A stretch of 64,000 nucleotides of DNA, from assembly GCA_951406725.2 (NCBI GenBank), contig OX597818.1:68696001-68760000 (forward strand), given 5' to 3'. The notes under the pieces are model-generated. The model made no database searches and was not told where the DNA came from. It saw only the letters and a program-made list of their open reading frames with translations. The DNA comes from Octopus vulgaris (Eukaryota). How positions within the stretch are numbered: the first letter of the stretch is position 1; the number at the start of each line of letters is the position of its first letter. Below, piece by piece: positions 1 to 64,000 of the stretch. A program made the position numbers and the translations under genes.

Positions 1-197
1 TAGACAAAAAAAATTACATATATAGCTTGGGAACCAAGGAAGTGTTGGTGACAGGGAAAGCACCTGGTAGTATGCTTTAAGATGCTGCATCTAACTCATG
101 CCAGCTTGTGAAGAGAATGTAAAGTGGTAACAGAAATCTCTCTTTCTGAACTGGAGTAACAAATACTCGGGAACAATAGTCATAGAAATGGAATAGT

Positions 198-553
198 TGC
201 AGATGTGGCAGTGTGGTAAGAAGTTTGCTTCACAAGCACATGGCTCTGGGTTCAGTCCCACTGTGTGGCTCCTTGGGTAAGCGTCTCCTGCGAAAGCTTC
301 TAACTAACCCAAGTGTTGTGGGTGGATTTGGTAGACTGAGAGTGAAAGCAGTCTCTCATGTGTGTTCCCTGCCACCACTTGTCAACTGATGTTGGTTTAT
401 TTACGTCCCCATAACTTAGTGGTTTGGCAAAGAGACCAATAGAACAAGTGCCATACATAAAATAAAGTGCTGGAGTCAGTACATTCGGCTAAGAATACTT
501 CAAGATTGTGCTCCAGTATGGCCACAGCCTACAGATTGAAACAAGTAAAATAT
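198..553 (+). mobile_element. tRNA-derived SINE, family A (degenerate copy)
   Basis: A-box-like TGGCAGTGTGG, B-box-like GGTTCAGTCCC, body 'ccttgggtaag...ggatttggtagac...agagaccaatagaa...ctccagtatggccacag', 3' end 'gaaacaagtaaaa'; aligns by eye with copies at 7.5, 14.9, 23.1 and 53.3 kb. Confidence 0.85.
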
Positions 554-1324
554 AAGTGATTATAAAAAAAAAGATAAATTGTTTTACCTTCCCTGGCAGC
601 AGACATAATTTTAATTAATCTAGAATTTATTTTGAATGGTATTTATTATGCCCTTATTGAACCTTGTTGCTCAAATGCATGCGTCTGGCCCTGCCGCATT
701 ATTTCTGGCAGCTCGTCTTAATTCTAAATACCTGTGCATATTTCTGTGTGTATATGTGCATTCATGTGTGTGTGAATATATACACACACATACAGAAATA
801 CAGAGAGACGCAGACATCTCTACGGATGCTCGTACAGACATCGACAAACATAATAATAAACATATGTGTGAGTAAGCTTTTGGGTGCCACGGCTACTCCA
901 GCATACGCACGGATGTATGCAAATAGAGATAATTATAAACCTATCAGTCTTACTCATGTATACGCATACATGCAAATACATGGGTGCATATGGGTGTGTA
1001 TGCACACACACACACACACACATCAATCAATTTTTTTCTCTCTCTCTCTTTATATAGATATCCGTGTGAGTGTGGGTATGTATAAAATCAATACAGGTAC
1101 TTGAAACAGCATTAGATTAAGATAATGATATGTATATCATTTATAATGTATATAGAATATTACAGCTAGCACCTTCTACGTTTGAGTGTGTATATTTCTA
1201 TATACAAATATATATGTGTGCATGTGCATATATGTATTATTATCATATGTATATATGCGTGTGTACCACACTCTCTCTCTCTCAATATATATATATATAT
1301 GTATTTGTGTGTGCATATGTGTGT

Positions 1325-1366
<42 letters not shown>

Positions 1367-1752
1367 TTACATATGTATACACACACACATATATATATAT
1401 ACACACACATATATATATACACACACAAGCATATTTGGATTTGTTTGATTATTGTAATTGTGAATGCTCATGAATGTGAATAATAATCAACAAATATATA
1501 TACAAAGGGATTGAATGGCTGTATGCGTGTGTGTGTGTGTGTGTTTATGTAAATACATACATACGCACATACACATGCACACATACACACATATATATAT
1601 ATGTGTGTGTGTATATATATATATATAGATATATAGATAGATACATATATATGTATATATTTGTGTGTGTGTGTGTGTGTGTATAAATACATACATTTGC
1701 ACAAACACATGCACACATACACACAGATATATATATATAGATAGATAGATAG

Positions 1753-1844
<92 letters not shown>

Positions 1845-1845
1845 T

Positions 1846-1888
<43 letters not shown>

Positions 1889-1896
1889 GTATATAC

Positions 1897-1960
1897 ATTT
1901 ATTTGTGAAGCTGATTATGAAGCCAACAACGAAATAAACAATTGTAGATCTACAAATAAA
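1897..1960 (+). ncRNA. Degenerate hammerhead-like remnant (probably inactive)
   Basis: tttatttgt..CTGATTA..TAAA-CAATTG-TA..acaaataaa: same palindromic stem III (ACAATTGT) as 32075-32156, but G8 and G12 core positions are T; lies just after a (TA)n array. Confidence 0.4.
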
Positions 1961-3132
1961 AATGGCCAAAAGTGATTTGCATTACAATCGATTTCATTGT
2001 TATAATTCCGTATGGGAAATAAAGTTTATGAATGCCATCTATAATTTACGACAATATAACTCCATATAAACTAAATTAAACATAACTCTTACAATAAAAG
2101 CTGTGTAGGGATTTCATACCCTTTGGGAAATTAGGAAAAATATTGTGAATATAAATTCTACCGACTCTTTCGCATATACAATGATCTAATGGTCAAATTC
2201 TTTGAATAACATGTAGCTTAAATAGGAAGATTTACCCATTTCCCACCACCTTCCTCACTTAGATATGCTTAACTAAACGATTTTTTGGTTTTTCTTTTTC
2301 TAATTTTTACAATTATTGTCATTTTTTTTTTTTATTGTTGTTGTTTTGCTACGGTCCCCCCCCCCCCCCAAATACTTTCCATTTGTAATTTGTTTTAATA
2401 TTTATTTCCTAAATCTCAATCCTGTATATGATCAGAGATAAGCAACAACAACAACAACAACAACAATGATAATGATAACAACAACAACAACTGCAGCAAC
2501 ATCAACAACAACAACAACACAATTAAGCTGAAGGATGGGATTGAATAATTCCATGAAATGTGAGAATACATTTGAAATGTTGATAATCTTAATTCCTAAT
2601 CCAGTTAAAATTTATTCTGTTTTTTTTTTCTTGTTACTTTTTAATATTTGTCAGATTTGGTCAGTGTTAATAGATTATTAATATTCTCTCGTTAGAAATT
2701 ATCATGAACTTTCCTCAAGTAATTCTTTAAATTAATAATATTATTAAGTATTCAGATAAACCAATACTAAAAAATGGTGAACCAACGCTATAGTTTCAGC
2801 ATTGGAAACAAAGAAATTCCTTGCTGTATACATTCCAGCTCCTAATTTTCTGAGTTCAAATCCCACCGCAGTCAAACCTGGGCTCAGTCATCATCATCAT
2901 CGTCATTACCATTTTGTTTTTACCAAAAGCGTTAGAACATCTGACAAATTGAATCTTTCATTGCAGCATTTCTTCTGAGGCTTCATATTCTTATTTCAAA
3001 TGATGCCAACTCAGGTCAGTGTTGCCTTTCATTCCTCTGGGGTCAATGAAGTACCAAACCAGTTGAGAACTGATGATGATGGCATTGAGAAATACAGATG
3101 CCATTGCTAAATTTGGAAGCTTTTATTATTAA

Positions 3133-3174
<42 letters not shown>

Positions 3175-3313
3175 CACTATTATTATTATTGCCTTTGCAC
3201 AGCTTCTAACGCTGGAGATATGCTACGGTGTCAGCTGTTCAATACCAGTGAAATAAGGTAAAAACTCTTATTTTTCAAGCACCTTCCGGTATTATTATTA
3301 TCATTATTATAAT

Positions 3314-3345
<32 letters not shown>

Positions 3346-3363
3346 TTATTATTATTATTATTA

Positions 3364-4240
3364 TATGAAAACTCTCAGCTCATTTTGCTTGGTATGGTGG
3401 AAAGCGTCAGCTACCCACGGCCAGCAAACTAAGGTGACACTTGTTTTACTGGTCATACTCCATGAACCCTGTGAAGAATTCTTGCAGTTCCAAGCAATGC
3501 TGATTTTTGTAAGTGTTCTACCTTCACACTTGCACCAATCATTTTCAGCCATGCTGGTAGATGAGGGTTGATACTTCCAAGTGCACCAATCACTGTTGGT
3601 ACCACGTCTACTCACTTCATTAGCCACAAATTTCATCATTTTTGTTTATTTTCCCTTCTGCAATCTCGATTATCATGCATGTTCTTCCATTCTTGTTCAC
3701 CACAACACTGTCCAGTTTCCAATGCCTGGTCAGATGTTCATGCATCCCACAGGATTTCGAAAATCTTATTCTTGGTAACACCTTCGGGGATTTTCTCATG
3801 CCATGACTTTGCTCTTTGTAGTTGGTGATTTCCACAGAGCTCTCAATGGATCGTTCTTGCCACATTGTTGTGGCATCTTTTGTATTCAGTTTGTGCCAAT
3901 TTCAAGCATTCACTAATGATGTGCCATACCATTTCACCAATCTTACCGCACATTCTACATTTGTCACTATCGGTAGTGTTGTCAATTCTGCACTTAACAC
4001 ACTTGGTCCTTAATGCTTGTTCTTGAGCTGCACATATGAGTGCTTCTGCCTCTATCTTCAGGTCACTCCTCCTCATCCATAGCTACTGGTCCTCTCTATC
4101 TGTCATGGCATTCACATTTCTTACAAACTGACCAAGCACCTTTTTTTTCTTCCATGGAGTTTCTTTTTCTGTGTTTATTTCTTCTTTAAATTTTTCTTTC
4201 ATTAAAAAATTCTTGGTCTTGATGACACCAGCTTCCTTTG
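3364..4240 (-). mobile_element. R4/Dong-type non-LTR retrotransposon 3' fragment (CCHC knuckle + restriction-like endonuclease), disrupted
   Basis: Minus-strand translation: EAEALICAAQEQALRT..CRMCGKIGEMVWHIISECLKLAQTEYKRCHNNVARTIH, then ..VVVNKNGRTCMIIEIA.. and C-terminal SALLGTARILHRV; 3' end runs into (TAA)n. Confidence 0.85.
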
Positions 4241-4339
4241 TATGTTTCGACAATTTGAGGTTGGCAGGAGTTGACCTGGACTCCTTTGCTCTGTAGGAAA
4301 TTGAGGTTTTGCCATCTGACCAATTATTACTATCATGGC

Positions 4340-4540
4340 AGTCAGTTGGCAGAATCGTTTGCATGATGGATGAAATGCTTAGCAAGATTTTGCCCATCAC
4401 AACATTCTGAGTTCAAATTCTGCCAAGGACGACTTTACCATTTATCCTTTCAGGGTCGATAATTTAAGTACCAGGGGCTGATGTAATTGACTAACCCCCT
4501 CTCCCAAAATCTCAGGCCTTGTGCATATAGTAGAAAGGAT
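4340..4540 (+). mobile_element. tRNA-derived SINE, family B variant
   Basis: ggcagtcagttggcagaatcgtt..gaaatgcttagc..ctgagttcaaattc..ccttt-cagggtcgataatttaagtacc; matches 17090-17319 over head and core. Confidence 0.75.
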
Positions 4541-4562
4541 TATTATTATCATTATTGTTATT

Positions 4563-5050
4563 CATCATCATCATCATCATCATCGTTTAATGTCCGCTTT
4601 CCATGCTGTCATGGGTTGGACAGTATACTGAGGGCTGGCAAACCAGATGGCTGCACCAGTCTCCAATCTGATCTGGTAATGTTTCTATAGGTGGATGCCC
4701 TTTCTAATGCCAACAACTCCAAGAGTGCAGTGGGTGCTTTTACGTGCCACTGGTATGAGGGCCATGCTCAAATGGTGCTTTTTGCATGCCACCTGCAAAG
4801 GAGCCAGTCTAGGGGCACTGGCAACTACCACGCTCGAATGATGCTTTTTTTACATGTCACTGGAACGGAAGCCAGTCAGCAGCCCTGGCAATGACCACAC
4901 TCGAATGGTGCTTTTAACACTCCACTGGCATGAGTGCCAATCAGGTGGTACTGTCATCAGCTATGACAGCGATTTCACTTCCCTCAACAGGTCTTTGCAA
5001 GCATAGCTTATTGTCCAATGTTTGAAGGGTACTCTTAAATGGGCTGGTTA
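4563..5050 (-). mobile_element. RTE-family 3'-UTR fragment with (GAT)n tail
   Basis: Reverse complement of RTE 3' terminus 'aacccatg.cagcatggaaagcggacattaaacgatgatgat' plus internal 'aaaagcaccatt' repeat units. Confidence 0.75.
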
Positions 5051-5136
5051 ATTAGCAATGGCATTATTATTATTATTATTATTATTACTACTACTACTAT
5101 CATCATCATCATGATCATCATTACTATTATCATTTA

Positions 5137-5345
5137 GGCGGCCAGCTGGCAGAATCGTTTGTGCACCAGATGAGATGCTTAGCAGTATTTCACCCATTGC
5201 TACGCTCTGACTTCAAATTGTACCAAGGTCGTCTTTACCTTTCATTCTTCTGGGGTCAATAAAATAAATGCCAATTGAACACCAGGGTCAACGTAATCGA
5301 ATCATTCCCTCCCCCAAAACCGATGCCTTTGTGACAAAATTTGAA
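5137..5345 (+). mobile_element. tRNA-derived SINE, family B variant
   Basis: ggcggccagctggcagaatcgtt..gatgcttagcagtatttc..ctgacttcaaatt..ggggtcaataaaa. Confidence 0.75.
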
Positions 5346-5363
5346 CTGATTATTACAATTATA

Positions 5364-5395
<32 letters not shown>

Positions 5396-5413
5396 CATTA
5401 TTATCATTATTAC

Positions 5414-5473
<60 letters not shown>

Positions 5474-5475
5474 CA

Positions 5476-5688
5476 TTCAGTAGCTTTATTTTTATAACAT
5501 GCTTTCACTTCACTACCGAGCACAGCTCTGTGTGCCTTGGGTATGTGCTGTGATTTGTTGTGATGCTCTGGTGGTTACTGTATGGAAAGAGTTCTGCGTA
5601 GGATGTGTGCAGTGCCTAGTAATGCAATTTTCTGTATGTTATATGTGTTTGTAAATCCTGGTGATTTTGTTATGCATTTGTCTGAATA

Positions 5689-5690
<2 letters not shown>
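5476..5690 (-). mobile_element. R4/Dong-type LINE extreme 3' end embedded in (TAA)n
   Basis: Minus-strand translation ..TNTYNIQKIALLGTAHILRRTLSIQ* followed by short 3' UTR; long (TTA)n arrays on both sides. Confidence 0.75.
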
Positions 5691-5767
<77 letters not shown>

Positions 5768-6220
5768 CATCAATCATATCATCATTATGACTAGTAATAA
5801 AAATGATAATTATAATGGTAATAATATTATTGACATATCACATGTTTTTTTCATAAAACACCCATTTTATTAATTATTCTTTTTTTTTATCTATTTTGTA
5901 ATTCAGTGTTATTGATTGTTTTACAGCATTTCTTATGTTAAGAATACTTTTGGGAGAAAATTATTGGAAAATAGTTAAGTTAGAATTACCATATTTAATA
6001 GAGGAAACATTACATATGCTAATTAGCAATAATTAAGCTATAACAAAAACAACAACATTAGCCATTGGCTAACGTTTAATTTCTTTCACTTTTTATATGT
6101 TTCCTCGTTATAAATGACAATACTAATTAAACTATTGTTTTAATGTAGATGGTACATATATATAGATATACATGCTTACAGTTATATATATACATATATG
6201 CATACATACATTTGTATGTA

Positions 6221-6252
<32 letters not shown>

Positions 6253-6255
<3 letters not shown>

Positions 6256-6603
6256 TCATCATCATCGTCATCATCGTTTAACGTCCGTTTTCCGCGCTAG
6301 CACGGATTGGACAGTTCGACCGGGGTCTGGGAAGCCAGGAGCTGCACCAGGCTCCAGTCTGATCTGGCAGTGTTTCTACAGCTGGATGCCCTTCCTAACG
6401 CCAACCACTCCATGAGTGTAGTGGGTGTTTTTTACGTACCACCTGCACAGGTGTGCCAGGGGAGTCTGGAATCGGCCACGATGGGTTGGTACTTTTAACG
6501 TGCCACCGGCACAGAAGCCAGCCAAGGCGGCGCTGGCATCGGTCACGTTCGGATGGTGCTTTTTATGTGCCACCGGCACCGGTATCACAGCTACTATTTC
6601 CAT

Positions 6604-6606
<3 letters not shown>
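6253..6606 (-). mobile_element. RTE-family 5'-truncated copy (3' UTR only) in (TA)n
   Basis: Close reverse complement of 10510-11057 with fewer 67-bp units; (GAT)n tail; (TA)n on both flanks. Confidence 0.9.
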
Positions 6607-6667
<61 letters not shown>

Positions 6668-6739
6668 TCACATGCACACATATATACATATATAGGTATG
6701 TGTTTATGTATGTATAATATAATATGATATGTGTACATA

Positions 6740-7721
6740 AAGGGTGCGATGGGGAAATTGTTGCCATTTTACATCTTTAATTTCGTGTGGGCTCATTGTT
6801 TTTGATTTTGTCGTCTACACAGCGTGGAAGGGTCAGTTGGGTACCATCTATGAGAAAAGCAGCAACATGATGCGATTCCCTGTGGCAGAAATTTGGAAAT
6901 GATAATCTGTACTGCTTGGCATTCATGCTGGAAGCTCCAATACGAACATTTCAGAGTGTTTGGGTGTCAATTTGAGGAGACGTACCCAGAGGGATAAAAA
7001 TCAAACATCCAGTCAACATCATAGTGTTTGCCTCTCTTCTTCCGACACAACCTCACAGTCCCAACATGGAGGCCTACATCAAGTGCCTGGAGGAGGTAGT
7101 GCTGCCCTGGGTCAAAAGGGGGCCAACAGGACTCTACACTATGCCACACAAGCGGGGGAACCCAGTCATAGTTGTCAGTCAATTTCTGCAACCACATCAC
7201 CACTAACATCTGGGTCCCTAACCCCTCACACTGCAACCCCCCTTGATTATCATGTGTAGGGTACAGTTGAGTGAGAGATGAAGAAAACTCCCAGTAACAC
7301 TAAAGATGAAGTGAAGGCAAGGATTATGGCAGCATTCACCAACTTAAACAAGGAAACCGTCCACAAGAGTTGGAGGAGGTTCCAAAGCCATCTAGAGGTC
7401 ATGGTTGAAGCCAATGGCGATTTTATTGAATAAATTCACTCTTTAGTATTTCAGATATCTAATTTTGATAAATATATCTCTTTCAAAATGAGATATACTC
7501 TTTTACTCTTTTACTTGTTTCAGTCATTTGACTGCAGCCATGCTGGAGCACCGCCTTTAGTCGAGCAAATCGACCTAAGGACTTATTCTTTGTAAGCCCA
7601 GTACTTATTCTATCGGTCTCTTTTGCCGAACTGCTAAGTGATGGGTACGTAAACACACCAGCATCGGTTGTCAAGCAATGCTAGGGGGACAAACACAGAC
7701 ACACAAACATATACACACACA

Positions 7722-7756
<35 letters not shown>

Positions 7757-7976
7757 GACAGGCTACTTTCAGTTTCCGTCTACCAAATCCACTCACAAGG
7801 CATTGGTCGGCCCGGGGCTATAGCAGAAGACGCTTGCCCAAGATGCCACACAGTGGGACTGAACCCGGAACCATGTGGTTGGTTAGCAATCTACTTACCA
7901 CACAGCCACTCCTGCGCCTATCAGTGTTATTTTCATTTTTGCATGATTCGAATGACAGTTTATTCACCATACCCTG
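6740..7976 (+). mobile_element. Tc1/mariner DD37D (maT-like) DNA transposon remnant, interrupted by a SINE
   Basis: Translated pieces KHPVNIIVF, NMEAYIKCLEEVVLPWVKR, QQDSTLCHTS..IWVPNPSHCNPLDYHV; imperfect TIRs 'agggtgcgatggggaaa' / 'tttattcaccataccctg' followed by TA. Confidence 0.8.
7496..7918 (-). mobile_element. tRNA-derived SINE, family A (well preserved), nested in the mariner remnant
   Basis: Full head (ggcgcaggagtggctgtgtggtaag..ggttccgggttcagtcccactg), internal (TA)n/(TG)n tract, tail (GTAAAAGA)n. Confidence 0.92.
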
Positions 7977-8067
7977 TATATATATTTGAATATAGGTATG
8001 TATTAGTACACAAATAAATATACATATATGAATGTGAATATATATATATATTATTCTATATTTTTGA

Positions 8068-8400
8068 GATTAGGAATTACGTACGTTAATTACATTCGAC
8101 TGATATTTGTCCTCACCTTGTTTGCTGTTGCCACAATGTTTCAGCTGATGTACTCTCCAGCCTCCATCAGGTGTTCTGCTGGAATTTCAAAGTCAGCCCT
8201 TTATTTTACTACTGGGGTACACTGTTCTCATTCTTAAGGTATTGTATGTTCTCATTCATAAGATAATTTGCTGACGTTTATCAAATAAAGGGTTGGATTT
8301 GAAATTCCAGCAGAACACCTGAAGAAGGTAGGAGAGTACACCAGCTGAAATGTTGTGATAACAACAAAAAAGATGGCAACACCTATCCATCCATTGTAAA
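8068..8400. mobile_element. Fold-back element with two degenerate minimal hammerhead motifs (Penelope pLTR-like)
   Basis: Inverted arms about 8117-8206 / 8283-8374; + strand 8316-8357 cac-CTGAAGA-agg..cagct-GAAA-tg-TT-gtg; - strand 8132-8173 cac-CTGATGG-aggctgg..tcagct-GAAA-ca-TT-gtg; TA-rich flanks. Confidence 0.65.
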
Positions 8401-8483
8401 TAGTGTATATATATATATACAAGTATATATGTGCATGTGGAAATGCGTGAGTACGTGTTTCTTTGTATGAATGTATATATGTA

Positions 8484-8534
<51 letters not shown>

Positions 8535-8536
<2 letters not shown>

Positions 8537-10408
8537 GATTGCCAGACAGTGTGTGAGAGAAAATAGTGATGTTACAGGAGAGAAATGTGTCTGCATGGAC
8601 GATGGGGCACTTGCTTTTAATGTTGGTGAAAAGAAAGAGGCTTGGAGAAGCCATTATGAAAGACTGCTGAATGTGGAGAATGAATGGGAGGAGGAGAGCC
8701 TGCCAAATGTTGACCCAGTAGAGGGACCAGCTATCCGAATAGACAGCTCCCTTGTAGTTAAGGCAATTAAGGGTATGAAACCAGGTAAAGCCCCCGGCCC
8801 ATCAGGTATCACTGCTGAGATGCTTAAAACAGCTGGTTATGTGGGCTATGGCCTAGTCACCCGTATTGTAAACCAGGTAGTTCATAATGGAGTCATACCC
8901 AATGACTGACGTAGCAGCACCATAGTCAACTGCTACAAGGGTAAGGGTCATGCTCTAGATAGAAATAACTACAGGGGTATTAAACTGTTGGATCAGGTGA
9001 TGAAGGTCACAGAGAAGGTCATAACCCATCTCATTAGGGAGAGAATTTGCTTAGATGAGATGCAGTTCGGTTTTGTGCCGGGTAGAAGCACCACTGATGC
9101 TATATTCCTGGTCCGACAACTGCAGGAGAAGTACCTAGCTATAGATAAACCCCTCTACATAACTTTTGTGGACTTGGAGAAAGCTTTTGACAGGGTTCCC
9201 CGATCCCTTATCTGGTGGTCGATGTGGAAACTGGAGATTGACAAATGGCTAATAAGGGCTGTACAGGCTCTATACAGAGAGGCTGTCAGCAAGGTTAGGA
9301 TTGGCAACGAATATAGTGAAGAATTCCAGGTAGAAGTAGGTGTACACCAAGGCTCAGCCCTCAGTCCCCTTTTATTCATCATAGTCCTCCAGGCAATAAC
9401 AGAGGAATTCAAAACAGGATGCCCCTGGGAGCTCCTCTATGCTGATGACCTGGCTCTCATAGCAGAATCACTACCGGAACAAGAAAAGAAATTTTGGGTG
9501 TGGATGCAAGGGTTAGAATCAAAGGGCCTTAGAGTAAATGTAGCAAAGACCAAAGTTATAGTAAGCAGAAAGGCGAACTCAGCACATACCCCCTCGGGCA
9601 GGTGGCCCTGCTCGATCTGTAGGAAAGGTGTAGGTAGAAACTCCATAAGATGCACCCAATGTAAGCTATGGACGCATGAGAGGTGCAGCAACATCAAAGG
9701 GAAATTAACTGATAAGATAGCTTTCATGTGCGGCAGATGCACAGGGACAAAAGACACCACAGACACTCAGAAAACAGATTCCATCACACTCCAAGGGAAG
9801 AAACTAGAAGTAGTTGATAGTTTCCGCTACCTGGGTGACCAAGTTAGTAGTGGAGGTGGATGCTCAGAGAGTATCACCACTAGAATACGAATAGCCTGGG
9901 CAAAGTTCAGAAAGCTCCTACCCCTACTGGTGACAAAGGGTCTCTCGCTCAGAGTGAAAGGTAGATTGTATGATGCATGTGTGCGAACTGCCATGCTTCA
10001 CGGTAGTGAAACATGGGCTGTGACTGCAGAGGACAGCGTAGACTTGAAAGAAATGAAGCTAGCATGATCCACTGGATGTGTAATGTCAGTGTGCACGCAC
10101 GACAGAGTGTAAGCACCCTGAGAGAAATGCTGGACATAAGAAGCATCAGATGTGGTGTGCAAGAGCGACGCTTGCGATGGTATGGTCATGTACTGCGGAT
10201 GGATGAGGAGAGATGTGTGAAGAAGTGCCACTCCCAAACAGTTGAAGGTATCAGAGGGAGAGGTAGACCCAGGAAGACATGGGATGAGGTAGTCAAGCAT
10301 GACCTCAGAGCATTGGGCCTCACTGAGGCAATGGCGAAGGACCGAGATCTCTGGAGATATGCTGTGACTGCAAAGACCCGGGCTTTTGCCTGCACCAGTT
10401 CCGCATAG
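8535..10408 (+). pseudogene. Disabled RTE reverse transcriptase ORF with internal PHD-type zinc finger
   Basis: In-frame TGA at 8907-8909 where W is expected (PND*), frameshift near 10035 (continues in the 10013..10408 frame); no endonuclease domain because of 5' truncation; C4HC3 motif at 9609-9740. Confidence 0.9.
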
Positions 10409-10539
10409 CCCCTGCCCATTCAAAGTACCCTGGATCCCAGAACGTCCCGCTGTGCTTGAGGAGACCTGTTGAGTCAAGTACATGAACATGAACATGAACA
10501 TCGAAATAAATATCAATGGAAATAGTAGTAGTGATACCT

Positions 10540-10897
10540 GTGCCGGTGGCACATAAAAAGCACCATCCGAACGTGGCTGTTGCCAGCGCCGCCTCAACTG
10601 GCTTCTGTGTCGGTAGCACATAAAAAGCACCATCTAAACGTGGCCGATGCCAGCGCCACACCGACTGGCTTCCGTGCCGGTGGCACATAAAAAGCATCGT
10701 CCGAACGTGGCTGATGCCAGCGCGACCTCGACTGGCTCCAGTGCCAGTGGCACATAAAAAGCACCATCCGAACGTGGCCGTTGCCAGCTCCGCCTTGGCT
10801 GGCTTCCGTGCTGGTGGCACGTTCAAAGCTCCAACCGATCATTGCCAATGCCGGACCCCACCCCCGGCACCTATGCAGGTGGCACGTAAAAAGCACC
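10540..10897 (+). repeat. 67-bp tandem repeat array in RTE 3' UTR
   Basis: Units start at 10540, 10607, 10674, 10741, 10808 (period 67) plus a partial unit at about 10873; each has a GTGCC-ggt-GGCAC hairpin, ATAAAAAGCAC and a GCCAG..CTGGC hairpin. Confidence 0.9.
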
Positions 10898-11053
10898 CAC
10901 TACATTCGTGGAGTGGTTGGCGTTAGGAATGGCATCCAGCTGTAGAAACTCTGCAAGATCAGACTGGAGCCTGGTGCAGCCCCTGGCTTCTCAGACCCCG
11001 GTCGAACCATCCAACCCGTGCTAGCGCGGAAAACAGACATTAAACGATGATGA

Positions 11054-11090
<37 letters not shown>

Positions 11091-11092
<2 letters not shown>

Positions 11093-11331
11093 GGAGTAAG
11101 CATATAAATGTGAAACAAGGTGGAAAAAAGAGTACTCAAATACCAGAGGTAGAGTAATGTGCTTTATTTAAAAGCAGCAGAAACATAACAAAAGCTGTTA
11201 CTCAGAGTTTCACATTCTCGGTCATCAGACTGTTTTATTAAAATATTTAGCAAAACTGTCTGATGTACAGGAACATGAAACTCTGAGTAACAGCTTTTGT
11301 TATGTTTCTGCTGCTTTTAAATAAAGCATAT
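11091..11331. mobile_element. Asymmetric fold-back element with paired hammerhead motifs (copy 1)
   Basis: Unique segment 11091-11156, then inverted arms about 11157-11237 / 11252-11331; hammerhead motifs at 11195-11232 (-) and 11256-11293 (+); TA arrays on both flanks; homologous to 12191-12410. Confidence 0.8.
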
Positions 11332-12009
11332 GTGTATATATATATATATATGTAGATATATATATATACACTTTTTATCTCTCTCTCTCTCTTTCTATAA
11401 ATATATATATACACACACATACACACACACATATATATATACATATACATATGAATGTGTATATATATTTAGGTAGATAGATAGATAGATAGACACAACC
11501 TTTACAATATGGTTAAGTCATTCATTTCCAAATCACATGGTCTTGTGTTCAGTCCTGCTGTAAGGTACCCCGGCCAAATATCTTGTACCAGAACTTTGGG
11601 TTGGCCAGAGATACGTGTTTGAATGTGTTGGACAAAACCTGAAAGAATGCTATTGTACGTACATATATGTATATATACGTATATATATCGGTATGTATGT
11701 TTGTGCGTGTTTGTGTATTGTTGTCTTGAGATCATGCGATGGTTAGAGTGCAGCATCACAGTCATAAAAAGGAGATCTTTATTTCTGAACATGTCTGATG
11801 CCTCTTATGAAATATGTCTGGCCAAGGGATAGACTTGGAAACAGATGAAGGCTGACAACAAAAACACTTTCCAGCTGAAAAATATCTGTGTTAATAAATT
11901 CTCTCTGACAAAATACAAGTGCAGGCATTAGACACAAGAATGATGAGATAATATAAAAGAGGAAAGTGTAATACATGTATACATGTATGTATGAATCTAT
12001 GTATGTATG

Positions 12010-12043
<34 letters not shown>

Positions 12044-12057
12044 TGTATTTATGAATG

Positions 12058-12091
<34 letters not shown>

Positions 12092-12137
12092 TGTATGTAT
12101 GTATGTATGTATGCATATCTGTATGCATGTATGTATG

Positions 12138-12193
<56 letters not shown>

Positions 12194-12280
12194 AGAGTAA
12201 ACACATAAATGTGAAACAAGGTGGAAAAAGAGTAGTACTCAAATATGCTTTATTTAAAGCAGCAGAAAATTCAACAAAAC

Positions 12281-12317
12281 CTGTTACTCTGAGTTTCACG
12301 TTTCGTTCGTCGGACAG
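12281..12317 (-). ncRNA. Minimal type I hammerhead ribozyme motif (CCGACGA core variant)
   Basis: Reverse complement reads ctgt-CCGACGA-acg/aaa/cgt-GAAA-CTC-A-GAG-TA-acag: stems I and II pair perfectly, stem III palindromic, GUA cleavage triplet. Confidence 0.7.
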
Positions 12318-12334
12318 TTTTTGCTAGAAAAAAA

Positions 12335-12372
12335 CTGTCCGACGAATGGGAATATGAAACTCAGAGTAACAG
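12335..12372 (+). ncRNA. Minimal type I hammerhead ribozyme motif (CCGACGA core variant)
   Basis: ctgt-CCGACGA-atg/ggaa/tat-GAAA-CTC-A-GAG-TA-acag. Confidence 0.65.
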
Positions 12373-12405
12373 GTTTTGTTGAATTTTCTGCTGCTTTTAA
12401 ATAAA

Positions 12406-12451
<46 letters not shown>

Positions 12452-12454
<3 letters not shown>

Positions 12455-13288
12455 AAAGGCATAGGTAGAAATTCCATAAGATGTACCCAGCGCAAGGTTT
12501 GGACACATAAGAGGTTCAGTAATATCAGAGGAAGGTTAACAGGGAAAAATAGTTTATGAGCGCGGAAGCTGCACAGGTACAATAAACACTAAAATGTCCA
12601 GAAAATAGACTCCATCAAATGTCAGGTGAACAAGCTACAGGTAGTGGGTAGCTTCCATTATCTAGGTGACTAAGTTAGTAGTGGAGGTGGATACTCCCAG
12701 AGCGTAGCTGTGAGAATAAGATTAGGCTGGGCAACATTCAGAGAGTGCTGACCTCTGTTGGCCAAAAAGGGCCTGTCTCTTGGAGTGAAAGCCAGACTCT
12801 ATGATGCATCTATGCAAACAGCTGTGCTACGTGGCATTGAAACATGGGCCTTGACCAATGAGGACATGCGTAGGCTTGAAAGAAAGGAAGCTGGTCTGTT
12901 TTGCTGGATGTGCAATGTCAGTGTGCATGTGTGACAGAGTGTATATGCCTTGAGGAAAAAGTTGGGCATAAGAGGCATCAGATGTAGTGTGCAAGAGAGA
13001 TGACTGTGATGGTATGGTTATGTGATGTACATGAATGCGGACAGCTGTGTAAAGAAGGGACGATCTCCAACTGTGGAGGGGACATCATGTAGAGGTAGAC
13101 ACAGGAAGACATGGGATGAGGTGGTGAAGCATGATCTACAGATGTTGGACCTTTGGTGATATACCGTGCTTGAGAAGAAGACCCATGAAACCAAGTGAAA
13201 TCATAGCCGTGGTCAATGCCAGGGTCATATTACTGGCACTTGTGCTGGGGCCATGTAAGAGCAGATGTTAAATGATGCTGATGATGAT
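12452..13288 (+). mobile_element. Older degenerate RTE LINE copy, 5'-truncated inside the PHD finger
   Basis: Colinear with 9620-10400 (aggaaaggcataggtagaaattccataagatg.., ttccattatctaggtgac.., gaaacatgggcc.., aggaagacatgggatgaggt); many stops; starts at a (TA)n array and ends 'gatgttaaatgatgctgatgatgat'. Confidence 0.9.
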
Positions 13289-13302
13289 GTATTGAAATAC
13301 AT

Positions 13303-13418
<116 letters not shown>

Positions 13419-13420
13419 GT

Positions 13421-13458
<38 letters not shown>

Positions 13459-13817
13459 GATAATAATAATAATAATAATAATTATTATTATTATCATATA
13501 TGTAATTATAACAAGGGATTAGCTATAAGCTTCTCCACACACTAGAAATTGATGCCAAAATTCTGCATATATTTATTATAATGTTTGTAAAATTCACCTA
13601 TAAGGTTTTTATCTCTGCACTGGCCCCTTGGTAAAATCATTTATGATATTTACCCTTTATTATAATAAATATAGGTGAACACTCATTCACACACACACAC
13701 ATACATACACACATATAGACAAATCAAAATTACAAATTACAAAATCACGAAACTAAACATGGCGTACACATGAAATGCATAAGGGTGGCACTAAGAATAA
13801 GATGGCAAAATAATTGG

Positions 13818-13856
13818 GTGTGTAACGTTTCAAGAATGGCTCTTCATCAGAAAGAG
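13818..13856 (-). ncRNA. Degenerate minimal hammerhead motif (Penelope-like remnant)
   Basis: Reverse complement: ctcttt-CTGATGA-agagccattctt-GAAACGTTA-cac; core intact but stem I does not pair. Confidence 0.4.
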
Positions 13857-13929
13857 GAGAGAGGAAAGGTCCGGAGAGAATGAAAAGAAGTCTAAGAAAA
13901 GCAGTGGAGAGAGATAGAGAAAGTGTATG

Positions 13930-13969
<40 letters not shown>

Positions 13970-14122
13970 GTAAGCATGTTGGGTGTTTGTCTAAGTGTAA
14001 CTATCACCAACTCAGTGATAGGTGAGGATAATGTCATGTTTTGTCATGTTTTAAGAATGAAATGCCCCAGGATAATCACAGTTGATTGACTGAAACGGCT
14101 AAAGGGACAAAATAATAAAATA

Positions 14123-14175
<53 letters not shown>

Positions 14176-14855
14176 TGTGTGTGTGTGTGTAAATGTTTAG
14201 GTTTCCATTCAAACGTGTTTAAAACTGAAGCCAAAGAAATAAGTCAGTTTGCTTGAGTGAAGATAGTTTCAGAGATTTTCAAATATGTGAGTGAATTAAT
14301 GAATGCTTACATGAAAGAAATTGTCTGCATATATGTGCCCCCCGGCTCCTCCTCCTCCTCCTCCTCCTCCTCCTCCTCCTCATCATCATCATCATCATCA
14401 TCATCATTATCGTCGTCATCATCATCATCATGTGTGTATTTATGCTATAATGCTCAGATGATTGAGTGCTGTGTTTCTTCATTCCAAGACACAGAAACAG
14501 AAGAATTTGGAATGGTTTGCAAGTTTGCACTGGATTCATTTGAAGGATGTCGGTCAGTTTCTTTCGTCCTTTCTTGGAAGTCTCCGGCATTCCCAGACTT
14601 TTCAACAAATCTATTGTTACACAACAACACTGTTCTTATAACATAATAAATGATGATACTGACCTCATCGTCTGCACTGCTCTGGTGCAGCATAACTTGT
14701 TAGAAAAGCTTAAAAGAGTGGACAGAAAGTGGCCATAAGCCAAGTAAAGACAGACAACAATGAAAGCTAGATGTAAATTCACAGGATGTGGAATAAAGCA
14801 GAAAAAGACAGAAGAATGTACAGTAAAAGAGTCACAAAGAGGAAACGGTCCAATA

Positions 14856-15289
14856 GTGTAGGAGTGGAGGTGTGGTAAGTAACTTGCTTACCAGCCACAT
14901 GGTTCAGGGTTCATTCCCACTGCATGGCACCTTGGGCAAGTGTCTTCTACTATAGCCTCGGGCTGACCAAAGCCTTGTGAGTGGATGTGGTAGACAGAAA
15001 TTGAAAGAAGCCTGTTGTATATATGTATAAATATATATATATGTTATATATATATATATGTATGTGTGTATGTATATGTTTGTGTGTCTGTGTTTGTTCC
15101 ACCAACATTGCTTGACCACCGATGCTTGTGTGTTTATGTCCCCATAACTTACCAGTTCGGCAAAAAGAGACCGATAGAATAAGTACGAGGCTTACAAAGA
15201 ATAAGTCCTGGGGTCGATTTGCTCGACTAAAGGCAGTGCTCCAGCATAGCCGCTGTCAAATAACTGAAACAAGTAAAAGAGCAAAAGAG
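14856..15289 (+). mobile_element. tRNA-derived SINE, family A
   Basis: Full-length match to family A including internal TA/TG tract and 'gaaacaagtaaaagag' tail. Confidence 0.92.
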
Positions 15290-16068
15290 ATGTGTCAGGT
15301 GTAGTGTTGGTGAATTTTCAGAAGCAAGATGATAGACATAAATTTTAATTTATTATCAGTTCAGTTTTTGATATTTTTTTTTGTAGTTTTAGCCTGCTCT
15401 GGTCCATATTTCCTTCTCTCAGCACCTGCAATAAAGCAGCTTCCTTCTCTACTATACGCCTTCCAACTCAGTTTAGGAGGACTTTTAATTCTGCCACTTA
15501 CATGGTGACCTCACTTGTGCAGGTGCTATGGAAAGAGAACTTCATACACTGTCACACTATAAACTGGTGGGTCTTATGGAAAACATACACACATAGAAAC
15601 CATCTCAAAGTAGACACTGGAGTTCTGCACCATCTTTTGTCATTTTTTTAGCTGCTGCTAGGAATATGAATTGACATTTTCACCTATTAATAGACAAATT
15701 CCCACTAATATGTCACTCGTCATCATCTTCATCGTCGTCGTTTAACGTCTGCTTTCCATGCTGGCATGAGTTGGACAGTCATTTTCATAATCATAAGCAC
15801 AATTCAGTCAACAACATTGACTGTATTTTACATAAAGCTGTTGCTTTCAAAGATCTGTTCAGAGTTGCCTCTCTTAGGTACTTCCCATCGATAAAAGCCA
15901 GCAAGCTAGAAACATCCTGATAGATGGCGACACTGAACAGATAGGGTGTTTTCTCACCTTTTTACCATAAGTGAAAGATTTTCGCTATAGCAACAACAGT
16001 GAGTTTGCCTTTTAGCAGTTTAAACATAATTTAACTAACCTTATTTTTGCTTTTATATATATATATAT

Positions 16069-16069
<1 letters not shown>

Positions 16070-16111
<42 letters not shown>

Positions 16112-16690
16112 CCATTTAATTTCCATTGTTCATGCTGGCATGGGTTGGACGGTTTGACCAGGACTTGCAAGCTGGAAGGCTGCACCAGACTCCAGTCTAA
16201 TTCGGCATGGTTTTCTATGGTTTGATGCCCTTCCATACACCAACTACTCCGAGAGTGTAATGGGTGTTTTTTTTTAACATGTCACTGGCACCGGTGCCAT
16301 TTGCATGACACCAGTATCTGCCATGACTGCGATTTTGCTTGGTATGATGGGTCTTCTTCTCAAGCACGACATAATGCCAAAGGTCTTGGTCATCGTCTCC
16401 ACTTGAGGCCCAACGCTTGACAGGAACTCAGCCACTTTGCCCCCATGGGGCCCATTGCTCAAAAGGAACTCAGTCACCTTGCCTCTATGATACCCAACAC
16501 TCAAACGAACTCAGCCACTTTGCCCCCATGGGGCCCATTGCTCAAAAGGAACTCAGTCACCTTGCCTCTATGACACCCAACACTCAAACGAACTCAGCCA
16601 CTCTGCCCCCATGGGGCCCATTGCTCAAAAGGAACTCAGTCACCTTGCCTCTATGACACCCAACACTCAAACGAACTCAGCCACTTTGTC
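16070..16690 (-). mobile_element. RTE-related 3'-UTR fragment with long (GAT)n tail
   Basis: Reverse complement of 'ccgtccaacccatgccagcatg...ttaaatggtgatgatgat'; similar to 44190-44570. Confidence 0.75.
16424..16689. repeat. 83-bp tandem repeat (about 3 near-identical units, each a dimer of 41-42 bp subunits)
   Basis: 'gaactcagccac' recurs at 16424, 16507, 16590, 16673; 'gaactcagtcac' halfway through each unit. Confidence 0.9.
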
Positions 16691-16942
16691 TCGATGGGCT
16701 TCTTTCAGTTTCTTTTAGCCAGATCAATTCACAAGGCTTTGGTTGGCCTGGGGCTATAGTAGGAGAGACATTTAGGACATAGCACTATCATGACCCTTTC
16801 AATACCAACCTGCCTGGGACATTCCTTGCTTCTAGGATACAAACTTCCACTTTTAAAACGATCTAAATTAAAACCAATTAAATTTCAGGTTAATTTACAT
16901 TAAAAAACATGAGCTTAATAGAGACAAAATTATTTTACAGTT

Positions 16943-17345
16943 TGGGTTAGTGGTAAGAACTTTGCTTCCTAACCAGACGGTTCTGAGTTCAGTCCCACTG
17001 CGTTGTACTTTGGACAAGTGTCTTCTACCATACCCTCAAGCCCATCAAAGCCTTGCAAGTGAATTGGTTGACAGAAACTGAAAGAAACAGGCGGCGAGCT
17101 GGCAGAATCGTTAGCACTCCGGGTGAAATGCTTAGCAGTATTTCGCCCGTCGCTATGTTCTGAGTTCAAATTCTGCCGAGGTCGACTTTGCCTTTCATCC
17201 TTTCGGGGTCGATAAATTAAGTACCAGTTACGCACTGGGGTCGATGTAATCGACTTAGTCCGTTTGTCTGTCCTTGTTTGTCCCCTCTGTGTTTAGCCCC
17301 TTGTGGGTAGTAAAAAATAAGAAACTGAAAGAAACATGTCATATA
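16943..17345 (+). mobile_element. Family A SINE 5' part, interrupted by a family B SINE
   Basis: gtggtaagaactttgcttcc..gagttcagtcccactg..ttggacaagtgtcttctac..gacagaaactgaaagaa; resumes after 17319. Confidence 0.75.
17090..17319 (+). mobile_element. tRNA-derived SINE, family B, full length with 17-bp TSD
   Basis: ggcggcgagctggcagaatcgtt..GTTCAAATTC..gcctttcatcctttcggggtcgataaattaagtacc..gccccttgtgggtagtaaaaaata; TSD agaaactgaaagaaaca at 17073-17089 and 17320-17336. Confidence 0.95.
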
Positions 17346-18399
17346 TATATGTATATAGATATATGTGTGTGTGTGTATATATATATTAATTAATAAATGA
17401 TAATTTATTAACTAGTTCTTTGTTTTCTCATCTTATCATAAATAAATATATATAAACCAGGGTTTATATAGTTACCTTGCAGTTGACTATTATCTGTAAT
17501 GTTCAACATTCTTTGTATAGGTAACTAACCAGTATTTTCTTGGGATTTTGATATCCCTGAATGAAGTTTGTAACTTTTATTTGTGCTATATATATAGCTA
17601 GATAGATAGATAGATCTTCACAACTGGTGTTGGAGCTGGTTCACTTCACTTATGGCCAGCATGGCCATAATTTAATGACTTAAATAAGTAAAAGATAGAA
17701 TATATGGAATATTTTGTTTTTTTTTTTAGTTTTCTTTTCATTTTGTGTCTCGAGTAAAGAGAATTTTCTAAGTTTTAAAACTAACACCTATATGCAAATT
17801 AGTTTGTCTGCTTGTAATTAATAAGTTGTGTACCATTTTCTTGTGGCTTCAGGATACACACACTGTTGGCAGAGCAGTGGGAATATTTTGGAGAAGATTA
17901 AAAACACTCAACAAGTGAAAAGAAGAAAAAAAAGAAAAAGAAAAAAAATCACCTCTGAAAATTTTTACAAAATATGAGAGATTTTTAATTTACAAGCTGT
18001 TTAAAAGCAAATTATAAGTTTTTGCAAATACCATAGGGCCTCACATATGTAATATAGTAAGTTGAAAAACTTCAATCAACTGAGATTATCCTAACAATTA
18101 TTAGACAAAATCTCCCTCTGGGGGGATGTACAAAATTTAATGGTAACAAGCAATGGGGGTTGCTCAAATAAGATTAGGTGATTGAAGTTTTGGGCCAATG
18201 TAGACAATGATAGGTTGGTAAGAGTGGAATTCACTAAACTTTATTCTCTCTTGGCATTTTCAGACACTGAAATATCAGTTGTGTCTATCATGTTATGATA
18301 TGTAAAACTAGTTGGGTGTTTAAGGTGTCTACTTTGCAACCAAGTGACTCCAGGTTTGATCCGCTTATACAGCATCTCGGAAGTTGCCTTCTATCCTAA

Positions 18400-18950
18400 T
18401 CTTCTCTCATCTCATGTATATACTCAGAGCTGGCTTTAGATTAATCCAATGTGCTTGTTCTCTTCTATCAGCCCCGCAATGTGTGATTAATTTGTTTCTA
18501 AAGTACAATATGAAGCCTCTTTTACCAACCATAAAATGTCTACCCCTCTCCTTTCCCCTTCAATATGTACCTCCTTCTCCCAACCCTTTGGTGCACACCC
18601 TCTTCATGCAACCCTTCTATATGTGCTCTTTTCCCCCAGCCTAGCAAAGTGCACGCTTTTCTCCCAGCCCTTCAGTGAGTGACCATTCCTTCTTGCAGTC
18701 CAACAATAAGAGACAACAACTCCAATTGTTTCTACAATACTCACCAGCCAGCACCCTCATTACACCAGATGAAAAATGACGTTGAATAATTATAATTAAT
18801 TTGCTATCAATAAGCCTAAACATTTTAAGATCCTGTCCATCATTGAGTAAATCTGTCACTTGGTAAAATTTGAAATATTTCACAGCAAATTATGTGGCAG
18901 ATCATCACATCATACAAACCTCTCTCATAAAGTGTCCTTCCTTTTGTATT
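18400..18950 (-). mobile_element. Highly degenerate RTE-like LINE fragment
   Basis: Minus strand gives EGERRG(R)..W-type C-terminal remnant ('gaaggggaaaggagaggggtagac..tgg'); otherwise eroded. Confidence 0.35.
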
Positions 18951-19221
18951 GTTCCAAGAGTGATCCCATCTGCTCTCTTACTAAATTTTCATGGTTTTGA
19001 TTGGATTTAGAAGCTTTGCACAAGAATATTTGCAGGAACCATGGTCTGAGCATCTCAGGCATACACCTAGTTTGCCTAATGTTTAGTATTAGATAATCCC
19101 ATATATGTTTTGGGATAGTTATCTTAGAATTAATGTATGAGCCAAATTAACAAATCAGCTTTGGGTTGTTGCTTTTGGTAAACATTGCTTTTAAATGATT
19201 CTAATTCTGGAATTAATGCAA

Positions 19222-19405
19222 GGCAGTGAGCTAACAGAATTGGTTGCAGCATTTAAACCATTTTTATGTTGTCAGTTCAAATTCCAACGAGATTGGCTTT
19301 GTCTTTTATCTTTTTGGGGGTCAAATACATAAGTACCAGGGGTTGATGTAATTGTCGACCCCTTCCTTCAAAATTGCTGGCCTCGTTCCAAAAAGTAGAA
19401 AGAAT
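19222..19405 (+). mobile_element. Family B SINE, degenerate
   Basis: ggcagtgagctaacagaatt..agttcaaattcc..ctttgtcttttatc..gggggtc..aagtaccagggg. Confidence 0.65.
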
Positions 19406-20248
19406 TATGGAATTAATGTTGTTTATTGCTAATGAAACAGATGTTGAGCACAATTCAGTTATGAACGAGAAGCAAAGTTATGGATTTCTGCTTTTACTCA
19501 CACACACACATCTAAATGCATGTATGTATATAAGTATGCATGATGTGGGCATGTATGTGTGTCTGAGTGACTGCCCACATTCCATGCTTCTTCCCAGACT
19601 CACTGAGCAGTGGACGGTGGCGTTCTTTACCTTCCCCTGGTAGCAATTCATCCAATGGCTCAATACTTTCAAGCGCAACTGAAATGAAATCTTCCTTACA
19701 TGAAAAAAGGTGAAAGTTTGTGACAAGAAAGACATGCAGCTGTAACAACGAGGCACCAGTAATGTGTGTATATATCTAACCTGCAGTGGCATAGAGGAAC
19801 CGATTGAAGTAAACAAATAAACAATTGAGGAAAGATTTATCAGCCCCAGCGGGACAAAAGTGAACATTGACCTAATCTGGGATCGAACTCAGAAAATAAA
19901 GAAATAAAAGCACAATTCACCATAACTAGCACAAAATTTAGACAGAAAGAGACAAGACCAACATTTCAAAGAATATTTAGAGCTGTGGTGGGCTTCAAGT
20001 TTGACTACTGTGATACCCTAAGCTTCCTAATAATAGAAATATTCTTAGTTTCATTTCACAGAATTCCTCTGAAGACTTCAAAACTGATAAAAACATTCTT
20101 AGAACAATTTCTTCTTTAGCACCCAGTCATTTATATCGGCAGCCACAGTTCAATAGTTGTAAGATTAGCAATTCCCTTGTTATCAAAGGAATATATACAT
20201 ATATACATATATACGTGTATATATGTGCATATACATACATACATGCAG

Positions 20249-20288
<40 letters not shown>

Positions 20289-20368
20289 GTATACATACAT
20301 ATATATATATGCATATGTATACATATACATATGTATATGCATATATATGTGAGTGTGAGTATCTATCA

Positions 20369-20402
<34 letters not shown>

Positions 20403-20420
20403 TAATCTATCTATCTATCT

Positions 20421-20462
<42 letters not shown>

Positions 20463-20477
20463 ATATATATATATATG

Positions 20478-20551
<74 letters not shown>

Positions 20552-21147
20552 CATATATACACCTATGCATACACACACACGCACACACATACATATCCAT
20601 CTACATAATTGTGTGTGTGTGTGTGTGTATACATAGATTGATAGATAGATGATGAATTAAGCGGTAACAAAACAAAAACAGAGAAATATAAAGATTTTTT
20701 ATAAAAAAAACAACCATCCTGTTTCTATTTATACTTACAGTAAATACATTTATTTTCCTTTCTCCCTCTCCCTCCTCCTTCTCTCTCTCTCTCTCTGATT
20801 CTCTCTTGCACCACCCTATCCCTCCCCCGCTCCCTCTTTTTTCTTTCTTTGTTTTTTTTTTGTTTTTTTAGGTTTGTTTTCGTGTCATTTCTGCCACAAA
20901 TGGTAAAGAACTCTTGTTTGTTTCATCAATCTATGTGCCAATCAGATGTCATGTTTCCAGCCACTCTGCTAGTGCCATCATTTGTCTGGCTCTAATTCTC
21001 CTGACGATGATATACTTACTACCACCAGCTAGAGACACACTCATACATACTTACATACATACATAATATATATATATATTCACACATATATACACACACA
21101 TACACACACACACATATACTCACCTATATATATGCAAATATGTATAT

Positions 21148-21189
<42 letters not shown>

Positions 21190-21331
21190 GTACACACACA
21201 CACACACACACAAACACACACATCCAAGTTCTGAAGTGTAATATATTTGGAATCAACTTTAGTTTCCTATAAATTCTACCAAAAACACTTCAGTTAGCTG
21301 TTTTCACTAAATATATAATAGCATTATTATT

Positions 21332-21363
<32 letters not shown>

Positions 21364-21380
21364 CATTATTATTATTATTA

Positions 21381-21430
<50 letters not shown>

Positions 21431-22849
21431 GTTATTGTTGTTATTATTATTATATAATAAGATTAGTTCTAAAATAACTATTATGTTTCTGCTATGATGA
21501 TGACGACAACAGAAATGGTGACCAGAGCCAGAATGGCTACCACCACCACCACCACCACCACCACGATGACAAGGAGGATATTTTGAATTTTTTGCTGCTG
21601 TTGTTGTTGTTGTCGTCGTTTGTGGTGGTTCTGGTTGTGATGGAGGCATTTGATGTTATTGGAAATAAGAGAGAGAGAGAGAGAGAGAGATGAAAACTGT
21701 GAGGAATTCAATGTTTTGGTTACATGTCTGTCGTTGTCTGTTGTGTAGCAGATGCCTTGTGTTTAGTCACCTGTGTTTCTTTTATTTAATCAGTAAAAAG
21801 TTTCAGGGTGACTCATGGCCAGAGAGTCTCATGCATTTGCACTCATCATCATCATCGTCATTGTCATCGTCATTGTCATCATGGTCGTCGTCTGCTGTGA
21901 TTGTGAAGACTTGTTGAACCAAGTAAAAATCATAGTCATGTCCGATACCAGCGCTATCTAACTGGCACCTGTATATTTGAATTTGTCCTCCGTTACTGTT
22001 GGTAGCTCCTTGGTGTGTTTCAGCCAATAACGCTATTGCAGCTGAGCGTTTGTTTTTCATTGTTAGAAGTGGAGATATCTAAAATATAATATCTGATATG
22101 ACCTGGTGTTCAGCATGATAACAGTGGCCAGAAAACCTTTCTCTGCATTGAGCAACATTAGTAGAGAGAGGTGGTCAAGCAAGTGAAGCTAATTGAGTTG
22201 TTCTTTTTTTTTTATGAATCATGGAAGAATGAGAGTGAATGACAACTCAATTTTAATCTACAAATTTGATAAGCAAAAATAAATTCTGAAAAACCCTGCC
22301 ACAACTGTTTTTCTTCAGAGATTTTAGGGAGGTAGAATGTAATCAAATGATTTGATACTAGTGTGTTACTAATGTTGATTTAAATGTTCTCTTAGGAATG
22401 GAAAGGAACGGTAAAACAGAGAAAAGAAGGAAAATGTCTGTCAACATTTGAATCGAGAACAAGAAGGAGATGGTTAAATTCTTTCAAGCATTATGTTTAA
22501 TGCTCTACTATTTCTCTGCCAGGCGAAATGTAATGGATATATAAGGGAAGATAAATGGATTGGAGAATGGGCAAGAATACTGCCAGAGACATTAATAGCA
22601 GAAAGGAAAAGAAAGAGTTATAACAAGGAATCAATATCAAATTGTGGGCTGAATTTGTTGAAGTTTTGAACTTTTCTTCCTCAAAATAGAAATTCTTCTC
22701 TTCAGTAAAGTAGTGGTACCATTCTCAGGTACTCTACCTGCCAAATGTCTTTCAATCACACTCTGCTATCTTGAAAGCATGAAGAACACCCAAAATACTG
22801 GAGTCTTGGATAATTAGCCCTCCGTCAGTTATAACGAGGAAGACTCCAG

Positions 22850-23122
22850 TTGATTCAATCAATGGAACAGCCTGCTTGTGAAATTAACGTGCAAGTGGCT
22901 GAGTACTCCACAGACATATGTATCTTTAAAATAGTTCTTAAGGACATTCAACATGGCACAAAATGTGACAAGGTTGCCTTCCCTGGTTGAATAATTACAG
23001 GTAGAAGTCATTTTCGGAGCAACATGGAATAAAGTACCTTGCTCAAGGTTACAATGCATCCCCAGAAATCGAACTCACAACCTTATGATTGAATTATGAA
23101 CCGAATACTCTAACCATTAAGT
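22850..23122 (-). mobile_element. tRNA-derived SINE, family D
   Basis: Minus-strand head cttaatggttagagtattcg..gtgagttcgatttctggg..gtaaccttgagcaaggtactttatt; a related fragment lies at about 27380-27530. Confidence 0.7.
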
Positions 23123-23128
23123 GACAGT

Positions 23129-23530
23129 AGGCGTAGGAGTGGCTGTGTGGTAAAAAGCTTGCTTACCAACCACATGGTTCCGGGTTCAGTCCCACTGCAT
23201 GGCACCTTGGACAAATATCTTCTACTATAGCCCCGGGCCGACCAAAGCCTTGTGAGTGGATTTGGTAGACGGAAACTGATTGAAGCCTGTTGTATATATG
23301 TATATATGTGTGTGAGTGTGTTTGTGTGTCTGTGTTTGTCCCCACCAACATCGCTTGACAACCGATGCTGGTATGTTTACGTCCCCATCACTTAGCGGTT
23401 CGGCAAAAGAGACCAATAGAATAAGTACTAGGCTTACAAAGAATAAGTCCTGGGGTTGATTTGCTCAACTAAAGGCAGTGCTTCAGTATGGTCGCAGTTA
23501 AATGACTGAAACAAGTAAAAGTGTAAAGAG
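23129..23530 (+). mobile_element. tRNA-derived SINE, family A
   Basis: ggcgtaggagtggctgtgtggtaa..ggttccgggttcagtcccactg..gaaacaagtaaaagtgtaaagag. Confidence 0.92.
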
Positions 23531-23962
23531 TATATCATCATTGGCATCCAAGACATATTGTGACTGGTCAATGTTCCCATTCTGGAACAATTTTGACTTA
23601 ATCAAGGCTGACCTCATGCTCCATAACAACATTAAGAAGTATTTATCAGACACTGGCCATTGCGAAGTAAGGGAGCCTGTAAGTGATTGTTCAACAGGCT
23701 AGAAATAACAGCCAAATCAGTTTCAGTTGCACCTTATGCTTTTGTACCTTTATATAAATACACCAGAAAAATTGCAGAATATTAAACTAGATGGTGAGAC
23801 AACTAAAGCACCAACTTCTTGGTTCTGAAGTAAAATCTTGACAATTTCTTCTTCACCATTGTTCCTCATTCCTAAAATGTCAATTCAGACAACAACATTA
23901 ATATACTACCATTCCTTAACTCTACAAAAACCTTTGTGATTTTACATCAATAAATGAATATT

Positions 23963-24195
23963 TATTTTTTTGTTACCCACAGGGGATTAAACATAGAGGG
24001 GACAAACAAGGAGAGACAAAGGGATTAAGTCGATTACATCGACCCCAGTGGATAACTGGTACTTATTTAATCGACCCTGAAAGAATGAAAAGCAAAGTCA
24101 ACCCCGGTGGAATTTGAACTCAGAACATAATGGCAGATGAAATACTGCTAAGTATTTCGCCTGGCATACTAACAATTCTGCCAGCTCACCGCCCT
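23963..24195 (-). mobile_element. Family B SINE, full length, eroded TSD
   Basis: Reverse complement of family B; flanks tcaataaatgaatatt (23947-23962) / tcaatatgggaatatt (24196-24211). Confidence 0.88.
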
Positions 24196-25184
24196 TCAAT
24201 ATGGGAATATTGACTGTGATATTGGTAACCCTTTGACCAAAACCCACGTGGCATGCATTTTATGTGATTTTATTCCAAGTTCCAATCCTACCATGGCCTA
24301 CATGGATGGTCTACTTAATTCATTGCTCCTTACCTTGCCCTTCAGGTGTCTTTAATGCGATTCAGTTTGTTGAATTTATTTGGTGTTTGCTTTTAGTATA
24401 TCTTTCTCCCACCAATTTTCAGAGGCACCACAGAGGGTCAAGGCCAGTGTTGTCTTCCCTGATTAAAAGATGAAAGAAAAAACAAAAAACCTGTTAGCTT
24501 CTAAATAAGGGTTGTAATTATAAATACAACAGATTTTTATACTGCTTCCATCTATCAAATTCCACAGACAAGATTTTGTCCAAATCAAGTCTATTGTAAA
24601 AATTGGATCAAACACCTAATTGGATCGAACACCTAACCATGTGATTGCTAAGAGCAATTCTTCACCACACTGCCATTCCTGTGACCACCCACCATTAAGC
24701 AGAAGTATCCCTATTTAACGATAGATTCAATATTTTCATTAGATTAAATACATATTTGCTCCTGCCTCAAAGCAATAACTGATTCCAATATTTCAGTATT
24801 TCGCTATTTCTATGCAGACTATTTGATTTCCTCTCTTCGGAGGAAGAGTCTTTTATTTGACATCATTTGAATATAGAATTATTGATTTTTCAACTTTGGC
24901 ACAATGTGACAAATTGTGAAGAAGAAGGCGTTGAGTCGATTAAGTCTTTCCCAATATTTGACTAATAAATATTTTATTGACCCCAGAAGAATGAACGACA
25001 AATGCTGTTTGGATCTGAATTCGAAATCTAAAACTGACACAGTTAAATACCACCAGTCACCAGGTTTCTTAATCCACTGATTCTCTGTATCCATGTCACT
25101 GGGTGATATGGATAATCTTAATCCATGTTACTTAGAAGTACATTGGTATGCAGGTACATCACTAGAATATAATTTTTTTCTTTT

Positions 25185-25592
25185 CTTTCTTACTTATTTT
25201 AGTCATTAGACTGTGACCATGCTGGAGCACCACTATGGAGGATTTATAGTTGAACAAATCAAACATAGTACATTATACTGCTTGATAAGCTTGATGCTTA
25301 TTCTATCAGTCTCTTTTAGAAAACTGCTAGGTTACAAGGATATAAACACACCAACACCGGTTGTCAAGCAATGAAATGGGGGACAAACACAAACACAAAC
25401 ACCCCATACACACGCACACATACATATACACAACAGGCTTCTTTCAGTTTCCGTCTACCAAATCCATTCGCAAGGCTTTTGGTCGCCTGAGCTTATAGTA
25501 GAAAACACTTGCCCAAGGTGCCACACAGTGGGACTGAACCCAGAACCATCTGGTTAGGAAGCAAATGTCTCACCACACAGTCATGCCTGCAC
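25185..25592 (-). mobile_element. tRNA-derived SINE, family A
   Basis: Reverse complement of family A head, body and tail. Confidence 0.85.
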
Positions 25593-26679
25593 CAATGTAA
25601 ATTAATTTAAATGCAAATGTATTTTTTATTCATTGGAAATTTGCTATGATAACAATATTTAATATTAATTAACTCTTCGACAGCAAGAAACATGTTCTTT
25701 CTGGCTTCTTTGAGGCATCACCGAGAACAGAGAAACCTCCCCCCTCCCACCAGTGTGGCCTCTAGAGTAGCAGGGCATGGTAGAGACAGTCTGACCTAGG
25801 CACCACTTTTGAGTATTCTGTATATGTGTTTCTGTGGGGTCTGGGGATGGCAAACGGAAGGGCCACTCTGGGCAACATGCACTCTAGCTGCATTCAAAAT
25901 TATTGTGGTCTTACTTGCACTGGTGCCTTGAAAAAGCATCCAATACACTCTATAGGAAGGCATCCAGCTTTAGGTACCATGCCAAAGTGCACAATTGGAC
26001 CCAATTCCTTGGACCTAATGGATCTGGTCAAACCGTCCAACAGCATGGCACATGAATGTTAAATGATGACAATGACAATGGCGATGATGATGATGACAAC
26101 GATAATGCCTGTATTTTGTTTCTTTGCTAAAAACTCAACAGCATCGTTTCTCATGTTCTTTAAGCTTGTATGCATACAATCCATCCCACACACCTTCACC
26201 CCCACCTCGCACCCAGCTGCGCCCACCTCCTACCAAAAAAAAAAATCTGCTCCAAACCCTCACCATAGTATAGCAAAATGTTTGGTGACATTTTGTCCGT
26301 TTTTACATACTAAGTTCAAATTCCATTAAGGTGGACTTTGCTTTTCATCCTTTCAGGTTTAATAAAATGATGAATATCGGCTGAGCACGCCCACCCCACC
26401 CCACCACCCCTGCTGACCTGTAATTGAAGACCAAGGGCCAGAATTTGAAACTAATATATTCATATTTTCAAATTTTAATACAATTGGCAATTTTAGCCGT
26501 GGCTACTCTCATCACGAAAGAGAAAGTTGGAGCAACTGGGGTGGGGGTTGAAATCTACCCTCTCCCCCCCATACACACACAAAGAAAAAGAAAACCGGGT
26601 TCAAATTATGCCTAGCCAACACTCACCAACTGGTACAGCTAGGTAGATTCTACAATGGTGTCACTAGTTGTTTAGGTAC

Positions 26680-26955
26680 ACCGGTGCTGGTGGCATGTAA
26701 AATGTACCATTTGAGCGTGGTCGATACTAGTGCCGCCTGACTGGCTCCCATGCCGATGGCCCATAAAAAGCACCCACTACACTCTCGGAGTGGTTGGCAT
26801 TAGCAAGTGTATCTAGCTATAGAAACCTTGGCAGATCAGTTTTGAGCCTGGTGCAGCCCTCTGGTTTGCCAGTCCTCAGTCGAACCGTCCAACCCATGCC
26901 AGCATGGAAAGCGGACATTAAGTGATAATAATTATGATGATGATGATGATGATAT
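26680..26955 (+). mobile_element. RTE-family 3'-UTR fragment
   Basis: aaaaagcacccactacactctcggagtggttggc..ccgtccaacccatgccagcatggaaagcggacattaa plus (GAT)n. Confidence 0.8.
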
Positions 26956-26956
26956 T

Positions 26957-27290
26957 ACAGCATAACAGCATCGACCAGACTATCAGATGCTGTTATACAC
27001 CACTGGTCACAATGTGCTTCCAATCAAGTCTTGATTGTGCTATTCTTTCCCACCTTGATACAAATTTCTTGACTAAACCATCTTCCCATCATCGTGGAGG
27101 CCTTCCAAGTGGCCTTTTGCAATTTCTTGGATATCACTCAGCAATTGCATGTTTCCACCTGTTATCTGTGAACCTTGTGACATATCTGGTCAAGTGGAAC
27201 TTGTGCTTTTGGTCCTCTGAGATCACACTGTTCACTTCACTCTCTTCTCAAGGCACGCACATACTCATTAGTCGCAAGAGATCGAAAGGG
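26957..27290 (-). mobile_element. Second RTE-clade LINE family, C-terminal fragment
   Basis: Minus-strand translation YVTRFTDNRWKHAIAE*YPRNCKRPLGRPPR*WEDGLVKKFVSRWERIAQSRLDW, a typical RTE C-terminus; tail-to-tail with the preceding element, sharing the GAT/ATC tract. Confidence 0.75.
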
Positions 27291-27918
27291 TGTCTATGTT
27301 TACCGGTGACTATAATCAGGAAAGTTATTTAGTCACAAGTGAACAGAGACCCACTTCAGGTCTCTGGAACAGGATATCCAGGATGTGGCTGCTGGTGGAA
27401 GGTTGTCTGTCCCAGCTAATTGCTGGTCCCCATTTAGAGATGTGTAGACTGGAAGAGTATGAGATGAAGTGTCTTGCTCAAGGACTTAACACATAAACTA
27501 GTGCTGAAATTGAATCCATGACTTTGGAATTGTTGGCCTAATATCCACGTTCCTTGGCAACAAATTTTGGTGTCTTGTCTTGAATTTAAAATCTACACTG
27601 AAGAAAAAAGAAAAGAGGAAGAGACAGCACAAGTGAGAGAGAGAGAGAGAGAGAGAGAGTGAGAGTGTAAATGAAGAATAGACGGAAATGGGTGGGGGGC
27701 GTAAATCATACAAAGAATAATAACGAGAAGGTAATTAAACAAACCAACCAAGTCTATTTACTTTTTGTATTCTTGAAAAAGACAAAATAAGAAACTTATC
27801 TATTCTGTCTAGCTTATGAACAATTTTCTGCTACCATTTTGACACATATCTTATGAGGTCTGCTAGAATTGACAGGTTGGACATTACCAACCCATTGCCC
27901 CACACCACCAACATTCCC

Positions 27919-27955
<37 letters not shown>

Positions 27956-28589
27956 CTATTTTATATATATATATATGGATATACATATACAAACATACAC
28001 ACATTCTCATAAACAGACTCAGATACAGACAGACAGACAGAAAGACAGAGACAAACAGACAGACAGAGTATTAGATTGAGAAACAGATACAGATGTAGAT
28101 GAATGCATGCATACAGTCTCCATAATGTGTGTATTGGGTCCTCATTTGAATTGCAGTCCGTCAAAGTCTACACTAATCATATTTTATATATCATTATTAC
28201 CATCATCATCATCGTCATGATCATTTTCCCATCCTCTTTTCTTTATTTGGATGGGCTGAAAGGAGTTGATTGAGGCAGAATTTCTGCTGCTGGATAACCT
28301 CGCTGTCACCAACCATCATCCTGTTTCTCTAGCAAAGATAATATTTCCCCATGGGGAGTTACGTTCTTGCAGAATATTGCAAAAGAATGACATTTATTTA
28401 TAACAATCTTGCAACGCCAAGATGCGGAGACATCAGCATATACACATATACAACAGGCTTCTTTCTGTTTCCATCTACCACATCTGCTCAAAAGGTTTTG
28501 GTCAATCTGGAACTATGGTAGAAGACACTTACTCAAGATGCAAAGCTGGCGGACTAAAGCAAACATCTTCACCACATTTCCACACTTGA

Positions 28590-28746
28590 ATCTTGATAAA
28601 ACTTGGTCCATCATAAGGCATGTGAAGCCATACAATATCATTTCCAGGAGATGCCATCTCTGCTCCAAGAAATCCTTGTCTATTCTGTGGACCAATGAGA
28701 AGATCATTAACAGAATCTCTGGAAGACTCTCAAGATGCCTTCACAC
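28590..28746 (+). pseudogene. Penelope-like element GIY-YIG endonuclease C-terminal fragment
   Basis: WSIIRHVKPYNIISRRCHLCSKKSLSILWTNEKIINRISGRLSRCLH matches the W.I....PY.....C.LC..EK..I....LN.R.E....C.H pattern of PLE endonucleases (recalled consensus). Confidence 0.7.
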
Positions 28747-30191
28747 AATGCAGTGGGAATGAATTTGAATAACTGTTAACTTAATTTAATTTAAGGTATG
28801 GATGACTTAAGTTTACTTTTAACCTCCCCATTCTTATAAACACCAAGTAAATAACTCCCTTTGGGATTGTGAGTGCACCAAACCACGTGTGTGCATATGC
28901 TTACGTTTTCCTGGATGCTTGTATGAGCGAGTGTACATGCACCATGCAGCCTGCGCAAGGGCATTTGTACATCCAGATCTGTTAACGGTTATTTTTCAAT
29001 ACTTTTCTCGCTGTATTGTGTTCTCTTTTCTTTCTTGCATCTGTGATTTTATTTTTGATCTTCTATAAATGAAGATATTTCCTTTGTTTTGCTGTTTTTC
29101 TTTCTACAAAATGAGAAGATGCATTACAGAACTGTTACAGAACCGTAATTTCCTCTGTAAGGATCAGGGGCCTCCGATCAGCCTTTAGCACTTCATCTCA
29201 TGTCTTCGGGAATCACCCTCCTCCACAAGTTCCAACAACATTAAACAATCAGCCCTTCTTTACTTGTTAGTTGTCCATAAGACTGAAATATAAGCGCACT
29301 CAATATAAGTGCTAGAGTAGTCATATTTTCATATTACCAAGCAATATATTACTGATTATGGCAAATAAATGGTCAGAAAGTTACTGTTAGATTCATAGCG
29401 AATATTTATACCAGACAATATGGAGGACACATCACACATGCTGGCTAAAAGTGTGTTGCCTCTTTTAAGTTGAAAGACTCTGTTCTTCTTTATCATTTTT
29501 TTTTTTGTTATGGTAAAAATGTGTAACGACTGAAAAATATCTTACAGGAGAAAGAAAGAGCTATGTTCCATGGATTGGTGCAAGCTGTGGGGGAAGTATT
29601 TGTGTATGAATCCTTGTTTAGTCTGAAAAGGGACACGACTACATTTCCAAAACAAGTTTGTGTCCATTGAGGGCAGTATCCAGAAATTTCCCATTTTGTG
29701 TTCTGGAAAGCTCCTGAATATTTTTTAGAGTGATTCTCTTTTCCACCGAGTCAAGTCTACCTCTCCTGTTTCCCTTCAGATATGGCCTAGAAAGTTCTGA
29801 CCACTTCTGGCTGATGCTAGGTGGTGCTTTGTTCTCTTTTAGTTGTCATATATTTACAATGCAGAAGCTGACAATTTCTTTGAAGTTTTAGATATGTAGC
29901 CTTTAACCATGCATAAAAATAAGCATTAATATGTATGTATGTATTTGTGTGTGTGTATATATGTATGTATATGTATGTGTGTGTATGTATGTATGTATGT
30001 ATATGTGTGTGTATGTATGCATGTATGTATGTATGTATGTATGTATATGTATGTGTGTGTATATATGTATCTATGAATGTATATATATATGTATGCGTGT
30101 ATATATATATGATGATATATATATATGTGTGTGTATATGTATATATACAATCATATATATGTATGCGTGTGTGTGTGTATGTGTGTGTGTA

Positions 30192-30957
30192 CAGAGTGTG
30201 ATGAGTAAATTTATTCAATAAAGCTGCCATTAGCTTCAAACACGACCTCCAGACGACTTTGGAATCTCCTGCAACTCTTCTGGATGGTCTCCTTGTTTAA
30301 GTTGGTGAATGCTGTCTTCAGTTCATCTTTGGTGTTACAAGGGAGTTTTGTTGATCTCTCACTCAACTGCACCCCACACATAATAATCAAGGGGAGTTGC
30401 AGTGTGGGGAGTTAAGTGACCAGATGTTAGGGGTGATGTTGTCACAGAAATTGACAGACAGCATTGACTGGGTTCCCCTGCTTGTGTGGTATGGTGCAGA
30501 GTCGTGTTACCAGACATAGAGTCTTCCAGTAGACACCCTCTTGCCCCAGGGCAGCATTACCTCCTCCAGGCACTTGATGTAGGCCTCCATGTTGAGTCTG
30601 AGGAAGTGTGAGAAGATGAATGGAGGCACATGTCGCCATCACTAGTGATCACTCCAGACACCATGATGTTGACTGGATGTTTGATTTTTATCATTCTCAG
30701 TGCATGTTTGTATTCACACAGGTTTAGACTGGAGCTTCCAGTGCTTCATACTGGAGCTTCCACATGAATGCCAAGCAGTACAGCATGTCATTTCCAAATT
30801 TCTGGCTAAGTGAATGGTATCATGGTGCTGTGTAATTCTCACAGACAGTGCCCAACTGACCCTACTATACTGTGTAGTCAACAAAATCAAAAACAAACAA
30901 TGCACGTGCATGAAATAAAAGATATAAAATAGCAGCAATTTACCATCACGCACTCTG
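30192..30957 (-). mobile_element. Tc1/mariner DD37D (maT-like) remnant with TIRs
   Basis: TIRs cagagtgtgatgagtaaatt / aatttaccatcacgcactctg, TA on the left; minus-strand HDSAPYHTS..IWSLNSPHCN..DYYVWGAVE gives 37 residues between the last two Asp after correcting one frameshift; homologous to 6740-7976. Confidence 0.85.
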
Positions 30958-31570
30958 TGCGTGAGTGTGTGAACGTGTGCATGCATGTGTACGTGTGTGT
31001 ATGTGTATATGTATGTATAAATACACGTGCACGCACATACACATACAAACATATATATATATTTCTTTATATCTATTTATTTATTTATCTATTTTACAAT
31101 CATTCTATTTTGCTGCCATTCATTTCCCCTCCATTGTTAAATATCATTTCCTTCTTTCTCTAATAATCCGCCATCATTAAATGTCTCACCTACTTCTCTG
31201 CAGTTTCCTCTTTCCCCCCTTTCTTCCTCTTCCGCTTTCTGTCATTCATTTTAATAAAATTTTCCTCTTTTAATTTTTTAAAGCAATGTGGTTTGGTCTG
31301 GAGGAGGACCGGCCATAATCGATCTATGAATTATTATTAAAGCAATCAACTTTCAACTGAAAGGTTGACAGTTCATATTATCTACAATGTATTATACTGT
31401 CACATGACAGAAGATAGGGGCCATGGCTGACTTTACTGTATCTTCCTGCAATTAGATTGTTGCTTTTGCTTTTGCTGCTGTTATTAACGCAAGATCTCCT
31501 TGAACAGGACAAACCAGTAATAGGAGGAGACATTCTATAACCCATCACCAAGACATACATACATATACAA

Positions 31571-31624
<54 letters not shown>

Positions 31625-31649
31625 GGTTTGGCGATGATGTACAGGTATT

Positions 31650-31792
31650 ATATATTAGAAAAAATGAGGTTCTCAGAAATCTGGATGGTTTTATATTTAC
31701 AGATATTTATTAGAAATGAGGTACATACTAATAAATATCTGTAAATATAAAACTATCCAGATTGCTGAGTACCTCATTTCTTCTAATATATA
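31650..31792. repeat. Inverted repeat (about 63-bp arms) in TA array
   Basis: atatattagaaaaaatgaggttctcagaaatctggatggttttatatttacagatatttattag vs ctaataaatatctgtaaatataaaactatccagattgctgagtacctcatttcttctaatatat. Confidence 0.85.
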
Positions 31793-31802
31793 TATATATA
31801 AA

Positions 31803-32407
31803 TATACTTAAATATAAGAGAGTTACCGCTAAGTGATTAACTCTAGTGCTAAAAATAGCTCCTTATTCTGGTATAGCCACCAAAGTTGTTTCCACCAAGA
31901 AATAACATTACCTTCAACCTAAGGAAAGTGAAATACAACGAAAAGATAGTATTCGTTTCCACTAAGTCTTACCATGCTTTTGGCGGGGAACCTGAATCAC
32001 AACTATGTATGCAATCGATTGGACCGCATGGGTATTTGACGCTTGTGAGGGTGTAATAAATTGTATCGAAGACAAATGCCGCTGATGATTTATAGATAAA
32101 TATGTGAGTATAATTACATATTATATTAATAAATAAAGAAACAATTGTTCGGCATTAATCTATCTTTTCGTTGTATTTCACTTTCCTTAGGTTGAAGGTA
32201 ATGTTATTTCTTGGTGGAAACAACTTTGGTGGCTATACCAGAATAAGGAGCTATTTTTAGCACTAGAGTTAACCACTTAGTGGTAACTCTCTTATATTTA
32301 AGTATAAATTTGTATTGTCTCCCTGGTTTTTTATGTGCTAAGCCACTTGGTGTTAAACTGATGGTATCATTAAATTAATATCTAATTTTTCACCCTCATT
32401 TATGAAT
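31803..32407 (+). mobile_element. Hammerhead-bearing fold-back element (Penelope pLTR / retrozyme-like)
   Basis: 147-bp inverted arms 31803-31949 / 32160-32306 (two mismatches by eye), hammerhead in the spacer, about 100-bp unique tail beyond the right arm, TA-rich flanks. Confidence 0.8.
32075..32156 (+). ncRNA. Type I hammerhead ribozyme
   Basis: Stem I aatgccg/cggcatt (7 bp), CTGATGA 32082-32088, stem II tttat/ataaa extended by aatatgtga/ttacatatt, GAAA 32138-32141, palindromic stem III ACAATTGT, GUU triplet with predicted cleavage after 32149. Confidence 0.85.
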
Positions 32408-32449
32408 ATATATAAATATATATACACACACACACACTTATACATAATG

Positions 32450-32822
32450 GTAGTTGTCTACTCCTTATGCAGAGTTTGACCACCTCCTATACCTACACCA
32501 TAAAACTATCATTTTAAACCAGACAATGTTCTGAAAAGACACCCACATAGATTGCATATCCGATTTGGACCACCAAGAGCTACAGATAAGTTCTGATCTT
32601 TGAGGACCTTAAAATGTCTTTTAAGGCCTTTGTTAGATTTGCAAACCTTCTGGCATACACAGCATTGGAAGGTGTGCACACATATTTTTTGTATTCTCGT
32701 TTATGAGAGCAGTGGAGTTTATTTCAGATATCCTTGTTTTAAAAATCATCCCTGTCTAATCATTGAGAGGATGCTGGTGTTGCCCTGGCGAAGGTTTGCA
32801 CTCTCTGAGTGCTCTTGTTAAT
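32450..32822 (+). mobile_element. Possible non-autonomous Helitron/Helentron-type element
   Basis: 3' end 'ggcgaaggtttGCACTCtctGAGTGCtcttgtt': subterminal hairpin followed by CTTG-TT; internal 'ttgaggaccttaaaatgtc' shared with about 35460. Confidence 0.4.
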
Positions 32823-33122
32823 ATTGAAATAAAGAAAATGGAGAAAGATGGATGTATGAATAATTTATTATATTCTGCATGCATCCTTCAAAGTAAAATG
32901 TTAATCTTGGTTCTATAAGCTCATAATAACCCTGAAGAAGTTCTGCCTTATATAGTTAAAAATGATACCTTTCTTAGCATCTAACCAAATGCTTAAAATT
33001 GCATATCAGCTATGGACTAGAACTGAAGCATATTTGTAGGTCTTTGTGTATATCCCATTTTCTTTTTGAGCTTTACAACTTATAATTTATTTGTAGGACA
33101 TTGGGGAGATGATGTAATCAAT

Positions 33123-33480
33123 ATATTCTTTTCTATTCTAGGCACAAGGCCCAAAATGTTTGCAGAGTGGTGGTGGGGGGTTGATTTGATCGACCCCAGT
33201 ACACAGCTGGTACTTAATTTATTGACCCCAAAAGGATGAAAGGCAAATCGACCTTGGCGGAATTGGAACTCAAAACGTAAACACAGACGAAATACCACTA
33301 AGCATTTCACCCAGCATGCTAAGGTTTCTACCAGCTGACCGCCTTCTACCAAGGTTGACTTTGCCGTTAATCCTTTCGGGGTCAATAAATTAAGTGCCAG
33401 TTGCATACTGGGATCAATCTCATCAACTGGCCCCCTCCCCAAAAATTTTGGTCCTTGTGCCTAGAATAGAGAAAAGGATA
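33123..33480. mobile_element. Two family B-variant SINE segments head-to-head (full copy on -, 5'-truncated copy on +)
   Basis: 33125-33344 (-) full copy; 33349-33478 (+) repeats core and tail 'ccttgtgcctagaatag' in inverted orientation. Confidence 0.8.
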
Positions 33481-33710
33481 TAATGAACATATTAGTGTAA
33501 CTAACACCATCCATCATAGGCATCAGATGTGTTTCTTCAGGTAAATATTTTTTATACATTCTTCATTCGCTCATATTGCCATTTTGCTGTGTGTGAGAAA
33601 GAATTCCCAAAGCAGTGATTGCATCTGGTGGCCAGTAGCAGTAGAGCAGCTTTGCATAGCATAATACAAGGTTTTTACACAAGCATCATTTAACAACACG
33701 CACACACTTT

Positions 33711-33960
33711 GAGGCGGTGCGTGGCTTAGTGGTTAGGGTGTTGAACTCATGATCGTAAGGCTGTGGTTTCGATTCCTGGACCAGGCGATGCGTTGTGTTC
33801 CTGAGCAAAACATTTCATTTCCCATTGCTCCAGTCCACTCAGCTGGCAAAAATGAGTAATCCTTCAATGGACCGGCATTCCATCCAGGTGGGGGGAATTT
33901 CTACGCCACTGAAACCGAGAAACTGGCCCTTATGAGTCTGGCATGGCTCAAGAAGGAACA
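33711..33960 (+). mobile_element. tRNA-derived SINE, family C
   Basis: A box TGGCTTAGTGG, B box GTTTCGATTCC, body 'gtgttcctgagcaaaaca', tail 'ggcccttatgagtctggcatggctcaagaaggaaca' shared with 38852-39159. Confidence 0.85.
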
Positions 33961-35326
33961 CTCACACACACATATAAATAAACCATTTTGTTAGGTTTAA
34001 TATGATTAAGTGCACATCCATGTTGTTATTTCACCCCAGGTTTATTCCGAATGAGCAAACCCCTAAAAATATTAGAGCAACAGAAACAGTACAAATGCCA
34101 AATGGTGATTTTGATCTCCAGCTCAACGTGCAGGTTGTGTTAGAACAGAGAATACTGTATTATTTGCCTGGAGAGAAACTCTCTCAAGGACTTGAGGTGC
34201 ATAAAAGCACTTGAAGCTATATCATTAGCAGATGAGAACCATAGTAGACGGTTCTCATCTGTTGTCAGTATAAGCATGAGTGCCCCTATGCGCCACATGT
34301 CCATATGAGAGACTCTCTCAAGACAGGCTTTGGGATTGTGATGATGTGATTGTTTATTTTTAGAATGACATTGTAGGGTAGGTGTGAGAGGCTGGATATG
34401 GTCAGTCAGCACGTAAAAGAGAGAGAATAGTTAGGCCAGCTATGGTCAATTTAAATGCTGAAAGGTCAAACCAGAGAAGTGACCTGAATGCTTAAAACAG
34501 AATGGACTCCGCTACAGGCCCCCAAGGTAGCCGGTGGAGATTAATCAGGTTAAGGATTAAGTTTACCATGAGTGTAGGCCATGGCAGGATTTGAACTCTC
34601 AGCATAAAGCATGCAAAGAAATACTGCAGGGTACACCCCCTCCGATGCTGTAATTCTTTCGCCAAACTGCCTTGTAAATGATACTTTATTTATTGACCCC
34701 GCAAGAATGAAAAGTAAAAGTTGACATCATTGGGGTTTGAACTCAGAAAGGAAAGTAGTTGGATAAATACTGTTGTTCTAATAACACTACCAATTCACTA
34801 CCAACTAGGATTAATTATACATAGCACCCAAATGCTTAAGACCTTGCTAACAGTGTATTTGAACTCAGCACCCTTTGATGATGAAATCAAAAGTCTACCC
34901 ACTCAGACGTTTTCCGTCAACAGTCAGATTAATTGGTACATATTGTATGGTGATTGACAGTCATTCTACGACAAGCTGAACTCTATTTCACACAGTTTCA
35001 CTGACTACATAATGAGATTATCCTCTCACAGAAGCACCAAACATCTTTATTCTCCAAATTATTCAAAAGGATATACAAAAGAAACTATCTATAAATGATA
35101 CATGAACATTTTGAATATTAAGCTGATGAAAGAGAATCACAGGACAATCACCAAACATAGATTCTATTTAACTCTGGAGACATTCTTGGTGCTTTAACAA
35201 AAGCAATCAAGGTAGAGCAAGGCCATCATAGGAAATTATGATTTAAAGAAAGCCTCTTCTAAGCAATCATTATATATTTATTGTCAGATTAGAAATCATC
35301 ATTATAGTCGTCTTTCTTATCTCTGT

Positions 35327-35392
<66 letters not shown>

Positions 35393-36723
35393 GGCCTTAA
35401 TCTATCTGAGATTTGATTTTGCTGCATCTCCTCATGTCTTCAGGGGTTTTTCTCTCTGCCTTGAGGACTTTAAAATGTCAACTGTGGGGGAAATCTGTGC
35501 TAAAATGACCCACTTTGCACTTCCTCAATTTAGCCCGAATAATAACAACATTTCACTAAAAAGGGTTTGAGGAAATAAAGACACATTGAAAATTGTAGTC
35601 CTAAGAACTCTATGGTAACAACAACAACAACAACAACAAAATAAGCAAAAAACAAACAGTCATCATGATTAGAAAACATTTGAACTTTAATTGAGTTTGG
35701 GTCAGAGGTGTCCTAAGCCAGATATTGGACTGCATTGACTGGTGATACTCCAGCTTAGGTATTCATGAGTTTTGGGGAGTATGGGGTTTACTCCTTCATC
35801 AACATTACTCTCACATCTGTTCTAGCCTTTAATTGTCAAGGACCTCAGTTATGGATCAAATTACAGAAGATGATTCTGTGGTTAATGCATACAGAAATCT
35901 GTGGAGGGTTGCTCAAGTCCAGCAGTATGTGAACATGACTTGATATCAAGTGAACCAGTCCTTCCCTTCACAAAGGGTAAAATGGGTCCTGTGCCTCAAG
36001 AGTAAGCCTGAGAAAGTAGGCAACTGTCAGAGTAAACAATAAAGAACGTAAAAGAATGCACTTGCTGTGTCATTCTCTGCAATGATCATGAACCTTCAAA
36101 GTTTGACATAAAGGCCTAAGGTCACTGGTGATGATAGACCCTATGGCACATGAAGGGAGAGAAGGGCTGAGAGAGGAGGCTAAGCAATAACAACAACAAT
36201 ACCTGCTGTCTGCACTTGTTAGTTTTTCACCACTCAGACAATCATCAACACCACCACTTCACATACATGAAAGGATACATAGTTTCCCTTTCGATACATG
36301 TCTTCCTTTCTTTTCAAATTAGTTAATCAACAGTTTATAATTAGCAGAATCATTAAATGTGCTTGATAGAACGCTAAGTTATTTAGCTGCTTCCCAATAT
36401 GTTGCAAGTTCAAACCCAGCCTAGTTCAAAGCATCCTATATCGTTTTGTGGCCCATGAAACAATATACCAATTTATATTCCTTTAAGATGGGTCAGAGAC
36501 CTCACTGGCCATGGGAAAAATTTTACCCACTTACAAATAGGAAAACTACCCAGTCACAAAGAAAGTGTCAGGTAACGAAGAAATCAATTTGTGATGATGT
36601 GCTTTGAACAAAGGCATTCTTGCAGCTACCCTTTTATTTTACACACACACACACAACCCTATATATATATATATATGTTCAAGAGACCAAAGTGTACATA
36701 CACCGCTATATTTTATATATAAA

Positions 36724-36868
36724 AAATACTAAAATGGGACAAGAACGCTAAAACTCCGAATGATCCGTCCTTGTTTTCCTTCTATCATCTGTCTGGATAT
36801 TTTGTTATCCTTTTTTTTGGTTCACCTAACTGTCTGGATGTTTTACGTTCTTGTCCCATTTTTGTATT
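36724..36868. repeat. Short fold-back element between TA/CA arrays
   Basis: atactaaaatgggacaagaacgctaaaac ... gttttacgttcttgtcccatttttgtat inverted arms. Confidence 0.7.
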
Positions 36869-36878
36869 ATACACACAA

Positions 36879-36923
<45 letters not shown>

Positions 36924-36974
36924 CGTAATATATACATATATATATTATATATACATATATATACATATATATAT

Positions 36975-37020
<46 letters not shown>

Positions 37021-37021
<1 letters not shown>

Positions 37022-37240
37022 GTAACCTCAACATCTCTTCATAGTGTCCTCTGAATGAAAATTGCCTCACAAGTTACATTATCTATAGTGCATCTGTAAC
37101 GGAGAATATTACAACACCAACCCTACCCATCACATATATAGGCTCAACAGCAAACCCATTCAAAGCACAATGCAACCAACACACACACACATACTTCAAG
37201 CACCCTCAACACTTTTCAAACCTATAAATTTATCCACCTA
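37021..37240 (+). pseudogene. Penelope-like element GIY-YIG endonuclease N-terminal fragment
   Basis: Translation CN..*CPLNENCLTSYIIYSASVTENITTPTLPITYIGSTANPFKAQCNQH: IIY..YIG motif preceded by CPL..C; begins exactly at a (TA)n array. Confidence 0.8.
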
Positions 37241-37676
37241 CTAAATATGACAATCATTCCCAACTTTCTAGCTTGCATTCAGAAGAATACAGGAAACTGA
37301 CTTTGTTACATCAGTCTACTTCCACTCTTGACTGTACTCTAAACAATTGTAAAATTCCTACATCAAACCAAATTAAATCTTTTCACCATACCTTTTTGTT
37401 AACCCATATGCTTAAAGCACATACTTTCTTTCTATCTCCTCTGTTCCCTAAATTCTTACACAATTACTTATCCTGTCTAGCAACATCACTCCTAATTGTC
37501 CTTCACATTGCTCACCTACCAAAGTGCAACTTGCCAAGGACTATATAAAGCCAAAAAGAACCACAGAAAATAGGAATGTGATGAAGGAACGGAAGCTGAA
37601 AGAGAGAGATATACATACATACATACATACATACAGACATATATATATATATGTATATGTATATGTATATATATGT

Positions 37677-37815
37677 ATAGTTGAAAGAATGTGTAGAGAT
37701 GGCTTTATTAACAGGATAATTTTGATTTTAATCTTACTGTAAACATTATTATTAAGATTAAAATACAAATTATCCCCTCAAAAAATCCATCTCTACTCAT
37801 TCTTTCAAATATATA
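37677..37815. repeat. Short fold-back element in TA array
   Basis: ttgaaagaatgtgtagagatgg ... ccatctctactcattctttcaa inverted arms. Confidence 0.7.
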
Positions 37816-37903
37816 TAAAACTGCACCAAGAATTTTTCTTTATTAGTCTACTATTTATATATATACGTACATACATACATATATATATGCACACGCAGAC
37901 ATG

Positions 37904-37943
<40 letters not shown>

Positions 37944-38393
37944 CACACACACAAATAGCTGTATTCTGAAGGAGTATACAAATCCTATCCGTTCATTTAT
38001 CAACGACACCCAATTGCACCTTGTCTTCCATTCTTTTTCCCTTCTTAATTGTTACAGACATAAACAACCAATGTATATTAACGAAGACAAAACAAATTAG
38101 GCCTGTTTCCCTGATGCTGTCGACTCGTCGCTCAGATTCTTTGATCTTTGTTGGCATCATTAGCTGCACTTAAATGTGCCAACATCTGAAGTGTTTCACA
38201 CGTAGCCGCAACAAGACAATGGCGGGGAAACATGCACAGAGGAATTACATGCTTCTAAATAAATATACACATCATTTGATGGGAGGGAGTAAAGGTGAGT
38301 GTTTTTGAATGAAGGCAAGAGAAATTTCTATGTGTGTACATGCATATGTGTATGAATGTGTGTGTGTGTGTGTGTGTGTTTGTCTATCTATGT

Positions 38394-38428
<35 letters not shown>

Positions 38429-38851
38429 AATATTCTAAAATTATAAACATAATTATAATCAGGGGTCAGCTAATTACTTTGCCTTGCACCAAATCTAGAA
38501 ATAGGAGTGAAATGCCCCTTCTACAATCAAAATGATCTCCCAGACAATACATATGTATGTGTATATATGTGTATCTATCCATCCATCTATCTATCTATCT
38601 ATCCATCAAGTAAATCATTTGATAGAGACACGTGTCAGAATAATTGTGCAGCATGTTCTAGAAACCTACATGAAAAAGGAAAACACTGATTAAGTGTGAG
38701 GAAGGGACGTGCGCGATTATCCCAATCATATATTGGTAAGATTTCTAGAAGCATCAATGATAGATTCAAGGAACAACTGGACAACTACACAGCAAAAAAA
38801 AAATAAACAAACTCCATCTTCTTCTATCAGCATGCTGATGACTGTCACAAT

Positions 38852-39159
38852 TGTTGTTTGTTCCTTCTCGAGCCACGCCTGGTTCATAAGGGCCGGTTTC
38901 CCAGTTTCCTTGGTGTATAGATTCCCCACCTGGACGGGATGCCAGTCCGTTGCAGGTGAGCTGCAAGATGCAGGAGGAAAGAGTGAGAGATAATTGTGGT
39001 GGAAGAGTCAGCAGAAGTTTCGACATTACCTTCTGCTGGAGCAGCATGGAGATTAGGTGTTTCGCTCATAAACACACATTGCCAGGTCTGAGATTTGAAC
39101 CTGCGATCCCTCAACTGCGAGTCCGCTGCTCTAACCACTAGGCCATGTGCCTCCACACA
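38852..39159 (-). mobile_element. tRNA-derived SINE, family C, with 12-bp TSD
   Basis: Minus-strand head TGGCCTAGTGGTTAGAGC..GGTTCAAATCT; TSD gactgtcacaat at 38840-38851 and 39160-39171. Confidence 0.92.
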
Positions 39160-39799
39160 GACTGTCACAATGGCTCCTTAGTTGAGCATACAAACCCACC
39201 CTCAACCTTAAATCTGAATGGGGTAACACTCAGCACAGGTGCTCTTTACGTGGTGCTGACATGAGTGCTTTAAATGCAGGGCCTGCACAGCTGCTTTCTA
39301 AATGGCACCAGCACTTGTGGGATCACAGGTTTTATATAGCACCAGTACCTGTGGGGTCACCAAGACAAAGACATCTCAGCTGAGAGAGGGAGAGGAACCA
39401 TAAGAAGTGTCCATGTTCCAGGTGAGAGTATGATAGAGAGACATGGAGAGCTGCCTTTCTACAGAGAAGATTCATGGCTACACATATATAAATCATCATC
39501 ATCATCATCATTTTGACATCCAATTGATCATGTTTATATGGGGCAGATGGGAGATTTTATACAGCCCAGTGCATACCTGTTTACAAACAAGGTATGCACT
39601 TTGCCAGGGTTTAACAGGTTTCAAGAGAAGGACACCATTTGCTTGAATGTGATACTCGGTTATATCTAACATGTGGCATCAACACACGCACACACAGACA
39701 CACACATGCACACACACACACCTGCACACACACACACCTGCACACACACACATGCACACACACACACCTGCACACACACAACACACACAAGATTTTTTA

Positions 39800-39956
39800 T
39801 TTGCTTTCAGATTCCGTCTATAAAATCTCCTCAGAAGTTTGTAGTTCGCTTGTGTTATTAGCAAAGGACAACTGTCCAAATGCCATGCAATGGGACTGAA
39901 CCTGAAACCATGTGGTGAGGAAGCAAATTTCTCAAGTACACACCCACGCCTGCACC
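39800..39956 (-). mobile_element. Family A SINE 5' portion, degenerate
   Basis: tgggactgaacctgaaaccatgtgg..cacccacgcctgcacc = reverse complement of the family A head. Confidence 0.7.
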
Positions 39957-41029
39957 TGTGTCAAATTTCATTGAATATTTATTTATAAATTGAAATTTTA
40001 GCCATTTTAATTTATTTAAATAAAAAAAATCTTTACCAATTATGGAGTAGGCAAGGCAGTGTGGTGCAAGGTCAAGGTCATGAGAATAGCTTTGGATATT
40101 TATGAAGATCAAGGTCACAGGCATGACAGTGTGTACTTATGAAGTTCAAGGTCAGAGATACAACCCCATGTTTAATAACTTCAAGCCTTTTGTGACCAGA
40201 AATCAAGGCCATATTGAGGTTCATATATTTCCCTGATTCCAGGTCACAGCCTTGGAACTGTGGTTTAGAAATTTATTGTTCGTTCATGTGAGCCTAGATT
40301 TCATCTCCCTGTATTGTCATTGAGGCAAGTTCTTCTAAATCTTTGCTCTGAAATCTGTATGGAATTGGTGCAGTGCAAAAGGAAATGCCTCTTGGTATTT
40401 AGTTACGTTTTTGCTATGTCCATTTATTGGGTCAACTCTGCTCTTCTACCTCATTAATACATTAAAATTAATACAAGGAATATTAAATGCTTTATTGAAT
40501 GAATCTACAAAAGCCATCAAAGTTGGTGCCTCAGCATAAAAATCACAGACTGTGACTGGAATTAATGACTGAGAACAATAAAAGGATAAATAAAATAATA
40601 AAATAGAAAACCACTCTGGTGGTTGCTGACGGTTCGTTAAAGCAATGGAAACCATCTGCTGCAGTATTTAGTTCCATTATTCCATGGTGTGAGTTCAAAT
40701 CTCTCTGATGTCCACAGCATTGTCCATTCTTCTGGGTCACTGAAATAGGTAGCAGCCAAGTGCACAAGTACCTAAAGGTATTTTAGTGAATTGTGATGCT
40801 TGCTGTAGAATTTTGGTCTGGGATAATCAAAGAAAATTTTATGAAAGAAGGAAATAAAGAGAAGAATTTAGTGAAGTAAAGAAAGGAGTGTTTGTAAGAT
40901 ATTTAGACATGTTTTTGTGATTGCTGTTGTTTTTTCCATTGTAATAACCCTTAGGGAACAGAGACATGCTGGCCATACATGTATGTATGTACATATATAT
41001 GGATGGATGGATGGATGCAGAGGAAGCAA

Positions 41030-41930
41030 CTTGATCTGTATTCATTGATCTTACAAAAGCCTTTGACAGTATTTATACCAACGCTTTGGGGCATCCTGGA
41101 AAGTTCACAGGACTCATTCGATCCTTTCACAACCTGAAAGCATGGCTTGGCATCAATGGTGAACTGCTTGAACCCATCTCAATTGAATCTGGCATTAAGC
41201 AGTATAAAGCTCTTGGCCCCTACATCCTTCATCTTTTATTTTGTTTTGTTTTTGATATTGTTCTCTTGCCAGACTTTTCCCATCGTGATGCTGAAATCCA
41301 AAATGCCATGGATGTGTTTGTCTTGGTAGAACTCTATCTTAGATTTGATGAGGAGATCAATTATAGTCTTTCTAAGGCTGCTTGTGATGGAAATCTTGAA
41401 TCAAAGCTCTGGTTGCAACTGGACATCAAAGCAACAATGAAAGTGGAGCTGCCTCAAGCATGCATCTTAGCGTTGCTGTTGTATAGATGAGGGACCTGGG
41501 CAGTCTACTGAAGGCACATTCAATGTCTCAACTGATACTAACAGTGGTACTTGTAAACCTGAAGATCTCATGGCAATCTCAAGTACCAGATATGAAAGCA
41601 TGCAGCCTGCTGGCCTCAGGTTGGCCAGCCATGACCTAGTCCAGGATTATGAAACCCCAACTTTGATAGTCTGGTCATCTTGTCTGTTCAGTGGACAGCT
41701 GCATGCCAAAAGGGGTGTTGTATGGTGAACTGGAGCAAGAGAAATGCTCTCAGTGAAAACTACACAAGCGTTTCAAAGACAATCTTAACGATACATTTAA
41801 ACGATCAATATTGATACAGACCCCTGGGAAGATCTTGCATCAGATAATGAGTTATGGAAGAATTTGATTGGAGTTCAAGAATTTTAGAACCACAGGATTG
41901 CATACAGTTGGTTAAAGTGTGCTGGTAAAT
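41030..41930 (+). mobile_element. Old RTE/BovB-like LINE RT remnant
   Basis: FIDLTKAFDS, GHPGKFTGLIRSFH, SGIKQ..LGP, DEEINYSLSKA, ACILALLLYR*GTW, MPKGVLYGEL, KRFKDNL; many stops and deletions. Confidence 0.75.
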
Positions 41931-42372
41931 ATGTGAACGATGTGAAACTTCTTCATGGGAGGGGCACGAAAATATCTATTTCGAGTGATCAATGAGGTTG
42001 TGTCTACTTCTCAAAGTCTGGCCTACTCAGCCACAAGCATGCTCAGGGAGGAGACCTATATGATAGCACACATGATCTCTCATGCATTTTATGTACAGGG
42101 TATGTGTATCAGCCAGCCGAGTGACTCAGTACTGTAGGTTCCAACATCAAGATGGTTTAGCTGCTGCTGCTACTGGAGAACTGACTTCGAGTGACTCTCA
42201 GGTACTCTGCAGGCTTTAGGAGTCATATGAAATGACTTTAACGATGGGAAGACCAAACTTGAGATGGTTCTCTCACAGTGAAATGAGTTTAGGAATTAAT
42301 CTTATTTTATCACAGGATGATTCCCAGTATATAAGGACATACAGATTGATGCATTGAAGTTGATATATATAT

Positions 42373-42433
<61 letters not shown>

Positions 42434-42559
42434 TAATATAATATAAATGTATAGATATTTATATATAAATATATATACATATATACATATGTATACATAT
42501 ACACACACACACATATATATATATACACACATATATTCATATATATCTAAGTTTGTGTA

Positions 42560-42970
42560 TAGTTATATATGTATGTATTTACATATGTATGTGTGATGTA
42601 TGGAAGGATGTATGTATATAGTCATAAATGTATGTCTGTTTGTCTGTATTTGTATATGCATGAGTGTTTACATGTGTATGTGCACGTATGTAAGGATATA
42701 TGTATCTGTGTATGCATGTATGTGTGTGTGTGTGCATTTATTTATGTATGTATGCATGTATGTATGTATGTGTGATTGTATGTATGTATGTATGTATGTA
42801 TGTATGTATGTATGTGTGTGTGTATGTATGTATGTATGTATGTATGTATGTATGTATGTATGTATGTGTGTATGTATGTATGTATGTATGTATGTATGTA
42901 TGTATGTATGTATGTGTGTGTATGTGTGTATGTATGTATGAAAGTATGTGTGTGTGTATGTATGTATGTA

Positions 42971-43005
<35 letters not shown>

Positions 43006-43185
43006 ATGTGTGTGTGTATGTATGTATGTATGTATGTATGTATGTATGTATGTGTATGTATGTATGTATGTATGTATGTATGTATGTATGTATGTATGTA
43101 TGTATGTATATGTGTGTGTGTGCAAGTATGTGTGTATGTATGTGTGTGTGCGTGAATATATGTATGTGTGAATGTATGTATGTTG
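42560..43185. repeat. Compound (TATG)n/(TG)n microsatellite
   Basis: Direct inspection; source of the long MYVC/HTYI pseudo-ORFs. Confidence 0.95.
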
Positions 43186-43327
43186 ATCCTGTCTGGAGAG
43201 ACATTCTGGCACACATCGACACATGTGTGTAGATGGAAACATGGAACCATATAATTCTCCATGGGTTTTCCCATTTTCATTCTTTGAGTAATAAAATCAG
43301 TGTCAGTCACGCCTTGTTGGTTTCGTA

Positions 43328-43404
<77 letters not shown>

Positions 43405-44189
43405 CCACCACCACCACCAATGTGCAATCATTATCTCTGTTATTGGAAATACCATTCTCTCTGGCTAGATTAGCACCATATCACAGAGGACCCATGGGTA
43501 TAGGACTCTGATATTAGATGCTGACAGAATCGGTCAAGGAAGACTACCACCAGCATTGCCATCACCATAGCAACCACCACTGCCACTAATGCCACGACAA
43601 CATTAATAACCATCACCATAGCTACTGCCACAACCACCCAACCCCAACACCACTGCTGCTGCTGCTGCTGCCACTGCTGCCACCGCCACCATTGTAAAGG
43701 CAACAACAACAACAACAGCAACAAGCAACACCATTACCCATTTCACCATGACCACCACAACTAGGGCCATCACAGGCGGCAGTAACAACAGCAGTAACAA
43801 CAAGCCAATAATGATATTTTTATATGGTTAAACGATTTGCTAAAAATAACAGTTAAATTTCTCACAATGACCCCCTTCTGTCTGCAAAGACAAATTGGAA
43901 AATATAATTTAGGATATTAAAATGATGATGATGATGATGATGAAGATAAAGATGAGGACAACGACAATGATGACCAAAACCTTGTTAGAGCATTTGATGG
44001 AAAGAAACTGAAAGAAGCCCATCCTATATATGCATGTGTGTGTGTGTGTGTGTGTGTGCATATGTGTATGCATACATACATACATCTGTAGACACACACA
44101 TCTTCCATCTTAGTTCAATATAACTTCTTTATGCATGCATATACCATCCCCATCATCATCATCACCACCCGCCCACTACCATCATTATC

Positions 44190-44570
44190 ATTATCATTTA
44201 ACGTCTGTTGTCGTGGCTGGCATGGGTGGGACGGTTTGACTGGGCTGCCATGCTGGAAAGCTGCACCAGAATCCAGTCTGATGTGACATGGCTTTCTACA
44301 GCTGGATGCCCTTCCTAGTGCCAACCACTCTGAGAGTGTAATGGGTGCTTTTACAAGCCACCAGCCTGAAAGCCATTTGCATAGCACCAGGGTGTTTTTT
44401 ACATGCCACTGGCACAGATGCCATTTGCATGACACCAGTATGTGCCACAACTGTGATTTTGCTCAGCTTGATGGGTCTTCTTCTCAAGCACAACAGAATG
44501 CTAAAGGCCTTGGTTATTACCCCCGAGAGGCCCAACACTTGAAAGGAACTCAGTCACTTTACCTCAGTGC
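44190..44570 (-). mobile_element. RTE-related 3'-UTR fragment
   Basis: tttaacgtctg..ggcatgggtgggacggtttgac..ctacagctggatgcccttcc..; single copy of the 'ggaactcagtcac' subunit that is amplified at 16424-16689. Confidence 0.75.
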
Positions 44571-44707
44571 TTTTGTGTGGTTGTTTGAGGTAAATTTTGG
44601 CCCTTATTTCTAGCAATTGTAGGTGATATTTTGCTCCCTCATTTATTAATTCTACTTTTTCAGTTTTAATTGCTATAACCACCTTTATTATAATGTATTT
44701 AATATTT

Positions 44708-44825
44708 CAATTAAATAAGTACCAGTCGCACACTGGGGTTGATGTAATCGACTTAATCCCTTTGTCTGTCCTTGTTTGTCCCCCTATGTTTAGCCCCTTC
44801 GGGCAATAAATAAATAAATAAATAA
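44708..44825 (+). mobile_element. Family B SINE 3' half with (TAAA)n tail
   Basis: aagtaccagtcgcacactggggttgatgtaatcgacttaatccctttgtctg..gccccttcgggcaataaa. Confidence 0.85.
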
Positions 44826-45208
44826 ATATATCTTAATGTATTAATATATTATCCTAATATCTTATTCTATATACATTATTATATTTCAGGATGGGAATTT
44901 CTTTTTACCAAATAAACACACACACACACACTCTATACCCTCGTTCTTCCCTTCTTATTACTGCTTTTATTTTATCTTGTGTCTATTGCCTGGAAATCTT
45001 TCATCACACACCTGTGACCTCTTCTGTCCACATGTATCCTCCTGCTCCAGTTTGTCCATTCTGTCTTTCTATCTGCACATGCCTTAGCATCTATATCTGT
45101 GTATGAGGGTGTGAATGTGTGTGTGCATATGTGTATGCATATGTGTATGCATGTTTCACACGTGTGTTTATGTGCGTGTGCATGGGCTTGCCCCCACCCA
45201 ATATACAT

Positions 45209-45283
45209 TTTATTTGTGTGCCCCTTTATATTGTTGTCATTCTTAATGGTACTTCGACCCTTCCCTCACCTACATTTCACCCT

Positions 45284-45317
<34 letters not shown>

Positions 45318-45441
45318 ATCTTGATCCTCAAAAGTAAGGATCAATAACAGCAGCAATAGGGGAGAACATGTAGGTGTGTGTGTGTGGGAAGGGTCAAAGT
45401 ACCACAAAGAATGACAACAATATAAAGGGCACAGATATAAA
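45209..45441. repeat. Fold-back (MITE-like) palindrome with arm-specific microsatellite expansions
   Basis: gtgcccctttatattgttgtcattctt..ggtacttcgacccttccc / gggaagggtcaaagtacc..aagaatgacaacaatataaagggcac; inner ttgatcct/aggatcaa. Confidence 0.8.
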
Positions 45442-45605
45442 CAGCCTAGTGTTTAACAGGAAATACAAACAGTAATAAAAGAATGACGAATGAATATACG
45501 GTGCTTATTTGGTTAAAAAAATTATCCCCAAATATAACAATATCTGTTTTAACACACAGCTTCACATCAAGAATCTTGCAACACGAATGTGTATGTACGT
45601 TTATC

Positions 45606-46122
45606 TCAACTACAATTTCCATTTGATTTTTTGATGTTGATGTACTTGTCTCAATAGGTCTCCTCAAGCACAGCAGGTCGCCCTACGATCCAAGATAAGT
45701 ACAGCAGGCCATCCTGTGATCCAAGGCACTTTGGATGGGCTGGGACTTCTATGTGAATCTGGTGCAGGAAACAGCTATGAACTCACGTTATTTGTTGGGT
45801 CTTATATATATATAAATACGTATGTATATATATATGTGTGTGTGTGTATATATGTGTGTGTATATTGGGTCTCACAGAGGCAATGATGAAAGACCAGGAT
45901 CTCTGGAGATATGCTGTGACTGCAAAGACCCAACAAATAACGTGAGTTCATAGCTGTTTCCTGCACCAGATTCACATAGAAGTCTCAGCCCATCCAAAGT
46001 GCCTTGGATCACAGGATGGCCTGCTGTATTTACCTTGGATCGTAGGGCGACCTGCTGTGCTTGAGGAGACCTATTGAGACAAGTACATCAGCATCAAAAA
46101 ATCAAATGGAAATTGTAGTTGA
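45606..46122. repeat. 198-bp inverted duplication of an RTE 3' segment
   Basis: Arms 45606-45803 and 45925-46122 are near-perfect reverse complements; 121-bp spacer of TA/TG repeat plus RTE ORF end. Confidence 0.92.
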
Positions 46123-46390
46123 TACCTCTGCCAGTGGCACGTAAAAAGCACCAACCTATCGTGGCTGTTTCAAGCCTCCCCTGACACCTGTGCCGATGGC
46201 ACATAAGAAGCACCCACTACACTCTCGGAGTGGTTGGCGTTAGGAAGGACATCCAGCTGTAGAAACACTGCCAGATCAGACTGGAGCCTTGTGCAATCTC
46301 CTGGCTTCCCAGACCCTGGAAGAACCATCCAACCCATGCTAGCATGGAAAACGGATGTTAAATGATGATGATGATGATGATGATGATGAT
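45866..46390 (+). mobile_element. RTE-family 5'-truncated copy (ORF end + 3' UTR)
   Basis: ttgggtctcacagaggcaatg..gatctctggagatatgctgtgactgcaaagaccc matches 10314-10379; ends 'cggatgttaaatgatgatgat' then (TA)n. Confidence 0.9.
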
Positions 46391-46425
46391 ATATATATAT
46401 GTATGTATGTCTGTATGTCTGTATG

Positions 46426-46645
46426 TATAGACGATAAGAAAATGGAGGGAAAATAACAATAAGAAGTGTGTCTTTTGAGCTAGAAAGCCATTATTTAATT
46501 AGTTAAGAAAAGTAGGAGTGAAAAGGAATTTACAATCGTTCCGGGGTACCATGGTACAGAAAATATATATTTATATTATTGCCTCGTTGTCAATAGTAGA
46601 GACACTTCGTGTTGATATTTTTCCTCCATTTTCTTATCGTCTATA
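46426..46645. repeat. Fold-back element (about 47-bp arms), possible half-hammerhead remnant
   Basis: tatagacgataagaaaatggagggaaaata..gaagtgtgtct / agagacacttc..attttcttatcgtctata; minus strand of spacer has 'GGAA-CGATTG-TA-aattcc'. Confidence 0.65.
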
Positions 46646-46828
46646 TAAATTAAGCTATGGTTTACCCGCTAAATTACCTGTTGCTGTATACCTTTTACCA
46701 AGGACTATACTTACTGTACTGAGGTAATTACCAGGTGTGCCTTTGGATATATCTATCTCTTAGAGACTTTAAAGACCTCTAACTTATACCTGCATGTATG
46801 TATGTATATATATATCTATCTATATATA

Positions 46829-46872
<44 letters not shown>

Positions 46873-48029
46873 TATATATATTACATAGCCTTACCTACCA
46901 TCCTGGGTCTTCTGGATACCGAAACCTCTCGTATATACATGCACACACACACATATATATATGCATGTATACATGTATGTATGTAGTAAATTGGCTAAGA
47001 TATGAAAAGTAGTATTAGCATGGTATATTTATATCATCCCCTGACCATTCATCTATTGTGGTTTAATAACTGACATGACTCCCATCATTATCACACATAG
47101 ATAGAAACAGACAAATACAAAACTTATACATCCAATTTCTCTGCTCATTTTTTAAGTTCTTATTATTTTTTCTCTGCACTGATAAGTACTTTGATATTTG
47201 CAAATTCTTAAAAGGATTTATATCTTTATACGAAACGATTGTATGCATGCATAAACTTCTTTCAGCTTTTTAACCTCTTATCTCCTTCACTTTTGGCAAA
47301 TAAGATTGGATTTGTAGAAGTTCATTCCATAAATTAATCATGCACTTTAATATACTATTACTACTTTTCATATCAATGCCAATTTACACCAGTAAACTCT
47401 CAGCAAACGATGAAGAATCAACGTTAGAAATCTTATTGGAAACCACTCCAATTAAGGGATGAAACAACATTCAACATTTTACACACTTATATATACATGC
47501 ATATGTATGTGTACATAAAGATATATATATATATATGTTATATTAAATTAGAGATAAACCACTATTAGACAAATCAAATATATATATATACATATGTATA
47601 TATACATGTATATATAAGTGTGTATGTATTAATCTAATTAAGGCAGTGACATGGTAGAATCATTCTCACACCAACCCATACATAGGTGTCATGTGCTGGT
47701 TGTAAATGCGTCTCATGTTCATAAATGTAAGGATGTACATTTTCACTCATCCATGGAAAACATGCCAGGCTTGGAGAAAATATTGTCTTACTTAAAAATA
47801 GGTGAGGCTTGGCAAGAGGAAGGGCATTTGGCCATCAGAAACCTGCCTCAACAATTTTCATTAGAGTGATGTAATCATGGTGGGGTAGACATTAAATGAT
47901 GGTGATGCTGATGCTGATGAGGATTATATATATAAATATATATCAAGATATCTATGTACATACATACATACATATATATATATATATATGTACATATATA
48001 TCCATATATATATATATGTATGAATATAA

Positions 48030-48205
48030 TCATCATCGTTTAACGTCCGTTCTCCATGCTAGCATGGGTTGGACGGTTTGACCGGGGATCTGGGAAGCCA
48101 GAAGGCTGCACCAGGCTCCAGTCTTATCTGGCAATGTTTCTACAGCTGGATGCCCTTCCTAACGCCAACCACTCTATGAGTGTAGTGGGTGCTTTTTACG
48201 TGCCA
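48030..48205 (-). mobile_element. RTE-family 3' terminal fragment
   Basis: catcatcgtttaacgtccg..ccatgctagcatgggttggacgg..gtgggtgctttttacgtgccac. Confidence 0.88.
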
Positions 48206-48569
48206 CACACACACACACCTTTATAGATGACAATCTCTCCCACCTGAAGACAGAAGCTGGATTTACAGCGAAGTTTCTATTTGCCAATCCTTGATTTTCT
48301 ATAGACACCTTTTGCCAACATTACAACGATTACTTAATTCTGAACCACCAAAAACAGCTGTTGGACCTGAAATACCACGCCCTCTGCCCTCAGTTCACTT
48401 TATCTTTTCTATTCCATGAAAATCTCTTCTCTAAATATGCTTTTCCACGAAGGTTCATCTTGTGAACATTTTCAGTATTTGTTTCACTCTCAATATATAT
48501 CCCTATATATTTTTACATGTATATATGTATGTATATGTATGTCTATTCATATATATATATATATATATA

Positions 48570-48895
48570 GGCAGAGGAGTGGCATGTGGTAAGTAGGTTG
48601 CTTACCCACCATATGGTCCTGGGTTCAGTCCCACTGTGAAGACCTTGGACAAGTGTCTTCTATTATAGCCTCGGGCCGACCAAAATCTTGTGAGTGGATC
48701 TTGTAGGCAGAAACTGAAAGACGCCCATCATATATATATATATGTTTGTGTACCTTTTTTGTCCCCCCTCCACTCCACTATTGCTTGACAACTGATGTTG
48801 GTGAGTTTACATCCCCATAACTTACTAGTTCAGTTAAAGAGATGGATAGAATAAGTACTAGGCTTCCAAAGAATAAGCTCTGGGGGCGATTTCTT
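48570..48895 (+). mobile_element. tRNA-derived SINE, family A (3' truncated)
   Basis: ggcagaggagtggcatgtggtaag..gggttcagtcccactg..gaataagtactaggctt. Confidence 0.85.
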
Positions 48896-48949
48896 ATAAA
48901 GGTGTGTGTGTGAGTACACAAGATAATTATATTGATAATATTGGTTTCA

Positions 48950-49322
48950 CCTTTTGACACAAGGCCAGCAATTTCAGGAATGGGAGTAAGTTAATTACAT
49001 CAACCCCAGTATTCAACTGGTACCCATTTCATCGACCCTGAAAGGATGGAAGGCAAAGTTGACCTCAGCAGAATTTGAACTCAGAACGTTAAGACAGCTG
49101 AAATGGTGCTAAGCATTTTGCTCTCCCCACTTTTGATTATATTAATAATATTGGCTTCAAAGTTTTGGTACAAGTATTCGACTGGTACTTATTTTATCAA
49201 CCCAGAAGGGATGAAAGACAAAGTCAAGCCTCACTTGAATTTGAACTCAGAACTTCAAGACAGCCGATATGGCAACAAGCATTTTGGTTGGTGTGAGAAT
49301 GAGTCCGCCATGTCACTGCCTT
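48950..49322 (-). mobile_element. Two tandem family B SINE fragments
   Basis: Twice 'actggtac..atc.accc.gaa.ggatg.aag.caaagt...gaatttgaactcagaac'. Confidence 0.75.
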
Positions 49323-49635
49323 AATTAGATTAATAATATTAAAGACAAGTTGATAACACCAAGAACAACAAAGCTTGTTATTACTATTACATTATTGCTG
49401 TTGTTGTTGTTGTTAGTATTATTATTATTATTATTACTTACATTGTTACAAGACACCAAATTTGTCAGGGAAACAGAGAAACATATTGAATGAGCATAAC
49501 TCTATGTCTATTACACACATATGTATATATGTATCTTTATATGTGTGTGTTATGTACATACACACAAGCACATATCTGTTACCTATTTCATTATGAATTG
49601 ATAAACTGATAGAAGGTCAATAAATTACATGTGTA

Positions 49636-49686
<51 letters not shown>

Positions 49687-49754
49687 ATCTTTTTACTTTT
49701 AATATTAAAGGTACATATGCATACATAGATTCAGGCAGATATGTATGTACACTG

Positions 49755-49803
<49 letters not shown>

Positions 49804-49851
49804 ATATATATATATATATACATATACACATATATATATATATATACATAT

Positions 49852-49890
<39 letters not shown>

Positions 49891-49914
49891 TACATATTTA
49901 TATATATATATAGA

Positions 49915-49948
<34 letters not shown>

Positions 49949-51399
49949 TGATAGAGAGAGAGGATTGTATGTATACACATATACACACACATATATGAGT
50001 GGGCAACCAATTTAATATTTATTTCAGTAAGTTATTATAAATTAGGAATTACCAATTATATATATTGAACATAAATTTTATGTATGGCTAAGATTATTAA
50101 CACTTCGATAAAAGTGGTTTATTACTTTAGAAATTTCACCTATTGAAATTTTATTAAGTTTTAAACATTTGATCATCACTCTACCCATAGTGATTCTCAC
50201 TGAGTCTATGTATATATAAAAGAGACTCTATGTTACAATTTATTCGAACATAAATATCATGAATTTAGATGTTCGGAATTATATTATAGCCAAGCATAAT
50301 TTGCAAATTGGTATGATTGGGAACATGTAACAAAGAATGAGACTTTCAAAGAATTAGAGAGACTCATTAACTTAAAAAAAAAAAAAAGGCAAAAGAGCAG
50401 CTTTGGTAACAATAAAATTAAATTAAATGAAATTCATAGATACTGAACGGAATCAGTGGTGCATGAGACAAGCTAGACATAGTTCATGCTGTTAAGAAGG
50501 ACACCTTAGCAGTTCTGAGTTTCGGAGTTCAATCTCACCCTTGGACAATTTCAGGCAAATGCTTTCAGTTATAGATTCAGATAGAAATGGAATTTGGTTT
50601 GTAGAAACCATGAAGATGTTTGTGGCAGCAGATAATGATGATTATAATCTGTTGCATCTTGGGAGGGTCATTATACCAACCATTTAACCAATTAACTAAT
50701 CGATTGCTTTATTAATTGTGATGTTAATCACCTGGTCAATCGGTCAATCAGCTTAGATTTGTCAAAATCCTTTAATCCCCATCCATGACCTCATCAATGA
50801 CATTCCTTCTCTACTACGATGTTCAAATGAATTACAGCTCATCAGAAACGGTAAAAGAAGGAACAGAAAGCAGACGTATGAGACTAGTGAAGAAAGACAG
50901 CAATGGAAACTAGAATTACATCCACAATCCACAGAATGAAACAGAGAAGTAAAAGAGTCATAAAGAGGAAAGGATGGATATATAGGTAAGTCAGGAAGAG
51001 TTTTAGGGAATTTGGAGAAGCATAGAATTTTTGAAGAATGAAGGTGTTCTGGCAGCTGACAAGTGATGTGGATAGTTTATTCTTTGCTTTGACAATTCTG
51101 AGTAAGAATAAAGTGTTTCTGAAAGTCATTGGGTGACATTGTTGTTTTTTCTATATTTTGGTTTTGTAAGCACATTGTTGGGTGGTAGATGGAAATACCA
51201 CATCCACAAAGACAGTTAAAGGTGTTGTCAATGGAGGATAATCTGATTGTCTGCTTGCTCGTCACTTGTTATACACCAAAATTCTACATACATAAGTACA
51301 TCCATCCATCCATCAATACATACATATATATGTATATATATATATATATACCAATTCCTTCTTGTGAGCAGTCACATTATATACCAATTCCTTCTTGTG

Positions 51400-51837
51400 A
51401 GCAGTCACATCTTCAGCATGGGAGAGGAACCTCTTCAACATCAATGCCATAAATACCTGCTTTGTGAAATATCTGATTATTCTTCTGATTATATTTACTG
51501 AAATAACCATTTTGTTAAAATCACATTGATATCCATCTCAAAAGTGAATCTGCTACAAACAGCATGGCTGGAAATGATAACATCCATTCTGTCGAAGAAG
51601 GACTGGAACATAAATGGAAAAGTGAATCTCCGTTTTGATCTGTTGAGAAATATGCACATGTTCTATCTGGATTGTAAGTTTAGATGTCTAACGATAAGGA
51701 TTAGAGTGACTGGTAGCAATCTTCAGAATCTGAGATTCATAAAACTGCAAAGAACATGCCTAATTAGAAGGTTACAGTTACAAACTGCTGAAGGTACAGA
51801 GAAAATATGCAAAACATTCACAAAGTTTAGTCTATGA
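51400..51837 (+). mobile_element. RLE-type (R4-like) LINE C-terminal remnant
   Basis: LLRNMHMFYLDCKF..LIRRLQLQTAEGTEKICKTFTKF*, paralogous to LQLLYPDFKF..LQIQSVSGTIKICKTVLK at 53.2-53.8 kb. Confidence 0.55.
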
Positions 51838-52749
51838 TTAGATCTACATATGCAATGACATTCACAGCTACACCTGTGTATAAATGTACCCACACATATA
51901 TATGTGCCTACATATGTGCATAAATACACTCATATATACATATATCCATAAATGCATGTGGAATAGCTGCAACTTAATTTTGAGCCATTCCACTGACTTC
52001 TTGTTGTCTCAAAGATGTGGCTTTTTAGTCCTGAAAAGGACCTGCACTCTTTTGCACTAATGTGACAACTATGGCCTCCCTTTTGCCTCAGGGGTTCAGA
52101 GTGCTTACCACCCATTCTGGCAAATAGTTTCATTTTATCGTAGAATTCTTCATTGAATGTTTTGCCTCTCTTATCCATAGTGCGCAGCAAGATACAGTTG
52201 TTTAAAATCAAGCAACGCTCTGTGATTGAAGCTTCCTAAGCGGAGGGAAGGCCTGGCACGTGACCTATCTCACTTAAAAACATGTATTTGCCCAAAAAGA
52301 AGAACTAGTCTACATCATTGCAAGCAAGCGAAGTCACAGGTGTTACTTCTGAGTATTGCTTTTCCTAGAGAAATGTCTTAACCAAGACCAGGCTGTCTCT
52401 CACTCCAAGATGTTGGATGGCCATTGACTCTACTCAGTTCATCTACCTTTTAACAGGTTCTGGTTTTTGCATTGCAGGGTATCCAATGGAAACCACCAAC
52501 CTTTCCTAGCTAGCTTTGTAGGTTTGCCAGTCTAATCATTGATGGCTCAACCATGTAACACAATTGTACTGGGTCACATGTTACCAATAGCTCAGAGAGT
52601 GACTTGACATAGATATATATACTCACACACACAGACAACATTCTTTGCATTGACATTTTTGATGGTACAGGGCCAGCTAGTATTATCATAGATTGCAATC
52701 TTTCTTGAATTCACAGCTGCTGCATCACATCACATTTCAAAAAATATAC

Positions 52750-53497
52750 ATTTATAATCCAAGAACAGGAGATTGCTACAAAATTCCTAAAAAATAAAAA
52801 CGATAATAGAGACTTTGGAACTTCAGAAAGCAACTGAAAATGTCACTTGTGTCACATTTCTTCAGAAGACATCACACACGATCAACAGCTATCAAAAAGG
52901 TCATCCAGGTAAAATCTTCACCCCCAGGGAAACTTCAAGTTGTCACTAAAGCAATATAGACTGCCATTCAAAAAAAAGAAAAAGATTGTCCTGGGATAAA
53001 TTATAAAGAAACACACCACTTACTGAATACATAGAGGAACACAAGGATCACTGGTGGAACATTCACATCACCCCTTCTCCAAATGCAAATATAACAGGCC
53101 AGACATTGTTGTTTGGGACCGTCAAAGTAAAGCATGGACCATTATAGAACTCTGCTGAAGTGAATATCTTTCTGACTTTCAAAGAGGAAGATGTTAATAA
53201 TGAGCAACTGCTTTGAAAACTTCAGCTTTTGTATCCAGATTTTAAATTTATGTTTACACAATAATATTTGGTGCAGTTGGTTTTGCAACAATCTGGAAAG
53301 GTTGGCGTTTTCTGAAAAAGAAATCAACAAAGAAGGCACAGGAGTGGCTGTGTGGTAAATAGTTTGCTTATCAACCACATGGTTCAGGGTTCAGTCCCAC
53401 TGTGTGGCACCTTGAGCAAGTGTCTTCTACTATAGCCTCAGACCAACCAAAGCCTTGTCAGTGGATTTGGTAGACAGAAACTGAAAGAAGCCCATCG

Positions 53498-53532
<35 letters not shown>

Positions 53533-53820
53533 ATGTTTATGTGTCTGTGTTAGTTCCCCCAACATCGCTTGATAACCGAAGTTGGTGTGTTTACTTCTCT
53601 GTAACTTAGCAGTTCAGCAAAAGAGACTGATAGAATAAGCACTAGGCTTACCAAGAATAAATCCTGGGGTCATTTTGCTTGACTAAAGGTGGTACTCCAG
53701 CATGGCGACAGTCAAATGACTGAAACAAGTAAAAGAATAAAAGAATAAAGTAACACACATTACAAATACAATCCGTAAGTGGAACAATAAAAATATGCAA
53801 GACTGTTCTCAAGCTCAAAA
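52750..53820 (+). mobile_element. RLE-type (R4-like) LINE remnant split by a SINE
   Basis: EDITHTINS (eroded CCHC), HWWNIHI, YNRPDIVVWDRQSKAWTIIE (PD-(D/E)xK nuclease), LQLLYPDFKF, IIFGAVG; resumes after the SINE with LQIQSVSGTIKICKT. Confidence 0.75.
53335..53750 (+). mobile_element. tRNA-derived SINE, family A
   Basis: Full-length family A match with (GAATAAAA)n-type tail. Confidence 0.92.
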
Positions 53821-54182
53821 TCTGACTTTGTTTTAATTGTCTAGATTCCAACATCGGAGGAGCTGTTTCACATTATTATAAGACAGACTAAAATGGCACT
53901 GTAACAAATGTGACAGAGAAGCATAGAACTTTGGACAAATTATTCCATCTGTAAATGTATCTCATATACATCACCATCATCATCATCATTATCATTGTCG
54001 TTGTCATTTCATAAAAACGAGAAAATAGCTACTCCTTGAAAGGGATGTCTTTTGTGGTATTTGTTAGGGTTAGGGCTTCTTAGTGTGACTAGCAGAAGTC
54101 CAAGAGCGATTGATTCCTTGGAATCCCATGGCCCCAGATTCTCTTTTATTCACTAACTCCAATATAAAACCAAGGTTATTAA

Positions 54183-54360
54183 GACTGTAATATCTGTTAT
54201 AATTAGTCAAATGCTGGTTAGTTTATCTTTAATATTTGTTATAATTAGTTATATATCAATTGGTTTGATTGTAATATCTGTTATAATTAGTTAGATGCTG
54301 GTTATCTTGTCTTTAATACCTGTTATGATTAGTTAAATATCAATTAGTTTGACTGTAATA
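54183..54360. repeat. 84-bp tandem repeat (2+ units, about 42-bp subunits)
   Basis: 'ga(c/t)tgtaata' at 54183, 54267, 54351; 'tgttataattagt' recurs about every 42 bp. Confidence 0.85.
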
Positions 54361-56056
54361 GGTGGAATGTAGGTCTTGTGAAATGTAGGTCTTGGTTTAA
54401 TTCAATCTTGTTTCAGGAATTATCAAAACAGAGATATTATGAAGCAGATTGAAACCATTTGTTGGCATTTTTCAGATAACTTTAAAGAACTTCTCATCAT
54501 CAAAACACCCAACATTCTTTCTCTGCCCCCACACACACACTCTTTTGTCATATACAGGAAACTTTACAAATTCTCTGGGAAAGACATCACTGTTGTTTTT
54601 GAAGCCAGCCATTATGGCTTAGCAGCACTGGAACAATTACACATTCTTACAGAATCTTATTTGTTAATTGAGTGCAAATTTCTACACGGAACTTATCTCA
54701 GATATTCATTAAGACACCGATCTGTTGATTTGGTTTAACAAACAAATATCATTATCATCTCTATTTTACAATATTCGATAGCTTCTGTATGGCTTGCTTT
54801 TGTTTGGAAATCCTATTTCTAAAGGACTGCCACATTTTTTTTGTTTGATAAATATATATATATATATATATATACATACAGAGAGAGAGAGAGAAAGAGA
54901 GATGTATATGTATGTATGTATAATAGAGCAGTTCTTTTTCGTATATATTTCGTTTTCCCCTTTTATCAAGGAATTTCTATCACATATTATGTCCAATCCC
55001 AAGTGACATTATTCATATTAGATTATTCTCAACATCAATATCTACTCTGTATCTACCAAACAGTCTCTATACATTTCAGAGAATCTCTTTGAATTCCTCT
55101 TGCTATTCTGGTTTGCAAAGATAAATGCAAGCTTTATACCTACATTAAAGTATTTCTTCCTACCTTCCATTCAACACATTCCATTCTCTTTGCTATTTTC
55201 TTCTGTTTTCTCTTTTCATTTTTGCATCTTTTCTTTTACTCAGATTTCTTCAGAATCAGAATTCCTTTAATCCTTAATTATTCTTTGGATTCAGCACTTC
55301 ATTTATTTAAAGTTTCTTTTGCTTAAACCTGAGAGCATTTTCTTAAAGCTAAGGTGGACAAGTACTATTTTCATTACACTACTGGAATTAAAAATATAAT
55401 CATTTCTAAGCGAAACTCAGGAAACCTTACATTTGCAGTTGTTGATGAAATGGATAAGTTGGCACTTTTACGTCCTTTCTTAAAGTGTTCATAATTACAA
55501 GTGAATAATTCCATCCGTCAAAGAAAACCAAAATTAGGATGTGATTATTGTTTCTTGAGAACTAACTTGCCGTATAAGATACAAGTTACCAGATAAGTTG
55601 ATAAAAATATTCTGTCTCAATGTTATATTTCTGTCCAAATAATAATTATATCTCTGATGTTGTATTCCAAAATGGATTTTACTTCTTTTCAATAAATACT
55701 GGTCTACGTTAGACAAATTACTTTTGTGGTTGCTTAGCCCCGGGTCCAACCTTATCAAACAAAATTATTACCAATATGGTTCCAGCCATGAACACCATAG
55801 ATATTTGTTGTGTTTTAGCTGTTCCCATTCCATAATTAAGGCTAACATATCCCCACCCCTTTTATAAAATGCATCATCATTCGATTGGTTTGGCATTGGT
55901 TTGGTTATTTGACAGGATCTGAAAAGTGAGAAGACTGTGTTAGGCTCCACTCTCTGCTTGGCAGGGTTACTACACCTCTCATGTGTCACATACTACCTCA
56001 CATTTTATGGTTTATATCTATATACATATATATATATATATATAGATATATATATA

Positions 56057-56647
56057 TCATCGTCGTCGTTTAACGTCTGCTTTCCATGCTGGCATGGGTT
56101 GGACAGTTTGACTAAGGGCTGGCAAGCCAGTAGGCTGCACTAGGTTCCAATCCAATGTGGCAATGTTTCTACACCTGGATGCCCTTCCTAATGCCAACCA
56201 CTCTGAGAGTATAGTAGAGACATTTCACATGCCACAAGCATGAGAGCCAGTCAGGTGGTATTGGCATCGACCACACTTGAATGGTGCTTTTTATGTGCAT
56301 TCAGCATGAGAGCCAGTCAGGCAGCACTGGCAATGACCATGCTCGAATGGTGCTTTTTACGTACCATTGGCATGAGGGCCAGTCAGGTGGCACTGGCAAT
56401 GACCACGCTCAAATGGTGCTGCTTTTACATACCACTGGCACAGGTGCCAATCAGGCGGTACTGTCATCAGCCATGACAACGACTTCACTTGCCTCAACAG
56501 GTCTTCAAAAGCACAATTTATTGCCCAATGATTGAAGGGTACTTTTAAATGGGCCAGTTAGGCTGCACTGGCATAGGCTACGGTTATGGTTTCACTTGGC
56601 TTTCTGGGTCTTCTCAAGCACAGCATATCTCCAAAGGTTTTGGTCAC
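56057..56647 (-). mobile_element. RTE-related 3'-UTR fragment with about 62-bp internal repeats, flanked by TA/TG arrays
   Basis: cgtttaacgtctgctttccatgctggcatggg.., three 'gcatgag.gccagtcagg..gaatggtgct' units; homologous to 4563-5050. Confidence 0.8.
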
Positions 56648-56690
56648 TTATGTGTGTGTGTGTGCGTGTATGTATTTCTGTGTGTGTGTG

Positions 56691-56727
<37 letters not shown>

Positions 56728-56729
<2 letters not shown>

Positions 56730-56958
56730 TTCTTTACTACCCACAAGGGGCTAAACACAGAGGGGACGAACAAGGACAGACGAATGGATTAAGTTGATTA
56801 CATCGACCCCAGTGCATAATGGTACTTAATTTATCGACCCTGAAAGGATGAAAGGCAAAGTCGACCTCGGCGGAATTTGAACTCAGAACGTAACGGCAGA
56901 CGAAATACGGCTACGCATTTCGCCCGGCGTGCTAACGTTTCTGCCAGTTCGCCGCCTT
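56728..56958 (-). mobile_element. Family B SINE, full length, CpG-rich (young)
   Basis: Reverse complement of family B with CpGs retained (ggcggcgaactggcagaaacgttagcacgccgggcgaaatgcgtagccgtatttcg); TA arrays both sides. Confidence 0.95.
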
Positions 56959-56979
56959 GTATATATATATATATATATA

Positions 56980-57560
56980 TACTAGCAGTAAAACCCGTCG
57001 TTGATTGGGTAATTACTTCTAATGCTTATCCAGAGCCACATTGAATGTATTATTATCATTTACTCCTCCTGTCTGCATGCATTTTTAGAAGAGAAAGCTA
57101 TGTAATAATCGAAGTAGAAGAAAGATCACTATCATTCTTCGTTGGCCATCTGTTGGCAGTTTCTGGCTTACGATACTCTTTTTACTCTTTTATTTGTTTC
57201 AGTCTTTTGACTGCGGCCATGCTGGAGCACCGCCTTTAATCAAGCAACTCGACCCCAGGACTTATTCTTTTCTAAGTCCAGTACTTATTCTATCGGTCTC
57301 TTTTGCCGAACCGCTAAGTAACGATGCGATGCTTCTCAAAGACAATCAGCTGCAACTCATGCATGTCTTTCATCTTCGTTTTCTGCTGCACATCGAGCTG
57401 CCATTCTGTCTGCAACTCATGCATTTCGTTGATGTTTGGTTTCAGATGCACATTGAGCTTTCTTTGCCCTGCACATGTCTCATCATCGTTTTCTGATGCA
57501 CGTCCTGCATTTGTTTCGTGTTTGTTTTGTGAGAATCCTTTTTAACGAGACTTGTTTTGA
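56980..57560. mobile_element. Helitron-like remnant
   Basis: Terminus-like 'ACTAGCagtaaaacccgtcgttgattgggt'; minus strand 57325-57540 translates to RASENDDE..ASETKHQRNA*VADRMAARCAAENEDERHA, resembling the charged repeats upstream of Helitron Rep domains. Confidence 0.5.
57173..57320 (-). mobile_element. Family A SINE 3' fragment nested in the Helitron-like remnant
   Basis: tactctttt..gtttcagtc..gcggccatgctggagcaccgcc..gccgaaccgctaagt. Confidence 0.88.
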
Positions 57561-57957
57561 TAATAGAAATCAGTAATTAAGAGTGAAGTGTAACTCAGAT
57601 GCTATGTCACAGTAAAGCAAGGAAAATAGGTATATTAAATAGAAGAATAGCTTAAAGAAATGAGAAATGTTTTTGATAAGAAATATCAGTAAGTTGTAGT
57701 GAAATGAATTTACAAATGCTGAATGGTGTCAGTGTTTTTGCTGAAATTCTGATGCAGAATTACAGAAATGCAGGGCAAGGCATTGTGTGGTTGTCTTTTT
57801 TGTTGGTGTGTCGATTATTTTCGTTTCGCTGTGAATTTGTGTCAGTGTGCGTATGGCTTCACTGTCAGATTGTCTCTGCTTATGTGAAAGAAATTTGTAT
57901 ATTTATATCTGAATGGGGAAATTAGAAAAATTAGTATATCTCAAACATGAATGAATA

Positions 57958-58173
57958 TACATGTGTGTGTGTGTGCATGTGTGTGTGTATGTGTGTGCAT
58001 GTGTGTGCATGTGTGTGTGTGCATGTGTGTGTGTGTGCATGTGTGTGTGTTTGAGTGTGTGTGTGTGTGTGTGTGTGTGCATGTGTGTGTGCATGTGTGT
58101 GTGCATGTGTGTGTGCATGTGTGTGTGTGTGCATGTGTGTGTGTGCATGTGTGTATGTGCATGTGTGTGTGTG

Positions 58174-58231
<58 letters not shown>

Positions 58232-58245
58232 CATGTGTGTGTGTG

Positions 58246-58276
<31 letters not shown>

Positions 58277-58277
58277 T
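57958..58277. repeat. (TG)n microsatellite punctuated by GCAT
   Basis: Direct inspection. Confidence 0.95.
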
Positions 58278-58347
58278 CTTTTAGAGAGAGAGAAAGAGAC
58301 AGACAGATCAATAACAGCGCCATTTCTTTAGAGTTCTGCTCTGCTGA

Positions 58348-58871
58348 TGAAAGCGGACAAAACACCCACTCTTATAATTTTCTTTTATCTTTTCTTTCTT
58401 TTCACCTTGTTTTAGTAATTATATTGTGGCCATGCTGGGGCACCACCTTGAAGAATCTTTAGTTGGAGGTATTGACCTCAGAATGTGATTTTTTAATGTT
58501 TACTTGTGGCAGTCATTAGAGAGAGAGAGAGGGAAAGAGAAAGAGAAAGAGAGAGAGAAAGAGAGAGAGAGTGGAAGAGAGAGAGATTGACTGTGTTTAA
58601 TTGTGCAGAACAGGTCATCCGTGAATAAATAAATGAATATCTGGTGCAGCGGTTGTCCTTGTCTTGAATGCTGACCATTCTCACCACAGGAAAATTTCCG
58701 GCCAAATAGAAAGACAGAAAGATAAAGAGAGAGAGAGGGAGAGAGAGAGAGAGAGAGAAGGAAAGGTGTCGATTCTGAAAATTTTGGCACTTTAGCTCTG
58801 GTCACACCATCATCATCATTATCATCACCATAGTTAAAGTGTGAAAGCGGACAAAACACCCACACTTATAA
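58348..58871 (+). repeat. 30-bp direct repeat pair
   Basis: tgaaagcggacaaaacacccactcttataa (58348-58377) and tgaaagcggacaaaacacccacacttataa (58842-58871), one mismatch. Confidence 0.85.
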
Positions 58872-59891
58872 ATGAGATGGTGTCACAATTATATTTAGTG
58901 GGACAAACAGACAGAAACTCTCTTACATATATATATATATATACACATGCATATATATGTGTGTGTGTGCACATACATGTATGTGTGTGTGTGTTTTGAG
59001 TTTCTTCAGTTCTTGTTGTACAGTAGAGATGAACCCTGCACCTCATGGTCATGATGCCAATGTTTTTACTGACACCACCAGCCATACCTATGAGCCATAA
59101 ATCTGTTCAAACTGTGTCCATTGCTTTCATTCAAATACCATAACAGCAATAAGAAAGTGAACAACAACATGAATAGAAATGTAAAAATATTATTCGTTCA
59201 CAGAAATGTTAAAAAAGATTTCACAATCTTCCCTTTGGCACCGACAGTGAAACCAAAGCAGAGTTTAATATCCAGTCTTGATATGTGGGTAGAATCTATT
59301 ATTTGGTTCTCCTGTTCATATTTCAAGTTATTCAAAGTTTGAAACTAACCAACTTTTGCAATGTTTTGGAATTATTTATTATTTTTTTTTTACTTTCCTG
59401 TGTGTTTTTTTTTTGTTTTTTGTGTGTGTGTCTTTTATGTTTTAGAAATGTATGTGAGAAGATATGAAGATACTCGGCGGTATTTTGTTGCATTATCACA
59501 TACAGAGATATCAAATGTGGTTTACGAAATGTGGGAATTTTATTGGACTGTATGGTGCTGTCTAACAACAATAATCTACAATTATGCTGTATGGATTCCA
59601 AGATATTGTTCTCTATACAAACTATATCGTATTGATCAGTAGAAATTCTGAGCAGAAAAATCACTCAAAAAATTGGAATCCAATAGTTATTGTTTCAAAA
59701 ATGCAGGGAAAAACCCCACAAAATTCTAAGGACATTTCCAATTCCATAGTAACAATTCTTTATTAATTTCCTCACCTCTATCTTACAAATGACAGAAATT
59801 TAATGTTTTTCTACTAAAACCAAAAGAAAACTTTATTGTTGTCATAAAAATAATCATTTGTTTTTTATATTGTCTTCTAGATTTATTACTC

Positions 59892-59933
<42 letters not shown>

Positions 59934-61049
59934 GACTACTTGTTATTCCAGTAGTTGCTTACTTTCCTTTCTCTGTGTATTGATTCTTATTGATTTTGTA
60001 TCGTAGTTATTGGCTGAACAGAAAAGGAAACAGCAGCCCTCATTTATATCCTTGGTGCTTAATTAAGGATTGGCCCTCGCTGTTATTCATTACTTTTACA
60101 TATTATTTGCTCTTTGTCTCATTCGACAAGCTTCTGTATAATCTAACCTTTGGGATCACACACAGAATTGGAGAAATATTTTCACTTTTTCTTATTCCAT
60201 GTTTTCTTTTTTTGTATTTTTTGTTTTGTTAATATATTGCTTTATAAACCAGATTCAGAGCTACTTATAAATCTCACAGTAATTGATATCATTCGGATTT
60301 TTCTCTCCCCAACTTCATTCGTTATTTCCAATTAACAATGGCTGCTCCTGGAGATTTGCTGAAATGGTTTTTCTCATAACTTATTTTCAAAAGATTGGAC
60401 CTTGTTGGTACTGAGACACCAAATACAAGGAATATCTCTTTTATCCCAGCTTTAATAGTTACACTGGGGGCAGAGGTAACGGTGTATGGTTAAGGAATCC
60501 ATTTCCCAATTGTGTGCTTTTGAGTTTAGTCCTGTTTTATGGAACCCCTTCCCAAAGCAAAGAAGTGTTCCCTACTTCAACTTTGAGCTTTGAGAATGAA
60601 TTTTGCAGAGAGAAACCAAAGTATTCTATTGTATGTGTGTTTGTGTGTATATATATATGTGTGTGCACGTGTGTTTATGTATGTGTGTTTGTGTGTGTAT
60701 ATGTATGTGTGTGCATGTGTGTTTATGTATGTGTGTGCGTGTGTGTGCTTGTGTCTCCTGGACTTCACTTCTTGTAACAGTTGTTCCTGAGTTCTACCTT
60801 TAGAGAAGTGATGCTGTTTATTTCCAGGTCTGCTCATTGGGGAAGATACCTTTCTTGGAAACAGGTGAGGATTAATGAGAAGGTCATCTGGTGGAGGCAA
60901 GTCAGCCTCAAGGAATTTCATCTGATCAATGTAAGCATGGAAGACTGGAAAACGCTAACATTATGATGATGGTGATGGTGATGAAGATGATGATGACAAT
61001 GATAAAGATGACAATAGCAATGATGATGCAGATGGTAAGGAAGAGAAGT

Positions 61050-61460
61050 AGACAGAGGAGGAGGAGAGGAGGAGACAGATGGGGAGGGGAGGAGGAGACA
61101 GAGGAGACAGAGGTGGAGGAGGGGAGGAGGCAGATGGGGAGGAGGGGGAGGAGGAGGGGAGGAGAGGAGGGGAGGAGGGGAGGAGAGGAGGAGGAGGAGG
61201 GGGAGGAGGCATATGGGGAGGAGAGGAGGAGGAGGGGAGGAGACAGATGGGGAGGAGACAGAGGTGGAGGAGGTGACAGAGGTGGATGAGGAGACAGAGG
61301 CAGAGGAGGAAGAGACAGAGGAGAGGGGAGACAGAGGAGAGGGGAGACAAAGGAGAGGGGAGACAGAGGAGAGGGGAGACAGAGGAGAGGAGAGACAGAG
61401 GAGGGGAAATAGAGGAGAGGAGAGACAGAGGAGGGGGAGACAAAGGAGGGGGGAGGAGGA
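61050..61460 (+). repeat. Purine-rich (GGA/GGAGACAGA) low-complexity tract
   Basis: Almost pure G/A strand with recurring ggagacagagg units and GGGG runs. Confidence 0.9.
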
Positions 61461-61982
61461 TGACAATAACAACAACAACAATGATGCCAGCGATGACAAT
61501 GATGACAACGAGATTGCTTTGAAGACATTAATTTAAGAGTAAAGTTAGAATACCCAATAAATATCTTTGCTGTTCTTTGGTTTTATCTCCCAAGAATCTG
61601 GATCAAAAGTCTACCAGGGGCCAGTTTAATCTTTCCCCACCCCTTGGGCACACTAATTGTAGAAAAATACTAAAGCTGTTATTTACTTATTTCCTTCTGA
61701 TATCAATCTTCCTAAGACCATCCATCCATGGGTCTCTGAAAGTCACTTCAGGTTTTAAGATGACTCAAATTAAAATCTTTCATCATAATCTCATGATAAT
61801 TCATGTTCCAAACATCGGTTTAGCAACGACAAAGATATTCTAATCAATTCTTCATGTTTTTCAAATTTTATTTTGAAAAAGAATAGTTCAGCAGAAATTT
61901 GGTGACAAAATGGTTAATGGTCCATTATCACAGAGGGAATATCAAATAATATCACTTCTAACTCTCTGATCATTTGTATTTA

Positions 61983-62090
61983 ACAACCCATGCCAGCATG
62001 GAAAACGGACGTTGAACGATGATGATGATGAGGATGATGATGACGATGAGGATGATGATGATGATGATGACGACGCCGATGATGATGATG
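61983..62090 (+). mobile_element. RTE 3' terminal stub with expanded (GAT)n tail
   Basis: caacccatgccagcatggaaaacggacgttgaacgatgatgat.. Confidence 0.8.
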
Positions 62091-63096
62091 ACTCGTGTTC
62101 ACTGCTTTGGCGCTAAATATTCCTATTTTCCATTCAAGTTTATTTTCTTCTGCAAACAATCTCCTTTGTCATTTTTATTCTTTTACTTGTTTGTTCATTC
62201 ATTTGGGCACCACATCGAAGTGTTTAATCAATTATTACAACACCTCTAATTGGTAATTATGCCACCTGTCGCTTTTCGATAAGTCACAAGCATTGCACAT
62301 ATACAGAACACTGTTGGTCATAAATCTGACTCAAGCCTAAACAACAACAACAACAACAACAACAGAAAGCAATGGAACACTGTTGTTGTTGTTGTTGTTG
62401 CTGCTGCTGCTGCCGTTTAAGCCAAAGCTGTCCTTGGCTGAGCAGATCCCTCTTCAAAGGGGCTCACTCACGAATTACGTGCCCTGGCTTGAATTATCTC
62501 TTGCAAGAAGATAAGATATAATCTGAACAAGATTTAGCAGTATTTCTCTGATGGATTAAAGGGCCTTGTAGCCTTCCTCTTGTTGGCTCAAGGTTTCAAG
62601 ACATAACTGCAGGGTTCTAGGGATAGAACTATAATCTTTCACTCCATGATAATGTCATGAACGAAGAAGGGACACAAGACAGCCCCTATTTGCAGGACCC
62701 TCTACAGAAGGTGCAGCCTGAAAATACAAACACTCTAGAAGTGGGGAAGGGTACTTGCCTGAACAGACAATATCAACAACAAACAATCAACATCGTTATT
62801 TTCGTCACCATCAATGTCATAATTATTGTCACCATCACCATCACCTCTGCCACCATCATCATTCTGTTGTTGTCGTCGTCATCATCATCATCATCACCAA
62901 TGTTGTTGTTTTTCTGCTGTCATCACCATCACTACTACCACCACCACCACCATCATCATTATCATTGTTTTACCTCCCACTGTAACTTCCAAAGAAGAAA
63001 TGGTGATTTGACTTGATAAAAATAGCAACCAAATCCCCTGCCTATCACATCCCATCATCTTTAAAAAAAAAATGGAAGGACACACAGTCAAATATA

Positions 63097-63327
63097 TATT
63101 TCTTTATTGCCACAAGGGGCTAAACATAGAGGGGACAAACAAGGACAGACAAAGGGATTAAGTCGATTACATCAACCCCAGTGCGTAACTGGTACTTTAT
63201 TTATCGACCCTAAAGGATGAAAGGCAAAGTCGACCTCGGCAGAATTTGAACTCAGAACGTAACAGCAGACGAAATACGGCTATGCATTTCGCCCAGCATG
63301 CTAACCACTCTGCCAGCTCACTGCCTA
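63097..63327 (-). mobile_element. Family B SINE, full length with 15-bp TSD
   Basis: Reverse complement of family B; TSD acacagtcaaatata at 63082-63096 and 63328-63342. Confidence 0.95.
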
Positions 63328-63676
63328 ACACAGTCAAATATAAGCTCCGATCCAATATGTCTGAGAAAAGAAGATGATGGAATGTCTTTGATGGTGATGC
63401 TGTTTAGTCAGGTGTGTAGGGCCAAGGCAACATCAATAGTCATCTTCTTCAGCATCAGCATTACCCTTCATCCTCATCCATGAGATAATCTCCTTGGAGT
63501 GGTTTCAACTGCAAGAAATAGTAGCCAAATGTTCCACTGATTAGTTCCTACCAACTAAACAAAGAAAAGAAGGACACTTTGTAATGAATTCTTCAATAAT
63601 GTTGATTAAATAAACATAGCAATGGTCACAGGTGGGACATCCTCTCTCATGCATCATAATCAGTAATATATATGCA

Positions 63677-64000
63677 GGTGATGTGGTGTGGCTGTGTGGT
63701 AATTAGCTTGCTTACTAACCACATAGTTCTGGGTTCAGTCCCACTGCGTGGCACCTTGGTCAAGTGTATTCTACTATAGCCTCAGACCAACCAAAGATTT
63801 GTGAGTGGATTTGGTAGATGGAAGCTGAAAGAAGCCTCTTGTATATTTATATGTATGTGTGTGTATATGTTTGTGTGTCTGGGTTTGTTCCCACAACACC
63901 ACTTGACAACTGATGCTGGTGTGTTTGCATTCTTGTAACTTAGAAGTTCGGCAAAAGAGACAGAATAAAATAAGTACTAGGTTTAAAAAGAATTAGTCCT
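63677..64000 (+). mobile_element. Family A SINE, cut by window end
   Basis: gtggctgtgtggtaa..gggttcagtcccactgcgtggcaccttgg..aataagtactagg. Confidence 0.9.

What the first reader, a model, noticed from the sequence alone, without database searches (positions are those of the whole stretch)
11091..12410. Family of about 230-bp hairpin elements carrying a hammerhead on each arm, with a CCGACGA core variant
Seen: two homologous copies (11091-11331, 12191-12410), each a unique segment plus an inverted repeat of about 80 bp. The arms contain ctgt-C(T/C)GA(T/C)GA-stemII-GAAA-CTCnGAG-TA-acag, so a transcript from either strand contains one sense hammerhead and its antisense. In copy 2 both arms read CCGACGA (U4 to C) with intact stems. 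The two arms within a copy share variants that differ between copies (ctctgag vs ctcagag; aaacataac vs aaaattcaac). Inference: the inversion is made at insertion or homogenised afterwards. Stem III (1-nt loop) probably forms only in dimers, and the long hairpin would compete with the ribozyme fold, a possible self-silencing switch.
Basis: partly seen in the sequence, partly recalled or inferred. Interest (0 to 1): 0.75.

Follow-up and report, generated by a model that had tools for sequence, protein, structure and literature searches.

The report
Head-to-head Penelope stubs, altered hammerhead core
These two hairpin repeats are back-to-back stubs of the end of a Penelope-type jumping gene, likely formed as each copy inserted; this layout is already known, and the one unusual point is that thousands of copies carry a changed letter in their predicted self-cutting RNA motif, which hints that cutting may not be needed for the element to spread.

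Summary
Both hairpins are head-to-head, 5'-truncated pieces of the terminal repeat (pLTR) of a Hydra-clade Penelope-like retrotransposon. I found the parent in this genome: a 727-aa RT/GIY-YIG frame between direct pLTRs 3,352 bp apart. In 41 of 45 young head-to-head junctions, one arm has the long 3' end and the other the short end. Either arm can reach further 5' than its partner. This points to two separately primed cDNAs joined at insertion. Only 7 of 74 private variants sit in both arms, so there was no wholesale later homogenisation. CCGACGA (U4C) is not a copy-2 oddity: it is the majority core of the three older subfamilies, while the youngest reads CUGAUGA. A second young Hydra family carries U4C almost throughout (87 of 3,521 hits are U4). 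The hairpin beats the ribozyme fold by about 57-66 kcal/mol, so it looks like a lock, not a switch. Inverted pLTRs with a tail, minimal hammerheads and Hydra elements are published. This scan has noted such stubs before, in this and other genomes. Cleavage is untested.

The parts
11090..11331 (.). Copy 1: head-to-head pLTR stub, older subfamily A
   Evidence: 88% to parent pLTR
11090..11156 (-). Copy 1 one-sided tail (about 67 nt between the short and the long 3' end); in the parent it runs on towards the ORF start
11195..11232 (-). Hammerhead motif of the tail-bearing arm, core CTGATGA at 11228-11222, predicted cut after 11199; stem I mismatch, stem II decayed
11237..11251 (.). Head-to-head junction of copy 1
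11256..11293 (+). Hammerhead motif of the inverted arm, core CTGATGT (A9 lost) at 11260-11266
12191..12410 (.). Copy 2: head-to-head pLTR stub, middle subfamily B
12191..12243 (-). Copy 2 tail, with a 17-nt deletion relative to copy 1
12281..12317 (-). Hammerhead motif of the tail-bearing arm, core CCGACGA (U4C) at 12313-12307, predicted cut after 12285
12322..12330 (.). Head-to-head junction of copy 2, at the CTAG site just 5' of stem I where many arms of the family stop
12335..12372 (+). Hammerhead motif of the inverted arm, core CCGACGA at 12339-12345
11057..11089 (.). (TA)n target flank of copy 1 (TA-rich also after 11331)
12411..12451 (.). (TA)n target flank of copy 2 (also about 12140-12190)

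Best explanation
The two hairpins are head-to-head, 5'-truncated pieces of the terminal repeat of a Hydra-clade Penelope-like retrotransposon whose full-length copies are in this genome, and each hairpin was likely made at insertion from two separately primed cDNAs. Inferred steps: the element's endonuclease cuts both strands of a (TA)n tract. Each cut end primes reverse transcription inside the RNA, one about 37-42 nt and the other 109 nt downstream of the hammerhead cut site. The two cDNAs stop and are joined at their far ends, giving an inverted repeat with a one-sided 67-nt tail. The 230-bp size class arises because many cDNAs stop within about 15 nt upstream of hammerhead stem I. Most likely they were primed in the upstream pLTR and ran off the 5' end of the transcript. 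The template was uncut RNA, since both arms span the cut site (shown). The stubs are by-products with the ribozyme locked in the hairpin (predicted). The U4C core was carried by the source elements of the older subfamilies and by a second family (shown), so strong self-cleavage is probably not needed for spread.
For: Parent: 727-aa frame with YRDD and a C-terminal GVVY..YTG motif, direct pLTRs 3,352 bp apart, each with the hammerhead, plus a 2.1-kb inverted copy ending at the same short end. A second parent locus has a 0.45-kb inversion. 25 of the 30 best protein hits show a 727-aa open frame. ESM Atlas look-alikes at 0.96-0.99 include clusters with GIY-YIG and RVT_1 (lead only). 3' ends of 98 young arms: 51 at +37/+42, 39 at +105 to +112, 4 running on into the ORF, 4 elsewhere. 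Of 45 head-to-head junctions, 41 pair a long with a short end; the short arm reaches at least 3 nt further 5' in 17, the long arm in 13, and they are level in 15. Both arms fall in the same subfamily in 97 of 99 hairpins; private non-CpG variants are in one arm 67 times and in both arms 7 times. 5' ends: 38 of 98 arms stop at -34 to -48 and 5 at -49 to -100. The parent reads CCATTCT, an initiator-like match (consensus recalled), centred on -46. The second family also shows two 3' ends and 5' ends crowded at 0 to -14 (26 of 51 arms). Two internal priming sites that define the tail, and cleavage-independent insertion, are shown in vitro for an anole PLE (PMC11167929).
Against: No transcription start was mapped; the run-off step rests on the pile-up of 5' ends and a short motif, and the second family's pile-up is broader. 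The search pattern needed the whole hammerhead, so shorter arms are missing. One junction accounts for 17 of 33 subfamily-B hairpins (sample enriched by using copy 2 as query), so some could descend from a copied hairpin. CpG changes are shared by both arms more often than chance (16 against 8.0 expected in A; 5 against 1.3 in B), which allows some conversion or varied source elements. Pfam and NCBIfam did not score the parent protein. No tree against published Hydra proteins was built. Stems show no covariation within the family.
Confidence: 0.8

Rival explanations
1. Snap-back (self-priming): one cDNA folds back at a short palindrome and is copied on itself, as proposed for PLE inverted junctions in Adineta.
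For: Junctions often sit on palindromes: CTAG in this family (5 of 45 are perfect fold-backs with a 4-nt overlap) and GGCC in the second family (11 of 51 arms). Proposed in PMC3846280.
Against: In 17 of 45 junctions the short arm holds sequence that the long arm lacks, so it cannot be its copy. In L093 the inverted arm is 2 kb of ORF end, not a mirror of the adjacent 5' end. The fixed short end needs its own explanation.
Confidence: 0.1
2. A non-autonomous hairpin mini-element that is transcribed and mobilised as a unit from master hairpins.
For: A strong size peak (18 of 45 young junctions have both arms ending at -30 to -55) and one very common junction in subfamily B.
Against: Many different junctions (68 strings among 99 hairpins, reverse-complement duplicates not merged). 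The same junction recurs in subfamilies B and Y with both arms carrying each subfamily's own markers. Sizes form a continuum up to multi-kb inversions.
Confidence: 0.06
3. The arms match because gene conversion homogenises them after insertion.
For: Excess of same-direction CpG changes in both arms. In the second family, 4 head-to-head pairs among 87 U4 hits have U4 in both arms. Copy 1 has C-to-T at both core CpG sites in both arms.
Against: 67 of 74 private non-CpG variants and most CpG changes (56 one-arm and 7 opposite against 16 shared in A) are confined to one arm.
Confidence: 0.1
4. The hairpin is a selected self-silencing switch that toggles the ribozyme.
For: The hairpin sequesters the core in the predicted fold of both copies on both strands.
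Against: The gap of 57-66 kcal/mol leaves no alternative state. The arms decay at CpG and other sites like neutral DNA. The stubs encode nothing that could be switched.
Confidence: 0.04

Closest known systems
Hydra clade of C-terminal EN+ Penelope-like elements (Craig et al. 2021, PMC8557442; passages, section 11 and supplement part 2 read)
   Same: RWK, DKT, CxCx5C linker, CxxC and CxH motifs, (TA)n targets, 5'-truncated inverted copy with one-sided tail. The hammerhead has the same stem I, stem III and cut base as Hydra-2_aMil in File S2, and Penelope-13_HM is listed with an inverted copy and a hammerhead on both strands.
   Different: A different family from Hydra-1_Obim (different hammerhead, by eye). 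The unit is 3.35 kb, longer than the usual <3 kb; the tail is about 67 nt rather than 30-40. Every Hydra core in File S2 begins CTGA, whereas the older subfamilies here and a sister family begin CCGA; that table came from a descriptor search and may have missed such cores.
[quoted passage not shown]
   Same: Type I motif, palindromic stem III needing a dimer, low expected activity. Pairs of motifs 100-700 bp apart on opposite strands were already noted there.
   Different: Stem II is only 2-3 bp with a GNRA loop and lacks G10.1-C11.1. The core variant reported in the parts read is U3-A8, not U4C.
Inverted pLTR plus tail insertions of Adineta vaga Penelope (Arkhipova et al. 2013, PMC3846280; passages read)
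   Same: Head-to-head pLTRs, tail on one side, palindromes at the junction.
   Different: That paper favours self-priming on an antisense template; the asymmetric junctions here favour two cDNAs.
PAc Poseidon element of the green anole (Frangieh et al. 2024, PMC11167929; parts 1-2 of 4 read)
   Same: Two internal priming sites that define the tail, both strands cut, AT-rich targets, hammerhead mutants still insert in vitro.
   Different: Different clade. The ORF there starts inside the hammerhead; here it starts about 125 nt after the cut site. Joining of two cDNAs was not shown in the parts read.
Natural U4C hammerhead of a viroid (as cited in Perreault et al. 2011, PMC3088659; passages and section 8 read)
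   Same: Same core change; described as much slower in vitro yet sufficient for infectivity.
   Different: A rare viroid variant there; here it is the majority state in thousands of genomic copies of two retrotransposon families.

Membership tests
EN+ Penelope-like element | Single ORF with RT and C-terminal GIY-YIG endonuclease | tested here: met
   727-aa frame with YRDD (360) and GVVY..YTG (596); Atlas look-alikes with RVT_1 and GIY-YIG. Pfam, PDB and NCBIfam gave no hit for it; the 44%-identical sister protein gave a weak GIY-YIG hit, E 0.047.
EN+ Penelope-like element | Partial-tandem pLTRs flanking the ORF | tested here: met
   246-bp direct repeats at 99% in L093; 517 bp in L094
EN+ Penelope-like element | Inverted 5'-truncated copy and tail at one end only | tested here: met
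   41 of 45 junctions pair a long and a short end; both window copies do
Hydra clade | RWK motif and DKG changed to DKT | tested here: met
   RWK at 53, DKT at 129
Hydra clade | CxCX5C linker; CxxC and CxH motifs in the endonuclease | tested here: met
   CNCKNE.SC in 25 readings and CNFKNESSC in 26 among the held loci (overlapping loci counted twice); CRLC at 683, CRH at 711
Hydra clade | Insertion into (TA)n | tested here: met
   TA runs flank nearly all printed copies
Hydra clade | Groups with Hydra proteins in an RT tree; CCHH motif absent | not tested
   No tree or alignment with published proteins was built; resemblance to Hydra-1_Obim and Hydra-2_Amil judged by eye
Hammerhead ribozyme (minimal type I) | Core CUGANGA..GAAA and NUH cut site | tested here: inconclusive
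   Met in the young subfamily (38 of 40 arms CTGATGA); not met at U4 in A, B and C, where CCGACGA leads (31 of 80, 46 of 66, 7 of 8 arms). Cut triplet GUA throughout.
Hammerhead ribozyme (minimal type I) | Stems I-III supported by covariation | tested here: inconclusive
   95% of cells pair, but covariation does not exceed shuffles in 23 distinct hand-picked arms. Source-level changes fall in the stem III loop base, the base after stem I, the first stem II pair and the N of the GNRA loop. The sister family has a fully different, paired stem I.
Hammerhead ribozyme (minimal type I) | Self-cleavage, as a dimer | not testable with these tools
   The predicted dimer of the young motif shows stems I and II and the intermolecular stem III; monomer folds are no better than shuffles (z -0.06 to -1.7)
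Non-LTR retrozyme | Head-to-tail tandem units, each with a hammerhead | tested here: not met
   The stubs are head-to-head single insertions; definition from 10.64898/2026.07.22.740005, part 1 read

The most novel reading that the evidence does not exclude
Hydra-type Penelope elements in this genome have amplified for a long time with a U4C hammerhead that is slow or dead: three successive subfamilies of one lineage, and a second, still young family with 708-aa open frames. The first lineage then returned to CUGAUGA in its youngest wave. This is a natural series for testing whether the PLE hammerhead works as a nuclease at all, or rather as a protein-bound structure that marks the RNA 5' end and the priming sites. 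The 230-bp hairpins would then be run-off copies that record each element's transcription start.
Probability: 0.3. Interest if true: 0.6.

Novelty: new member of a known kind. Interest (0 to 1): 0.32.

Why it matters
The role of the hammerhead in endonuclease-bearing Penelope elements is described as unclear (PMC8557442), and hammerhead mutants still insert in vitro (PMC11167929). Two families that spread to thousands of copies with a U4C core are genomic support for cleavage being weak or dispensable. They also supply natural U4/C4 pairs for an assay. The strict long-end/short-end pairing with independent 5' stops gives a testable model of how PLE inverted repeats form. In practice, hammerhead searches that require CUGA will miss these families. 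The hairpins could also be double-stranded RNA substrates where transcribed (untested). The window copies themselves are ordinary decayed insertions.

Tried and rejected
Rfam: no hit in the window at gathering scores and no hammerhead family at E up to 10 on the parent pLTR. Pfam, NCBIfam and PDB sequence searches did not identify the parent protein. RNA: no RNA holder listed. Contigs of four runs guessed to be RNA cover the parent in all 30 bins, deepest over the pLTR, but contigs cannot show starts, cut ends, strand or editing. Transcription of the window locus itself, small RNAs and A-to-I edits remain unassessed. A conserved intron ending at stem I, as in D. virilis, was considered because young copies and the sister family have an AG there. 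Most older copies lack the AG and one search lists no matching joint, so I dropped it. The idea that C4 was favoured because it stabilises an off-fold got no clear support: predicted pairing of the core is as high or higher with U4. An origin of U4C by A-to-I editing of antisense RNA is formally possible but was not tested. Literature searches for a consensus U4C core in PLE hammerheads and for short fold-back PLE stubs found the papers cited and no report of U4C in PLEs. Lunse et al. 2017 on PLE hammerhead variants was not held and may contain it. Supplements of PMC4209133 and PMC3088659 were not read. One search failed on an index error and was redone.

Full report
Observation. The window is repeat-rich animal DNA from a 2.8-Gb assembly; earlier AI notes call it octopus-like, which I did not verify. 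The two elements lie at 11090-11331 and 12191-12410 between (TA)n runs. Each is a fold-back with a unique segment on the left, and the copies are 77% alike. A relaxed hammerhead scan of the whole window returned only the four arms. Read in sense, each arm is stem I (CUGU/ACAG), core, a 9-10-nt stem II region, GAAA, palindromic ACUC-N-GAGU and a GUA cut triplet. Rfam does not score it.

Family and parent. DNA searches with each copy gave 3,149 and 2,757 first-look candidates, of which 40 each were scored; all 40 of each set also matched on the opposite strand. A search for tail ends not followed by A gave 600 hits, among them same-strand pairs 3.35 kb apart. Two of these were fetched. L093 holds a 727-aa frame between direct pLTRs that each carry the hammerhead, preceded by a 2.1-kb inverted copy ending at the same short end as the window hairpins. 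L094 is the same with a 0.45-kb inversion and a split frame. The protein has RWK, DKT, YRDD, a CxC/Fx5C linker, GVVY..YTG, CxxC and CxH. These are the features listed for the Hydra clade in section 11 of PMC8557442. Profile libraries missed it; the Atlas gave look-alikes with RVT_1 and GIY-YIG. 25 of the 30 best genome hits to its N-terminal part sit in a 727-aa open frame, so the young subfamily is recent. Hydra-2_aMil in File S2 of that paper has the same stem I, stem III and cut base.

How the hairpin forms. I took the first 100 listed hits of the young pattern, fetched their loci and mapped 98 arms. 3' ends are bimodal: 51 at +37/+42 from the cut site, 39 at +105 to +112, 4 continuing into the ORF and 4 elsewhere. 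Among 45 head-to-head junctions in young loci, 41 pair one long with one short end. The short arm extends at least 3 nt further 5' in 17, the long arm in 13, and 15 are level. 16 junctions overlap by 2 nt or more, 18 are blunt or overlap by 1 nt, and 11 have inserts. A snap-back copy cannot hold sequence that its template lacks, so two cDNAs fit better than the self-priming proposed in PMC3846280. This agrees with the two internal priming sites and two-strand cutting shown for the anole element (PMC11167929); the joining step is my inference. 38 of 98 arms stop at -34 to -48, against 5 in the next 52 nt. Stops at -119 and beyond are mostly divergence from the reference, not true ends. An initiator-like CCATTCT (consensus recalled) is centred on -46, and Penelope transcription starts within the pLTR (PMC2377424, passages). 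I infer that cDNAs primed in the upstream pLTR run off the RNA 5' end, giving about 155 plus 85 nt. Stalling at the base of stem I is not excluded.

Made at insertion or homogenised later. In 99 hairpins (sample enriched for likeness to the window copies), both arms fall in the same subfamily in 97. Private non-CpG variants are in one arm 67 times and in both arms 7 times. CpG changes in subfamily A are 56 one-arm, 7 opposite and 16 shared (8.0 expected; none of 2,000 shuffles reached 16); in B they are 27, 1 and 5 (1.3 expected). So the sharing is mostly inherited from the source RNA, with a minor excess that may be source variation or partial conversion.

The core. Non-CpG divergence and CpG decay order the subfamilies: A 3.6% and 38% (40 hairpins), B 2.1% and 17% (33), C 0.8% and 15% (4), Y 1.3% and 2.5% (20). 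A, B and C have CCGACGA as majority; Y has CTGATGA in 38 of 40 arms. In a pattern with free letters at the two core CpG sites, 60 of the first 100 of 470 subfamily-A hits read CCGACGA and 3 read CTGATGA, with C-to-T and G-to-A decay both present (my count). Exact patterns give 1,582 C4 and 3,606 U4 arms as lower bounds. All 29 ORF-adjacent pLTRs found in 30 top protein loci are U4. Intermediates such as CCGATGA with the young stem II exist (L028). Copy 1's canonical-looking cores are therefore most simply CpG changes of a C4 core, though I cannot tell whether they arose in its source or later. Both steps back to CUGAUGA are CpG transitions, so no selection is needed to explain them.

A second family. 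A PLE end beside L028 led to a sister family with a 708-aa frame, 44% identical, in near-identical tandem units of 2.58 kb. Its hammerhead has a different stem I, a long stem II and the same stem III. With position 4 left free there are 3,521 hits, all 100 listed being C; 87 are U. It also makes short fold-backs with two 3' ends. U4C is known from a viroid as slow in vitro but viable (PMC3088659). My searches found no report of it as a PLE consensus, but Lunse et al. 2017 could not be read.

Folding. The hairpin is predicted at -118 to -125 kcal/mol, and forcing the hammerhead costs 57-66 kcal/mol on either strand. Isolated motifs fold no better than shuffles. The predicted dimer of the young motif shows the double-hammerhead stems; the predicted dimers of the C4 motifs keep the stem III duplex but mostly lose stem II or stem I. 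Within the family the stems are conserved but show no covariation. All inserted arms span the cut site, so uncut RNA was the template.

Verdict. A real but largely known structure: stubs of a new Hydra-clade family. Inverted pLTRs with tails, opposite-strand hammerhead pairs and dimer-type motifs are in print, and earlier notes of this scan describe the same stubs here and in other genomes. The residual interest is the large-scale U4C core and the tidy record of insertion geometry.

Noticed in passing
L273 (G000:C1:57208000-57217500) and L028 1-1330: Second Hydra-type family with 708-aa frames in 2.58-kb tandem units, a YKDD RT motif and a CCGAAGA hammerhead core; at least 3,521 pattern hits.
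   Followed up: partly
L034, both ends of the hairpin: A 15-bp target-site duplication at one of the few copies not inserted in (TA)n.
   Followed up: partly
Stem II loop, e.g. window 12346-12355: Source-level changes of the loop (GGAA, GCAA, GAAA) all keep a GNRA tetraloop. The 10-nt stem II of one subfamily-B variant equals the loop 2 listed for Penelope-2_NV in File S2 of PMC8557442.
   Followed up: no
window 8910-10405 and about 12450-13200: Remnants of a LINE reverse transcriptase on both sides of the two hairpins; RTE-like by recalled motifs.
   Followed up: no
window 10530-11056: A repeat with about six 60-bp tandem units ending in a GAT run; copy 1 sits in the TA tract at its end. Its last 220 bp has an inverted copy at 6231-6453.
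   Followed up: no
window 37018-37212: A short decayed piece resembling the linker and endonuclease of both Hydra proteins (tblastn E about 1e-5).
   Followed up: no
window 45606-46122: A 198-nt inverted repeat, 98% complementary with a 121-nt spacer, unrelated to this family.
   Followed up: no
L200 (G000:C1:64214204-64222456): Two long copies joined head to head, each with its own upstream pLTR, giving an 8-kb mirror insertion.
   Followed up: no
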